In this document: one piece after another, positions 1 to 64,000 of the stretch | Position numbering within the stretch: position 1 is the stretch's first letter | Layout of the letters: each line of letters starts with the position of its first letter | The notes under the pieces: model-generated | The model's input: the letters and a program-made list of their open reading frames with translations, nothing else | The model's database searches: none | What the model was told of the DNA's origin: nothing | Made by a program: the position numbers and the translations under genes | Assembly: GCF_963676685.1 (NCBI RefSeq) | Contig: NC_092357.1 | Location: forward strand, 51,956,001-52,020,000 | From: Mytilus edulis | Lineage: Eukaryota | DNA length: 64,000 bases | Direction: 5' to 3'

Positions 1-81
1 AAAACACCATGCCAAATGTACAGGAATAACAAATGTCATGTAAATGCTGCTAGTCTTTGGGATATTGAATATCGTTATTAC

Positions 82-198
82 CTAATTCCTTTGCTAATTG
101 TTTCCATGTATTACCATCAGAGGTATGCATGGATAAATTTTTTTCTAATTCTTTTTTCTTCTTCATGGGTAAATCTCTGACTCTGCTGAGCTGGTTAT
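82..198 (-). CDS. NGFR: p75NTR/TNFRSF16-like receptor, exon 4 (N-terminal part of death domain; gene continues beyond window start)
   Basis: Not in ORF track. Acceptor ttacag, donor G|gtaata, phase 1-1, in frame with exon 3. Translates (Y)NQLSRVRDLPMKKKKELEKNLSMHTSDGNTWKQLAKELG, with the death-domain W-x-x-LA-x-x-LG motif as in p75NTR. Confidence 0.85.
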
Positions 199-388
199 CT
201 GTAATATAAAAATATGGTATAAATAATGATAGCTTAGATGTATTAACCTTTTAAGTCCAGTCAATCTAGCATAAATTTGACCGTAACCTTAAAGTAATTG
301 CAGCAGAAGATTTTATTTTTAATCTTTAGCATTATACTCCAAATATGCACAGAAAAAAGTCCAATAAAATATTACTTGAGGAAACTAA

Positions 389-839
389 AACAAGAGGCTC
401 TCAAGAGCCTGAATTGCTCACCTGGTAAACAATGCCTTCGGCCATGTTTTTTGACGAAATAGAAAATAAAACACAAACTTTATTTTATACACCCTACTGA
501 TCATTCAAATGAAGTTTGGTTGAATTTGGTTGGGTAGTTTTAGAGGAGAAGATTTTTTAAAGTTAGCAAATATGATGAACAAATTGTGAAAAATTGTCAT
601 TAAAGGACAATAACCCATTAAGGGGTCAATTGACAATTTTGGTCATATTAACTTATTTGTAGATCTTACTTTGCTGATCATTTTTGCTGTTTACAGTTTA
701 TCTTTATCTATAATAATATTCAAGATAATGACCAAAAACTGCAAAATTTCCTTAAAATTACCAAAAGACGACGACAGACGACGGACGCCAAGTGATGGCA
801 TAAGCTCACTTTGGCCCTTCGGGCCACATGAGCTAAAAA
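389..839 (-). mobile_element. Non-autonomous HINE/DINE-like (Helentron-associated) element
   Basis: End AACAAGAGGCTCTCAAGAGCC hairpin, shared core, (GAC) microsatellite, GCTCAC...TGAGCT subterminal inverted repeat, A/T-run flanks; same family as 15410-17210 and 40505-41128. Confidence 0.7.
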
Positions 840-1799
840 TCACAATTTTAAATTCCTAGTGAGATTTGCATTGAAAAAGGGAGTTAACTCTGCAAAAAGA
901 GCAGAAATATCAATAAAATTTATAACTTTACAACTTCTATTCAACAGAATGTATTGATTGTTGAAATTTTTAGCTGCCTTTAGAGTATAACAAAAAGTTA
1001 ACAGCTCTAAAGGTGTTTTCATATCTTTTATCAAGCTACAACCTAGATTTGGTAGTTCATTAGTAGAACATTTATTGAATTTTTCAACATGTAAAGGTAA
1101 AGAATCTCAAATTTTATAAAAAGTCATTAAGCATATATTCTTCTTTTTGTGGATTAAAGTTTCTTGAAACAATGTAGATGCTGAACAAATATAATATACA
1201 GATATAAGCAATACAAATTGTCACATTATTTTTTCAAAATAGTCACAAAGCCACAAAGCCACAAATTTGCAATTTCTTTAATGAAAAATGCACATTATTT
1301 TTTTAAATATACCCATAACACTTGGGCAGAAGACTATATAATATAGACAAATATGAACTTATAACCCCATTAAAGTATCATACTTAACATAAATTTTAAG
1401 AAAATCAACCCCAAAAAGACTCATTTTTGAGGAGTTATCTCCCCTTCCAAAAAAATTAAAATGCTGATTTGGAGTTTTCCTCAAGTTAGATTTTATGGGA
1501 CTTTTTTCTGTGTATATTTAGGGTTTAATGCTGTAGAATAGTGTTGCTGATTTCGTCTATAATATATATAATATTTACAACAAATAAAAACTTAATGTGA
1601 AACAAAGAACTTTGAAAATGAGGTGATGGACATGAGAACATAAGACATCTGAAAGCATAAAGTATTCTGCTTTCTGAAATATATACCTCCAGACAAATAC
1701 CTGGTGCATTGTTCACACACCAATAAGATGAAAATGCTGGTAAAATATCTTTTTTAACATTTTACTTATTTTAATTCCAAAATAAATGTAAATTAGCCC

Positions 1800-2146
1800 A
1801 TTATTTTTCTTGTTTGAATTGTTTGACATTTGTAATTACAGGGTCTTTTAAAGATGAATTTGCAGTATTAGGTTTGCTCATTGTTGAAGGCCATACAGTG
1901 ACCAATAGATTCTAATTTTTGAGTCATTTAAGTGGTGGATCCAGAAATTGTCATAAGCAGGGTCCCATTGACTGCCCAAGATGGGGGCCGCTCCTGTCAT
2001 GCTTCAGTGATTGCCTATATAATCAACCATTTTTTTCCCAGAAAAGTGTGGGGGGGGGGGGCTGAAAAACCCTCTAAATCCACCTCTGCATTTATCTCTT
2101 GTGGAGAGTTGTCTCATTTTTAATCATACCACATCTTCTTTTTAAT
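1800..2146 (-). repeat. Interspersed repeat copy interrupted by a MITE
   Basis: Reverse-complement similarity to 18925-19120 (gaagatgtggtatgatt...gagacaactctccacaagag...ggccttcaacaa). Confidence 0.65.
1930..2088 (+). mobile_element. MITE with (C)AGTGGCGGATCC-type TIR and 5-bp TSD
   Basis: TSD CATTT at 1925-1929 and 2089-2093; homologous to 11704-11869 and 35684-35828. Confidence 0.75.
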
Positions 2147-4988
2147 ATTTTTAGGTATATTTCTTCTCTCTGTCAATCAAAATCACCACATTTATTTATC
2201 AGAACAACTGACATAATTTACAATGGATGAACAGTTTTAATATTTGTGCTGTTTCAGAGGCCAAAAAATTACTCTTAATCCTCCTTAAAAAGAAAGTGCA
2301 AACATTTCAACATAACATAAACTAGAATGTATTTGCAGTCTCTGTCAATCTGTTATAGTACAAGATACAGAGCAGGCCAAACTCATACAATAGGTAAAAT
2401 CATCATTGAAAAGCATTTCCTATATTTAAAAGTATGTAACTTGAATCAAAAATGAGAATTGAATCTACAACTAGACACCCTTAAGATGGATAATAAATTA
2501 CCTAGGAGCAATTAGGTATAGTGTTTGACTGATAGTTGCAGAGGAAACATCCACAAATACACCATGATTCAGTCAATAAAAAATGTGACAAAAATTGTTG
2601 AGAGGATATCCAAATTCTCTAAATTTTTCCTTAAAAGTATAAAATTAAATAGAGTAGAGGCATTCTTTGGAATTAATCACTGATTTTTCCAGTTGAAATA
2701 ATAAAGTTGCACTAATATTTCCAAGGGACATAACTCTTTTAAAAAAGTCAATTGTCTATCATTTAAAAAGAATTTGCCAATGATATTGCGGATATTACCC
2801 TCTAGAATAATTTTATGAAAATCTGGCAAGAATTGTACCTGTGAGAGTGCTAATGAGACCATTTTCCAAAAATTTAATATTAATGATATTTCCAAGAGAC
2901 ATAACTTTTTTCTTTAAAAGAGAACCATCCACCATTTTAGAATTTGTCAGAGATATTTCTGATATTAAACTATAATATATGTTTTATAAAAATTTTGCAA
3001 TTTGTACCTATGAGAGAGCTTACAAGACCAGACAGACATTAGGACCCTCCACAAGAATTTTCATGCGTTGGACAACATTTTTGGGTAAAAATACTATTTT
3101 ATTTATTAAAAGCAATTCATTCATTCTAAAACAAGTTATTTCAAATTCATTTAAATAAGCGTCTGTTTCTATTTTACAATTCTTTTAAAGCTAAGCTTTT
3201 TATTACCAAATATGTGCAAATTAAGGATAATATTTGTTTAGCAATAAAATTGCAATCAAATTTGCATTATGTAAATGTGAGTTCCACCCCTTGCCAACGA
3301 TTGTTACATAATTACCTATGAACTCAATGACACAACACATCAAACAAACATCTGTTACCAATTACATAAGATAAATAGCTTTGATGTTGTTCCCTATTGT
3401 CAAACCAAGTTACAGTATATACTTTATAGGTGATGCATGTGAAGACTTTTTTCCTTTTCACACTAAAAATGTACTTGAAATGAAAATATTTTGAGCTAGT
3501 TGAAATTTCTGAATTGTATTGATACTGAGGGGAAAAATTAAGATATAAAATAGAATGAAGAAAATGGCTAGATAACCACCTAAACAATAACATCTTAAGG
3601 AATATATCCACTAGTATTTCAAACTACATTTACTAAACCCTTTCCTATATGTTTAATGTAAAGTTTATTTTGTATATGAATATCAAATATATATAAAGAC
3701 TATATCAGTAAGTCGATAAAAAAATCTGTCAAAACCATGCACAATCAAATATTTTCAATGTTTTTTCTGCTGAGTAATTAACCTTAAATTAGCCTTCTTG
3801 ATTTAGCAGAAAAGAAACTTTTGTTTTTTTCTTTTTTTGTTAGCTGGACTATCATCATATGTATATGTATGGTTACAAGAACTCTTGATGAATTGGATAA
3901 ACCATACATTATGTTTCTAATTCTAAACGCTTCATTTCCTTACAATGTTGTATCCTATGATTGGCTTTACCACATCAATTATAAATGTAGTGTAAACAAA
4001 GGGTATATTGGATGCTTAGACTCAACCTTTATAAGAATATATTATAAATAGAAAGATGGAGTAAGTACCATAATCCTTCAGCAAACTTTGTAGCAAAAGA
4101 CAAAACATTGAATGACAATTGAGGTATATCTTTGTATAAGATATACTTTTGTTCTCACTCCAGTTCACAATCATTAAAAATGTTAAAAAGTCTATATGAT
4201 AGTGGATAGAGAATAAAGCATACTTGGCGTGATACTAAACACCTAGCGGAAGGAATTGTGTTTGATTTTCATATGATATAGACAATTTTTTTTTAGTTGT
4301 TCAATCAGTTTGTTTGAGGTCTGTAGCCATGCCAGTTACTGCTTCCGTTAAGTTCTTTGTAAAGTTATGTTGATCATTGTCATTTTGCTTAGTTTCTTGT
4401 GTTACATTTTATTATATCGGACTAAGGATTTCTTTTAAATAGAGTTGTACTGTGCATATTGCTGTGTGCTTGCTTATTCAACATTGGCTCGAGGGATAGG
4501 GGGGAGGTTGAGATCTCAGAAAACATATGAAATTTAGTCCTACTGCATTTTTGCCTACATCCCAAGTCAGAAACTACGGGCCTTTGTTTTAGTCTTTGTG
4601 TTTTTGATTGATTTATATGTTCTGTGTTTAGTGTGGTTGTGGTGTACTACATCTCATTGAACTAGTATACATTATTGTCAAGGGGTGGTTGTTGTGTACA
4701 TCTCATTGAACTAGTATACATTATTGTCAAGGGGTCAGCTGAAGCCTATCTCTGGGTTCAGGATTTTCTTTCTACAATGAAGACCCATTGGTGTCCTTGG
4801 GCTGTTTTCTGCTCTTTGATTGGGTTGTTGTCTCTTTAACAAATTCCCCATTTCCACTCTCAATTCTATTCTAATCATCTGACTATCACCATCTTATTTT
4901 ACAGAGGTCTTGAGTTTATAATAGTTTATGTGTGTCCTGTGGATTTTGATTATTCTAGGTATTGATATCTAATGCTTATTATAATTTC

Positions 4989-5290
4989 AACAAGAATGTG
5001 TCCTCAGTACACGAATGCCCCACTCGCACTATCATTTTCTATGTTCAGTGGACCGTGAAATTGGGGTAAAATCTCTAATTTGGCATTAAAAATTAGAAAG
5101 ATCATATCATAGGGAACAAGTGTACCAAGTTTGAAGTCGATTGGACTTCAACTTCATCAAAAACTACCTCGACCAAAAACTTTAACCTGAAGCGGGACAG
5201 ACGGACGAACGAACGGACGAACGAACGAACGAACGGACGCACAGACCAGAAAACATAATGCCCCTCTACTATCGTAGGTGGGGCATAAAA
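4989..5290 (-). mobile_element. HINE/DINE-like element with one ~169-bp core unit
   Basis: Ends AACAAGAATGTGTCC and ATGCCCCTCTACTATCGTAGGTGGGGCATAAAA, (GAAC/GGAC)n microsatellite; same family as 62392-62853. Confidence 0.75.
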
Positions 5291-5479
5291 ATTATCTTTC
5301 CATCAAAATAGTCTACATCCTATTATCATTCACATCAACTTTCTAGCAAATGCATTAAACTTAAACATTAAATCTTTACACAACTGAGACATTTATCACA
5401 CAAAATTTAAAAAGCCTTCCAATACATCATAAATATGTGGACCAATATTTTGACTAGCTCCTTATTACCTGATATTGCT

Positions 5480-6878
5480 TGAAGGCGCTTTAGGATACTA
5501 TGACTTACATTGAAGTGTTTTGAGGATACTGTGACTTACATTGAAGTGTTTTGAGGACACTATACCTTATATTGAAGTGTTTTGAGGACACTATACCTTA
5601 TATTGAAGTGTTTTGAGGATACTATATTTTATATTGAAGTGTTTTGAGGATACTATACCTTATATTGAAGTGTTTTGAGGATACTATACCTTATATTGAA
5701 GTGTTTTGATGATACTATACCTTATATTGAAGTGTTTTGAGGATACTATACATTATATTGAAGTGTTTTGAGGACACTATACCTTATATTGAAGTGTTTG
5801 AGGGTACTATATCTTATATTGAAGTGTTTTGAGGATACTATATTTTATGTTGAAGTGTTTTGAGGATACTATACCTTATATTAAAGTGTTTTGAGGATAC
5901 TATACCTTATATTGAAGTGTTTTGAGGATACTATACCTTATATTGAAGTGTTTTGAGGATACTATATTTTATATTGAAGTGTTTTGATGATACTATACCT
6001 TATATTGAAGTGTTTTGAGCATACTATACCTTATATTGAAGTGTTTTGAGCATACTATACCTTATATTGAAGTGTTTTGAGGATACTATACCTTATATTG
6101 AAGTGTTTTGAGGATATTATACGTTATGTTGAAGTGTTTTGAGGACACTATATCTTAAAGTCACAACAGCTCTTCATCTTGGACAAGGGCAGTGAATGGA
6201 ACATGAGAGCTGACATTGGAAAGAAGCTTGTGTTTCCAGAATGCCTACAAACAACCCTACGTCCAGACATTGTAGTTTGGTCATAGTCGTCAAAGATGAT
6301 AGTTGCAATAGAACTGACAGTTCCTTGGGAAGAGAGATGTGAAGAGGCATACCAGCGGAAAAAGGAAAAGTACTCAGAGCTGATGACAACATGTAGAGAG
6401 TGAGGTTGGAAAGCATGGCTGTTCCCAGTAGAAGTAGGCTGCAGAGGTTTTCCTGCACAGTCAGTATGGAGGATGCTACAGGTAATGGGAATAGTTGGAA
6501 AGGCAAGAAAGACAGCAGTTAGACAGCTAGGGGAAGCAGCAGAGCGTTCATCTTGCTGGTTATGGCATCGCCGAGATGATCTGAGCTGGAAGCCTAGTGC
6601 TGATGAGTAGAGGTTTGGCCACCTCTATTGACCCGCCAACCGGAGCATATAATGGTACAGGGTCAAAACATCTGGTGAAGGTTGGAACCATCTGAAGACA
6701 TCAAAGCACCGGCAGAGAGCGACAGGAATTCAGAGATGAAGGAAGATGAGCAGTCAAGAGAATATGACATTAGAAAAGCAGAATACCATCATCTGTATGT
6801 AATAATCATTATATTGAAGTGTTTTGAGGATACTATACGTTATATTGAAGTGTTTTGAGGATACTATGACTTACATTG
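5480..6878. repeat. 31-bp minisatellite anchored at the exon 3 splice donor, split by a LINE fragment
   Basis: Unit gaagtgttttgaggatactataccttatatt; about 22 copies at 5480-6155 and 2 at 6810-6878. Confidence 0.95.
6158..6808 (+). mobile_element. 5'-truncated Hero/NeSL-type non-LTR retrotransposon (restriction-like endonuclease C-terminus plus 3' UTR)
   Basis: Frame 6161-6610 reads ADIGKKLVFPECLQTTLRPDIVVWS*SSKMIVAIELTVPWEERCEEAYQRKKEKYSEL...*GWKAWLFPVEVGCRGF...EAAERSSCWLW: RLE motifs RPD...ELTVPWE with two in-frame stops. Confidence 0.85.
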
Positions 6879-7117
6879 TTTACAAAATTCATTTTCCACA
6901 TAAACTCCACTATCACATCCTGAAGCTTTGGAATATTCCACTTCTTCGTGGGGTTCATGGCCTTTATGAATCTTTCTATTTTTCAGTCTTGTATACTGTT
7001 TAAAAATAACATACACCAGTAGTCCCAGTACAACAGCACCGAGCACAGCACAGTAAACAGGTATCACATCAAAATCTTTCTTGTCCTTGGCCGTTGTTGG
7101 TTGTAATGTATAATTTT
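6875..7117 (-). CDS. NGFR: p75NTR/TNFRSF16-like receptor, exon 3 (short stalk, TM helix, juxtamembrane)
   Basis: Acceptor ttttag, donor T|gtaagt, phase 1-1. IPVYCAVLGAVVLGLLVYVIFK closely matches the p75NTR TM (IPVYCSILAAVVVGLVAYIAFK); the juxtamembrane DSGV motif is present. Confidence 0.92.
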
Positions 7118-10100
7118 CTAAAATAAACAGATATTGTATAAAAATCTATGTGATATGATCTAAATGTACAAAAACAATCATTCTATCAGAATTACTAAGA
7201 TTTCTAGGTTTAAAAAGGCAAGAACTTTTTTATTGGCACTTGTGTCTTTTGTCTGTATGTTATAAGTCTTTTAATCTTGCTTAGTGACGATTTGAGTCGA
7301 GGAAATTTCATATTGATTTTGACTGTCTGCTCTTCTGTTGAGCTGCATGCTTCACCACTTCTTGACGGTTAGGGGGAGGGTTCAACACCTACAAACATCA
7401 TTTAACCTGCCAAATTGTATAAGTGCCTGTTACCAAGTCATGAGTGAGGAGCCTATAATACAGAAGTTGTCATTGGTTGCTGTCTGTCATATTTTTTTTT
7501 TTATTTTTTTTTTTATAGTTTACTAGTTACGAATTAGTTGTTCCACAGGCTTTCCCTTTATACACTAGCTTGTTTACTTAATAATTATGTTCTTTAAAGA
7601 TAATGGTTATTGCATGTAGTGCTTGCAATAATTTCCCTAAAACAAGTTTTTTAATAAAGGTATTAGCTAAAACAAGTACAAATATGGACCTATTCATGTA
7701 CACCTTCTAGCTTTGATTTCTTTGGTACTTATACAACTATAGTTTCATACATTATAAAATGACTGAAGGTTTTTATTGGTTGAGTCACTTCCCTACACAT
7801 AATCTAGAGGATAGATGGTGATTAAAGATTTAACCTCTCTTTTCTTTTGTCTATTTCCTTATTTCTTAACCAAATTTGGTTATTTGTAGTTGGTACAATA
7901 TTCTGTGCTATGTTCAATTATTTTCCAATTCTTTATAATCTACAAAAATCTTTTAGAAATCATTTACAAAACTAGAAAATTCCACTAATCATCTTATATA
8001 TAAACTTCAAAATAGCATTTCACCTGCCATGAAATAAACATTTAACCATGAAAATAAAGGTAAAAAACTATTAAAGTCACCCTTCTTGTGGTGAAAATTA
8101 AAATTTAAAAGTAAAGTAATATATTTGATGATTTGAATACAACTCATCAGGTGGAAAGTCAAATGTGTTACACTAATAGACTTTCAATTGAATTTTTAGT
8201 AATTAAAGCAGAAATATTCTCTTCTTCAGTGCACACAAAAATTGTGTGAAAAATGAAATAAAATACTAGTTAAATGACATCAAAGGCTAATATGAAATAA
8301 AGATAAAAATGAATGAGAAAATTTGGTATGATCAATTCTAATGTCCGTATGTCATGTTAGATTCATCCTGGTATAGATTGCTTCACTAAAAAGTGGGGAT
8401 ATTTTCTTTATGCAAACATGATACACTACTTTTATTTGATTTCAGTGGAATACTTGCTGCATAAAATACTACCATCAAATACAGGCTGATGTGGTTACTG
8501 CATCAGATTAATTTAATCATCTCTTTTAGATAGGCTTGTTCATTTTTTGATTCGTTTTTTCCCCTAACAACTGCTTTTTGATGAATATAGTTTTGGTAAT
8601 GTAATCAAAATAAATCTTTTACAAAAGAGGCATTCCAGGCAATTATAAACTAACTTGGCAGAGAATATATACAGGATATATCATAAGCCAATATCATTCA
8701 CAGAATTTGTACATGAACCTTTAATTCTGTATGCATGTGATTCAGAATAGAGAAGTAATATTGCACCATATATACCACAACTTTGTTGGGCAGAAGTCTG
8801 TAAGAACAAGATGTATGTCTTTGAGTCTAAGTCACAAAAGGTAAAACAACATTAAAGAAAAGATATCATAAATTGTATTGTGTCAAAACTATGATTTTTG
8901 CTAATTATCATTTTTATCAAATTCAAGCAAGAACAAGATTGATAATTTAAAACAGTCTTCCTATTCAAATAACAAATCACAGGGTTCTTGCATGAACCAA
9001 ACATGTCTTAATTATTATAAAGGATTGAAAGTTTTAAGCCAAATATACTATACTGTTATATTTGTAAATAAATGGGGAATGTGTTCATGGGTAACAGATG
9101 ATGCCCCCTGCTTGCATATCATACAAAGTTATAAAGGGACATAACTGAAGAGAAGTAAAAGTGACACCATTGAAATTTGTACTTGATTTGAGTTTTGTGG
9201 TTACTATTAGTTTGTATAAGTTTCATAACATTTGGTCGAGGCAAACTTAAGTTAGAGAAAGGAAACTAAAAAAATCAGCCATTTTTTCATTCATCTTGAT
9301 ATTAAGATTAATAAAAATGATGTAGCCAGTGGACAAGGTTTATAATGTAGAACAAGAATAACCGATATAAAAAATACTTTGAAACATTTTTGTCCCTTCG
9401 TCAAGGAAGAGGCATATATTTCAAGTATGAAAGTAAAAATGTAAAAAAAGACTATGCTGCATCTTAATCTTAAAAAAAAACCTTTTTATTTGTCAAAGTT
9501 ATATTTTTAGTTTCATAAAATTCCCATTTAGTTTAACAAGGTATTTAATTAAGAAAATAGCCCCAGTCAGAACTTTAAAGTTAAATAAAATCAGGTTTAT
9601 CTATCTGTAACATTCAGAATATGAAGAAAGAAAAAAACTTTTTAAAAATGTTGATTTAGTTTAAATTATCTCTTTATCATACAAATTTTCTACCTTCAAA
9701 GCTTCATGAAATTCTATGAAAGTTTATAAGTTACTGGTGTCTTAAATATTAAACCCAAAACTGTAATTGTGCTACAGAAAGCTATGAAGTCCTGCTGATT
9801 AATACAATTTTACAAAGTTATTATTGTCTGAAACAAAGAGTGCACACCTGAAATGTCTCACCTGCTTTACTAACTAACCATTGATTTTATGTTGAGTGTC
9901 AATGTTTCCTACAAGTATCATATAAACCTAATATTTTTAAAGATCCATGACAATGAGCTAAGGTCAGATAAATCCTGTCCAACATATGCCAGATCAAAGT
10001 TTTAGAAACATATCACTTTTTATTGCTAATGGTTATTGAAAAACAGACCAAAACACAAAACCTTAACATTGACCAATAAACCATGAAAATGAGGTCAAGG

Positions 10101-11703
10101 TCAGATGATACCGACTAGATAAACATCTACCCCTTACAATTATTCAATACAACAAAAATAGCTGATCTATTGCTATTAATGTTTGAAAAGAGACAAAAAA
10201 GAAGCCATCGCTGGATTGTTATACTATAGTCTAACATACTACAATGTTTTTTTAGACTAAATGCGTCTTTTGTTGGAGGCAAGACAAAAACTTTAACCAC
10301 AGACTTAAACTTTTGTCACTATTTCCCCAACAGTATGTTGCAGGCTCCACAAAAATCAAAGTTGTTTGTTGCCATTTACTGTGTAGACTTAAATGCTTTT
10401 AAAGTTTCTTTGGGAAAAATAAATCATTAAATTCTTTAATCCCAAGGCATGTTTGAAATATCTAAAAACAAATACCTAAAATAGTAAATTATTTTACCTA
10501 ATGTTTAATTTGAAAATTAGAAACTCTTTAAAAAGTGTTTTTTTCTGTAATTTACTGACATGCATGAACCATCATAGAACTCCAGGTTTCTTTTTTTTCA
10601 GCATTTATGTATAATTTAAACCATTATTTCATTTCTGTTGCAATTTTTATTCAAATTATTCCCTTTAATTTATACTGAAAAAGGATATAGCTTTATATTT
10701 TATGTTGTCAATTATTTCAGGCAAACAAATTTGAAAAGAAAAGACTTTTGATGTAATTGGAAATTTGTTGCAATTAACTTTAATGTAATCTTTTTGAAGT
10801 AACTTTATATATTTTTTATAACGTGTCAAAGAACTCATCTTTTTTTAGTATAAATTAATAAAACATAAAAAGATATTTAAACAACGCCACTTCAGTTAAC
10901 AAACGTAACCATTTCTATTCAAGTTCTGGAAAATTTTCAATCAAGAATAAAATATGTACCAGAAGTAGCATCAATACAGTGAATCAATAGTATAGTAGTA
11001 TATATCATGATAAAGGCTAGTTTAGCTTGTGTAACTTGACCATCTAAGGTGATATATGATAAATTCACTGAAAACCTGAACTTAAGAAGTAGTATGATAA
11101 GAGTGACAGGTTTGATTTAGCTTTCAATGTAGATTTGTAATAGTGCTTGATTCACAATGTTTTGTCTGGCCACCAGAGCTCTAGAAATTCATAAAATGTG
11201 AGACATTGGTATTACAATCAGGCAGCATTAAGTAAACTGATTGTAAAAAACTTTATATTTCAAAGGGCATATGCCTTATGTTAGGATGTTTATGTCTGTC
11301 ATATATGTTCATTGTCCTTGACCACATTTTCATTGTTCAGCAACTTCTAAAAAAAATAGGTTTTTATTGTCATATGAATTTCTCACTCATTATGAGAAAT
11401 ATGATAACTATATTTGGTATAATGGATCTTTGTAAGTTTTTTCAGACAAAAGTAAAGACATTCATTATTCAATGAACTGCTCCTTAATTGTTCACAGACA
11501 CAGGCATACAAATTATTAGGAACTATATATGAGTGTGTATAGATTTAGTAGCTATTATCTATGCTACTTCCAGCTATTATCTATGCTACTTCCTTCTTGG
11601 GAAGCTGGAATCGAAGGAAAGAATGGACAAATAAATGAAGGTCCTATCTTTTAAAACTAAATAATTTTGCTTCATCACAACTCTTTCATTCAGACATTGT
11701 GTA

Positions 11704-11805
11704 CATAGGCCAATCCAGGGGGGGGGACCTGGGGGGCCTGGGCCCCCCCCTTTCGTGGGAAAAATTTGGTTGATTATATAGGGAGTCATTGAAGCATGAC
11801 TGGAG

Positions 11806-11841
<36 letters not shown>

Positions 11842-11869
11842 TTTAGGAAAAGTTCTGGATCCGCCACTG
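11704..11869 (-). mobile_element. MITE with GGATCCGCCACTG end, 5-bp TSD and C36 tract
   Basis: TSD GTGTA at 11699-11703 and 11870-11874. Confidence 0.8.
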
Positions 11870-13259
11870 GTGTATGTCATGTCCTATGTACACGTATGCT
11901 TTTAGGTTGCAACTCTATAATGTTAAGTTTACCAAATATGAGATGATTTGACAGATTTATATATGTTTTGGTCACATAAGTATACATGTAATAGAGCTCT
12001 ACAAAGCATTTATCTAATAAGCATCTTTGATTTTCTTTTCCTATTTAATGACATAAGGTGTTTATAGTGAAGATGAATTTTTTAAAATGTACTTTTTGTG
12101 CCTAAGATCAATAGGTTATATGGCCTTCACCTTAATCAATTTCATAACTTTGAAGTTTTTTTAAGACCATGTCTGCATTGAAGCAGATGGAAACATAGTC
12201 AGAACAACCATTTATTTTATAAAGAGTCAGTTTATTTCTGTTGTTTAATTTAATTCAAACTGGATAAATATGCTTGTTAAGATACATTATATATCTGTGT
12301 TTATATATATATATGGACTTCAAAAGAATTTAGGGATGATTTTTTCCAACTTGTAATACTATTAAAACTGTGGTGTGAAATAAGCCTTTCATATAGTTTT
12401 CAAAAGAGATCAATAATTTTTGTAGTTAATTGTGTGATCAATTTGATGTATTAACTTCAATGAAGCAGCTCAAGTGTACCACTTGTGTATTCAAGTACAA
12501 ACCAGTTAATATCAACAAGAGGCTGAGCTTTGTAGATATCAGTATAGATGTAAGAGATCACAACATTCCTTGTACTCTGATGTTGAATAAAACAAAGAAT
12601 TTAAGATGTCTTTTTACCTGAATTAAAATGGAAACATTTAATATTACCTTGTTACTTATTATTTTTGTGCTTCGAATGTAAAGTAATCATGTATATCAAT
12701 GACTTATATATTAGATTGATCTAGATTAGTTTCACCATCCTGAAAATCTGCCATAATTAGCAAAATTAGCAAACATATGTTTCATAACACGGGGCAAGCC
12801 CCCACTTTTTCAAAATCCAGGATCACAATCTATGATTTCCGTCTTAATAAACAGATGGAACCTCTGTCTTAATATCTTATAGTCAAATTAAATATATCAG
12901 TATATAGTTCTTCTCCCAAAATCGAAAATAATATCAATATTGTAACAATTTTAAACTATGTTGCATGCCACAAATTGTCTATTAAAACATTTGAACAAAA
13001 AACAGGTACAACATGTAATACTGATGTATTGTTATTGTGACTTGTATGAATTTTTCAGTTTGAAAAAAAATGACCTATATTCTTTCAATAATTACCAAAA
13101 AAAGTCCAAAAATTTCCTTATCATTGAAGGTAATATATATAACAAATTTCTTTCCAAAGGGATAATCAAGTTTTCAAGAGAGTTAAGTTTTATATATTTT
13201 TTTTAAGTAAGATTTAAAATACTACTTCTTAAATTTGCATCACAACACAATATAAATAC

Positions 13260-13776
13260 CTTTTGCGTGTCCATAACAGATGGTATTTTCTGTGTCACTA
13301 CAGGGTTTGAATTCTGCCTGGCCTGATGAACATTTGGTACAGCGTTTACATGGCAATGTTGCACTTTTAACATCAGAGTAAGTCCCATTAGGACATTTGA
13401 GACAAATAGAGTTCTGTAATCTATTGCAGGGAATGATGGCACCATATCCGATTGGACAAAAATTACACAATGAACATTCTTTAGCTACAGTATGGAAGTA
13501 AAAGTCAACATTACATTCACAAATGGTATCTTCTATAATTGTGCATGGAGTTTTGACGTGAGAATCTTTTTTGCATTCAGAACAATTTTGACACTTTTCT
13601 GTATGCCAGAATTCTGGTGAAAATGTCTGTCCTTGAACACAAGATCCACACTGTGTATCATTACCATGAGAGCAATCCTGACTTAATCCTTGTCCAGGTG
13701 GACATTTATTGCAGCATCTCTTCCCATTGAAGTCATAAGCTTGTTCTTTACAGTCTAATGCAGTACACACTCTCAC
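13260..13776 (-). CDS. NGFR: p75NTR/TNFRSF16-like receptor, exon 2 (end of signal peptide plus four TNFR cysteine-rich domains)
   Basis: ORF 13240-13776 with TNFR CRD spacing (CCNKCPPGQG...DTQCGSC...CPNGTYSD...NTIC). Acceptor aacag, donor G|gtattt, phase 0-1. Confidence 0.93.
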
Positions 13777-14458
13777 CTGTTAATACAAATAATTATTGGT
13801 TTAATACTTTTGATACTGATTTATTGAGAGGGAGGTCATTTTATTTGCTGGGGATGGTGATTTGGAAAATATCCTGGCCTGGTTAGAGCTGATAATAAAA
13901 ATTCTTGCACAAGACATGATGAACAGACCATGAAATCATTCTGCCACAGAAAGCAAGAAACAGTTTAAAAAAGTTGTGTGCCAAAGTGAAAATACATTTT
14001 CTGTTGTTCTGTAGAACAAGCATGCTTTAAAACACTCATGATTATATATAGTCACCACTTATGTCAGTACACCTTTCCTATACTGCCTATGTATAGTCAA
14101 TTCACAAAAAATGCTTCTCAACAGGGTCCTGACCCCTGAATATCAATGATCATCCCCTAATCAGACAAGGACAGACATTGACATTTGCATACCTTTTTGA
14201 GCTTTTATGGTACTTATTTTGACAAAAAATATGTATTTCATTTGTTGTTTTGATATTCTTTTATAAAATTAGGTGCAGTCAAAATACATCAAAATACCTG
14301 TAGATGAAAAAACCAGGATTTTAAAAAAGGGACAAGCTTAAAACAACATTTGTCTGAGTGGAACGTGACTGTGGAACCATAGGTTAATAATTTTATTGAG
14401 GACATGACAGTTCCCCCCTCCACTTTTTTTCCAAAATCCTTTTTTTTCTATTATTTTC

Positions 14459-17400
14459 TATTCACAGGAAGGCTTGCAAAAGAGAATTAATATGTTACAT
14501 GAATATTGTTTAGAATGGTGTTTTGATGTAAATTTAAAAAAGACAAAAAGTATAATTTTTAACAAGCCAGGAAAATTTTTAAAATGCTGTTTACATTTTG
14601 GAGGTAAAATGATCGAAAGTGCAAAATTATATAGATATCTTGGAATCACATTTACATCTAGTGGTATATTTAAGCAGTGTAAAGATGAATTATACAACAA
14701 ATCTTTAAAAGCTTGTTTTAAGCTACAGAGATGCTTGTCATCATCTAACCCTAGTATTGCCACTTTTTTACATCTTTATGATCATACAATTATAAACCCA
14801 TACTATTATATGGCAGTGAAATATGGGGAATGTTTAGAACGGATTCAGCTGCTTGTAAAAAAGATAATGATTATATATTAGAAAAAGTCTTTGGTCAGGA
14901 TTCTTCTGAAAAAGCTCATACCAAATTTATGAAATATATTCTTGGTGTAAACAGAAAGTCAAGTAATATAGCTGTAATGTCCGAGCTTGGTAGATTTCCT
15001 ATGTATTTTACTATAATTTTATCAATGTTAAAATATTGTCATAGACTGGAACATTTGAAAGAAGGATTATTATTTGATGCATTTATATGTTGTAAACAGT
15101 TACATAGCTCTAATGTAAATACATGGTATTCTAGTATAGATTATATTCAGAGAGAGATTGAATTACCAAATTTGGTTCTTTATGTCAGTATGTTAAAAAA
15201 AACTATGTAAAAGTTATTTCACATTTTGGAATAAACTTAAGTATCAAACAATTAACTCCCAAAAAGGGAAGCTTGGTACTTATTTTTCTATAAAAAATTG
15301 TTTTAAAAAAGAAAAATATTTAGAATTGCAGGACTTCAAAAAAAAGACAGTCAATTTGTAAATTAAGAATAAGTGCTCACTCTTTCAAAATTGAGACAGA
15401 CAGATATTCAAACTAGAGGCTCTAACGAGACAACTAACGGCCTTATTTTTATAAAAAAAACTAGAGGCTCTAAAGAGCCTGTGTCGCTCACCTTGGTCTA
15501 TGTGAATATTAAACAAAGGAAGCAGATGGATTCATGACAAAATTGTGTTTTGGTGATGGTGATGTGTTTTTACATCTTACTTTACTGAACATTCTTGCTA
15601 CTTACAATTATCTCTATCTATAATGAACTTGGCCCGAAAATGTTAGTTAAAATTTACAAATTTTATGAAAATTGTTAAAAATTGACTATAAAGGACAATA
15701 ACTCCTTAGGGGTCAATTGACCATTTCAGTCATGTTGACTTATTTGTAAATCTTACTTTGCTTAACATTATTGATGTTTACAGTTTATCTCTATCTATAA
15801 TAATATTCAAGATAATAACCAAAAACAGCAAAATTTCCTTAAAATTACCAATTCAGGGGCAGCAACCCAACAACAGGTTGTCAGATTCATCTAAAAATTT
15901 CAGGGCAGATAGATGTTGACCGGATAAACAACGTTACCCCATGTAGATTTGCTCTAAAGGCTGCGGTTTAAGAGTTATAAGCCAAAATCTACATTTCACC
16001 CCTATGTTCTATTTGTAGCCATGGCGGCCATCTTGGTTGGTTGGCCAGGTCATGGGACACAATTTTTAAACTAGATACCGCAATGATGATTGTGGCCAAG
16101 TTTGGTTTAATTTGGCCCAGTAGTTTCAGAGGAGAAGATTTTTGTAAAAGACAACTAAGATTTACGAAAAATGGTTAAAAATTGACTATAAAGGGCAATA
16201 ACTCCTAAAGAAATCAACAGACCATTTTGGTCTTGTTGACTTATTTGTAGATCTTACTTTGCTGAACATTTTTGCTGTTTACAGTTTATCTCTATCTATA
16301 ATAATATTCAAGATAATAACTAAAAACAGCAAAATGTCCTTAAAATTACCAATTCAGGGGCAGCAACCTATCAACCGGTTGTCCAATTCATCTCAAAATT
16401 TCAGGGCAGATAGATCTTGACCTGATAAACAATATCACCCGATGTCAGATTTGCTATAAATGCTTTGGTTTTTGAGTGATAGCCAAAAACTGCATTTTAC
16501 CCCTATGTTCTTTTTTTAGCCATGGCGGCCATCTTGGTTAGTTGACCAGGTCACCAGACACAATTTTTTAACTAGATACCCCAATGATGATTGTGGTCAA
16601 TTTTGGTGTAATTTGGCCCAGTAGTTTCAAAGGAGAAGATTTTTGTAAAAGATGACTAAGATTTACGAAAAATGGTTAAAAATTGACTATATAAAGGGCA
16701 ATAACTCCTAAAGGGGTCTTATTTGTAGATCTTACTTTATTGAACATTTATTCTGTTTACAGTTTAAGTCTATCTATGATAATATTCAAGATAATAACCA
16801 AAAACAGCAAAATTTCCTTAAAGTTACCAATTCAGGGGCAGCAACCTATCAACGGGTTGTCCGATTCATCTCAAAATTTCAGGGCAGATAGATCTTGACC
16901 TTATTAACAATTTTACCCCCAAGTCATATTTCCTCTAAAGGCTGCGGTTTTTGAGTTATAAGCCAAAAACTGCATTTTACCCCTATGTTCTATTTTTAGC
17001 CATGGCGGCCATCTTGGTTGGTTGGCCGGGTCACCGGACACAATTTTTAAACTAGATACCCTAATATTGATTGTGGCCAAGTTTGGTAAAAATTGGCCCA
17101 GTAGTTTCAGAGGAGATTTTTGTAAAAGCTAACGACGGACGACGACGACGACGATGACGACGGACGACGGACGCCAAGTGATGAGAAAAGCTCACTTGGC
17201 CGAGCTAAAAAGCATATAGAAAGATCTGATCGAGCGTCTTTGTTCTAATTGCTCACTTGGTAAAGTTGAAGATGAGCTTCATTTCTTATTAGAATGCCCT
17301 ATTATTTGATATTCAAAGGGACGATTTTTTTCAAGACATTTCTAACAATTGTTGTAATTTTATATATTTAAATAAATCTTCTAAATTTTTATGGCTTTTG

Positions 17401-17736
17401 ACCCAAGAAAATGTTACTCTTATGGAAAAACTGGGCTGTTATATTTGTGACTGTTTTGAATTAAGGAGATCAGGTATGAACACTGACACTAAGTCAAGTA
17501 AATAATTTGAGAATAAATACATATACATGTATAATGTAATTTTATTATTCTTTTATTAACGATATATATGTGGTTTTTAGCTTGATTCTGACCAATGCTT
17601 ATATTCCAAATATATATGTATATGCCTCTATTGTTGTTGTTACCAATTATGTAAATCAATTGTATCTGATTTTATGCCCTTTATGGGCCCTGTAATTTGG
17701 GAAATAAAAATATTCTATTCTATTCTATTCTATTAA
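14459..17736 (+). mobile_element. 5'-truncated decayed LINE (RTEX-like; RT C-terminus, CCHC finger, (TATTC)n tail), interrupted by a HINE-like element
   Basis: GLQKRINMLHEYCLEW...YRYLGI; KFMKYILGVNRKSSNIAVMSELGRFP; after the insertion LCSNCSLGKVEDELHFLLECP; AATAAA plus (TATTC)n at ~17703-17734; candidate TSD tttc(t/g)attattttc at 14445-14458 and 17737-17750. Clade assignment is inference. Confidence 0.8.
15410..17210 (-). mobile_element. HINE/DINE-like element with three ~500-bp tandem core units
   Basis: attgactata recurs at 15681, 16181 and 16682; (GAC)n at ~17132-17173; ends AACTAGAGGCTCT and GAGCTAAAA; LINE reading resumes on both sides. Confidence 0.8.
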
Positions 17737-18311
17737 TTTCGATTATTTTCACGTTTTCCTGTATAAATATATATCAACATAGTTACATAAGAAATAATTT
17801 ATATTGCTATTTACTATCCATTCCAAGTTTATTAAATTACTATGCTCAGGAGATCATCGTAGTCAAGTTTGCAATGCCAATGGCGGTGCGAGTACTCTTT
17901 GCATACGTTGGTATTCCGCCTCTTTTACGGTATAAGTTTAAAAACTTTCAAAATAAAAATAAAAATATCACTGTACTGTTAACGTTTGTAGTACCAATAA
18001 GTGAATTAATAGTGATTCACTTAACTACCAAACTATATGTCTTCGTCTTTTTTCCATTCTGATTCCACAATTCGTGAGCAATTTACTGTGGTAATTAAGG
18101 GTTGGAGTTGAGACATCGAGTAGACTTATCCCTCCCTATTCATGTCATTTATGTACTTTGAAAACTTAAAGAAATCAATCACACTCTATCATATATTTTG
18201 AGTGACAAGTCCTAGATATGTATTACGTTATTCATGGATAGTAATGTTAGATTCATCAATTTATCTAATCTAAATCTATTCTATAAACTTGCATTGGTAT
18301 TTCAGTGACAT

Positions 18312-19492
18312 CAGTGCTTGGCGGATCCAAAAGGGGGGTCCGGGGTTGGAACCCCCTTTTTTGGACGATCAATGCATTTGAATGGGGACATCTATACTAT
18401 TAAACGAGAAGACCTCATTTTTGGTGTCGCTTCTCTTCTTTCCAGAATAAATTAATCAACACGCCTCTGTGTCCTATAGGTACAGTGCATAGTCGCATTT
18501 GTCATCCATTCATATGACTATTCAGATTGAGTTATTTTAGGAGAAAAACGAGAAAAAAGGCATCCGGATATTGTCCCGTCATTGTACGAAATTTTAAGTC
18601 AGATTAGACTTCCGGTTTGCGTTTTTCTGTATACTTTGAACATACATATACTACGAATAAAGTGTATTTTCAGAATTTTATCTGCTATCATTTTCAAGTT
18701 TACTATCCACGGTGGTCACAGAGTTTATTAAATAGAGAGGGTGTGTATACTATATCAATGATCACCATGGATTGATTAGTAAACTTAGAATTGAAAGTAA
18801 ATACGCTTTATTTATATAGTAATGAATGTTCATAATATACAGATAAGCGCTAAAATTATTCATGTGAACTTTTGATACTTTTTCTCCAGTCATTAAATCT
18901 TTTACAAAATTCATTGATTACATAAAAAAAGAAGATATGTGGTATGATTGCCATGTTAAGACAACTCTCCACAAGAGACCAAAATGACACAGATATTAAC
19001 AACTATAGGTCACCGTACGGCCTTCAACAAAGAGCAAAGCCCATACCGCATACTCAGCTTCCAAAGGCCCGAAATGACAATGTAAAACAATGCAAACGAG
19101 AAAACTAGCGGCCTTATTTATGTACAAAAAATGAACGAAAAACAAATATGTAACACATAAACAAACGACAACCACTGAATTACAGGCTCCTTACTTAAAT
19201 AAATGTTCATAACATACTAAATGTATGTTCATATTGAAATTGATAGAAAACCAAAAATTGGGAACTTTGGAAATAAAGGTGGATGGTAAAAAAAATCATT
19301 TTCCTGTCCCCAATAACCTACGACTTATGATACTTTTGCTGAAATTCTCCAGTCATGCTGTATTTTACAAAATTCCTCCAACAACACTTTACATACTTTA
19401 AACTACGCTCTGAATGCCCGCGATTTCGCGGGTGTGTTCTAGTGATAATTATGGTTGGAACTCCCTTTTGAAAATGGCTGGATCCGCCCTTT
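18312..19492 (+). mobile_element. GGCGGATCC-type MITE split by a Helitron
   Basis: ggcggatcc at ~18320 and ggatccgccc at ~19480; an uninterrupted inverted relative lies at ~20272-20385. Confidence 0.6.
18391..19442 (+). mobile_element. Non-autonomous Helitron
   Basis: 5' TC after A, 3' CTAG before T, GC-rich hairpin CCCGCGA-TT-TCGCGGG at 19417-19432, no TSD. Confidence 0.85.
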
Positions 19493-19719
19493 GACCCTGA
19501 ACCTAAAATTATGAATAGACTAACTAAAAAAATAACAGATCATAGTTTAGAAAGAACGGGAAGGCAAAATACCTATGTTAACTTACTGATTATATGTTAT
19601 AAAGCTTGAACAAATACCTTTTCCAGCGGTTCATGACATTAGAAAGCGTCCCGTCTCGAGTCTAACGTTACATTTAACATTCACCAGTGAAACATTTCCG
19701 CTGGATGGTAGACTACTTA

Positions 19720-20013
19720 GGGAGCTACCATTTGATTTTTATGGGGGCTAGGATGAAAAATTTTGTCCTGCATTTTTTTAAGTTGTAATCTCTATCCTGC
19801 CTTTTTATTTTTCACTCCATTCGGTCCTGCCTTTCTTTTATTAGTTTGTCCTGACTTTTTTTCATAAATTGTCATCCTGCCTTTTTTTTTTGGCAAAGTG
19901 TCTCATCCTGCCTTTTTATTTTACTCAGAACACCTGTCCTGCCTATTTTTTTCAAATTTCATCCTAGCCCCCCCCCCCCCCCCCCCCCCCCTAAAAATCA
20001 AATGGTAGCTCCC
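19720..20013. mobile_element. PIF/Harbinger-type MITE
   Basis: TIR GGGAGCTACCATTTGATTTTTA, TSD TTA at 19717-19719 and 20014-20016, internal tcctgccttttt subrepeats. Confidence 0.85.
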
Positions 20014-23002
20014 TTAGGAAATAAGAAGTCAACGTTTTGCATCCAGTCGTCATCCCCTGGCTAGTCAGTGTTTGGGAAAAGGCTTGGTTCATAGTAAATT
20101 TCAAGCTTGTCGAGTCGTCAATGGTTTGTTGGTCGGGAAACTTGAATGATCCTGGTCTAAATTGTGTGTCAGTCAAAGAGCGGTGCCTGGACATGCACAA
20201 TAAAGTCAACGATTATCAGATATGGTCCGTATATATATATATGTCGAATTCGTGTGAATATCTAAAAAAAAGCGGTCGGATCCAGCCATTTTTTATAAGG
20301 GACACCACAGGTTCAAAAAATTGGGGGGTTCCAACCATATGTCCCCATTCGAAAGCATTGATCGTCAAAAGAGGTGGATCCACCACATGTATACCTGGTA
20401 CTATTATATATAATAATTATTATGTCCCAGCTTATACCTTATACAAGTTTTTGTTATTAAAAGCAACTGCCGATGGCGGGATTGATCATAGGTGTTTCCT
20501 ACTTGACCCACCACTAATATAAGTTTAAGGCGTCAGCAATCACAATTTTATTGTTTTTTAACCAATTTCCAATGAAATAAAAGTGGCCGTGTCCTGTGGC
20601 AATGATCATATCTGTGTCAAGCGTTTAGCACCTGTCCGAGTTAAACATTAAAAAATTCAATACAGAAAAGTAAAATTAGCAGTTGACCTAAGATAAACAG
20701 ATAAAACGTGTTATTTTTTGTCCTTGAGGTGAAATTTGGTTGATTTTTATTTCCGTGTTTCTAGAGTCAAGGCTACAACAAAGAGAACAAATTTAATAGT
20801 CTGTGTCCCCGAGTAAAAAGTAACACTTAAAATCCCATCTAAATTTTTATTGTACATCTTCTGTTTGGTCACTTTGATTAGAATGATAGAAACTAACGCA
20901 ATATAAAGGTATCAATTTAATATCGTTATTTCACATAGAATAATTAATGATTTTCAACTAATAACAGGTGTTTCAATTAGCATAGAATTGCTTTCAATTA
21001 ATTAAATCAATTATTGATCTACTGAAAACAGCAGAAATAGACAAATGTTTGATTTTTAATATCAGAAATGCCTGCGTCAACAGTTTGAAAATTAAATTTC
21101 CAAGCTTGTATCTTCTTGTCCTTTATTGAACACCATTATCTGGTGTGTTTTCCCTCTCGTCGTGCGATTATTTCCCCATCCCTTTTCCTATTTTGTTACG
21201 TTTAATGATGGCGATACATGCAATCGAGGGAAAACAATCGTTCTATGGACTGTATTTATTGATTAAAGGAAAACATTACGTTCGGAACCAAACCGTCATA
21301 AAAAATATAATTGTATTTGACTTTGATCTTCACTATTACATTAAAGTTAAGTTATGCTTCAGCAACCAAACGCTGTTAATTATGACTGAAATTCTCATCA
21401 GAGAAAATAAGATGCACACGAATGCTATTAACAAGTATTATAGCTTTGAGAAGATATCTTTAATGTTTGGTTGCATGGAAACTTTAGTTCGACTGATCGT
21501 GTTACTTTATGATGATACTGAGATAATGTTTTATACATTCAATGCCTGTACTAGAGTTTCAGATCAGTAATATTGGCTACATTTGATGTAAAATGTTTGA
21601 CTTCTTGATAATTGGAACAAAAATGTCATATATTATATATTTTATTTGTTGACATAAAAGTCCTTGTGGGTAGTTTTCCTTTATTTACTTTTTTCCCACA
21701 CAATTCGAATAAAAGGACAAAGTACTGTGTAATTCCTTTCTGTTAAGTTCTGTCATATTACCTAATACAAAGTAACAGCAGAGCCCTAGCCAGTAACAGG
21801 AAGAATGTTATAAAGACAATTTCACTGATGAATCATAAAGTTCAACTTCTATATGCCAACCATTTCATTAAATATAAGTTATGATAATCATATTAAATAA
21901 ATCTCAACGTAATATACAGTATATTGAATGAAAAGACAGGCTTTTCAGTTTACTTTAGATAACAGCAGAAAACACTGTGCAATTCTAGTCTAGTAGATGG
22001 TAACAGAAAGGAATTATTTAAAAAAAAATCATTACCTAGGCAGGTTTTCATCTTGAAAATACAGTTTCAAAAGATAAATGACATTGTTTGCTATTATCTT
22101 CTAATTGTGACCAATTTGAAATGATGTATTTTTCTTAAACTATGAAATAAAGCATTTTTTTTTTTTAAATAATTCCTACGTGTTTCCAACTCTGTCCTGT
22201 TACTTGTACTGTTACTCAAGATTTTTTCATGTTACCGACATTTCAGACTATATTTTAGTATATGTATTTACCTTTTGTATTGAAAATGATAAAATAAATA
22301 ATTGGCATTTGATAAACTATTGCAGGATATACTACAAATAGTATCTGTAACTTATTCCTTATTCCCATTAGAAACTTTTTTAAATTGATTCACTTTGGTA
22401 ATAGGAAAGAACTGGGATTTTTGGTATAATTTTTAAAATTGTCATTGTTACCCCCCACATTTAACATTTGTTTGAATTACAGACAACATTTTCTAGATCC
22501 TCAATGTGTGTTCTTCGATTGGTACTATGAAAATACCGGTTCTAAAGACAATTTTTTTGGTTTTTTTCCTATTGCAAAAAGTTAGACTTTTTCAGATATT
22601 GTCTCATATTTATTGACTTTGTTATATAAACATAATAAGTTTTGGGGGAAAAAATAATATATCAATGTAATAAAAAAATACTACATTAAGCGTGCATGTA
22701 TTTTTTAGACAGCCGAAAGAAAACATAAGTTAAAATCAGATGACTGCAGAACGGTGTATGGATAAACAAGGACTTTCCATTAAAAATGTCAAACAATGTA
22801 ATACATTCAACAAATTATGTACTGCATTAATAATAGGAACGGATACTACTATAGGAATAACCCGTAAGAAGAACGATTATATATATATATATACATTGTA
22901 CGCCAGAAAATATAAATTTCAATCACTTAAATTATTGTGTAAATGACTAAACATTTTTTTTCTATATTGACACTATGATTAGACAACATAAATATTACTT
23001 AC

Positions 23003-23047
23003 CAAAATCCAACAAAATAATCCAAGTAGACAAGCAATATTTTCCAT
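23003..23047 (-). CDS. NGFR: p75NTR/TNFRSF16-like receptor, first coding exon (signal peptide)
   Basis: ATG at 23047 gives MENIACLLGLFCWIL, followed by donor gtaagt. Phase-0 join to exon 2 gives MENIACLLGLFCWILVRVCTA-LDC, a plausible signal peptide. Confidence 0.75.
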
Positions 23048-24476
23048 TGCGACTCTTCTCTTTACTTTATTATGATTTGTCAGTTCAGATCATATTTTCA
23101 TACCTGAATCAATTGACCTTCGGTGAACTTTTGAATCAGATGATTGGATAAATCTGCCAATCGTGTACTGTCGGAGTCGGCGGAATTTAACGAGATTTCT
23201 TAATATAAAAAATATTGGAAGAGTTAATGAGCCGAGCACCAATATCTGTGTTACAAGACCGGGAAAACAATCAATTAGCGTATAAAACGATTCTCGGTCT
23301 ATATGGTTCACCGCGCATTCTGTCATAATGTTTGAATTTCTCATAAATATCTTATGAAAAGAAAAAAAGTTATAGAAAATAAAGAAAGTGACTTTTCATC
23401 ACAGATAATATAAAAGAAAGTAATAAAGGAAAGCTTGAACTTATGAAGTGTGAAAACTATACAAATGCATTCTTTCAAAACACTTTATATTAGATTTTAA
23501 GACTTTTTAATCATAAATATTTGACAGAGTAAAAGTATTGTATATACAAAATCAAACTTGTGAATGGATACTATATGTTCGAGCAGACGGACGTGAGAAT
23601 GGATACTTTTGGAGCAGAGACGTTTATATACTGTATATATTTATCTGGATAGAGCAATGGTAGAGTAAGCTTAGACTCTATACAAAACCCTTGTACAAAA
23701 ACCCTTGTACAATTAGAAATCTATATCAAGTGAACATTTTAAACTTAATAATTTCAACCAATTTATCCCCGTACCTTTGTTCTTTATATGTTTATACAAA
23801 TACTTATAAAATCCACTAGTAGTTCCTTTACATTTAGTTTTTTATCCATTAGACCGAATTCAGAGATTTATATAGTGAGAATTGCTAGATAGCTTGAAAC
23901 TGGTAAAGTATTACTTTATAAATTCATCCAACAGGCTAGTCATGAGCTCCTATTATCGTGGATACGATTTTTGTCATAATGTCTTTTTGTGAATTATAAA
24001 TGACGTACCAGAGTATTTAAAACACTAAATGGGGTTTTGATAAAAGTATTTGTACTGAGATGAGGTAGCAAATAAATTCATCCATTTACTAAAATTAAGT
24101 CAGAAATACACATGACAAAAAAATGGCATCTATATATGCATTTACAAGTGTTGAAGCCGATCCAGCTGAGATTATAAAGTTGACTGACATTAAAATACTT
24201 TGTCTTAGTAGTTAAGGTCACAGCCAGACTAGCACCCCTGTGTCTCGCAAATCAGACGAGATAAAAAAAAAACACATCACCAGGGACATACCCTGACCGC
24301 ATTAATATATTTAACTTTTACCGTGGTTGTGTACTCTAAGACGGTTTGAAGAACGTTATATTAGAATATAAATAGTTAAAAATTTACTCTTTTTCGTAAA
24401 TTTTTGTTGCAGGCTTTGCTCTTTCTAGTTATCAACTCTAGATGTTCCAAAGAAGGTAATAATGATTTCGTTTCTC

Positions 24477-25045
24477 ATTTTTATACGCCCGTCAATTCTG
24501 ACGGGACGTATTATGGAATACATATATCCACCGTCAGTCTGTCCGGCGTCCGTCTGTCCAGCGTAAACATGTCGCACCGTAACTTGAGAACAACTTATCC
24601 AAATGTTATGAGTTGTTTCTTATGATGGTCAAACGATCTGTATACTTTTTGGTGAAAATGAGATAAAATGTTTTGAGTTAATACTTGATTTTGTAACTAA
24701 AACTTGGGTGTGACGGGTTTTTTCACATGTCGCGCCGTATCTTTAAAAAAGATTTATGATTATTGCTTAAAAGTTTACACACTTCTTAGTTATATTAATC
24801 TAAAGATCTATATACTTTTTGGTGATGATTTTTATTTTATTTTTGAGTTCTTGAATTTTATTGAATTTTTTGGTAAAAAAACATATAAAACATGTTGTGA
24901 GCAATTTTTTTCTGTCTCTTATATAAACTTCCTATTGAGCAGGAATAAGGAATGAGTAAGAATATACTTAGCATGACTTCCTGTACAATCCCCATGTTAT
25001 TCAAGACGACGGCCGTATTATCCGCTAGTGGCGCAGCTGTTTATT
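24477..25045 (+). mobile_element. HINE/DINE-like element
   Basis: TTTTTATACGCCCGTC...GACGGGACGTATTAT inverted repeat, (CGTC/TGTC) microsatellite, two degenerate core units, 3' GACGGCCGTATTAT plus small hairpin. Confidence 0.65.
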
Positions 25046-26179
25046 CAAACATCAAAGTTCCTTCCCTAAAAGTAGGCAATTGTTTACACTTGAATACCAG
25101 TCTCCTCAACAAATCTGGTGGTCTTCTGTAGGGCATCCACTGGTATATATAGCTTCTCTTAGAGTTGTGTTTCTGAGGGCCATATCTTATCTCTCAATTC
25201 CTGGTGGATCTTGCTTGACTGTAAGAGGTGTGCCGTATCCTGCTCTACTTCTCCACAAGGACACATTGGAGATGGACAACTTTCATGACTTTGTGTAAAT
25301 GTTGGTTGAGTCTGTTGTGTCCTGTCTCCAGTCTCAAGATGTTGGTTTGTTCAGATCTTGCTAGCTGATGGTAACTGTCTTGTTGCTGTGGAGTGTTGAA
25401 CAGAGATTTGATGATAGTCTTCATCTCTGTGTAGCAGACTGGGTTTTCTCCCTGTTGTTGTTCAGTACCATACTTTGCTAATTTATCGGCTAGTTCATTA
25501 CCCCAAACTCCACAATGTGAAGGGATCTACTGATGTACTGTTGTCAGACTTTTGATGTTGTTTAAAGCTTGTTGGAGTTGAGGTAGCTTGTCGTTCTTCA
25601 AAGCTTGTAGCAGAGAGGGCATCAGTCAGGAATACTACTTGAGTTGTGTTATCGATTTTGTTTTTGATGGAGTGTGCAGCATGAGTAAGGGCTTCTTCTT
25701 CAGCTTTGTAGTTTGCACAATGTAGGCCTGTTGGAATTGCCTCTGATTGTTGATCTCCATTAGGGTACTTAATGTATATGCTAGCCTCTCCTTTTGATGT
25801 GGCATTTGTGGCTGACCCATCTGTATATACTCTTACCCAGGTTTCTGAAGGGTAATCTTCTTCAAGCATACTTTGTCAGTGTTTTCTGAACATTGCTAGT
25901 CTGTTCATCTTTGGTGTTAATGAGCGGAACTGAGGTCTGAATGGTGACATTTCCAAGTTAATCTTCACATGTGTTGTTATTTATTGTGAAAGCTATGGGT
26001 TCGATATATTTAGGTAGAGTTTCCTGGTGTTTTCTTTGTAATGCTCTTGTCTCTAATGTAAAGCTGGATCTTTTGAGTCTGCCTAGGTAGAGTTGTTTCA
26101 GTTTGGTATTCATTGAGTGGTCTTGTGAACACTGATATTTGGTGGCCTGTATCATGGCTTTGCATTCCTTTCTCTTCTT

Positions 26180-26425
26180 TAAAAAGAGGGACGAAATATA
26201 CCAGATGGACAGTCAAACTCATATATTGAAAATCAACTGACAACGCAATGGCTAAAAATAAAAAGACAAACAGACAAATAACAGTACAGAAAACACAACA
26301 TAAACCCCACCAAATACTGGGGGTGATCTCATGTGCTCCAGAAGGGTAAACAGATCCTGCTCCACATGTGGCACCCGTCGTGTTGCTTATGTTATTACAA
26401 ATCCGGTAAATAGTCTAATTCGGTA
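26180..26425. repeat. Interspersed repeat fragment inserted in the RNase H LINE
   Basis: Reverse-complement similarity to ~63895-64000 (gacaacgcaatggctaaaaat...gacaaacagacaaa). Confidence 0.6.
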
Positions 26426-27221
26426 AGGTGGTATGTTTGTTATATCCTCCATACTTTTTAATTGGTGTTGATTTCATAGCACCTGTGCCTGATTCTGAAC
26501 TTTGTTTAAAGTCTGATGATGAGACTTGGCTGCAGTCACTCATCCATGAGCTAGATCCGTATTCAAGATGTGGTCTACATTTCCTTGGTAGACAGATTTC
26601 AAGATTTTTCCATTTGCACCCCATGTTGTTCCTGCAAGTTTCCTCATGATGTTCAATTTTCTCCTAGCCTTAGCGTCAGCTGATGTTATATGTTGCTTAC
26701 ACGGCATTCTTTTGTCAAAAGTTACCCAAAGGTATGTTTGTTGGTGTTCCATCTTAAGTGGAGTATCATCCAAAATCAGCTTGACATATTCGGTTTTGGG
26801 AGAGAGTGCGAAGAGTGTTCCGGTTGTTTTTTCTCTGTTAATGGTAACACACCACTGCTTAGCCCATGTGAATATCATATCTAAAGCTTTGTATTCTGTA
26901 TTTAGCTGTAGATGCATACTCTTCTGAGCACCAGAGAACAAGATAGAGTGCTGATTGTACCCCCTTTGGTAGCTCTGGTACTAGGTGGTTCATAAAGAGT
27001 ATGAATAGAGTTGGAGTTGGTGGTAAGACTTCTCCTTGTGAGACCCCTTGTTTTAAGAGCACTTTCTGTCCACAATGTCCATCTACCAGCTCTCTGGCTT
27101 TTCTATTGTACAAGAACGATTTGGTCCATTTGTAAATTATTCCACTTATGTCATATCTCAATTTTATTAAAATAGTGATGAGAACTTAGTTTAATAAGAT
27201 TGGCAATACCTACCTACCTAC

Positions 27222-30217
27222 CTAGTCCTTATTATGCCCGGGGGCACATAGGGCAAGGACTAGTTCTTTCCACTCATCTCTGTTCTGTGCTTTCTTTTCT
27301 ATTACACCCCAGCTGATTCCATGTTCTTTCATTTCAGCTTCAACTGTTCTTCTCCAAGTTGTTTTGGGGCGCCTTTCTTCCTTTTCCCCTCAGGTGTCCA
27401 TCTTAGGGCTACTCTGGTCAAGTAGCTCTGCTGGTCTTCTAAGAACATGGCTAATCCATCTCCATCTTTTCTGCTTCAATAGAGTCTCCATGTTGTTGGA
27501 TCCTGTTGTTTCATGGAGGTCTTTGTTTGTGATTTTACGCGGCCAGAATATCCTTAATATCTTTCTAAGGCAACCGTTGTGAAAACTGGAGAGCTTGTTG
27601 ATGTCTTTTTCTGTCATTCTCCAGCATTCCGCCCCATATAGTAGCACTGCTAGTACACAACTGTTATATAATCTAATTTTGGTGTTCTTACTGATGTTGC
27701 TTGTCTTCCAGATGTGTCTTAGTTTTAAAAATGCAGTTCTTGCTTTTCCTATTTTGGCTCTGATGTCTTTGTCTGCTCCTCCTTCAGATGTTACGATGCT
27801 GCCCAAGTAGGTGAAAGATGAAGTGCAAACTAGGGGTGTCCCATTTAAATCTATTAAAGGAGGCTCTGAGGTGTTAAGAGGCATCACTTCTGATTTCTTG
27901 ATGTTGATATTTAATCCAATCAAACTTGCATTCTTTTGTAACTTAGTGGTTTTGTCTTGCATGTGTGTTTCTAGATGCGACAATAAGGCCAGATCATCTG
28001 CAAAGTCCAGATCTTCTAGGTAGCTAAAAAGAGTCCATCTAATGCCTGTGTTGTTACTGTTACTGATGGTGGAATTCATTACCCAATCGACAACTATTAT
28101 GAATAGAAGGGAAGACATAACACAGCCTTGTCTAACTCCAGATTTTACTAGAAAGCTGATGTCTGATGAAGTTCCCACAGTGCATCTGAATTCTGTATAG
28201 AACATTTCGATAAGTTGTACTATTTTTGCTGGTATTCCATAGCATCGTAAAATCTTCCATAAGCTTTCTCTGTGTATGCTGTCAAAGGCTTTTTCAAAGT
28301 CTATAAAGTTGATTATCAATTGTCTCTGCCATTCTGTGCACTGTTCAAGGATGTTTCGTAGCACGAATATGTGATCACAACAACTCTTTCCTTTTCTAAA
28401 GCCTGCCTGTTCTTTTCTGAGTTTGTTGTCAATTGCTGTTTTAATTCTGTCTATTAGTATTTTGGTGAAAATTTTACTTGGGATTGGTAATAAGGTGATT
28501 CCTCTCCAGTTATTGCAGTTTGTGAGATCACCTTTCTTATCCAGTCTTATGATGTTACCTTCTGACCAGTTTTTAGGTATCTTGATATTTTGCCAGATCT
28601 CTTTGAATGGTGTGTGAAGAATGTTTGCTGTTAAGGCTGGATCTGATTTAAATAGCTCTGCTGATAGCTTATCGTTTCCTGGGGCTTTGTTGTTTTTAAG
28701 ACTCCTTACTGCTCTGATAATCTCCGATCTTGATGGAATTTCTATATTTACTTCAAGGTCGTGCTCTGCTATGGGTATGTTTGCTGTTGTTTCTGGTTCT
28801 GGCCTATTTAATACTTCTTTGAAGTGCTCATTCCATCTATTCTCTTGTTCTCTTTCAGATGTTATTAGATTACCCTGTTTGTCTTTTACTGGCATGTTGG
28901 TGTTTCTTTTTTTACCACAAAGTTTCTTTGTAATTTGGTAAAGGTCGCCCATTCTTTGCTCAGACGCAGCTTTTTCAGCCTCCAGAGCCAATCCCTCGAT
29001 GAAATCTTTTTTATCTTTTCTGGTGGCTTTCTTAACGTCCTTGTGACAGTTGGAGTATTGACCCATTAGTCTATCTTTTAGTCTATCAGAGCGAGTGTTG
29101 CAGATCTTTTTCTTTAGCTCTTTCCTGTTGTCAATCAGTGTCCATGTCTCTTGTTTGATCCATTCTTTGTGCTTTTGGCGTTTGAAACCCAATATTTTTT
29201 CACTGGTCTTTTTAAACAGATCTTCCACTTCTTGCCATTGTTCATCTACTGTTTCACTGTCTTCAGTGTTGTTACTTTTGAGTTGTTCTAAGAGTTGAAA
29301 GCGGTTCTTCAGTTCTAATTTGAAGTCATGGTTGGTTTTCATGTGTCTGAGTTTCCCTGTGTCGAATCTCTGTACTCTGCAAGGTTCTGATGCTCTCATA
29401 AGTTTAAGTTTGATGTTTGCTGTGACAAGATGATGGTCACTTCCAACATCAGCGCCTCGCCTTATTCTCACATCTTGTAAGGATCTTCTCCATTTGCCAT
29501 TAATTGCTATGTGGTCGATCTGGTTTTTATCTCTGCCTCCAGGTGATACCCAAGTCAGCTTATGGACATCCTTGTGTGGGAACAATGTTCCACTTATTAC
29601 AAGATTGTTCAGTCCACAAAAGTCTACTAGATGTTCTCCATTTTCGTTCATGATCCCACAGCCATGTTTCCCCATTATTCTCTCAAAACCACTGTTATCT
29701 TGCCCCACTTTAGCATTAAAATCTCCCATGATGATTGTTAGGTCTTTTTTCGGGATTTTCTCTATCTCAGCTTGGAGCATTTCATAAAATTCTATCTTAA
29801 TTTCTTTATCAGCTTCATTTGTTGGAGAATAGACTTGGATTATTGATGTCTTTATAGGTTTTGTATTTAGTCTTGCTGTTATTATTCTTTCATTGACTGG
29901 ATTATACTCAATGAGTGATTTAGAGGCTGATTTGTTGAGGATAATGGCAACTCCCCCTTGTGTTTGTCATCTTTTCTACCAGAATATATGATTGTATCTC
30001 CTGTATTTGTCAAGTTTTTGCCAAACCCTGTCCATCTACATTCACTTATACCTAATATGTGCAGCTTGTTTTCCTTCATTTCTCTTAACACTTGGGCTTG
30101 TTTTCCTGTCTCATACATGGTACGGATATTCAAAAAACCCAATTTAAGTTTGGTTCTCGCATTCAGGATACTTTTCGTGTGACTAGCTTCCTGTTGGCTT
30201 TCACTAGTCCCATTCAT
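27222..30217 (-). pseudogene. RTE endonuclease-reverse transcriptase ORF with two frameshifts (~29957 and ~27422)
   Basis: ORFs 29882-30217 and 27390-29780 join via a frameshift before GVAIILN. Motifs GISECRW, GDFNA, GSDH, GVRQGC, DFADD, YLGS; the C-terminus ALRWTPEGKRKKGRPKTTWRR...GHNKD* is in a shifted frame. Confidence 0.9.
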
Positions 30218-30595
30218 TTACGCAGAATTCTGCTGGTATTCTGATGATACGAGACGAGTTAAATTTTTTCTAATCCTTGTTTCCGTAATCAGATGCTATT
30301 TTATGAGTAGGGGAGATTACCCCCTAGCTCAACCTCCAACCTGGTGGACCAGGGTTATTTGTTTATGGTTTTCCTTCCAATAGATAGATGCCTTCCTTGG
30401 CTTACGAGTCTGATCTACCCGTTGATTTTGATGTTAGAGTTCTCTTCTCTTAGGAAAGTTGCCGTAACCAGGCTGCGACCCTCTCCTGGCCGACTATTTT
30501 ACCCATAGTTGGGGCAAGGTTAATGAGTGCTAGGGCATGTCCACATACCAGTGGGCCTACACACTGCATTTCTGGGGCCCTTGCTGCTCCGAGAT

Positions 30596-30826
30596 CCCCA
30601 ACAGATTCGCCTGATTTATTGCAATCAGTTACCGTGTGCTACCGCGGGGAGGCTACTGCTGAAGTCTTGATAATGTAGAGGCTATGTACCGGCAGGAAAG
30701 ACTTACTCACTCGGCTTTCTTTTCGCAAAATAAAATTGCTAGCCAGCGGCATAAGACATCCATAGGACAGTCCCATTCACTAGACGCATAACATTACCCT
30801 GTGATGCACTACCATCACCAACACAC
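30596..30826 (-). ncRNA. HDV-like self-cleaving ribozyme at the RTE 5' end
   Basis: P1 GUGUGUU (30826-30820) with AGCACAC (30640-30634); P2 CAGCAG with CUGUUG; P3 GCC/GGU; L3 UCCCCGC; P1.1 GG; P4 CUGAUU/AAUCAG; J4/2 GCGAA with putative catalytic C at 30609. Confidence 0.85.
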
Positions 30827-32999
30827 AAAGATTGGCAATACCTAAGCATTTCTACAAGGAGTCCATCTTTCCATACCTTATCAAATGCTCTTTGTAGATC
30901 TACACAGACAGCCAACGTTACTATCTTGGATTGGAAGGCATCTTCTACTTCCTGTGATAGATGTGTAGTCTGATCTTCTGTGCTTTTGTATTGTCTAAAA
31001 CCAGCTTGTTCATGTCAAATGATCTTCTCTGTCTGACTCTAAGTTCATGTGCATGCGCTTGTTTATTATGCGCTCCAACAATTAACAACAGCTGCTTGTT
31101 AGGTGTATAGGACAATAACCTGAGGATTGATTTATTCTTTCCTTTCTTTTGTATTGACATTATTATTGCTTCCTTCCAGCATAATGTGGGACTTGACCTG
31201 GTCTCTAGCTAAAATTGAATATGTCCAGCAAAGTGTTTAGTGACGAGTTCCCTAGATGTTGAAGCATCTCATTTGCGATGTTATCTGGACCTGGAGACTT
31301 TTTCTTCTTTAGCTTTCTTATACTAGTAGATTGTTTCATCTAAGACATTGTGTGATGTCAGTCTGCATGATTTCATGTGCTGGTATTTTCTGTCTTTCTC
31401 TAATACCTGTTCATTACTTCTTTTTTTTACGTAAAGTTGGATTGTTGGTATTGCTTTCTTCTTCATAACCTTTTGCAAATGCATTTGCAGCAGCTTTTCC
31501 TGTAGTTGTTTTTCCTTCAAAATCCAGAGTTATCTTTTGGCCTTAACTTCCCTCATAATTTAGAGCTTTTGTCAAGTTTTTTCGTTTTTGTTTGATGTTA
31601 TTCTTCTTGCTGGGGTTTGATTCAGACTCTTATCTTGCTCTTGTGATTGCATCAAGTGTTTCCTGATGATTTCATTGGATCAGTATGGCTTGTAGTCCTT
31701 TCTCACACCCCTTGGTATACTTTCTTTTGCTTGCGTTGAATACCGTATCTTGACAACATTGTTGATGTTCTTTCCTTCAGTAACTATGTCCTTTTTAAGT
31801 TCATTTGCTATTGTTTCAATTTTGCCCCAGTTTGCCTTCTTGTAACTCCATCTTGGTAATTGAGCATTAATAGGTGTCTTTGTTCCTCTGTACAGAAAGC
31901 TAGGTATAGTGTTGTTATTGTGTGCCAGCGGCAAATTGAAGGTTTGTGTATCAGTTGGGTCATTGACAAGAATAAGATGGTGTTCATCTTGCCAATCTTC
32001 TTTTTATCATTTGTGTTGTATCCCCAGCTATGAGATTGGCTGTTAAAATCTACCATGAGAAAGTTAATGTCTGATACCTGTATGGTATCTAGGGAGAGTT
32101 TCTTATCATTTAGACAGTAGAAGTTGACAATGTTATAAGAGCTTTGCCCAATGATGGTTTTTCAAGATTTTCTCGGTGCTTTCATCATATACTAGTATGT
32201 TGTAATCTCCCTGGCATTTATGTTGTTTCTGAACACCTCCTTTCTTTCTTTTCTGTCACTCCTGAAAACTTGGTATCCTTTGACTTTAAAAAAAATTCCT
32301 TCTTGCAAGTGTGTTTCCTGAACACAGGAGATGTTATCATTGTTTTCATGTAGAAAATGATGCAATTCATCTCTTTTGTTAGATACCCCTTCTGCATTCT
32401 AGTGCATGATGTTAATGACTGGTTGTTCTTTCAGCTTTGGCTTGGTGTTTTTTTCGGCCAGTAGCTCTCCTTGTTCGACTCCCGACTCCACAAGACGAAA
32501 CAAAGGTACCCCAGTAGAATTTGATGAACTCTTTGGTGGGTCCTCACAGGGCGAGCACCACTCCTCATAGGGCGAGCTCCACATCGATTGGTTGTGATTC
32601 AAGTGTCATAACGGATGTTTGTGCGTGGTGTTGTGGTCTGTCAAGAGTGCGCTGTATAGCCCAACACTGCCGTCTTCAGCACTGTAGGTTTTCTGTAGGG
32701 GTTACCTTCAACTTCGGAACAAATGTTCTGATCCTGGAAATTCAGATTTTCCTCAAGGTTGTCTTCTGAAGCCTTTCCCATCTGCCCAAGGATATCTGAT
32801 TTTGAGGCGCCAGTGGCTTGCCTTCGTCCCTTCTCCAGTCAGATGAAACAGTTCCACCAGGTTTACAAATAATAAACCACTCGTGAAGGTTGGAGCTTAT
32901 CAGAGACTGTATGAGACGCATGCCAAAAGCAGTAATTTCATTGAATTGGGAGCCTATTTCCCAATTCCACCCCTTTGCTTAACAACTTTTTGGAAGCAG

Positions 33000-33548
33000 G
33001 TCAAGGTCAAATTCTATCAGCCTTTAAATAAATTTTCAGATGAATCAAATAACCCATTATTGGGTAGCTGACATTAAAATTACCAATTTATAATGAAAGT
33101 TTGCAGTTTTGGGTTATTATCTTGAATATTATAATAGATAAAGATAAACTGTAAAGAACAAAAATGTTCAGCAAAGGAAGATCTACAAATAAGTTCATAT
33201 GAACAAAATTGTCTATTTACCCCTGAGGAGTTATTGCCCTTGAGAACAATTTTACACAATTTGTTGATCATGTTTGCTAACTCTTAAAAATCTTGCTCTC
33301 TGAAACCACTGAACCAATTCCAACCAAACCAAAGCTGAATGATCCTTAGAATATCTAGAACAAAGTTTGTGTTTTATTTTCTGTTTAGTCAAAAAACTTG
33401 GCTGGCATGGGTAAAAATAGAAGATTAAGGTAAAATGCAGTTTTTGGCTTATATCTCAAAAACCAAATCATTTAGAGAAAATCTGACATGCTGTGAAGTT
33501 TTTCATTAGGTTAAGTTCTATCAGCACTGAAATATTAAGATGAATCCA
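33000..33548 (+). mobile_element. Degenerate HINE-like core fragment
   Basis: Reverse-complement similarity to the ~500-bp core in 15680-17130. Confidence 0.6.
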
Positions 33549-35683
33549 ATGCTTTTTAAGAAAATATGACGGATGCAAAGAGTGTTTAAATAGCATTTTA
33601 AGCTATAACGGTTTACTTTTACAAAATGTGACTTGGATAAAGAATTGTCTTATTGACACTCATACCACATCTTCTTATATCTATATACCACACATCTTCT
33701 TTTATTCATAATCAGCTGACCACATAAAATGTGTAGTTCATTAAAAGAAGTATATTTTTTCATAAATTTTATTCATAATTATTTGATGAAGTATTTTACA
33801 TCCATTAAAATCTGTAGTAGCATTTTGTATAAACAGATAAAACAAAGATTGCATGCTAAGCACTAAAACAACAAGATTTAAACATAAAAATTTGTGAAAA
33901 TGCAATATTACAATAACGATGTAAAGTTTGTTAGGTGGGTAAAAAGAAATTTGGCATAATACATTGTAAATATAAAAAGTATGATAAAGCTAAAAATTTG
34001 TCATATTTTAAGTGTTAAGTTTTCTGTACATAAGACTTTATCAATAATTATAAGATCATGATCAAACTTACTCGACAGACTACCAACTAACTTTATTGAA
34101 GACAAAATGAGATATGTAACGGAACAACAATAATATGGTTTGAACAATAAAACTTCTGTCATGCACTTGATCTTTCTTCACCAGAAAGAATATAAAAAAG
34201 ATGATGCCTCTATTACAATGCATATTAACCAATTTTAATCATTTTTTGCATTCAAAAATTTTGTTGGCATTGGTTTCCTTTCTCTAGCATAAACTGGTTG
34301 GTGTAGGATATATAATCCAATAAACTGGAAAACAAACATTTAGCAGAGGTCTAGTGAAGCCATCTGACCATAAAATATCATGGAACTAAACATACAAACA
34401 AAAATAAGGTCATGTTGCTAATGTTGGACAGAAGTATACCCTACACAGCAAGTCTAAGGAGAGGCTTTCTTTCATACATTATAGAACTCATTACATCAAC
34501 TTGTATGCATCAACTTGAAAACAAAATCAACTTAAGGAAGACCTGTTTGGAAATCAAATTAGCAAGAATTGGACTGGCATCCTTTATAACCATGTGTATT
34601 GGACTGGCATCCTTTATAACCAGGTGTACTTCTCTCATTATCTTTTTTCATGCCAAAAATAAATGTTAAAACATTGAAGGTATCAATGAATAAAAACATG
34701 ATATCACTATTAATTTATCAATACAATAAAAACATGATATCACTATTAATTTATCAATACAATAAATTACTATTTATTACAATACAATGTCTAAAGACAT
34801 TTCAGTAAAACATTGTTTTGAGTCAAATAAATACTCTTGTTTGTTGTATGAAAACTGACTCAATATAAAAGCACAAAGCTGGAATCCTAAAATTGCTTGT
34901 TTGGGTTAATAAGTTTTAGAAAGTGGCTTCTCTGGTCGATCTAATAGACATTCCTAAGTTGTCTGCGTTCCAATAAAACACAAAAATAAAATTCTTCTAT
35001 TAAAAGAATATCTTTGTTACTGATGGCTCAACAACTTAATGAAGTGTGTGTGATTCTATTTTACTTTTTTTTTATGGCTAATGAATCATTATACTCAGAA
35101 ACTGATACATCTTCACATAGTATGTCTCTTTGATTGAGTAAAAAATAACATGAAATAAATTTCAATTAAATATTCATATTTTGCACATAGCAAATTTTGT
35201 TGACATTAATTCTTTCTACCCTTTTAACAGAGAATTCTCTTTTTTCAGTATAATACCAGGCTACCATTATAGTTTGGAGATGAGATGAAGGGAGAAACTC
35301 ATTATTTACAAATGTACATTATATGTAGGAAGACTAGAACTTTGAACATAGAAAAAGATGGCACCATTGAAGAGAAAATGCTCATATTATATTTGTTAAG
35401 GGATGCTTATCTATGAGTCAATGGACATAAATATTTTAACAGAGTAAGACAGGAGTCAAGATTTAAATTTAAACAAAAGGTAAAAAAAAAGAAAAAAAGT
35501 TTTAAAACTAAATTTGAAATGTTTATATATTTTTTGTTATATAGAGGATGCATCACAATTGTTATGACTTGACCTACTGTATAAAGATTAAAGTGAAACA
35601 TGAAAAGACAATATCTAAGCATACTTCACTTTGCTTTGTTGAATGTGAAAAAGTGTTGTCAACAATGGACAAACAATTGTTTC

Positions 35684-35828
35684 CAGTGGCGGATCCAGAA
35701 AAAGTGGGGGCGAACTGACTACCTAAGAGGGGGCCCACTCCAGTCACGCTTCAGTGATTCTCTATATAAGCAACCCAATTTTTTCCCAAAAAAGGGGGGC
35801 TTGCCCCCCCCCCCTAAATCCGCCTCTG
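35684..35828 (+). mobile_element. MITE CAGTGGCGGATCC...ATCCGCCTCTG with 5-bp TSD
   Basis: TSD GTTTC at 35679-35683 and 35829-35833. Confidence 0.85.
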
Positions 35829-37663
35829 GTTTCACGATACATTTATGTCCACTGACTTACAATATATAGTTGTTAGTATTACATTTATTGTATCAACTTG
35901 GTTGATTAAGTCTGAGATCGTACAAAATAAATAAGACAGATACAACAACATGAATTAATGAAAAGAACTTCAGGCAAATTATCAAATATAGTTAAAATCA
36001 AACCAAATTATTAAGTTGAAACTTATGTTCAGATGAATTCAAGCAGACTTGCAGAGTCAAAAATAAGAAGAACCTTTTCAATCTAGCTGCTTGTTAATGT
36101 TCTTTTTTTTATATTCCTGAGTGAAAAAGATAGGATTCTCAGGTCTCACTAAAGTCCAAGAGTTAACTGGTGTTTTGGCACAAGTTATCTGAAGAATCTT
36201 AAGTACTTGTAAAATCAGCTGAACTTATGTAATGGTAAAATACTTAGAATTTCATTAAAGAAACATATAAAATAAACCAAAGCTTAATGCACTTTGTATA
36301 AACTTGAAATCAAATAAAAATATGTCTCAATATCAGCAAAATTTATTGTTTTTCTGGTAAATCCAATAGGTATTCTCAGACCTTGATAATGACATTATTT
36401 ATACAAACTATTATCATGTTAATGGTATGAAATATTCAAGTAAATATGAGGTCAATTGAAACATCTTACTTATCCAAATTGACGGAAAACAAAATTTATC
36501 AATAGATATAAAAGTTTCATTTTCAGCTTTTTTCCCGTTATTAGAAAGTGAAAGGAAGATATCCTTAAACTGGGATACAAATTAAAGGTGCACATCAAAA
36601 CTGTTGATAAACTACTTTTGATAACTTTTGTTTTATGGAGAATTACACCACTAAAAAATCTAATTCCAGCTTTGGTTTTGTGCAATTCATCATTGAATTG
36701 ATAAGGTTTGATCAACTATAATTTAATGGCATATTCAAACAGAATAACTACCACAATAAGCACATTAGTTTGGCTATAGTTTCCTGATGTATAAAATGAT
36801 TTGTCACAATGAAGAAATAATTGTTACTACATGAAACATTGGCATTTAAAAATACACAAAACATATAAGCCATTTACTATCATTATATTGCATAGCACAG
36901 ATACATATAACATACATATACATACTTATCATTGGATTTCTAAAATGTTAAATGAACACTTGTCATTGAATAGTACTTTACTGGTATAACTCTCTTAAGA
37001 AATCACATTAAGTCTCTGTTGTGTCTGGTCAGCTTTGAAACGGAATTTCATAAGGAAAGTCTAAGCAAAGTTAAATTTGTAAATTTTGTTGATGGTTTAC
37101 TAGTAAATCATCTGTCTTTTGACTTTATTAATTAGAAGTAGTCCAGGAACACAACTCTTTAGCATCATTATTATCATTTCAGTTTGAGCTTAATGGAGTT
37201 AACCCTAACACATTGTTTTTAAAACTTGTATTTGTCAAATTAAGATAGAGTTAAAGTATTTGTAGAAATGATGTAGGGAATACAACACTGAGACATTCTC
37301 ATAAATATGTGATGGATTTCTTAACAATAAACAAAAATAATCTCTAAGAGGCACATTGGTCTTATAAACACTTCCAAATATAACAATGTACTGTTCACAC
37401 CAGAAGTATAACCTCTGATTTAAAATGCAAAATGAAACTTGATTTAGTCTAAAAATAGTAACAACTCCAATAACTATGTTTTATACTTCATGAGGTTATA
37501 ATGTTTCTTACATAACAGATAGAATAAATAACTGAAATATCAACAATTAATATTTGGTAAACTCAACAATACTTCAGTAGTAAAACAATTAACTGTCAAG
37601 AATCTATATGGCATACTCAAACACTTGCAGAGTAATGTAAACTTAGAGGTATGTTGTGTTTAA

Positions 37664-38262
37664 GGGCATATAATACAGATAGAGGGGAGGTAATGATGTT
37701 TCTGATGTTAAATTGTTATTTTTTGAAATCCAAAATTTAACAGATCAAGAAAAGATGTGTTTTTTGACTGAATTTGATCGATAGCTTGCAAACAAGTACA
37801 TATAGACCCCTCTTTTTAAAAAAGACATTTGACTTGTACCAATTTTAAGGAACAAATCACAGATAATTTCTAAATAGATCAGATAAAAATACAGCAGGAC
37901 ATGCTGGTTTCTTATAAAATAATGAATTTTTTTTAAAGTGAATTATTTCCATAGAATTGTATCACATATTTAGATCATACTTCTATAAAGAACATATTTC
38001 AAATGCTTTCACCTAAAAAAACAAACATGCCTGTTTATCATTTGAAACAAAAAAGTAAGGTGTGATTTTTCAATATTGATAAAATGTTGAAAAAAGTAAC
38101 TTTTGAGTAAATGTCTAAATTTTGACCCCATATATCTCTAAAAGTAGTACTTGAATGTATATTTTCAATTGCATATTTAAATGGACTTAGGACAAAAAAA
38201 ATAGCTTGTATGCAATTTTTCGTCAAAAATTCAGGGTGACATGAAAGCTGTATCATATGCCC
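37664..38262. mobile_element. Kolobok-type non-autonomous DNA transposon
   Basis: TTAA TSDs; TIR GGGCATAT(A/G)ATACAG 14/15 match; purine-purine termini. Confidence 0.8.
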
Positions 38263-39831
38263 TTAACCAATTTTTAATATAACTTTTTACCTACAACCAC
38301 TTTATTTTATTTTTTTAAATCATTACTGGACTTTTTTAGTGGAAATTGAAACATAAAATAAAATTTAACGGTAGCAACCTAAATCTACATTCCTTTTACA
38401 GGTAAGAGGCTTACTAATTACAGGTAGCAAGTTTCTGTAGATTTAAGCATTAGACAGATTCCAGTTGTCATGCACTTTTGACATATTCATAATAGTACTT
38501 TTTAGTCTCCACTATTTCAAGAAAAACTTTGTTCAATTTAACAACTGGTTTCTAACAATTCATGCTCACATAGGGTGATCATATATACATATATTTTTAA
38601 ATTCCATCCTGAAAAATTAAAATTAATTTAAAATTAAGATCAGATATATGTTTTTTTAAATAAGATTAATCTGAACTCTCTCACACGCTTAAAATAATTA
38701 TCACAGTTCATAACATTTACATACAGATCTTAGATAAACAATCGTTTAATGGTCACTTTTGATTCGGTATGTAAGGAAATCGTATTCTATAACCTGAAAA
38801 AATATTTGATATATAAAATGTTTTCGGCGGCAAATTAAAAAATATTGGTGGCATTTTCTTATATTTTATCTGAATTTTGAAATGCGGAAACAAGTTCCCT
38901 TATAAAATTGTCTAAATTTTCTTGTCATTGATATATATGGTGGATTTGCAGTCAAATGTAAATATGATTCCTTCTTTGTTAACACAATAGAGATCTTACC
39001 GTGTACAATTGGACATACCAACATGTATTTGTCACCTTCCACTCTCTGTTTATATCTAATAGTATTGTACTTTCTGAACACAATCAAATTCATCATAAAA
39101 TTGTTACATATATTTGTTCACAATTTATGATAAGATAATTTCAGACAATAATATGCGACACAAAAAATGTATTTTGTATTTAGGTAATATCTTTGTTATC
39201 ATACCGTAGTGCATTTATTTCCTTCATGTTTTATTTATGTTCATTTTTAAAAAGATAACTAAATTATAATATATTACATCAGCTAGAACACATTGTTTAA
39301 CAATTTAAATAGTATAATATTTTCTAACAATAACAACATATATATTATCTAAGCTGCATGCACAGATCTATCACCAGCCTTGTATATAAAGTCACATGGT
39401 GTACACATGTACTGTACTGAGCCTTGTATATAAAGTCACATGGTGTACACGTGTACTGTGGTCCCTGCTCAATGTCGATAGTATCACAACCTGTTCAGTG
39501 AATAATCTCAAACAAATGGTTCTTGTGTATAAAATGACTGTATATATATATCACATATCTTCTTGGCAGTATTAACTGTCCCTGACCACTATTGCCTTGG
39601 CTTAACAAAGCTGTATAACACAACCATAAACATAACTCCTGGTTGGTTAATGTATCCATGGTTATCACAACCAAGTTAGTTATCACTATTTGGCAGTATG
39701 GGCTATAACATGTATAAAGTTATCTCCCTTTGTAATAAACAGTTGGTAGTAAACCAACATGTTAAAACTCCCGAACTTTCTTAAGAGTGATTAACTTTGT
39801 GAAAGGGAGATAACACTGACAACACACATGA

Positions 39832-40064
39832 CTACACTGTTGTTTCAGAGTTATCCTCTACAATCATTAAAGGCTTCAGTTCTGTGCCGTTTACTTTCAT
39901 GTCATTGTAATAATCAGATGAGTTAGATTTCCGTGGCAATTGAGCATTTGTATGTACTGGACTGTCAAAATATTCCGGGTTATGAAATTGTAGCACAGGA
40001 TCAGGCTTCATGTACGTTGTATCATCCTCGTCATCAAACACAGGCTTATTCTCATTGATGTAAT
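39832..40064 (-). CDS. EGFR: EGF receptor terminal coding exon
   Basis: DYINENKPVF...FHNPEYF...DYYND...NSETTV*, with an NPxY motif, YxN motifs and a class I PDZ-type C-terminus; TAG at 39834-39832. Confidence 0.92.
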
Positions 40065-40504
40065 CTGTAATGTAAACTCAAGTTGTAGTTTATAAATAAA
40101 TAAAAGGACCATATGTCCAATGATCAAGATTTAGAGGGTGAGGGTTGAGAAATCAGCCTGAAATGTTTAACCTTGCCACATGAACCTATAATAAGTGAGG
40201 AACCTTTTCAGTGGTTGTCTTTTGTCATTTCCTATATGTTTTGTTTTTTGTATTTTATGTTGTTGATGGCAGATACTTGAACATACTGATTTACATTTTA
40301 AAAGTTGTAGCTCACAAGGTCCTTAGGAGAGATGACCTATGGTTTATATCACTTTTCATTTCAATCACTTTTTGGTTCATATTAGTTACATAGCTTTTAA
40401 TGTCATCAATACTGTTAATTTTTACAGATAACGTATCAAATTAAGACAATAAATAAGTTGCCAATAATGGAGTGTTAACTGCCAGTGCTGGCGTATGGAA
40501 TGGA

Positions 40505-41128
40505 AACAAGAAGCTCTGAAGAGCCTGAATCACTCACCTTGCTTTTTTTGCATTTAACTTTCGTTTAAGAGTTTAAGTGTCCAATTTAATCGTCATTTGT
40601 TTTTTTTGGTTTAATGTATATTAATAAGTGTTTGAAAATGCTGTTTTTTGTCATACTTTCTTCAAAAGCAAAGGGCAATAACTCCTTCAGTGGTCAATCG
40701 ACAGTTTTGGTTTTTTAAACTTATTTGAAGATCTTACTTTGCAAAATTTCCTTAAAAATTACCAATTTAGTCAATAGTTTCAGCAACCCAACAAAGGGTT
40801 GTAAGATTCATCTGAAAATTTCACAGCTGATACTGTGTGAATACTTTATTCCCATGTCAGATTTGCTCTAACTGCTTTGGTTTTTAAAATAAAAGCCAAA
40901 AACTGCATTTTAGCCCTATGTTCTATTTTTAGCCATGGCAGCCATGTTTTTTGATGAAACAGAAAATAAAACATAACTTTATTCTAAATACCCTAAGGAT
41001 CATTCAGCTAAGTTTGGTTGGAATTGGTTCACTAGTTTCAGAGGAGAAGATGTTTGAAATAGTTTACACCAGACAGACGACGACGACAGAAGACGATGAA
41101 CGCCAATTGATGGCTAAAGCTCACCGTT
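40505..41128 (-). mobile_element. HINE/DINE-like element in the last EGFR intron
   Basis: AACAAGAAGCTCTGAAGAGCC end, shared core, (GAC)n, AAAGCTCAC end. Confidence 0.7.
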
Positions 41129-41746
41129 CCTTTTTTTGCTTAAAAGGGGTACCATCTACAACAGTTGGGTTGGTGAGGTCACAAAAAGAGAAGCCATCAT
41201 TTGCATAGGCACATTTTGATAGTAACTAGTCATTTTGTTAATGTAGTGCTGGCTAGACATATTGTTAATTGAAAATGTTTGTTGTGAATGTGTAATGGCT
41301 GACAAATCAAACACACGCACATCTTTACCATTGCTCTGAATTGTTTTTTTTCTTTGGTTGACAGGACTCTTATCGTGAGGCCATTTGAGACTAACAAACC
41401 ATTTTAATACCATCATACGGCTCAGGGTCTTCTTAAATAGTCACTGTCTACATTTTTTTTTAACAAAGTCGGTGTAAACAAACTGCCATACAACAAGGGA
41501 GACAATCAGAAACATCCATCGATACATTATTTTCTTTTTTTGTGTTTATATATATTATAAGTATACCAAATCTAACATTCAAATTAGTTAACAAAAAGAC
41601 ATTGGTAAGTATCAAGCTCATAGTGATGTGTTTTATTTGTATATTGCGTAAAGGTGGCTTCAACAATGTTATTTGCAGATTTGTGATAGAAATGTGATTC
41701 TTTCTAAAGTGTGTGTTTCCTAATCTGTCACAGAGGCTGTGTTTAC

Positions 41747-41920
41747 CTGGGTCTTCCAGAAGGTCCATATATTTCCGTGGATGACTTGACTTTGGTTGTA
41801 GGTAATCATCTTCATCAACAGGAAGTCGTATCTTGACATCACCATTTTTGTGACGTTCATACTGACCTAATGATTTGGTGGGGTACTTTCTCTGTGGTGT
41901 CAGGATCTGTTCAGTATCCT
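41747..41920 (-). CDS. EGFR: EGF receptor exon, C-terminal tail
   Basis: EDTEQILTPQRKYPTKSLGQYERHKNGDVKIRLPVDEDDYLQPKSSHPRKYMDLLEDP; phase 1-1. Confidence 0.88.
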
Positions 41921-42460
41921 CTACAAGAATCAGATGATGGCTGTTATCATCCTTATTTTTAACTATTAAGAAATCATGACTTATTCTATGATGAACGCAT
42001 AGAAGACTTCTTTTGTTATATCTAGCTGTAAAAGGATTGTTTCACTAAAACACTGTTAAGACAATATTGAAATAAGGACAGCATCCACAACAAAAAATAA
42101 GGATCCTTGGAGACCTTCTCTGTTTTGTCTTTTTTTTCTCCAAAATTTCGTAAAAAATTGACTGCCATAATCAGAATTTGTACTCATATTTTCTAATTTT
42201 AGTAATGATGACCACTATATTTTGTTAACCACAAGTCTTAAATGGACATCATACTTATGAGTATATAAACATTTTATTTTAACAAATTTGAGCAGTAATT
42301 GGCACTTTGGGTAGTTTCCTAGAATGTTTGCAATGACCAAACATTTGATGTTGGTTAGGGTCATCAAACAACATTCTGAAGATAGTAATATATGTTTTAT
42401 TACATATTCTCAACAAGAGGATATGCAAGGAATACAAATGTCTTTGGCAGTAATTCTTAC

Positions 42461-42668
42461 CATTGTCTTGTAAAACTTGAACGGGGTCCGAACTGTATCT
42501 ACTATTGATACTATCACCTCTTCCTCGAGGGGACATTTCTCTTTGTTGTCTGGCATTCAGGGCAGAATCAAGATGAGCGTAACGTTTTTCCCGAAATGGA
42601 GGTCCACCATAGTGTCTGTTTTTATTGTCAAACATCTTTGTTCCTTCTGGTAACTCAAGTAATGGTGC
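42461..42668 (-). CDS. EGFR: EGF receptor exon, C-terminal tail
   Basis: APLLELPEGTKMFDNK...SRYSSDPVQVLQDN; the RYSSDP motif is conserved in EGFRs; phase 0-1. Confidence 0.9.
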
Positions 42669-42849
42669 CTTATAAATAAAGTGTCATAGTTAATGTATAT
42701 GAGGATAAACTAAATGCATCATCCAGGGTGTAAAAGTATTTAACAAACACACTAGAAACTTATAATGTGTTGGACCATTCTTTTTTAACCCTGTAATTAA
42801 AAGTTGAAAGGTTGAGTGCTAATTAACAACGTCTATGATTATGTATGTG

Positions 42850-43435
42850 TGTGACACCACCAAAATTCAGACTTTATTTACATGAAATATCCATTGTGTA
42901 TTAGTTTTATAAAATTTGGTTGTGATAAACTAAAGTTAAAGAACAGAAATAAAAAAATCAGCAATTTTTATATTTGTAAAGGGGCATAACTCTTCAACAG
43001 TAAGCCACCAAATTGCTAACTTTATCTGTATTTTGTTGTAACAGGTATTGTATATAAGTTTCATAACTTTTGGTTGAGAAAATCTAAAGTTAGAGAAAGG
43101 AAACGAAAAATTCTGCCATTAAATTTTTTCATTAGTGAAGGAGCATAACTCTAGAACGGTTAAAGTGACACCACCAAAATTCAAACTTGATCTGTGTTTT
43201 GTGGTTCGAAGCATTTGATAAATAAGCTTCATAGAATTTGGTAAGGAAAACTTGAAAGTCAGAGACGGAAACCAACTTTGGGTGGTACTTAAATATTTTT
43301 CCAAACTTGTTTCAGAATCCCATATTTGAACTTCATGTAACATTGTAATACTTTATTCTTGTAATTTTTCATTAATAAATACTGTTTAAACTAAGAACAA
43401 ACAAGGGTAAAACTTGATGTCCCTCCCCTACAGCA
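42850..43435. repeat. Degenerate interspersed element with ~150-bp internal units
   Basis: gacaccaccaaaattca recurs at ~42853 and ~43167; similar to 9064-9290. Confidence 0.5.
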
Positions 43436-43523
43436 CCTCAGATTCATGTGATATTAGTAGACATACCTACTTGATGCCCCTCCGCTACAGCGCCTCAGAT
43501 TCATGTGATATTAGTAGTCATAC

Positions 43524-43688
43524 CTTGATTGATACGGGAGAGACTGGAGCCTCAGCTTCATGTGATTGTGGTTGTAAGTAATCGTCTGCTTCCATGAGTT
43601 CTTCTGGTCCGTCTGCTGCAACACTCAAACTTCTGGCAAGGTCATTCTTATCATAGGAATGACTTGGTAATCTCATCAATTTGTCTCC
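43524..43688 (-). CDS. EGFR: EGF receptor exon, proximal C-terminal tail
   Basis: GDKLMRLPSHSYDKNDL...ELMEADDYLQPQ, matching the ErbB GD-x-x-M-x-LPS...DADEYL-x-PQ pattern; phase 0-0. Confidence 0.92.
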
Positions 43689-45876
43689 CTGTAATAAATC
43701 ATACACAGAACTTATATATTTGTAATGCTTCACATATTATCACATGTATTTTCTAATTTTCAATGTATTGTCTTTGAATGTTGGATAAATCCTCCTTTTT
43801 AAATATTTTGACTTAAAAGGTAAAGTAGATATCATATATATTAAACATTCAGTATTACAAAATAGTCAGATAAACTTAGCTTGCTGACAGAAACGGTATT
43901 GAAGAATACCAAGATGGTTCTTTTCATTATTTATAATTTAAACAGGTCCCAGAGTGTGATAGTATAGTTGAACATCTAATGATAATTTTATTGTAAAACT
44001 TCACAGAAAAACCATTATTAGTTGTAAATACAGGAACAATATAACATATAATATTGAAGGGATATTTTGATATTTAAAGGCAAATCAGGAACAAAATAAC
44101 TTTTAGCTGCTTTGAGTCAATGATGAAACCATTAAATCAAGTGAATCTACAGTACCTTAAAACTAAAAAATAATAGGAAATCAATCACAAATAGAATGGA
44201 GGTAAAATGAAATAAAAAGATATAATATAAAAAAGATGAATGCTCAAATTCATGCATAATTGAAAAAAAAAAGATTATATCTAGAATCAAGACAAAATTT
44301 ATATTGGATACATAAAATATTTAGGTATATGATGGGGTCTATTGTTTTCTAACCAATATGCCTACATACACTGTTTTACAAGTAACAAAATCCAAATTTT
44401 ACTGAATTGTTTTGTGCAAGAGGAAAGTATAGTTGTGAAATACCATTGAATGTATATACATGTACATGTACATTTATTCTGTCATCCAAATCATGAAATG
44501 TAGGACTTAGTGACAAAACTTATTTACAATGTATCAATATAGAAATGTATAATACTGAAGAAAGTAATATTTATTGATATACATAGTTCTAGTGATAAAT
44601 CATCATGGATTCCAAAAATGGAAACATATGACATGACAAAGTCACTCAAGCATGACCTTAGGTTAAGGTGACTTAATTGGTAATGGTAAATCATTTTTTA
44701 TTGGGTTCCACATAAGAAATCAAGTACTAAAATCTTCAGCGAAACCTCTAACTTTTTTTAAATGGGATATGGAGTTTTAACACTAAGGTGAAAAGGGCGG
44801 CTGTCAGATAACAGCTATCTAAATTTACACCAGGGCAATTAAATGCCACTGCAAATTGTCCACTCACATGGGATTGGGGTATTTCTAAACCGAGGAATGA
44901 TTGAAATGATGTAAAATAACATTCTAAAATAAGATAAAACTACATAAAGGAACACACAACAAACTGATACAATACAAACAAGAGGCTATTTGGGAACTGC
45001 AACCTATGTCACAAAAAAATTAAATCTAAGCAAACAAAAATACAACTTATCACATGTCTGTCCAAATCAAATGAATAAAAGAAAAATAAGAAGTCTATTA
45101 ACTAATACAAAGTCAGTCAACTGATGTTTTCAGGATGAGAAAATTTCATAAATCCAAATATGGGTTGATATAAATAGGACATATAATAGTGTACACCCAA
45201 GATCTAACTGCTGACTTGCGACATGTATTTAATGAATATTGCCAAGTAAAGTGTATTAAGCTTTCAAAAGTTAAATATTACTAAAATATATGACTTTTTG
45301 GTTGATAGTTATTTCTTAACTTTGTGGGTTCTAACACTGATGGGTGTATAAGGTGAGTTGTTAACAGATTTGCAGAAGCTATAGAAGCAGATTTTGTCTA
45401 CTTCAAGGAAGATTGTCAAGCTAGATGACAATTTATGTCATATGTTGTGAAACGAAAAAAATGTAAAAATTTCCATTGCTGCTGTACCTTTTACCTATTA
45501 ACCTGGTGACCTTTTTATTAAATACACAAGGAGAGGATACCTATGTATAATCTTGGATGTACAATTGATAAACATGCATATCATTATCCTTATTTGTCAA
45601 CATTTAACTCCCTGTACAACTTTATAATTCAACCAAAAATAATTCAAAATTTGCAAACTAATGTAAATAATAAAATATCCCATGAAAAGCATAATTTGTA
45701 CACATGAAGTGAAATGTTGAGAGGACAACATCAGTATATATACAATGATGTTACCTGGTGATGATGGTGTTGTACCTATGATAATAATAATAATCTATCT
45801 AGTAATATAGAACTCTCGTTCACCAGGACTGCTTCAAAAAGGAGCTTAAAATCAAAAGCATATTGAACTGGATATG

Positions 45877-46932
45877 AAAAGGGAGATACACTATCTGTGG
45901 GATAATTAAAGGGAGATAACAGTCACTATCTGTGGGATGATAATAAAAGGGAGATAACAGTTACTATCTGTGGGATAATTAAAGGGAGATAACAGTCACT
46001 ATCTGTGGGATAATTAAAGGGACATAACAGTCACTATCTGTGGGATAATTAAAGGGAGATTCACTATCAGTGGTATAATTAAAGGGAATTAACAGTTACT
46101 ATCTGTGGTATAATTAAAGGGAGATTTACTGTCAGTGGGATAATTAAAGGGAATCAACAGTTACTATCTGTGGTATAATTAAAGGGAGATAACAGTCACT
46201 ATCTGTTGGATAATTTAAGGGAGATAACAGTCCATATCTGTGGGATGATTAAAGGGAGATAACAGTTACTATCTGTGGGATAATTAAAGGGAGATAACAG
46301 TCACTATCTGTGGGATAATTAAAGGGAGATAACAGTCACTATCTGTGGGATAATTAAAGGGAGATAACAGTCACTATCTGTGGGATAATTAAAGGGAGAT
46401 AACAGTCACTATCTGTGGGATAATTAAAGGGACATAACAGTCACTATCTGTGGGATAATTAAAGGGAGATTCACTATCAGTGGTATAATTAAAGGGAATT
46501 AACAGTTACTATCTGGTATAATTAAAGGGAGATTTACTGTCAGTGGGATAATTAAAGGGAATCAACAGTTACTATCTGTGGTATAATTAAAGGGAGATAA
46601 CAGTCACTATCTGTTGGATAATTTAAGGGAGATAACAGTCCATATCTGTGGGATGATTAAAGGGAGATAACAGTTACTATCTGTGGGATAATTAAAGGGA
46701 GATACCAGTCACTATCTGTGGGATAATTAAAGGGAGATAACAGTCACTATCTGTGGGATAATTAAAGGGAGATAACAGTCACTATCTGTGGGATAATTAA
46801 AGGGAGATAACAGTCACTATCTGTGTGATAATAAAAGGGAGATTTACTGTCAGTGGGATAATTAAAGGGAATCAACAGTTACTATCTGTGGTATAATTAA
46901 AGGGAGATAACAGTCACTAGTATCTGTGGGAT
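45877..46932. repeat. 35-bp minisatellite with a ~410-bp higher-order duplication
   Basis: Unit aattaaagggagataacagtcactatctgtgggat; the same variant series starts at 46021 and 46431. Confidence 0.95.
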
Positions 46933-47770
46933 ATTTATAGGCAAATTCACTTAATGTATCTGTTGGATATGTAAAGCATATCCACAAACAGAATACACTT
47001 TATTGTAACTTCAATGTCAGTTTTTCTGACTTTTGTGATGATTTGGATTTTTTTTAAGATAAAGTAACTTCCTAATTGGACATTCTAGTTGTCTAACTGG
47101 TTTCTGTTTAGCAGTTTTAGAGGATTTGTATGCATACATGTACATATATTTGAAATCAACAAATAAATAAAAATATTCTATCTGGACTTGAAGTTTTTGA
47201 AATAAAGACCACCAAACCATTTTCTGAGGACAAACTGTTATGACAATAATAGTCTTTTTATTACAACATATAACATTTAATTTGTCCATATATAATCACT
47301 AACAATTAAACTTATAATTCCTTCACCAATGATGGTCTAGTAGAAGTTTGGTGTACAGTAAAACCTCAGTGTAATGTTATATAGGGATTCTGTCAGGCAA
47401 AAGGTCAATTATTCTTACAGAGAGAGGGTGAGGGACTTTTTTTCAGAGATATTACAAGGATTTGAGTGGGAATTTACAAAGGTTTTACTGCACATAAGGT
47501 TTTTGCATCACAAGCTAACATTAAGTTTTATTTACTGATTTTTTCAAAATTCAAAAAAATAAATTGTACTTATAAAATCTTTTTTGATTGTTCAGCAAAA
47601 AAACTTCTACTATACATAATATATACTTGTTACTAGCAGAATTAAAAATAGACATGCTGTTATATTCATACAATGTTTTTTATTGACTACACAGACAGAG
47701 CACACATAAAACATAGTCATGCCCAAGATAACAGGGCATGCATGACTCATGCCCGGGGCATTCTGTATAC

Positions 47771-47872
47771 CTCTGTCTGATCTGCTTCGACACCAGAATC
47801 TATTTCATTAGTAAAAGCGAGTAAAGGTGCATTTTTTTCAGGTTCATCTGGGATTTTCTTGTTGACATCTCC
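47771..47872 (-). CDS. EGFR: Candidate alternative EGFR exon after the kinase domain
   Basis: 102 nt, no stops, phase 0-0, pyrimidine-rich tract and acattag acceptor, GAG|gtatac donor. Translates GDVNKKIPDEPEKNAPLLAFTNEIDSGVEADQTE. Confidence 0.45.
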
Positions 47873-48315
47873 CTAATGTTGTAAAGCAAGAAATTGTGAT
47901 GAATGTTTGGAATGTGCAGAGAAAGCAATAATTTATCCCCTTTAACCCTAGTAACCTCTAGCTAAATATAAATGTCAACTATTGTCCCTGTAGACATACA
48001 AGATTTAAGGTAATTCAGTCAGAACTAAGGTTTTAATTCCTATCTATTTCTTCCTAATTCAAATATTCTGAAGGATTTTTTTTCCTCAACAATATGAACT
48101 TGTTAAAAGTGTAATTATAAATATAAAAATTTGATACATATTAATTTCTGAATCCAAGTCTTTTCATGATCTAAAAAATTGAATTAAAATGACTTTTGTC
48201 CGACTAAAATTTTCCAAAAGATTAACTTGTATCACATAGAATGTGATAGGCCGATACAAAAGTGACTAAAAGAAAATAAACATAATAAGTGTGTGATGAA
48301 TGCTGCTGTATTTAC

Positions 48316-48413
48316 CTGTATAACAAGGTATCTACCAGGATCTCTCGCCATCTTGGCAAACTCGTCTGCAAGTTCTATAAAACTTGGTCGACTTTCAGCA
48401 TCCAACATCCAAC
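48316..48413 (-). CDS. EGFR: EGF receptor exon, end of kinase domain
   Basis: [33 protein letters not shown]; donor CAG|gtaaat; phase 1-0. Confidence 0.96.
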
Positions 48414-48621
48414 CTAAAATACAATTAACAATTATATTCAAGGCTTTTAGCACAGTATGATTGTTTTTAAAAATCTGAAGTCATAAGTTTTTTTGGGGAA
48501 TTAAGGGTGTACTCAAACCGTTTAAGCTGATTAGTTTCTTGACAGTGTGTTGTTTATTGTATTGTTGTCTTTGTTCATGCTTATAATTTTTATCCTTATT
48601 ATACATTACATGTAAACTTAC

Positions 48622-48768
48622 ATTTGATCATAATCATATAGACATCAATAGTACAGATATTTGGTTGTGGAAGTCTTTCTCCCTTCTCTAAGATTTCTGG
48701 TACATTTCGAGCTCTCACATGTTCATATGGTTTCTGTCCATATGTAAATAATTCCCAAATTGTCACTC
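48622..48768 (-). CDS. EGFR: EGF receptor exon, kinase C-lobe
   Basis: [16 protein letters not shown]...[23 protein letters not shown](C); phase 1-1. Confidence 0.96.
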
Positions 48769-48846
48769 CTAGAATATAAAAGAGCATCACCATAAAAAAT
48801 CTGAGTTAAAAAAAATAAATGAAAAGCTAAAGAACATTTTAAAATA

Positions 48847-51800
48847 GTCTGAGACACAACAGTTGGACAGTTGAATGGATAAGATTGTAGATAGACTTAA
48901 CCAACCTTATCTCTGAGACACAACAGTTGGACAGTTGAATGGATAAGATTGTAGATAGACTTAACCAACCTTATCTGTCTGAGACACAACAGTTGGACAG
49001 TTGAATGGATAAGATTGTAGATAGACTTAACCAAACTTATCTCTGAGACACAACAGTTGGACAGTTGAATGGATAAGATTGTAGATAGACTTAACCAACC
49101 TTATCTCTGAGACACAACAGTTGGACAGTTGAATGGATAAGATTGTAGATAGACTTAACCAACCTTATCTCTGAGACACAACAGTTGGACAGTTGAATGG
49201 ATAAGATTGTAGATAGACTTAACCAACCTTATCTCTGAGACACAACAGTTGGACAGTTGAATGGATAAGATTGTAGATAGACTTAACCAACCTTATCTCT
49301 GAGACACAACAGTTGGACAGTTGAATGGATAAGATTGTAGATAGACTTAACCAACCTTATCTGTCTGAGACACAACAGTTGGACAGTTGAATGGATAAGA
49401 TTGTAGATAGACTTAACCAACCTTATCTCTGAGACACAACAGTTGGACAGTTGAATGGATAAGATTGTAGATAGACTTAACCAACCTTATCTCTGAGACA
49501 CAACAGTTGGACAGTTGAATGGATAAGATTGTAGATAGACTTAACCAACCTTATCTGTCTGAGACACAACAGTTGGACAGTTGAATGGATAAGATTGTAG
49601 ATAGACTTAACCAACCTTATCTCTGAGACACAACAGTTGGACAGTTGAATGGATAAGATTGTAGATAGACTTAACCAACCTTATCTCTGAGACACAACAG
49701 TTGGACAGTTGAATGGATAAGATTGTAGATAGACTTAACCAACCTTATCTCTGAGACACAACAGTTGGACAGTTGAATGGATAAGATTGTAGATAGACTT
49801 AACCAACCTTATCTCTGAGACACAACAGTTGGACAGTTGAATGGATAAGATTGTAGATAGACTTAACCAACCTTATCTGTCTGAGACACAACAGTTGGAC
49901 AGTTGAATGGATAAGATTGTAGATAGACTTAACCAACCTTATCTCTGAGACACAACAGTTGGACAGTTGAATGGATAAGATTGTAGATAGACTTAACCAA
50001 CCTTATCTCTGAGACACAACAGTTGGACAGTTGAATGGATAAGATTGTAGATAGACTTAACCAACCTTATCTCTGAGACACAACAGTTGGACAGTTGAAT
50101 GGATAAGATTGTAGATAGACTTAACCAACCTTATCTCTGAGACACAACAGTTGGACAGTTGAATGGATAAGATTGTAGATAGACTTAACCAATCTTATCT
50201 CTGAGACACAACAGTTGGACAGTTGAATGGATAAGATTGTAGATAGACTTAACCAATCTTATCTCTGAGACACAACAGTTGGACAGTTGAATGGATAAGA
50301 TTGTAGATAGACTTAACCAATCTTATCTCTGAGACACAACAGTTGGACAGTTGAATGGATAAGATTGTAGATAGACTTAACCAATCTTATCTCTGAGACA
50401 CAACAGTTGGACAGTTGAATGGATAAGATTGTAGATAGACTTAACCAACCTTATCTCTGAGACACAACAGTTGGACAGTTGAATGGATAAGATTGTAGAT
50501 AGACTTAACCAACCTTATCTCTGAGACACAACAGTTGGACAGTTGAATGGATAAGATTGTAGATAGACTTAACCAACCTTATCTCTGAGACACAACAGTT
50601 GGACAGTTGAATGGATAAGATTGTAGATAGACTTAACCAACCTTATCTCTGAGACACAACAGTTGGACAGTTGAATGGATAAGATTGTAGATAGACTTAA
50701 CCAACCTTATCTCTGAGACACAACAGTTGGACAGTTGAATGGATAAGATTGTAGATAGACTTAACCAACCTTATCTCTGAGACACAACAGTTGGACAGTT
50801 GAATGGATAAGATTGTAGATAGACTTAACCAACCTTATCTCTGAGACACAACAGTTGGACAGTTGAATGGATAAGATTGTAGATAGACTTAACCAACCTT
50901 ATCTCTGAGACACAACAGTTGGACAGTTGAATGGATAAGATTGTAGATAGACTTAACCAACCTTATCCTCTGAGACACAACAGTTGGACAGTTGAATGGA
51001 TAAGATTGTAGATAGACTTAACCAACCTTATCTCTGAGACACAACAGTTGGACAGTTGAATGGATAAGATTGTAGATAGACTTAACCAACCTTATCTCTG
51101 AGACACAACAGTTGGACAGTTGAATGGATAAGATTGTAGATAGACTTAACCAACCTTATCTCTGAGACACAACAGTTGGACAGTTGAATGGATAAGATTG
51201 TAGATAGACTTAACCAACCTTATCCTCTGAGACACAACAGTTGGACAGTTGAATGGATAAGATTGTAGATAGACTTAACCAACCTTATCTCTGAGACACA
51301 ACAGTTGGACAGTTGAATGGATAAGATTGTAAATAGACTTAACCAACCTTATCTCTGAGACACAACAGTTGGACAGTTGAATGGATAAGATTGTAGATAG
51401 ACTTAACCAACCTTATCTGCAGCACAGACAGACTAATGGATAAGATTGTAGATAGACTTAACCAATCTTATCTCTGAGACACAACAGTTGGACAGTTGAA
51501 TGGATAAGATTGTAGATAGACTTAACCAATCTTATCTCTGAGACACAACAGTTGGACAGTTGAATGGATAAGATTGTAGATAGACTTAACCAACCTTATC
51601 TCTGAGACACAACAGTTGGACAGTTGAATGGATAAGATTGTAGATAGACTTAACCAACCTTATCTCTGAGACACAACAGTTGGACAGTTGAATGGATAAG
51701 ATTGTAGATAGACTTAACCAACCTTATCTCTGAGACACAACAGTTGGACAGTTGAATGGATAAGATTGTAGATAGACTTAACCAACCTTATCTCTGAGAC

Positions 51801-54800
51801 ACAACAGTTGGACAGTTGAATGGATAAGATTGTAGATAGACTTAACCAACCTTATCCGCAGCACAGACAGACTAATGGATAAGATTGTAGATAGACTTAA
51901 CCAATCTTATCTCTGAGACACAACAGTTGGACAGTTGAATGGATAAGATTGTAGATAGACTTAACCAATCTTATCTCTGAGACACAACAGTTGGACAGTT
52001 GAATGGATAAGATTGTAGATAGACTTAACCAACCTTATCTCTGAGACACAACAGTTGGACAGTTGAATGGATAAGATTGTAGATAGACTTAACCAACCTT
52101 ATCTCTGAGACACAACAGTTGGACAGTTGAATGGATAAGATTGTAGATAGACTTAACCAACCTTATCTCTGAGACACAACAGTTGGACAGTTGAATGGAT
52201 AAGATTGTAGATAGACTTAACCAACCTTATCTCTGAGACACAACAGTTGGACAGTTGAATGGATAAGATTGTAGATAGACTTAACCAACCTTATCTGCAG
52301 CACAGACAGACTAATGGATAAGATTGTAGATAGACTTAACCAACCTTATCTCTGAGACACAACAGTTGGACAGTTGAATGGATAAGATTGTAGATAGACT
52401 TAACCAACCTTATCTCTGAGACACAACAGTTGGACAGTTGAATGGATAAGATTGTAGATAGACTTAACCAACCTTATCTCTGAGACACAACAGTTGGACA
52501 GTTGAATGGATAAGATTGTAGATAGACTTAACCAACCTTATCTCTGAGACACAACAGTTGGACAGTTGAATGGATAAGATTGTAGATAGACTTAACCAAC
52601 CTTATCTCTGAGACACAACAGTTGGACAGTTGAATGGATAAGATTGTAGATAGACTTAACCAAACTTATCTCTGAGACACAACAGTTGGACAGTTGAATG
52701 GATAAGATTGTAGATAGACTTAACCAAACTTATCTCTGAGACACAACAGTTGGACAGTTGAATGGATAAGATTGTAGATAGACTTAACCAACCTTATCTC
52801 TGAGACACAACAGTTGGACAGTTGAATGGATAAGATTGTAGATAGACTTAACCAACCTTATCTCTGAGACACAACAGTTGGACAGTTGAATGGATAAGAT
52901 TGTAGATAGACTTAACCAACCTTATCTCTGAGACACAACAGTTGGACAGTTGAATGGATAAGATTGTAGATAGACTTAACCAAACTTATCTCTGAGACAC
53001 AACAGTTGGACAGTTGAATGGATAAGATTGTAGATAGACTTAACCAATCTTATCTCTGAGACACAACAGTTGGACAGTTGAATGGATAAGATTGTAGATA
53101 GACTTAACCAACCTTATCTCTGAGACACAACAGTTGGACAGTTGAATGGATAAGATTGTAGATAGACTTAACCAACCTTATCTCTGAGACACAACAGTTG
53201 GACAGTTGAATGGATAAGATTGTAGATAGACTTAACCAATCTTATCTCTGAGACACAACAGTTGGACAGTTGAATGGATAAGATTGTAGATAGACTTAAC
53301 CAACCTTATCTCTGAGACACAACAGTTGGACAGTTGAATGGATAAGATTGTAGATAGACTTAACCAACCTTATCTCTGAGACACAACAGTTGGACAGTTG
53401 AATGGATAAGATTGTAGATAGACTTAACCAACCTTATCTCTGAGACACAACAGTTGGACAGTTGAATGGATAAGATTGTAGATAGACTTAACCAACCTTA
53501 TCTCTGAGACACAACAGTTGGACAGTTGAATGGATAAGATTGTAGATAGACTTAACCAAACTTATCTCTGAGACACAACAGTTGGACAGTTGAATGGATA
53601 AGATTGTAGATAGACTTAACCAACCTTATCTCTGAGACACAACAGTTGGACAGTTGAATGGATAAGATTGTAGATAGACTTAACCAACCTTATCTCTGAG
53701 ACACAACAGTTGGACAGTTGAATGGATAAGATTGTAGATAGACTTAACCAACCTTATCTCTGAGACACAACAGTTGGACAGTTGAATGGATAAGATTGTA
53801 GATAGACTTAACCAACCTTATCTCTGAGACACAACAGTTGGACAGTTGAATGGATAAGATTGTAGATAGACTTAACCAACCTTATCTCTGAGACACAACA
53901 GTTGGACAGTTGAATGGATAAGATTGTAGATAGACTTAACCAACCTTATCTCTGAGACACAACAGTTGGACAGTTGAATGGATAAGATTGTAGATAGACT
54001 TAACCAACCTTATCTCTGAGACACAACAGTTGGACAGTTGAATGGATAAGATTGTAGATAGACTTAACCAACCTTATCTCTGAGACACAACAGTTGGACA
54101 GTTGAATGGATAAGATTGTAGATAGACTTAACCAACCTTATCTCTGAGACACAACAGTTGGACAGTTGAATGGATAAGATTGTAGATAGACTTAACCAAC
54201 CTTATCTCTGAGACACAACAGTTGGACAGTTGAATGGATAAGATTGTAGATAGACTTAACCAACCTTATCTCTGAGACACAACAGTTGGACAGTTGAATG
54301 GATAAGATTGTAGATAGACTTAACCAAACTTATCTCTGAGACACAACAGTTGGACAGTTGAATGGATAAGATTGTAGATAGACTTAACCAACCTTATCTC
54401 TGAGACACAACAGTTGGACAGTTGAATGGATAAGATTGTAGATAGACTTAACCAACCTTATCTCTGAGACACAACAGTTGGACAGTTGAATGGATAAGAT
54501 TGTAGATAGACTTAACCAATCTTATCTCTGAGACACAACAGTTGGACAGTTGAATGGATAAGATTGTAGATAGACTTAACCAACCTTATCTCTGAGACAC
54601 AACAGTTGGACAGTTGAATGGATAAGATTGTAGATAGACTTAACCAACCTTATCTCTGAGACACAACAGTTGGACAGTTGAATGGATAAGATTGTAGATA
54701 GACTTAACCAACCTTATCTCTGAGACACAACAGTTGGACAGTTGAATGGATAAGATTGTAGATAGACTTAACCAACCTTATCTCTGAGACACAACAGTTG

Positions 54801-54911
54801 GACAGTTGAATGGATAAGATTGTAGATAGACTTAACCAACCTTATCTCTGAGACACAACAGTTGGACAGTTGAATGGATAAGATTGTAGATAGACTTAAC
54901 CAAACTTATCC
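48847..54911. repeat. 64-bp satellite array, ~6.1 kb, about 95 copies, in an EGFR kinase intron
   Basis: Unit ctctgagacacaacagttggacagttgaatggataagattgtagatagacttaaccaaccttat; copies are near-identical. Confidence 0.98.
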
Positions 54912-55255
54912 GCAGCACAGACAGACTAATTAACAGGTAAAAACTGACAGTAATTCATATAAATATACCCTTGACTTTCATTATATAAATGCATATGTAA
55001 ACACATTAAAGGACATAGGTAGCCTATCTTTCAATGAAAAATCAAGGCATAAAAATACAAATTACTACCATTCCTTTGTTTATGAAGCCTGTTTAAAGAA
55101 AATAAAATATATCCTTTTCTGCTATTTCTAACATGTTAGATTTTTCATGAAATATTGATAACAAATAAATTTTCTGAAACAATGTTAACTTTAAATAGTG
55201 ATATAACATTAGTTAGCTAGATTTTCATTGAAATGATTATGATAAATTAACATAC

Positions 55256-55331
55256 CATAACTCCAGACATCACTTTTATGTGTAAATACTCTGTGTTGTA
55301 TACATTCTAGTGCTAACCATTTGATTGGCAT
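55256..55331 (-). CDS. EGFR: EGF receptor exon, kinase subdomains VIII-IX
   Basis: [25 protein letters not shown](G); phase 0-1. Confidence 0.96.
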
Positions 55332-55946
55332 CTGAAAATAAAAAGTTGAAGTGTGATCTCTTGTTCTCTATGGATATAAGTATTCTGTGAACTGGAAGTT
55401 GGGGAGTAATTGGTTTGAAAATGTGTTACACAGTATAGCAGGCTCTCATGAAGCCCTAATAACCAATTTCAGGATGCTATCATTAAACAAAGTTTGCTTC
55501 ATAGGGTTTATTTCATACTTTACATTTGATCTTCCAAGGTGTTTTTAACACTAAATTTATTTGATTGTTACTGGATTTGAGAATTGCAACAATTATCTTT
55601 CAACTCTTGAGACAGGTAGTCTTCATCATGTTTATGGATTACATGTAAAAATAATTGCTTACTGAATACTGATTCCTAAATCTTAGGCTTTCTTTGTACT
55701 TTTTCTTGAAATATGGTAGATAATTTTCCACTTCCATTGTCATTTGACGGGTGAGAACAGACCGATTCCACAAATATATAAATTCAACTATAAAGGCTAT
55801 TCTTGCTAACAAACGGTCACTAAGATTAACCTTCATTGAGGTCATATGTCTTCTAATCTAATGCTAAAGACCTTATGGTATCATGGTACACTGTACAAAG
55901 TTATAAGTGACTGATTGCTTTATAATCAATAAATCATAAATTCTTA

Positions 55947-57416
55947 CCATTCAAAGGGCAATAACTTATGATTATTTTACCTTTCCTCCACCAGCTACAT
56001 TATAACCATTCAAAGGGCAATAACGAATGACTATTTTACCTTTCCTCCACCAGCTACATTATAACCATTCAAAGGGCAATAACGAATGACGATTTTACCT
56101 TTCCTCTACCAGCTACATTATAACCATTCAAAGGGCAATAACTAATGACTATTTTACCTTTCCTCCACCAGCTACATTATAACCATTCAAAGGGCAATAA
56201 CTAATGACTCTTTTACCTTTCCTCCACCAGCTACATTATAACCATTCAAAGGGCAATAACTAATGACTATTTTACCTTTCCTCCACCAGCTACATTATAA
56301 CCATTCAAAGGGCAATAACTAATGACTCTTTTACCTTTCCTCCACCAGCTACATTATACCAATTCAAAGGGCAATAACTTATGACTATTTTACCTTTCCT
56401 CCACCAGCTACATTATAACCATTCAAAGGGCAATAACTAATGACTATTTTACCTTTCCTCCACCAGCTACATTATAACCATTCAAAGGGCAATAACTAAT
56501 GACTCTTTTACCTTTCCTCCACCAGCTACATTATAACCATTCAAAGGGCAATAACTAATGACTCTTTTACCTTTCCTCCACCAGCTACATTATAACCATT
56601 CAAAGGGCAATAACTAATGACTCTTTTACCTTTCCTCCACCAGCTACATTATAACCATTCAAAGGGCAATAACGAATGACTATTTGACCTTTCCTCCACC
56701 AGCTACATTATAACCATTCAAAGGGCAATAACGAATGACGATTTTACCTTTCCTCTACCTGCTACATTATAACCATTCAAAGGGCAATAACTAATGACTA
56801 TTTGACCTTTCCTCCACCAGCTACATTATAACCATTCAAAGGGCAATAACTAATGACTCTTTTACCTTTCCTCCACCAGCTACATTATAACCATTCAAAG
56901 GGCAATAACTAATGACTATTTGACCTTTCCTCCACCAGCTACATTATAACCATTCAAAGGGCAATAACTAATGACTCTTTTACCTTTCCTCCACCAGCTA
57001 CATTATAACCATTCAAAGGGCAATAACTAATGACTCTTTTACCTTTCCTCCACCAGCTACATTATAACCATTCAAAGGGCAATAACGAATGACTATTTTA
57101 CCTTTCCTCCACCAGCTACATTATAACCATTCAAAGGGCAATAACTAATGACTCTTTTACCTTTCCTCCACCAGCTACATTATAACCATTCAAAGGGCAA
57201 TAACTAATGACTATTTGACCTTTCCTCCACCAGCTACATTATAACCATTCAAAGGGCAATAACTAATGACTATTTTACCTTTCCTCCACCAGCTACATTA
57301 TAACCTTTCAAAGGGCAATAACTAATGACTATTTTACCTTTCCTCCACCAGCTACATTATAACCATTCAAAGGGCAATAACTAATGACTATTTTACCTTT
57401 CCTCCACCAGCTACAT
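55947..57416 (-). repeat. 59-bp minisatellite made of the exon 3' end plus splice donor (25 donor positions)
   Basis: Minus-strand unit gtaaaatagtcattagttattgccctttgaatggttataATGTAGCTGGTGGAGGAAAG; donors from 57396 to 55980 span 24 x 59 bp. Confidence 0.97.
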
Positions 57417-57488
57417 ATTCATCTTCATTGTAGTCCAGCAGTTTAGCAAGACCAAAATCTGTTATCTTTATTTGACCTGGACTTTGAA
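57397..57488 (-). CDS. EGFR: EGF receptor exon, DFG and activation loop
   Basis: [31 protein letters not shown]; phase 1-0. Confidence 0.96.
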
Positions 57489-58073
57489 CTGAAAAATATT
57501 ATAAAATATCTGTATTATCAACCTAATTGCTAACAAAAGAATAATAATTATTGTTTTAATACCTGTAGGAACTGGTTTGTTTTAAATATGTACTCCTTGA
57601 GATGCGTTTTTGATGCGTTTTGTTATTTGATTTTGCCATGTGATTGTGGACTTTCCGAATTGATTTTCCTCTGAGTTCAGTATTTTTGTGATTTTACTTT
57701 TTTCTCCAACCATCTATGTTCTTTTTTACTCAGAGTTGATGGTGTTACATCTTTTAAAACCTGTCTATCGCATTATTTGCCCTAAACATATGTTATTTCC
57801 TCTAAATTTATTCAACAGTGTGATTGTTTTATGTTCATGTTTTATTTCTTTGATGTGAAAAACTTGTAAGTTTGATTTGAGAAAGATGTCACTTTTTTTT
57901 TTACATGTATTTATTTCTTATAAGCAAACTACTTCTTAGTGTTCAATAAAAATATTATGAATCTTTGTAATATATGAGCTGCATTGGATAGAAATTAACC
58001 TTCTGCAAGTGCACATACACATGTACATTGCTAATACTTTAATTGATTTTGGAACATTCAAATAACAAATTAA

Positions 58074-58346
58074 GGTGGTACCTAACACTACAGAGAGATA
58101 ACTCTGTAAAGTCAGCTAAACGTTTTAATTTTGTTGCGTTGTTAAGGGAATATTAAGCTTCTCAATGATCAATATTGGTGTTTGTCAAACTGCTATATAA
58201 CCTGTGTAATTTTTCTGATAAAATGGTTGGTTCAAATTTTTTGAAATTTTTACATTTTTGTCAAAGGGTCAAAGTAAATACTTTGCCAAAATTTTATGAA
58301 AATTAAACGAGCCAAATTAATTTTAGTGACGGTGTTGGGTACCACC
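58074..58346. mobile_element. Kolobok-type MITE
   Basis: TTAA TSDs at 58070-58073 and 58347-58350; TIR GGTGGTACC(T/C)AACAC. Confidence 0.85.
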
Positions 58347-58483
58347 TTAAAGTTGAATGTTTGTCTGTTTTGTGGGTTCTTGTATTTCCTCAATTATCAA
58401 ACAGTTACACACTTTGAATAAAGATTTTTTAAACCAGTAATGTTAACAGATGTAAGGATATTCATTTCATAAGGTTGATTTCT

Positions 58484-58783
58484 ATCCATAACAGCTCATA
58501 CACTGACTATATCATCCATAACAGCTCATACACGGACTATATCATCCATAACAGCTCATACACTGACTATATCATCCATAACAGCTCATACACTGACTAT
58601 ATCATCCATAACAGCTCATAAACTGACTATATCATCCATAACAGCTCATACACTGACTATATCATCCATAACAGCTCATACACTGACTATATCACCCATA
58701 ACAGCTCATACACTGACTACATCATCCATAACAGCTTATACACTGACTATATCATCCATAACAGCTCATACACTGACTATATC
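58484..58783. repeat. 30-bp minisatellite, ~10 copies
   Basis: Unit atccataacagctcatacactgactatatc. Confidence 0.95.
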
Positions 58784-58867
58784 TTTTTCATTTCCCTATA
58801 CTCCTTTAATTATATCAAGTGCAATAAAAATAAGATAGGATTAGTCTATGTTCTGTATAGCCTTAAT

Positions 58868-59731
58868 CTGAAGTCTGTGATTGAGACATATCCTTACCTA
58901 CTACATTTCTGAAGTCTGTGATTGAGACATATCCTTACCTAGTACATTTCTGAAGTCTGTGATTTAGACATATCCTTACCTAGTACATTTCTGATGTCTT
59001 TGATTGAGACATATCCTTACCTAGTACATTTCTGAAGTCTGTGATTGAGACATATCCTTACCTAGTACATTTCTGATGTCTGTGATTGAGACATATCCTT
59101 ACCTAGTACATTTCTGAAGTCTGTGATTGAGACATATCCTTACCTAGTACATTTCTGAAGTCTGTGATTGAGACATATCCTTACCTAGTACATTTCTGAA
59201 GTCTGTGATTGAGACATATCCTTACCTAGTACATTTCTGATGTCTTTGATTGAGACATATCCTTACCTAGTACATTTCTGAAGTCTGTGATTGAGACATA
59301 TCTTTACCTAATACATTTCTGAAGTCTGTGATTGAGACATATCCTTACCTAATACATTTCTGAAGTCTGTGATTGAGACATATCCTTACCTAGTACATTT
59401 CTGAAGTCTGTGATTGAGACATATCCTTACCTAGTACATTTCTGATGTCTGTGATTGAGACATATCCTTACCTAGTACATTTCTGAAGTCTGTGATTGAG
59501 ACATATCCTTACCTAGTACATTTCTGAAGTCTGTGATTGAGACATATCCTTACCTAGTACATTTCTGATGTCTGTGATTGAGACATATCCTTACCTAGTA
59601 CATTTCTGATGTCTGTGATTGAGACATATCCTTACCTAGTACATTTCTGATGTCTGTGATTGAGACATATCCTTACCTAGTACATTTCTGATGTCTGTGA
59701 TTGAGACATATCCTTACCTAGTACATTTCTG
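58868..59731 (-). repeat. 41-bp minisatellite made of the exon 3' end plus splice donor (21 donor positions)
   Basis: Minus-strand unit gtaaggatatgtctcaatcacagac(a/t)tcAGAAATGTACTAG; donors from 59717 to 58897 span 20 x 41 bp. Confidence 0.97.
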
Positions 59732-59781
59732 GCTGCTAGATCTCTGTGTACAATTCCACGTTCTTCTAAATATGCCATACC
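59718..59781 (-). CDS. EGFR: EGF receptor exon, catalytic loop
   Basis: [21 protein letters not shown]; donor G|gtaagg; phase 0-1. Confidence 0.96.
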
Positions 59782-60162
59782 CTTTAAAACAAATTTATTC
59801 ACATTTTAAATAATAGAATACAAATTATACATAATCAGAAACAAAATATACACAGCTTAAAATCATTCTTATTCCATTGTTTAATAAGTACTAAAGTTTT
59901 GTGCTTTCAATATTTACTCACCTATGATATTTGGTATGACACATCCATGGAGATAATTTGGTTCAATCTTAATTCAAATCATCAAGTAACTGACCCACCT
60001 CAAGTGGTTCCCTATAAAGTAACATAATAACAAACTAATACATTGTTGAGGCTTCCTACACCACAGGAAACAGCATGCCTCAGTCTCATCAACTCAATCT
60101 CCTCTAGGCTAGACAAAAATGTATCAATCAATTTCTTGTTTACACCCATTTACAGTACTTAC

Positions 60163-60447
60163 CCTTGCTATTTGTGTGGCCCAGTTCAACAGCACTTTAG
60201 AACCCACATTCTCTTTGTGTTTCCTAACATAGTCCAGTAAACAGCCCAGTGGCATTAACTGTGTAATTAACATCATTTGTGCAGTCATACAGACAGCTAG
60301 AATCCTGATACAACAGACATTGTCCACACTGGACATCACTCGTGCCTCTTCTAGTAATTCTTTATTCAGATTGGGTGATGTACCTTCCTGTAGTACTTTA
60401 ATGGCTACTGGTATCTTGACATTTTCATTGTCTGGTATCCAGAATCC
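60163..60447 (-). CDS. EGFR: EGF receptor exon, kinase N-lobe and hinge
   Basis: [19 protein letters not shown]...EEARVM...[15 protein letters not shown]...[10 protein letters not shown], diagnostic of the ErbB family. Confidence 0.97.
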
Positions 60448-60978
60448 CTGAAAATACATATAATTTAGTTCAATGACTTTCATCAATAATGGCTAATTTG
60501 AATCATTTAACTTCTAGATGATTTAAGTATTTAAGATGCAACCCAGATTAAAATATTGATCAAAATATGTTTGACTCTAGGCTCCTATGACCCTGAATTA
60601 CTCACCTGGTAATAGTATGCCAGACTGATTTCTATTTTCACCTTTTTTGCAGTCACCATGGGAACATTTTTTCTGGAAACAAATTTTCTTTTCAAACATT
60701 CAGGTTTTTAAATTTTTTTCAAAGTGAAATAAAGACCCATTTTTTTCAAACCTAGATCAAACTGTACCCCTGTTTTAGAAGTGACCTGTCATTCAAAGCA
60801 AAGCAGTTAATAAAATTGATATTCTGGTATGATTGTTTCTCATTTCATTATTGCTTATGATGTCTTAGATATCACATAATTATAATTAACAGTAGTCAAA
60901 TTTAAAATTGACAATTTCATAGTATTTTTGAGTTCCATAATATTGTATTAAATAAGATATATAAAATGACATGATTAC

Positions 60979-61092
60979 CTTATATACTGTACCAAATGCA
61001 CCAGATCCAATGATACCTCCTCTTCTTAACTCTGATTCCTTAATCAATCTTAAACTTGACATATCTGGTTTAGCATCTGTCGGGGTGATAGG
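60979..61092 (-). CDS. EGFR: EGF receptor exon, juxtamembrane B and kinase Gly-rich loop
   Basis: Not in ORF track. PITPTDAKPDMSSLRLIKESELRRGGIIGSGAFGTVYK; acceptor tttcag, donor gtaatc. Confidence 0.95.
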
Positions 61093-61895
61093 CTGAAATT
61101 CAAAATAAATCTTTCAATTTACTAAGCCCATTGGCATTTTATTATAAATATTTGATGTAGACTTTTTAAATAAACAATTATAGAAATAGGTTCCACTACT
61201 CCACTGTTTCTACTACCCTACTGTTTTGAATATAATAACAAACAAAGCATTGAAGTAGAATTATATTTAATTTGTAGAAGAAATTATATCTTGATATAAA
61301 ATTAAATTATGTTTTGCCTCACAAAAGAGGATAGAATTTATTTGTTAGCCTCATGTTTCTACCCGTTTCTCAGTCTAGTTTTAATAAATTTTATATTCCA
61401 AGAATGTCAGATTATTCCAATCTTGCAGCTATTGGGTTGTTATTGGGTATGTAATTCTATAACAAGTCTTTTATATTTCTACGCAGTTGAACTATGTTAG
61501 CAATTTCTATAAAACTTTATGGCCCTCAGCCTTGCTTCAGTCAATAAACTGTAGTATGATATATGCAGGGGATATGTTGTAAATGTCAAGGCAACTTACC
61601 TGTTAAACAGATAAAGCTAGGTGAAAAGGGGGTGTAATAAGCATTTGTTTATATGCTTGTTTCACTTCTATCCAACATCTATTGTCCTTCTAAATTATTT
61701 TATATGACTATGTGTGATATAAGATCAATATTTCTGTAATGAATGGATATTTATACATTCATTCAATTTAAATTAACACTTTCTTGCATTTTTACAATAT
61801 CAGACAATTAAAAACTGCCATGTTTTTTGGGACCAATTGCAATCTCAATTGACCTTTCCAGCATTTCCTCACTTTTCAAGAGCTATAAAATATAC

Positions 61896-62058
61896 CTCAT
61901 CCTCATATCCTGTCATTCTAGCAGTCAGAATAGCTGTCTTCTCCTGTGACTTAGCTCTCTGTTTCCAGTAATAGGCAAACAGGACCAGCAGGACAGCAAC
62001 CAGTAATATTCCTCCTACTGTAGGTACTGCTATAGCCAATATCTTCTTCTTCTCCGCA
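61896..62058 (-). CDS. EGFR: EGF receptor exon, transmembrane and juxtamembrane
   Basis: ILAIAVPTVGGILLVAVLLVLFAYYWKQR hydrophobic helix with basic stop-transfer; phase 2-0. Confidence 0.9.
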
Positions 62059-62391
62059 CTTAAAAGATAAAAACAAAGGTTAAACATGGGTAACACTTCT
62101 TCATTTTAGTTTATGGAAAGACAGAACCAACAACACAAGTGGTAAGTAATGACAGAAATCATGAGAAAAAATTCTAAACAATTAGTAAGAAAATATCTTA
62201 AACTGGTATTTTTTATCCTGTTATTAAAAAAATAGGACGTTGAAGTTGAATGGATGAAACGTAACTTGATGGACAGAAATGAAAACAACAATAGAACCAA
62301 TAACAGACGAATATAAATTTCATTCCAGATGCTATTTCATTTATGCATATTCACACATGACTTGAATGAATTTCTATTTAAAACTTTAAAA

Positions 62392-62853
62392 AACAAGAAT
62401 GTGTCCATAGTCACGGATGCCCCACTCCCACTATAATTTTCTATGTTCAGTGGACCATGAAATTGGGGTCAAAACTTTAATTTGGAATTAAAATTAGAAA
62501 GATCATATCATAGGGAACATGTGTACTTAGTTTCAAGTTGATGTAACTTTAACTTCATCAAAAACTACCTTGACCAAAAACTTGAACCTGAACTTTGCAC
62601 TATCATTTTCTATGTTCAGTGGACCATGAAATTGGGGTCAAAACTATAATTTGGCATTAAAATTAGAAATATCATATCATGGGGAACATGTGTATTAAGT
62701 TTCAAGTTGATTGGACTTCAGCTTCATCAAAAACTACCTCGACCAAAAACTTTAACCGGACGGACGAACGGAGACACAGACGGATGGACGGATGAACGGA
62801 GGCACAGACCAGAAAACATAATGCCCCTCTACTATCGTAGGTGGGGCATAAAA
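62392..62853 (-). mobile_element. HINE/DINE-like element with two 169-bp core units
   Basis: Cores start at 62429 and 62598; same ends as 4989-5290. Confidence 0.8.
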
Positions 62854-62900
62854 AGATCTATGAATGGAAAAAAGGAAGACTGTGTGCAAGAGATACATAC

Positions 62901-63034
62901 TCTCTGTCTGCATTTAATCTAGCCTGTACTCTTGGATGAGAAGCACCAGCACATACAATCAATCCTTCATCATTAACATCTTCTGATTCAACATGGTGAC
63001 TTTTATCATCTGGACATTTTTCTGTACAATTAAA
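62901..63034 (-). CDS. EGFR: EGF receptor exon, membrane-proximal extracellular region
   Basis: Not in ORF track. FNCTEKCPDDKSHHVESEDVNDEGLIVCAGASHPRVQARLNADR; acceptor tttcag, donor gtatgt; phase 0-2 fits neighbours. Confidence 0.85.
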
Positions 63035-63497
63035 CTGAAATAAAGAAATATATTTTTAATTCACAGATCTTAGTCTTAGCTGCACAGGCTACTAAATATG
63101 TAATATGAAAAATCTCTTAAAAGCTAAGATAGTCATTAAGTCTAATCCAAGAATTCAGAATTTCCAGTTCTTACTTTGTTAGGATTACAATGAATGACCA
63201 ATGACCAAAATAATATTTCACCTATTTTTACTGTTTGCAATTATGAGAGTTGTCCATCTTCGACTACTGTGATGATCAGAGTTGTCCATCTTCACCTACT
63301 GTGATGATCAGAGTTGTACATATGATTTGTGTCATCTGTACTTATTGTTTGTGATTAGCAGTTATGTATGTGATGTTTTTCATATGTAATTATTGTTTGT
63401 ACAAATGTATTATAATACATGTGCCACTCACCAGTGCTGCTTTCATTTATGTGCTTGATTATCAAAATTACATAGTTATTTTGTTATTTGTACTTAC

Positions 63498-63752
63498 TCT
63501 GTGTAGATTATCCGTGTCATCCCAGTAAACTTTGAAGTTTTTACAAGAATTACAATCAGCAGCTGTTGGTCCATAGCAGCTGTCTCTACACTGTTCATTA
63601 CATCCCTGACAGATGTTGTTAGAGTCGGGATAGAAGATGGGATAACATTTGTCTACACAGTAGTCAAACTGCTTTAGATATTTACATGTTATACAATGGG
63701 CAGATCCAGAGCCAGTACAGTCAGTACACATCTCATGGCATCTTTTACATAC
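63498..63752 (-). CDS. EGFR: EGF receptor exon, furin-like Cys-rich extracellular repeats (upstream exons outside window)
   Basis: VCKRCHEMCTDCTGSGSAHCITC...CYGPTAADCNSCKNF; acceptor ttttag, donor gtaagt; 255 nt. Confidence 0.88.
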
Positions 63753-64000
63753 CTAAAATAAAACAACATGCTGAAACCTCTCACCTGCTTTACTCAATAT
63801 ATTTGAATATGATGTTGATAAAATACAATTGTACATATGATAGAACTCACAAGACCAGCCACAAATGTGCCAGGTAATTCTATTTCCCACCCAAACTGTT
63901 GCTCGTTATTCTTAAGTTTTCTATGTTGTGTCATGTGTACTACTGTTTGTCTGTTTGTCTTCTTTCATTTTTAGCCAGGCATTGCCGGTTTATTTTCGAT

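Follow-up and report, generated by a model that had tools for sequence, protein, structure and literature searches.

An HDV-like fold with a conserved J1/2 domain as the very likely determinant of 5′ ends in an RTE-type LINE family of Mytilus edulis

Results

A 64,000-nucleotide stretch of the Mytilus edulis genome (NC_092357.1, positions 51,956,001 to 52,020,000; hereafter the window) contains a full-length RTE-type LINE copy that is headed, on the minus strand, by an HDV-like double pseudoknot with all of its parts. Comparison with related copies indicates that this fold very likely sets the 5′ end across the element's own family, and that the long J1/2 segment within it, far from being a loose loop, forms several covarying helices whose loops are near-invariant. 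We consider it probable that the first 235 bases form an HDV-type fold that likely frees the element RNA from longer host transcripts, and that J1/2, predicted to be a folded domain, likely keeps P1 and P2 together, with protein or ribosome binding as a probable further role. Ribozyme-headed RTEs are known biology; the conserved inserted J1/2 domain is the new lead. The coordinates of all features are collected in Table 1.

Table 1. Features of the window, in window coordinates
Feature	Position	Strand	Remark
EGFR-like exons	63,752 to 39,835	minus	
TNFR/p75-like exons	from 13,779 down	minus	
RTE-type LINE copy, full length	27213..30827	minus	3,615 bp, TSD-bounded
TSD, 5′ copy	30828..30844		17 bp
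TSD, 3′ copy	27196..27212		17 bp, directly behind short (TAGG)n tail
Extra T between TSD and P1	30827	minus	one base
Predicted cleavage site	between 30827 and 30826	minus	
P1	30826-30820 with 30640-30634	minus	7 of 7 pairs, one G-U
J1/2	30819-30665	minus	155 nt
Hairpin Ja	30801..30818	minus	paired in 97.7% of cells; two-sided change in 1 of 4 counted pairs
Main J1/2 domain	30671..30796	minus	
Closing helix Jb	30796-30791 with 30676-30671	minus	
Closing helix Jc	30790-30787 with 30686-30683	minus	
Hairpin Jd	30778-30749	minus	
Helix Je	30747-30742 with 30693-30688	minus	
Hairpin Jf	30739-30725	minus	followed by GAAAA linker
Helix Jg	30719-30714 with 30702-30696	minus	near-invariant loop 30713-30703
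Possible P2 extension	30667-30665 with part of 30592..30604	minus	3 pairs, by eye from alignment
P2	30664-30656 with 30604-30596	minus	9 pairs
P3	30653-30651 with 30643-30641	minus	
L3	30650-30644	minus	
P1.1	30649-30648 with 30633-30632	minus	3′ side is GG
P4 hairpin	30628-30623 with 30616-30611	minus	
J4/2 CGAA	30606..30609	minus	contains C30609
Remaining 5′ UTR	30218..30591	minus	first ~100 nt conserved in distant elements too
Endonuclease and RT, single ORF	27225..30217	minus	Pfam RVT_1, Exo_endo_phos, DUF6451

The original prediction had placed the parts of a nested double pseudoknot in the right order at this site, with the P1 5′ strand one nucleotide inside the TSD-defined end and a long-range P1 looping out about 155 nt of J1/2. 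All of these parts were found at the predicted minus-strand places: T30827 sits between the TSD and the first base of P1, and P1 pairs completely across the whole of J1/2. HDV-like L3 loops open with U-pyrimidine-C, and the window copy carries this pattern together with a 3-bp P3 and a 1- to 2-bp P1.1. C30609 corresponds to the catalytic C75. The possible extension of P2 was left uncounted in all pairing figures.

We then asked how often such an arrangement arises by chance. A loose HDV descriptor that allowed a J1/2 of up to 300 nt gave 301 full matches in 300 shuffled windows; because this amounts to about one match per shuffled window, the order of the parts alone proves little, and the loose descriptor was rejected as evidence. 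When P2 was set to at least 9 pairs and P4 to at least 6, the site was the sole match in the window, against 4 matches in 300 shuffles. Of the 64,000 minus-strand places, 7 carry a 7-mer that could form P1 with the 3′ strand. A search of the window against Rfam returned nothing at gathering score and no ribozyme family at E values up to 10, with chance-level matches only at high E; the long insert would defeat the curated Rfam HDV-like models. Energy folding of the region was unremarkable relative to shuffles (z = 0.34), as was that of a distant metagenomic relative described below (L078; z = -0.79), and single-sequence energy folding failed to return the covariation model of J1/2.

Upstream flanks of the copies are unrelated to one another. 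Among the 60 loci examined, 25 distinct copies had a TSD right behind the tail, and in 24 of them the element started within -3 to +3 nt of the first base of P1 (exactly in 11; negative offsets are letters common to TSD and P1), as the original prediction had led us to expect. The first 40 loci contributed 18 such copies, 17 within -2 to +3 nt (9 exact) and one carrying 15 extra letters. A further 20 loci were chosen without regard to their ends, through an inner motif lying about 100 nt in, and the 7 of these with a tail-anchored TSD all started within -3 to +2, two of them exactly. In these counts, L068 was entered as offset 0 after its P1 start had been moved by one base, and not counted as TSDs were the repeats of L046 (8 bp, A-rich) and of L130 to L132, L134, L136 and L138 (not behind the tail). 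In the family represented by L120 to L123, P1 is spelled differently but pairs at 7 of 7 positions, and the element boundary still tracks P1. This tracking is the best indirect indication that reverse transcription copied an RNA starting at the cleavage site. Extra letters start with T in 7 of 7 cases (7 of the 25 TSD-bounded copies), which would fit untemplated additions, and the extra T of the window copy was likely an untemplated addition during insertion. No reads started at 30826 in four raw RNA runs, whose coverage was very thin at 58 to 103 reads on 4.5 kb, most of them from other repeats.

Covariation was assessed across copies from the same genome (1.37 Gb, 2,368 contigs). A DNA search gave 41 matches, and 40 of 195 candidates were scored; 39 further loci were fetched, and the heads of 34 of the 40 copies were aligned (alignment A1). 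The copies omitted were L038 and L045 (core deleted), L048 (identical to L047), L057 and L063 (5′-truncated) and L065 (decayed). Over 27 core pairs, 91.5% of cells were paired, against 30 to 44% in slid controls, and two-sided change was seen at 12 of the 27 pairs, where shuffles gave 8.0 (3/500), although related copies share changes and the counts therefore overstate independent events. The covariation of P1 and P2 that the original prediction had proposed as a check was found, with two-sided change in 4 of 7 pairs of P1 and 3 of 9 pairs of P2, and also in 4 of 6 pairs of P4. P2 was 98.7% paired, and all of the aligned heads (34 of 34) have the catalytic C. The weak point is P3, which is 68.6% paired and has a broken middle pair in half of the set (17 of 34); P1.1 is reduced to one pair in 8 of 34. 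We take the fold at the RTE 5′ end to be a real HDV-like fold.

By eye, the broken middle pair of P3 (columns 194 to 206 of alignment A1) is mostly a C-A mismatch fixed in whole subfamilies, some with intact ORFs. L045 and L038 keep J1/2, but their ribozyme core is partly or wholly gone; an internal deletion has shortened L045 to about 510 bp while leaving its two ends in place.

The reading given in the original prediction stood as regards the HDV-like fold, the long-range P1 and the 5′ end at the first base of P1, all upheld by covariation and family ends, but J1/2, taken there as looped out, proved to be a conserved, covarying domain. The seven helices modelled for it comprise 39 pairs, with 91.6% of cells paired. 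Two-sided cells numbered 126, against 50 in shuffles (0/500), and pairs changing on both sides 15 of 39, against 12.6 (25/500), which is the weaker test; the seven-helix model was drawn from the tested sequences themselves, so that the test leans its way. Within the genome, two-sided change was absent from Jc and Je. RNAalifold recovered Ja, Jd, Je, Jf and Jg on its own but missed Jb and Jc. The loops and linkers of J1/2 are 93 to 99% conserved, against 69% for P4.

The genome contains 68 copies of a 24-letter motif of the Jg hairpin and none of its reversed control. Of 30 genomic loci, many belonging to the families from which the model was built, 28 have an HDV core following the motif, and the two loci without a match have visibly decayed cores. 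The inner motif was absent from the viral contigs and prokaryote genomes searched. The window copy carries two private changes in J1/2, near 30777 and 30690. We found no description of the domain in Rfam or in the papers searched, and it may be on record in Ruminski 2011, Webb 2009, their supplements or Repbase.

RNA models were then run on more distant loci, all fetched as heads carrying the exact motif. A 29-letter pattern search gave 10 metagenomic stretches. The J1/2 model (R1) matched all 10 loci (57 to 117 bits), as did the core model, with four cut by the contig end; since Jg and its loop were fixed by the pattern itself, independent support comes only from the other parts. Five stretches represent one element (L078:1819-2150, L070 to L072 and L077), whose frame in L078 encodes 1,054 aa with endonuclease and RT domains. 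The L078 protein is only 31 to 32% identical to that of the window RTE family, and about 220 nt of its head are 75 to 81% identical to the genomic copies. P1 of L078 is spelled differently and pairs at 7 of 7 positions, and the same holds for metagenomic L074. The element has two overlapping P1 registers, and 3 of its 4 distinct flanks end at the first; L077 begins beside the second.

A more distant family in the same genome (L090, L097, L101, L106 and L120 to L123) has proteins 42 to 49% identical. This family keeps the J1/2 motif, but its HDV core carries one more short hairpin, placed between P2 and P3, and its head is without Ja.

Between subfamilies, heads are 77 to 88% alike, against 67 to 70% for coding DNA. 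The L078 protein is the outlier (31 to 34%) with a head 64 to 69% identical to the window family, while for L121 the figures are 42 to 49% for protein and 58 to 63% for the head; head and protein distances thus rank the two oppositely, a hint of head exchange from sequence distances. In head and protein trees built without an outgroup, 4 of 7 inner branches were open, and head exchange is neither shown nor excluded by them.

The element architecture fits the RTE clade by its sequence traits. Members of this clade have one ORF, about 1,000 aa long, that encodes an AP endonuclease and RT (PMC5850137), and the family has this layout of endonuclease and RT, with the window copy itself broken. Other RTE-clade traits found were short tandem repeats at the 3′ end, no poly(A), and TSDs of about 8 to 20 bp. 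No RTE-named protein was among the best 120 of 741 homologues; those that do carry a name come from fish, oyster and snail. Sister copies (L031 and L033 to L035) are 96.7 to 98.4% identical along the whole element, L031 being 98.4% identical to the window copy. Compared with the intact sister L033, the window ORF lacks one base near 29960 and also has a +1/-1 pair near 27425/27371 that leads to an early stop. Six intact copies (L033, L035, L041, L049 and L062 are intact sisters) encode 998 to 1,000 aa from the first in-frame ATG, which lies about 600 nt in, behind 8 to 12 upstream ATGs. In the window copy, the first in-frame ATG is at 30217, with 11 ATGs between the 5′ end and that position. 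The approximately 100 nt beyond P2 (window 30590-30490 and its equivalent in sisters) are conserved down to L078 and L121, and further hairpins look possible there.

The window RTE splits the RT frame of an older, decayed LINE in the same orientation. This older LINE occupies about 25,000-32,500 of the window on the minus strand, and its downstream part resembles, by eye, what we take to be an RNase H domain.

Flanking sequence was considered as a possible influence on P1. RNA of the window copy, folded with 40 nt of its own flank and ending at the P1 3′ strand, was predicted to form P1 with a mean pair probability of 0.87, and a flank hairpin blocking P1 in the window copy was not supported. 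In a simple nested model, adding 40 nt of flank brought the predicted pairing of P1 down to at most 0.21 in 7 of 17 copies (L031, L032, L037, L040, L049, L050 and L053). Under such a model, the insertion site may switch off a copy's ribozyme.

Discussion

RTEs headed by HDV-like ribozymes have already been published (PMC6765202, PMC5786205, PMC7761336), and such ribozymes have been described at the start of RTE, Baggins, R2 and L1Tc elements (Ruminski 2011 and Webb 2009, as cited in PMC6765202 and PMC5786205). The window element resembles these in its nested double pseudoknot at the exact 5′ end, its unrelated upstream flanks, and the release from a co-transcript and cap-independent translation proposed for them, but it is without an Rfam match and its J1/2 is a 155-nt multi-helix domain. 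In drz-Agam-2-1, a structured J1/2 and an extended P2 activate the ribozyme (PMC4908430). By sequence comparison, the window element shares the structured J1/2, the short linkers and the extended P2; in drz-Agam-2-1, however, J1/2 is one hairpin of about 45 nt in the construct described and a large insert follows P1.1 (PMC4908430), whereas here J1/2 has seven predicted helices with conserved loops and P4 is short. In R2 ribozymes the P1 strands are likewise far apart (23 to over 700 nt), and part of J1/2 can be needed for cleavage. R2 J1/2 loops are little alike between species and many R2 elements borrow the P1 5′ strand from 28S rRNA (PMC3774820), whereas in the window family J1/2 is conserved and P1 is wholly internal. 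Perere-3 of Schistosoma mansoni is also of the RTE clade, and its TSD abuts the ribozyme cleavage site, but its ribozyme is of the twister class and the TSD supplies part of a ribozyme helix, unlike in the window element (PMC8501958).

From the parts, the covariation and the 5′ ends at P1, all of which are observed, we infer a mechanism in five steps. The RTE would be transcribed by read-through from host promoters. During transcription the J1/2 helices would form, leaving short linkers to P1 and to the extended P2, and J1/2 would act like the P1.2 "pinch" of drz-Agam-2-1. C30609 would catalyze cleavage 5′ of G30826, giving an uncapped, 5′-OH RNA. The roughly 600-nt leader with its 8 to 12 upstream ATGs favors internal ribosome entry, by which the ORF would be translated; HDV-like heads have been proposed as ribosome-entry sites (PMC6765202), and binding of the element's own protein would be an alternative to ribosome entry. 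Target-primed reverse transcription would reach the cleaved end, often adding one to three untemplated bases, and the outcome would be a TSD-flanked copy starting at P1.

The RTE family offers a clean comparative case of a 5′ end set at P1. In J1/2 the stems covary and the loops are near-invariant across elements that are about 32% identical in protein, which names the exact bases for mutation. The domain may bear on how a LINE RNA that has cleaved itself, has no cap and carries about ten upstream ATGs is translated and recognized by its RT and, if the reading holds, the J1/2 module would be a defined structure for the translation or recognition of uncapped, 5′-OH retrotransposon RNA.

The strongest competitor, which we rate somewhat below even chances, is that J1/2 is a folding aid only, in effect a large P1.2, with no binding role and with loops conserved by descent or by internal tertiary contacts. 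The short linkers and the extended P2 match the drz-Agam-2-1 design (PMC4908430), part of the long J1/2 of the silkmoth R2 ribozyme is needed for cleavage (PMC3774820), and the J1/2 motif was not seen apart from the HDV core or its decayed remains. Yet drz-Agam-2-1 manages with its hairpin of roughly 45 nt (PMC4908430), and since a single hairpin suffices there, the invariant loops suggest a second role; the single-stranded parts of J1/2 are far better conserved than P4, while R2 J1/2 loops have only small identical regions between species (PMC3774820). It is improbable that an internal Pol II promoter sets the 5′ end, with the conserved J1/2 a DNA element and the ribozyme vestigial or secondary. 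Sequence conservation peaks in the unpaired parts, the middle pair of P3 is broken in half of the copies, and internal promoters do occur in some LINEs (PMC8501958), but two-sided changes in P1, P2, P4 and five J1/2 helices need selection on RNA pairing, the 5′ end tracks P1 even where the P1 sequence and J1/2 layout differ, and the catalytic C is invariant. A broader reading than the fold-and-bind one we prefer, in which J1/2 is an undescribed functional RNA module, for example for ribosome entry or RT binding, and ribozyme and module together form a portable head kept or exchanged by distant RTEs, is tentative and in our judgment rather unlikely.

The original prediction had further suggested that the ribozyme could cut EGFR read-through RNA before the p75-like gene. 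The orientation it relied on was correct, both genes and the ribozyme being on the minus strand, but this role was not supported, and it is highly improbable that the window copy was retained to cut such RNA and so shield the p75-like gene. In a stranded RNA run (X22, whose reads are mostly 90 to 95% alike and possibly from another species without the insertion), EGFR 3′-UTR depth is 5 to 10 down to about 34,000 and 0.06 to 0.37 over 31,005-33,005, and AATAAA sites lie near the EGFR RNA end at 34,097, 33,773 and 33,706. The copy is thus about 3.2 kb past the apparent RNA end, a distance that Pol II may still cover, and the ribozyme may lie within the EGFR termination zone; P1 is also predicted to form in the native flank. 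Against shielding, RNA depth upstream of the copy is less than a tenth of that in the EGFR 3′ UTR, the agreement in strand is a coin toss, and the copy is young, frameshifted and one of at least 68 motif-bearing loci. Moreover, HDV-ribozyme cleavage in human cells left the 5′-OH product undegraded and gave no support for termination (PMC6938672). Cleavage would release the element RNA rather than shield the next gene. Nothing points to co-option, since the copy is 98.4% identical to its sister and sits inside an older LINE; it is a young passenger with a frameshifted ORF and no evident role for EGFR. No first exon could be placed for the p75-like gene, so the RTE could conceivably sit within one of its introns.

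No empty-site joint was among the joints listed for two contig runs. By RNA depth, the EGFR 3′ UTR is about 6 kb long (window about 34,000-39,835, minus strand). Inside an EGFR intron, at about 48,800-55,000 of the window, lies a long array of tandem repeats, each about 64 bp in length.

Follow-up and report, generated by a model that had tools for sequence, protein, structure and literature searches.

The exon that encodes the DFG...GGK part of the kinase in the EGF-receptor (EGFR) gene of Mytilus edulis ends inside a 59-bp minisatellite, in which the exon end and its splice donor are repeated 24 more times into the intron. We put at about 0.8 the probability that this array is a locally born minisatellite whose first unit lies over the exon-intron boundary, with splicing taking the first donor and the 24 copies behind it likely being tolerated passengers. 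It is an ordinary case of a known type of boundary minisatellite, that of human F7 and of the lancelet "mirages."

The 59-bp array and its host gene

The window (the whole stretch of 64,000 nucleotides that was analyzed) carries the 3' part of EGFR on its minus strand, at 39835 to 63752. A tblastn search with P0123 on the window and L009 to L016 placed the coding exons across ~102 kb, in the window and in the neighbor to its right, with ~78 kb of the gene lying beyond the window's right end. The 95 residues of the exon at 60447 to 60163 matched, with 100% identity, the protein Mytilus EGFR-like, whose cluster has members from five Mytilus species. Three kinase exons, all on the minus strand, frame the region of interest: the catalytic-loop (HRDLA) exon at 59718 to 59781, whose end was placed by six spliced reads; the DFG...GGK exon of 92 nt at 57397 to 57488, both borders of which are RNA loose ends and the last 20 nt of which form the exonic part of the 59-bp unit; and the next exon, of 76 nt, at 55256 to 55331, with its start taken from spliced reads and its end from sequence. 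The kinase was uninterrupted at both junctions in the eleven proteins from Mytilus and other mollusks that were compared. A synonymous variant at 57439 in the DFG exon was present in 5 of 11 reads of RNA run X24 and also in X7, X8, X10, X15, and X17. The intron upstream of this exon contains two very high-copy dispersed repeats, at 57600 to 57705 and 58070 to 58350, which were abundant in DNA and RNA runs and the ends of which were joined to each other in some contigs.

TRF delimited the minisatellite at 55946 to 57416 (minus strand, 24.9 copies, 96% matches). The first monomer spans the real exon-intron boundary: the array edge at 57416 is inside the exon at 57488 to 57397, and the authentic donor, AAG/GTAAAA at 57391 to 57399 (minus strand, first intron base 57396), is used in RNA. 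Altogether, 25 donors were spaced at exactly 59 nt from 57396 to 55980, the 24 pseudo-donors running from 57337 to 55980, in agreement with a preliminary description of this DNA that had reported 24 extra copies of 20 exonic nt plus a donor at 59-bp spacing. The majority of gtaaaa and minority of gtcaaa described there were likewise borne out, with 21 GTAAAA words (the true one included) and 4 GTCAAA words, or 20 and 4 among the 24 copies; the splice signal AAG/GTAAAA is thus reiterated intact in 20 of the 24. The 20-nt exon end preceded every donor and was altered in 2 of 24 copies. The 24 full units comprised 10 unit types in a nontrivial order, with a mean identity of 98% to the consensus. 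Unit 1 reads V-K-stop and is retained with any downstream donor; the expected GGK-V-K-stop product was obtained by translating read-through and each of four donors (2, 3, 4, and 25). The distance from the array end to the start of the next exon (55331) was 615 nt, for which ~600 nt had been given, and this non-array 3' part of the intron (55332 to 55945, minus strand) ends in the acceptor ttttcag; its start was joined to the unit in DNA run X8.

A DNA search with the exon and first unit gave 25 matches, all of them here and none elsewhere in the genome, although the absence of a match is not proof of rarity. Within the limits of this search, a dispersed satellite or transposon family was rejected because matches to the unit were confined to the EGFR locus (25/25), and this same confinement supports a local birth of the array. 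It would have arisen by duplication of a 59-nt stretch across the boundary, after which the copy number may have gone up and down by slippage or unequal exchange. The same run of EGFR introns also holds arrays that, by TRF, touch no splice site: a 30-bp minisatellite of 10 copies at 58484 to 58783 and, in the following intron, a 64-bp minisatellite of 95 copies at 48848 to 54910 (6 kb, 97% matches) that fills most of that intron.

Two other architectures were considered for the units. Recursive (ratchet) splice sites have a polypyrimidine tract and YAG immediately before the regenerated GT; each GT of the 59-bp array is instead preceded by purine-rich ...GGTGGAGGAAAG, and this candidate was rejected. 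The units of tandem alternative exon arrays of the Dscam type are full exons, each having an acceptor of its own and an open reading frame. Arrays of this type were also rejected, since on inspection the 20 exonic nt are not preceded by a pyrimidine tract, a stop falls at codon 3 of unit 1, and no reads of this kind were seen.

The array is real and common to independent animals, and the exact count of 25 rests on the assembly. The single-copy contig stopped at 57387 in DNA runs X5, X7, X8, and X10, which carry four organism labels; this position lies within the array, 30 nt from its edge, which is where a k=31 branch into a repeat would be expected, and unit depth was far above that of the flank in all four runs. 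For X5, X7, and X10 the evidence consists of depth and piece tables, as read mapping was swamped by the two dispersed repeats. In X8 the window's 3' flank was joined to the unit, and depth was 416 to 487 for the unit and 35.5 to 36.6 for the flank. This ratio of ~12, compared to 25 donors in the window, suggests that array length may be variable, though it is a rough measure, as contig depth does not equal copy number. Tandem arrays are easily misassembled; nevertheless, an assembly artifact is extremely improbable, given the same-edge branch and multicopy depth in four independent DNA runs, the RNA reads that run from unit into unit across the array, and ten unit types in a nontrivial order. 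The raw-read support on which the preliminary description had made the array depend is thus provided by four DNA runs and by X24 RNA reads. The analysis covered seven of the 24 runs: these four DNA runs and the RNA runs X15, X17, and X24.

Donor choice and the fate of the copies

X24 is raw stranded RNA from one run, of which ~6% was read, with loose ends listed from 3 reads up. Eighteen reads fell on 57301 to 57540, and seven of these left at 57397 into the next exon with an agreement of 1; at this low depth, 7 of 7 listed junction reads used the first donor of the array. A count of junction reads from each donor to acceptor 55331, as had been proposed, therefore yielded seven from the true donor and none from the copies. 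Six further sense reads lay inside the array and ran unit into unit, so the sampled animal material carries the array; these six account for the depth of 5 to 6 over 57301 to 57396, and therefore no read-through or copy-spliced read was evident. RNA contigs of X15 and X17 showed both true donors spliced, with the unit as a separate 89-nt contig. In all, use of a copy donor was seen in none of the 18 X24 reads and in neither RNA contig set (X15 or X17), and the authentic donor was the sole one seen used. At the acceptor of the DFG exon, six reads continued with the true HRDLA exon (agreement 1). We rejected a stable or circular RNA as the source of the array-derived RNA (the six sense reads and the 89-nt unit contigs) because the collapse of many intronic copies suffices and single-copy intron depth in X24 was 0 to 2.

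It had been argued that donor selection must be strict here. Choice of the first donor was upheld in 7/7 reads and 2/2 RNA contig sets; its strictness was not, in that by the binomial bound 0/7 copy-spliced reads still allows for copy use of up to ~35%, and stop-containing copy-spliced RNA could escape notice through nonsense-mediated decay. Of the two modes proposed, exon definition and first-come selection cannot be separated with the data at the EGFR locus. Splicing would likely be committed to the first donor, which marks the exon end and is the earliest to be transcribed, before the copies can compete. Nonsense-mediated decay would eliminate any rare RNA spliced at a copy, and the array presumably has no function of its own. 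In mutagenesis of human F7, the most upstream of identical donors was chosen (PMC1557585).

The preceding EGFR intron begins in the same manner. A second donor-spanning minisatellite lies at 58867 to 59731 on the minus strand (TRF and RNA); its 41-bp unit comprises 14 exonic nt plus GTAAGG, giving 21 donors, 20 of them extra. Five translated copies all led to a stop (...SEMY-stop), and in X24 the true donor was used in 6/6 reads with no copy use seen. The chance of at least two array-bearing donors among the 25 EGFR donors is ~0.03 to 0.17 at rates of 1.1 to 3%. The persistence of the 59-bp array across four organism labels and the presence of two neighboring array donors are compatible with some bias or role.

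One such role would be that of a tuning device, in which some splicing at a copy adds V-K-stop and leads to decay or to a kinase-dead receptor, so that array length sets EGFR dose. The tested copies do lead to a stop, GTAAAA is kept in 20/24, and the array is common to all four organism labels. Human 6-16 and CBS, moreover, also use the next two copies (PMC1557585), unlike Mytilus EGFR, where no copy use was seen at low depth; by this analogy, some leakage to the copies is possible. We nonetheless consider a tuning device unlikely: the 0/18 reads and 0/2 contig sets speak against it, as do the weakened GTCAAA donors among the unit variants, which drift would give, and the similar arrays in the unrelated genes found in the survey below. 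Somewhat less probable still is active silencing of the copies, as opposed to mere second place, by hairpins or by UAG-rich elements of the hnRNP A1 type between donors. Each unit does contain 1 to 4 UAG triplets, and predicted openness was 0.85 for the true donor and 0.50 on average for the copies (37°C, 80+80-nt windows). This folding contrast, however, reversed with other window sizes, and windows of the same size showed no such contrast for the 41-bp array. The idea that RNA folding masks the copies was rejected, the result flipping with window size and temperature. Silencing would also require a silencer of its own for each unrelated unit in many genes, and for F7 both silencers and structure were dismissed after testing (PMC1557585). 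First-donor splicing with passive copies accordingly remains our preferred reading.

Known boundary minisatellites

The preliminary description implied that the design is rare. This received no support: it has been published for human F7, CBS, 6-16, lamin B2, and PDGF and for lancelet genes, and in Mytilus it recurs in the neighboring intron and widely in the genome. The closest parallel is the 37-bp VNTR across the exon 7 donor in intron 7 of human F7 (Borensztajn et al. 2006; PMC1557585), in which, as in Mytilus EGFR, the first monomer lies over the boundary, identical pseudo-donors follow, and the most upstream donor alone is used (here, alone seen used, at low depth). The differences are a unit of 59 bp here versus 37 bp, 24 extra copies versus 4 to 8, and 20 exonic nt versus 4; in addition, an in-frame stop precedes every copy in Mytilus, whereas F7 has two copies that would preserve the frame (PMC1557585). 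The host here is a mollusk. The boundary minisatellites of human 6-16 (25 pseudo-sites), CBS intron 13, lamin B2, and PDGF, as described there, share the architecture and a similar copy number (PMC1557585). The mirages of the lancelet Adh3 and globin genes (Ebner et al. 2010; PMC3087553) are likewise minisatellites over exon-intron boundaries in a marine invertebrate; they are length-unstable, leave splicing unaffected, and occur at 5' and 3' boundaries alike, and in the available text they are described gene by gene, without a genome-wide rate or a donor/acceptor comparison (PMC3087553). A literature search whose coverage excluded most subscription journals found no genome-wide or molluscan study of such arrays.

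Arrays at splice sites across the genome

We surveyed the genome for 7-letter words repeated three times at 32- to 62-nt spacing. Raw genome match counts against reversed-word controls were set aside both for donor words (AGGTAAG, 3,249 versus 2,021; AGGTATG, 2,414 versus 2,128) and for acceptor words (TTTTCAG, 2,909 versus 4,258; TTTGCAG, 559 versus 367), and loci were counted instead because a few large arrays and families dominate the raw counts. Among the matches listed, 13 AGGTAAG loci (first 30.8 Mb of C1) and 16 AGGTATG loci (first 84.6 Mb) were assessed, 29 in all; as controls we used single, non-array occurrences of the words in 40 stretches of 10 kb, spaced over the first 31 Mb of C1. 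Exon-like ends were called with a score (threshold, 4) trained on kinase open reading frames (ORFs) and EGFR acceptors. The kinase ORFs for the coding model came from a Pfam kinase search of the genome and were mostly long single-exon matches; tandem, near-identical single-exon kinase ORFs at ~1.8-kb spacing were noted at G000:C1:44213031-44230434 and C3:19693085-19698987. The score passed 22/24 EGFR donors, a test that is not fully independent since the acceptor matrix is from EGFR, and 6/102 reversed-word controls.

Exon-like ends were found at 14 of the 29 donor-word arrays (among the matches listed) and at 11 of 61 single words (Fisher P = 0.005). Pfam confirmed the adjoining exon for 9/29 arrays, from 22 peptides submitted, versus 1/61 single words, from the best 16 peptides of at least 20 residues (P = 1e-4). 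Similar arrays sit in unrelated genes such as those for dynein, IDH, Wnt, FoxP, SNF2, and a calcium channel. Two donor arrays, L078:3690-3821 (41 bp, 6 copies) and L150:2440-2505 (54 bp, 27 copies), lie ~10 kb apart on the same strand of C1 near 0.22 to 0.23 Mb, likely in one voltage-gated calcium channel gene (the Pfam match is for L078 only); because these also pair in a calcium-channel-like stretch, the EGFR pair is not unique. At L081:3425-3573, a T-rich, acceptor-like ...TTATTACAG in a 33-bp unit is joined straight to GTAAGT and resembles a repeated recursive splice site; an upstream coding exon was looked for there, and none was found.

For acceptor words, 6 of 20 TTTTCAG loci were exon-like versus 10 of 126 single words, a count that omits ~8 loci of dispersed families and another 2 located past 80.6 Mb; for TTTGCAG, with two dispersed families left out, the figures were 2/16 loci in 212 Mb versus 5/58. 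The acceptor score is weak, with 4/101 and 5/46 controls above threshold, and one further TTTGCAG locus, L173, looks like a real exon but scored 1.6. Acceptor-spanning arrays were observed at L098 (array end, 3685), L173, L104, L095, and L175, with up to 28 and 23 copies. In these the exon adjoins the last copy; an RNase P p30 exon and an Ig domain were identified by Pfam and the others by inspection. Arrays thus occur at acceptors as well, and some of them exceed 20 copies.

Per-site array rates were ~1.1% for each donor word, 0.3% for TTTTCAG, 0.1 to 0.5% for TTTGCAG, and 0.2% for decoy donor words, with denominators that rest on 3 to 10 sites each and control stretches that represent a smaller part of the genome than do the lists for AGGTATG and the acceptor words. 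Because of these small denominators, the narrower controls, and the acceptor false positives, the donor excess is read only as roughly 3- to 6-fold. The survey suggests an array frequency of ~1% for such donors, which is severalfold higher than that for acceptors. Scaling the loci by genome match counts gives about 400 to 550 exon-end arrays for the two donor words at 32- to 62-nt spacing, and the number across all donors would be higher still. Arrays at real donors seem over-represented, for which plain uniform drift is no explanation. We propose tentatively, at slightly less than even odds, that mussel minisatellites are born or kept at real donors several-fold more often than at acceptors or decoy donor words. 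Such an excess would need either preferential birth close to exon ends or a symmetric near-exon excess with purging of acceptor arrays; these data cannot tell the two apart.

The rough genome survey and the donor bias are what is new here, the latter not having been found described in our literature search. The EGFR locus itself is ordinary and valuable as the entry to a population of arrays; the genome-wide donor bias is a lead worth testing. If it is true, hundreds to thousands of introns (~1 to 2% of donors) begin with arrays of decoy donors, a polarity that would amount to a natural experiment on the scale of the genome: either donor copies do no harm downstream whereas acceptor copies upstream are purged, as first-come cotranscriptional choice predicts, or donors seed tandem duplication. 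In practice, short-read assembly and gene annotation in Mytilus would also be prone to errors at such arrays. If ~1% of mussel donors carry arrays, they would amount to hundreds of natural, length-variable tests of competition between identical 5' splice sites, with a wide range of donor strengths, unit lengths, and reading frames, and existing RNA data could then be used to test first-come choice against exon definition and the seeding of new introns by repeats.

Follow-up and report, generated by a model that had tools for sequence, protein, structure and literature searches.

Minisatellites whose first unit lies across a splice donor have been described in several human genes. In intron 7 of human F7, the first unit of a 37-bp VNTR spans the donor and is followed by pseudo-donors that are functional, only the most upstream donor being used; loss of this first donor shifts splicing to the copy after it (Borensztajn et al. 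2006, PMC1557585). The same source reports that the lamin B2 and PDGF intron 4 minisatellites behave like that of F7, and that in 6-16 (IFI6) intron 2 and CBS intron 13 the two nearest pseudo-donors (the second and third donors) are also used (PMC1557585). A second group of cases comes from amphioxus, where so-called 'mirages' have been found in Adh3, in the globins BflGb6 and BflGb9, in troponin C and in PGBD5 (Ebner et al. 2010, PMC3087553; PMC3902484). They occur at 5′ and 3′ boundaries, are length-unstable and leave splicing undisturbed (PMC3087553, PMC3902484); their origin is called unclear in PMC3087553. In a literature search, mostly of open-access texts, neither a report of such arrays from mussels or other bivalves nor a genome-wide count of them against chance came up.

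The DNA analysed here is a 64,000-nt stretch of the Mytilus edulis genome (the window), which carries an EGFR gene on its minus strand; 28 coding exons were mapped in the window plus 200 kb of neighbouring DNA. The gene was recognised as EGFR because its exon at 60163-60447 is 100% identical to an EGFR-like protein of Mytilus trossulus. Exon junctions were set by fitting GT-AG sites to the Mytilus EGFR protein P0123, at most 25 nt from the first guess, and the spliced product obtained with the first donors was identical to P0123 at 1467 of 1467 residues. The shortest intron of the mapped gene has 208 nt. The features around coding exon 19 are as follows:

60163..60447, minus strand: EGFR coding exon 18, used as the search query (match: M. 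trossulus protein P0001)
59718..59781, minus strand: EGFR coding exon 19, 64 nt (21 residues), fitted to P0123
59712..59720, minus strand: authentic exon 19 donor, GT at 59717-59716, supported by RNA and by the protein fit; the only donor seen in RNA
After coding exon 19: EGFR intron 19, phase-1, 2229 nt
58867..59731, minus strand: 41-nt minisatellite (TRF: period 41, 21.1 copies, 97% matches)
59728..59731, minus strand: left break point, 4-nt microhomology CAGA, in the exon
58867..58870, minus strand: right break point, the same 4-nt CAGA, unique intron beyond
59677..59679, minus strand: in-frame TAG, ending exactly at donor copy 2 and present in every product of donors 2-21
57397..57488, minus strand: EGFR coding exon 20 (DFG exon); all RNA seen connects donor 1 to its acceptor

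Intron 19 also holds two high-copy transposon-like pieces (57600-57705 and 58070-58350) that draw hundreds of RNA reads. Elsewhere in the window lies an 858-aa open frame (27390-29966) which we take to resemble the endonuclease and reverse transcriptase of a non-LTR retrotransposon. The EGFR exon at 47772-47872 (34 codons) is apparently absent from some of the listed isoforms, the lengths of which differ by 34, and is likely to be a cassette exon.

The 41-nt unit joins the 14 nt that close EGFR coding exon 19 to the 27 nt that open intron 19. On the minus strand, its donors (GT) lie at 59717 and then every 41 nt down to 58897, a regular array of 21 that is far beyond chance. It is a head-to-tail repeat of minisatellite size whose terminal unit lies across a real exon-intron boundary and whose splice signal is reiterated inside the intron. 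A preliminary description of this DNA had counted 20 extra donors behind the exon, most of them the same as the true donor and with 14 nt of exon context; indeed, 17 of the 20 extra copies are identical to it from position -14 to +6. Copies 10, 11 and 21 depart from it at -4, with a second change at +5 in copy 11; AG/GTAA is retained in all 20. The true donor scores 5.9 bits, near the lower end of the 27 EGFR donors (5.7-12.7), and 19 of the 20 extra copies have the same score. The array contains six variant sites, one of which touches the donor 9-mer, about as the share of the 9-mer in the unit predicts. Seven unit types were distinguished, and these lie in patches, with neighbouring copies sharing variants. 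This patchwork, the clean unique flanks with their microhomology, and the occurrence of comparable arrays in other animals, assembled independently, all speak against the array or its copy number being an assembly artefact, which is very improbable even though the copy number comes from a single assembly and the 80 metagenome loci that have an EGFR-like exon included no mussel (best identity, 85%).

Read-through past donor 1 runs into the TAG. When donors 2-21 are spliced to the acceptor at 57488, the same stop is reached at codon 35 of the exon's frame (20/20 cases), the products lack the DFG motif, and nine junctions lie downstream of the stop. The preliminary description was thus right that use of any extra donor includes a stop, and that only the first of the 21 donors gives an intact kinase, the remainder giving stop-bearing transcripts that lack the DFG motif. 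A stop upstream of later junctions is a feature of regulated unproductive splicing (AS-NMD), and the alternative events at this exon share it in all 20 cases. Because the stop has nine junctions after it, NMD would be the likely fate of transcripts spliced at donors 2-21. The same reading frame led to the rejection of one candidate function, namely that selection maintains the spare donors as a reserve should the true donor mutate. The takeover by the next copy in F7 (PMC1557585) makes such a role conceivable, but in the mussel splicing from the next copy would end the frame ahead of the DFG motif and rescue nothing, so that back-up donors are scarcely credible here.

RNA sequences provided direct information on the donor used. 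From raw RNA run X24, nine reads fell on the stretch and six crossed the acceptor at 57488, all six joining it to donor 1 (agreement 1.0); the RNA contigs from X15-X17 did the same (3/3). These assignments rely on exon-specific letters carried by the reads and contigs past the 14 nt shared with the array copies. The RNA represents about 6% of one run, sampled at steady state with no NMD block and from animals not genotyped for the array; rows X18-X20 (small shares) were left out of the splice evidence. Junctions from extra donors were therefore found in 0/6 raw reads and 0/3 contigs at 57488 at low depth, and the value of 0/6 reads is still compatible with up to ~39% use of the extra donors at 95% confidence. 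At the protein level, 15 of the 22 members of the EGFR cluster were listed, from five Mytilus species, and all 15 were intact over the 15 residues at the exon 19-20 junction. The GKDM read-through appeared in none of these 15, although NMD isoforms would be invisible as proteins. The use of extra donors envisaged in the preliminary description was consequently not seen in the reads, the contigs or the listed proteins. Of its further proposal, that the alternatives are NMD substrates or encode a kinase-dead receptor, the part read from the sequence stood (stop-bearing and without the DFG motif in 20/20 cases), whereas no such transcript was among the six reads and three contigs.

Each spare GT is preceded by AG, and this AG/GT had been taken as the signature of recursive splice sites, at which the intron would be removed stepwise. 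The AG/GT core, present in 20/20 copies, is common to Drosophila recursive splice sites and the mussel array (PMC6110457), but in the latter it belongs to the donor itself. In flies, recursive sites carry very strong 3′ motifs, are found mainly in introns >40 kb and give segments nearly all >1 kb (Pai et al. 2018, PMC6110457); the mussel array has neither the strong 3′ site, nor the long intron, nor the kilobase segments of the fly sites. Acceptor scores at the AG of the 20 copies ranged from -1.7 to 1.9, compared with 2.4-15.9 (median 11.9) for the 27 real EGFR acceptors, on which the matrix had itself been trained. The T content before the AG was 0.18 in the copies; the real acceptors averaged 0.58, and none fell below 0.41. 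Intron 19 is 2.2 kb long, and the segments to be removed would measure 41 nt, far from the fly pattern (PMC6110457) and from the 208 nt of the gene's shortest intron. Recursive sites were rejected on these grounds, first of all because there is no pyrimidine tract, and stepwise removal of the intron is extremely unlikely.

A reading of the array as a device special to the exon 19 site was not supported either, since 25 of 26 loci of other animals lack copies at this donor, and similar arrays were found at the next exon and in three neighbouring genes, at acceptors and a stop codon as well as at donors. These arrays, together with an unrelated one in intron 19, are:

55946..57416, minus strand: second donor-spanning EGFR array, 59 nt x 25 (TRF), made of 20 nt of exon 20 plus intron
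43412..43525, minus strand: EGFR coding exon 25, 57-nt x 2 duplication that begins at the donor
58484..58783, no strand assigned: 30-nt x 10 array (TRF) in EGFR intron 19, unrelated and off the junction
5492..6880, minus strand: TNFR16-like gene, 31-nt array spanning the donor of the transmembrane exon, interrupted by an insert (~6158-6808)
L023:4982-5883: CSRNP donor array, 83-nt x 11
L023:1319-2184: CSRNP acceptor array, 56-nt x 15.5
L026:4109-5799: PLEKHA8 donor array, 51-nt x 33
L026:9512 to L027:2077: PLEKHA8 acceptor array, split, 54-nt x ~23
L025:7192-7644: PLEKHA8 stop-codon array, 69-nt x 6.4, starting in the last codons and crossing the stop

Within EGFR, junction copies within 400 nt were found at 2 of 27 donors (exons 19 and 20) and at 0 of 27 acceptors. 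Read-through into the 59-nt array behind exon 20 meets a stop at the third codon, and 4 of its 24 extra copies are changed at +3. The 64-nt x 95, 35-nt x 31 and 30-nt x 10 arrays of EGFR touch none of the mapped junctions. In the TNFR16-like gene, most copies of the 31-nt unit lack GT: the inner ones have AT in its place, while the end copies keep GT. The ~650-nt insert that splits this array resembles a piece of a retroelement. In CSRNP, arrays lie on two of the four coding junctions. The PLEKHA8 stop-codon array marks an exon edge that has no splice site. The unit joints of the 59-nt EGFR array and of the CSRNP arrays contain short filler sequence, unlike the CAGA microhomology of the 41-nt array. 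A Pfam search with nine exon pieces left two without a match and two more with weak off-family matches only; three of these four were confirmed by homologous proteins.

Three further observations were made on repeats in and around EGFR. The second copy of the 57-nt duplication at donor 25 has a good-looking donor of its own. The 64-nt x 95 array (48848-54910) fills most of intron 21 and ends ~80 nt before the acceptor. An 89-nt x 34 array with 99% identical copies extends from ~1.2 kb upstream of the EGFR start codon (L016:9301 to L017:2331).

In the 264 kb around EGFR, 7 of the 17 large arrays (>=10 copies) span a junction (five donors and two acceptors), against 0.29 expected (Poisson P 3e-8). 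The 17 arrays were listed by hand from TRF rows, with split arrays merged and two arrays with <80% matches included; the expected count assumes random placement of the founding units, and 27 of the 81 mapped junctions were placed approximately. The enrichment does not depend on the array that drew attention to the region: leaving out the 41-nt exon 19 array gave 6 against 0.28 expected, and outside the window 4 of 11 arrays span a junction against 0.15 expected (P 2e-5, or 3e-4 if the number of junctions is doubled). GC content was considered as the cause and rejected, the GC-matched expectation remaining at 0.26-0.29. Large arrays are also dense in this region (14 in 264 kb, compared with 12 in 1.6 Mb under the same filter).

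The wider sample of 1.6 Mb was drawn from 14 contigs at fixed positions, as 32 blocks of 50 kb each. Filtering for a period of 20-130, >=2.5 copies and >=80% matches, with overlaps merged, reduced 709 TRF rows to 93 arrays. With an automatic exon test, three donor-type arrays were found in the 1.6 Mb against 4.0 expected, so that no donor enrichment is shown there, and five acceptor-type arrays against 1.8 expected. This test is blunt (it found four of the seven known cases in the 264-kb region) and gives no proof of absence. When the 1.6-Mb sample was inspected by eye, one of its 12 arrays with >=10 copies was seen to span a junction:

L040-L041, block B02 29067-30264: ryanodine receptor acceptor array, 57-nt x 21 (Pfam E 6.4e-9)

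The enrichment of arrays on exon edges, ~20-fold over chance, is thus shown for the EGFR region only. Some side observations came from the same sample. The last copy of the ryanodine receptor array is the one that is continuous with the exon. A candidate 112-nt x 3 acceptor duplication lies at L072:4404-4753; its exon, which resembles a GPS/transmembrane segment, was confirmed neither by Pfam nor by homologous proteins. Two donor-like arrays (L076, block B09, 21699-21915; L077, 36011-36214) lie by exon-like pieces that carry stops, possibly belonging to a pseudogene.

Loci of other animals were inspected for the same intron. The phase-1 intron that follows a 10-residue stretch at the end of exon 19 is common to 26 of the 80 metagenome loci, and copies at its donor are absent in 25 of the 26, four of which have <300 bases downstream and several of which may be from one species. 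Conservation of the event, another feature of AS-NMD, is hence lacking: the position of the intron is conserved, while the donor copies are absent from 25 of the 26 non-mussel loci. The one exception is L262, where this EGFR donor bears an 82-nt x 3.6 array of independent origin (L262:4666-4961). Another donor is duplicated in both L262 (4103-4259) and L263, with different left break points, and a 44-nt acceptor array at L263:4420-4608 is absent from L262; the two loci appear to be allelic or closely related. A repeat scan of the other animals gave 14 TRF rows in 57 loci with >=2 coding blocks. A decayed 38-nt x 7 array at L204:879-1144, in the EGFR of another animal, resembles the donor region of the GxGxFG exon upstream of it. 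Arrays of this kind thus recur, as L262, L263 and L204 illustrate, and one of two near-identical loci may have an array that the other lacks.

The reading that best fits these results is that the 41-nt array is a tolerated by-product of DNA duplication, the 20 spare donors remaining silent as the first donor wins; this is the most likely explanation. The alternative put forward in the preliminary description was a dosage rheostat, in which splicing at the spare donors sends part of the EGFR pre-mRNA into NMD or yields a kinase-dead receptor anchored in the membrane, the more so the more copies there are. It agrees with the stop carried by all 20 alternatives, but not with the lack of extra donors in six reads and three contigs, although at this low depth and with no NMD block steady-state RNA hides NMD targets. 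The equality of 19 of the 20 copies with a true donor of 5.9 bits, itself among the weakest of 27, would favour leakage; in F7, however, identical donors show no competition (PMC1557585). The use of nearby pseudo-donors in human 6-16 and CBS (PMC1557585) offers a precedent, but if only donors 2-3 leaked, as in those human cases, copies past the third would not matter to dosage. The same donor is independently affected in L262, whereas 25 of the 26 loci of other animals have no copies, and arrays also lie at acceptors and at a stop codon of unrelated genes. On balance a rheostat is improbable. Against the tolerated by-product reading, the independent L262 array at the same donor could hint at selection. 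There is, on the other side, no sign that spare donors are retained: one of the six variant types falls in the donor 9-mer, and most TNFR16-like copies lack GT. The 97% likeness of the copies means that the absence of decay says little for or against donor retention.

If the array is such a by-product, its history and its effect on splicing can be outlined in four steps. The first is visible in the sequence: a 41-nt piece across the junction was repeated in tandem, and the two break points share 4 nt of microhomology; the exon 19 array with CAGA at both ends fits a microhomology-guided tandem duplication that was probably followed by expansion. Slippage or unequal exchange may then have produced the 21 near-identical copies. 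The spliceosome would pick the most upstream of the identical donors, as indicated by the F7 experiments and seen at low depth in the mussel, so that every copy would be removed as part of the intron, leaving the protein as it was. If splicing occasionally slipped to a later donor, the transcript would contain a stop ahead of nine junctions, and its likely clearance by NMD would be a tolerated cost and not a form of control.

The mussel array itself matters little, the receptor being apparently spliced normally, except as a natural substrate on which the F7 rule of preference for the most upstream donor could be examined in a mollusc, where 21 donors are equal. Of more consequence is the ~20-fold over-representation of arrays on exon edges across four neighbouring genes. 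Should this enrichment hold genome-wide, it would point to a mutational bias at exon borders, which would be relevant to intron gain and to errors in the annotation of bivalve genomes. A tentative explanation, possible but on present evidence rather unlikely, is that exon edges are minisatellite hot spots in very polymorphic marine invertebrates: strand invasion from a conserved exon would stall at the divergent intron or UTR, re-prime and recopy the edge. Exon edges would be where alleles stop matching because mussels are very polymorphic, M. galloprovincialis having 1.73% heterozygosity and 36.78% of its assembly hemizygous (PMC7653742). The PLEKHA8 stop-codon array and the L262/L263 pair, few as these cases are, would fit such stalling at the edge of homology. 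If this were its cause, mirages would be explained without any splicing role, donors, acceptors and the stop-codon edge all being affected; it would also account for the same EGFR donor being affected twice in different animals and for the richness of mussel and lancelet in such arrays. Genomes of this kind would then be a natural test of the choice of the first donor and the last acceptor.

The F7 VNTR and the mussel array are alike in that the first monomer spans the donor, identical pseudo-donors follow, and most alternatives have a premature stop (PMC1557585). In F7 only the most upstream donor is used (PMC1557585); in the mussel, six reads and three contigs, at low depth, point the same way. 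F7 has 5-9 copies that include 4 nt of exon, whereas the mussel has 21 copies that include 14 nt; F7 is polymorphic and was studied with 50 constructs (PMC1557585), while the mussel array is known from the sequence of one assembly. In human 6-16, CBS, lamin B2 and PDGF the donor is reiterated 10-25 times, as it is in the mussel; 6-16 and CBS use the two nearest pseudo-donors, a use not seen in the mussel at low depth (PMC1557585). The amphioxus mirages and the mussel arrays are both minisatellite-like duplications of exon-intron boundaries, found at both ends of introns and several times per genome (PMC3087553, PMC3902484). For the mirages, units of 10-160 bp, normal splicing and haplotype length variation have been shown (PMC3087553, PMC3902484). 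The mussel differs in being a mollusc and not a cephalochordate, in providing a count against chance (7/17 compared with 0.29 expected) and in having one array across a stop codon. Judged by its structure, the mussel array appears to be a further case of the known junction-spanning minisatellite, of the 'mirage' or F7-type VNTR kind.
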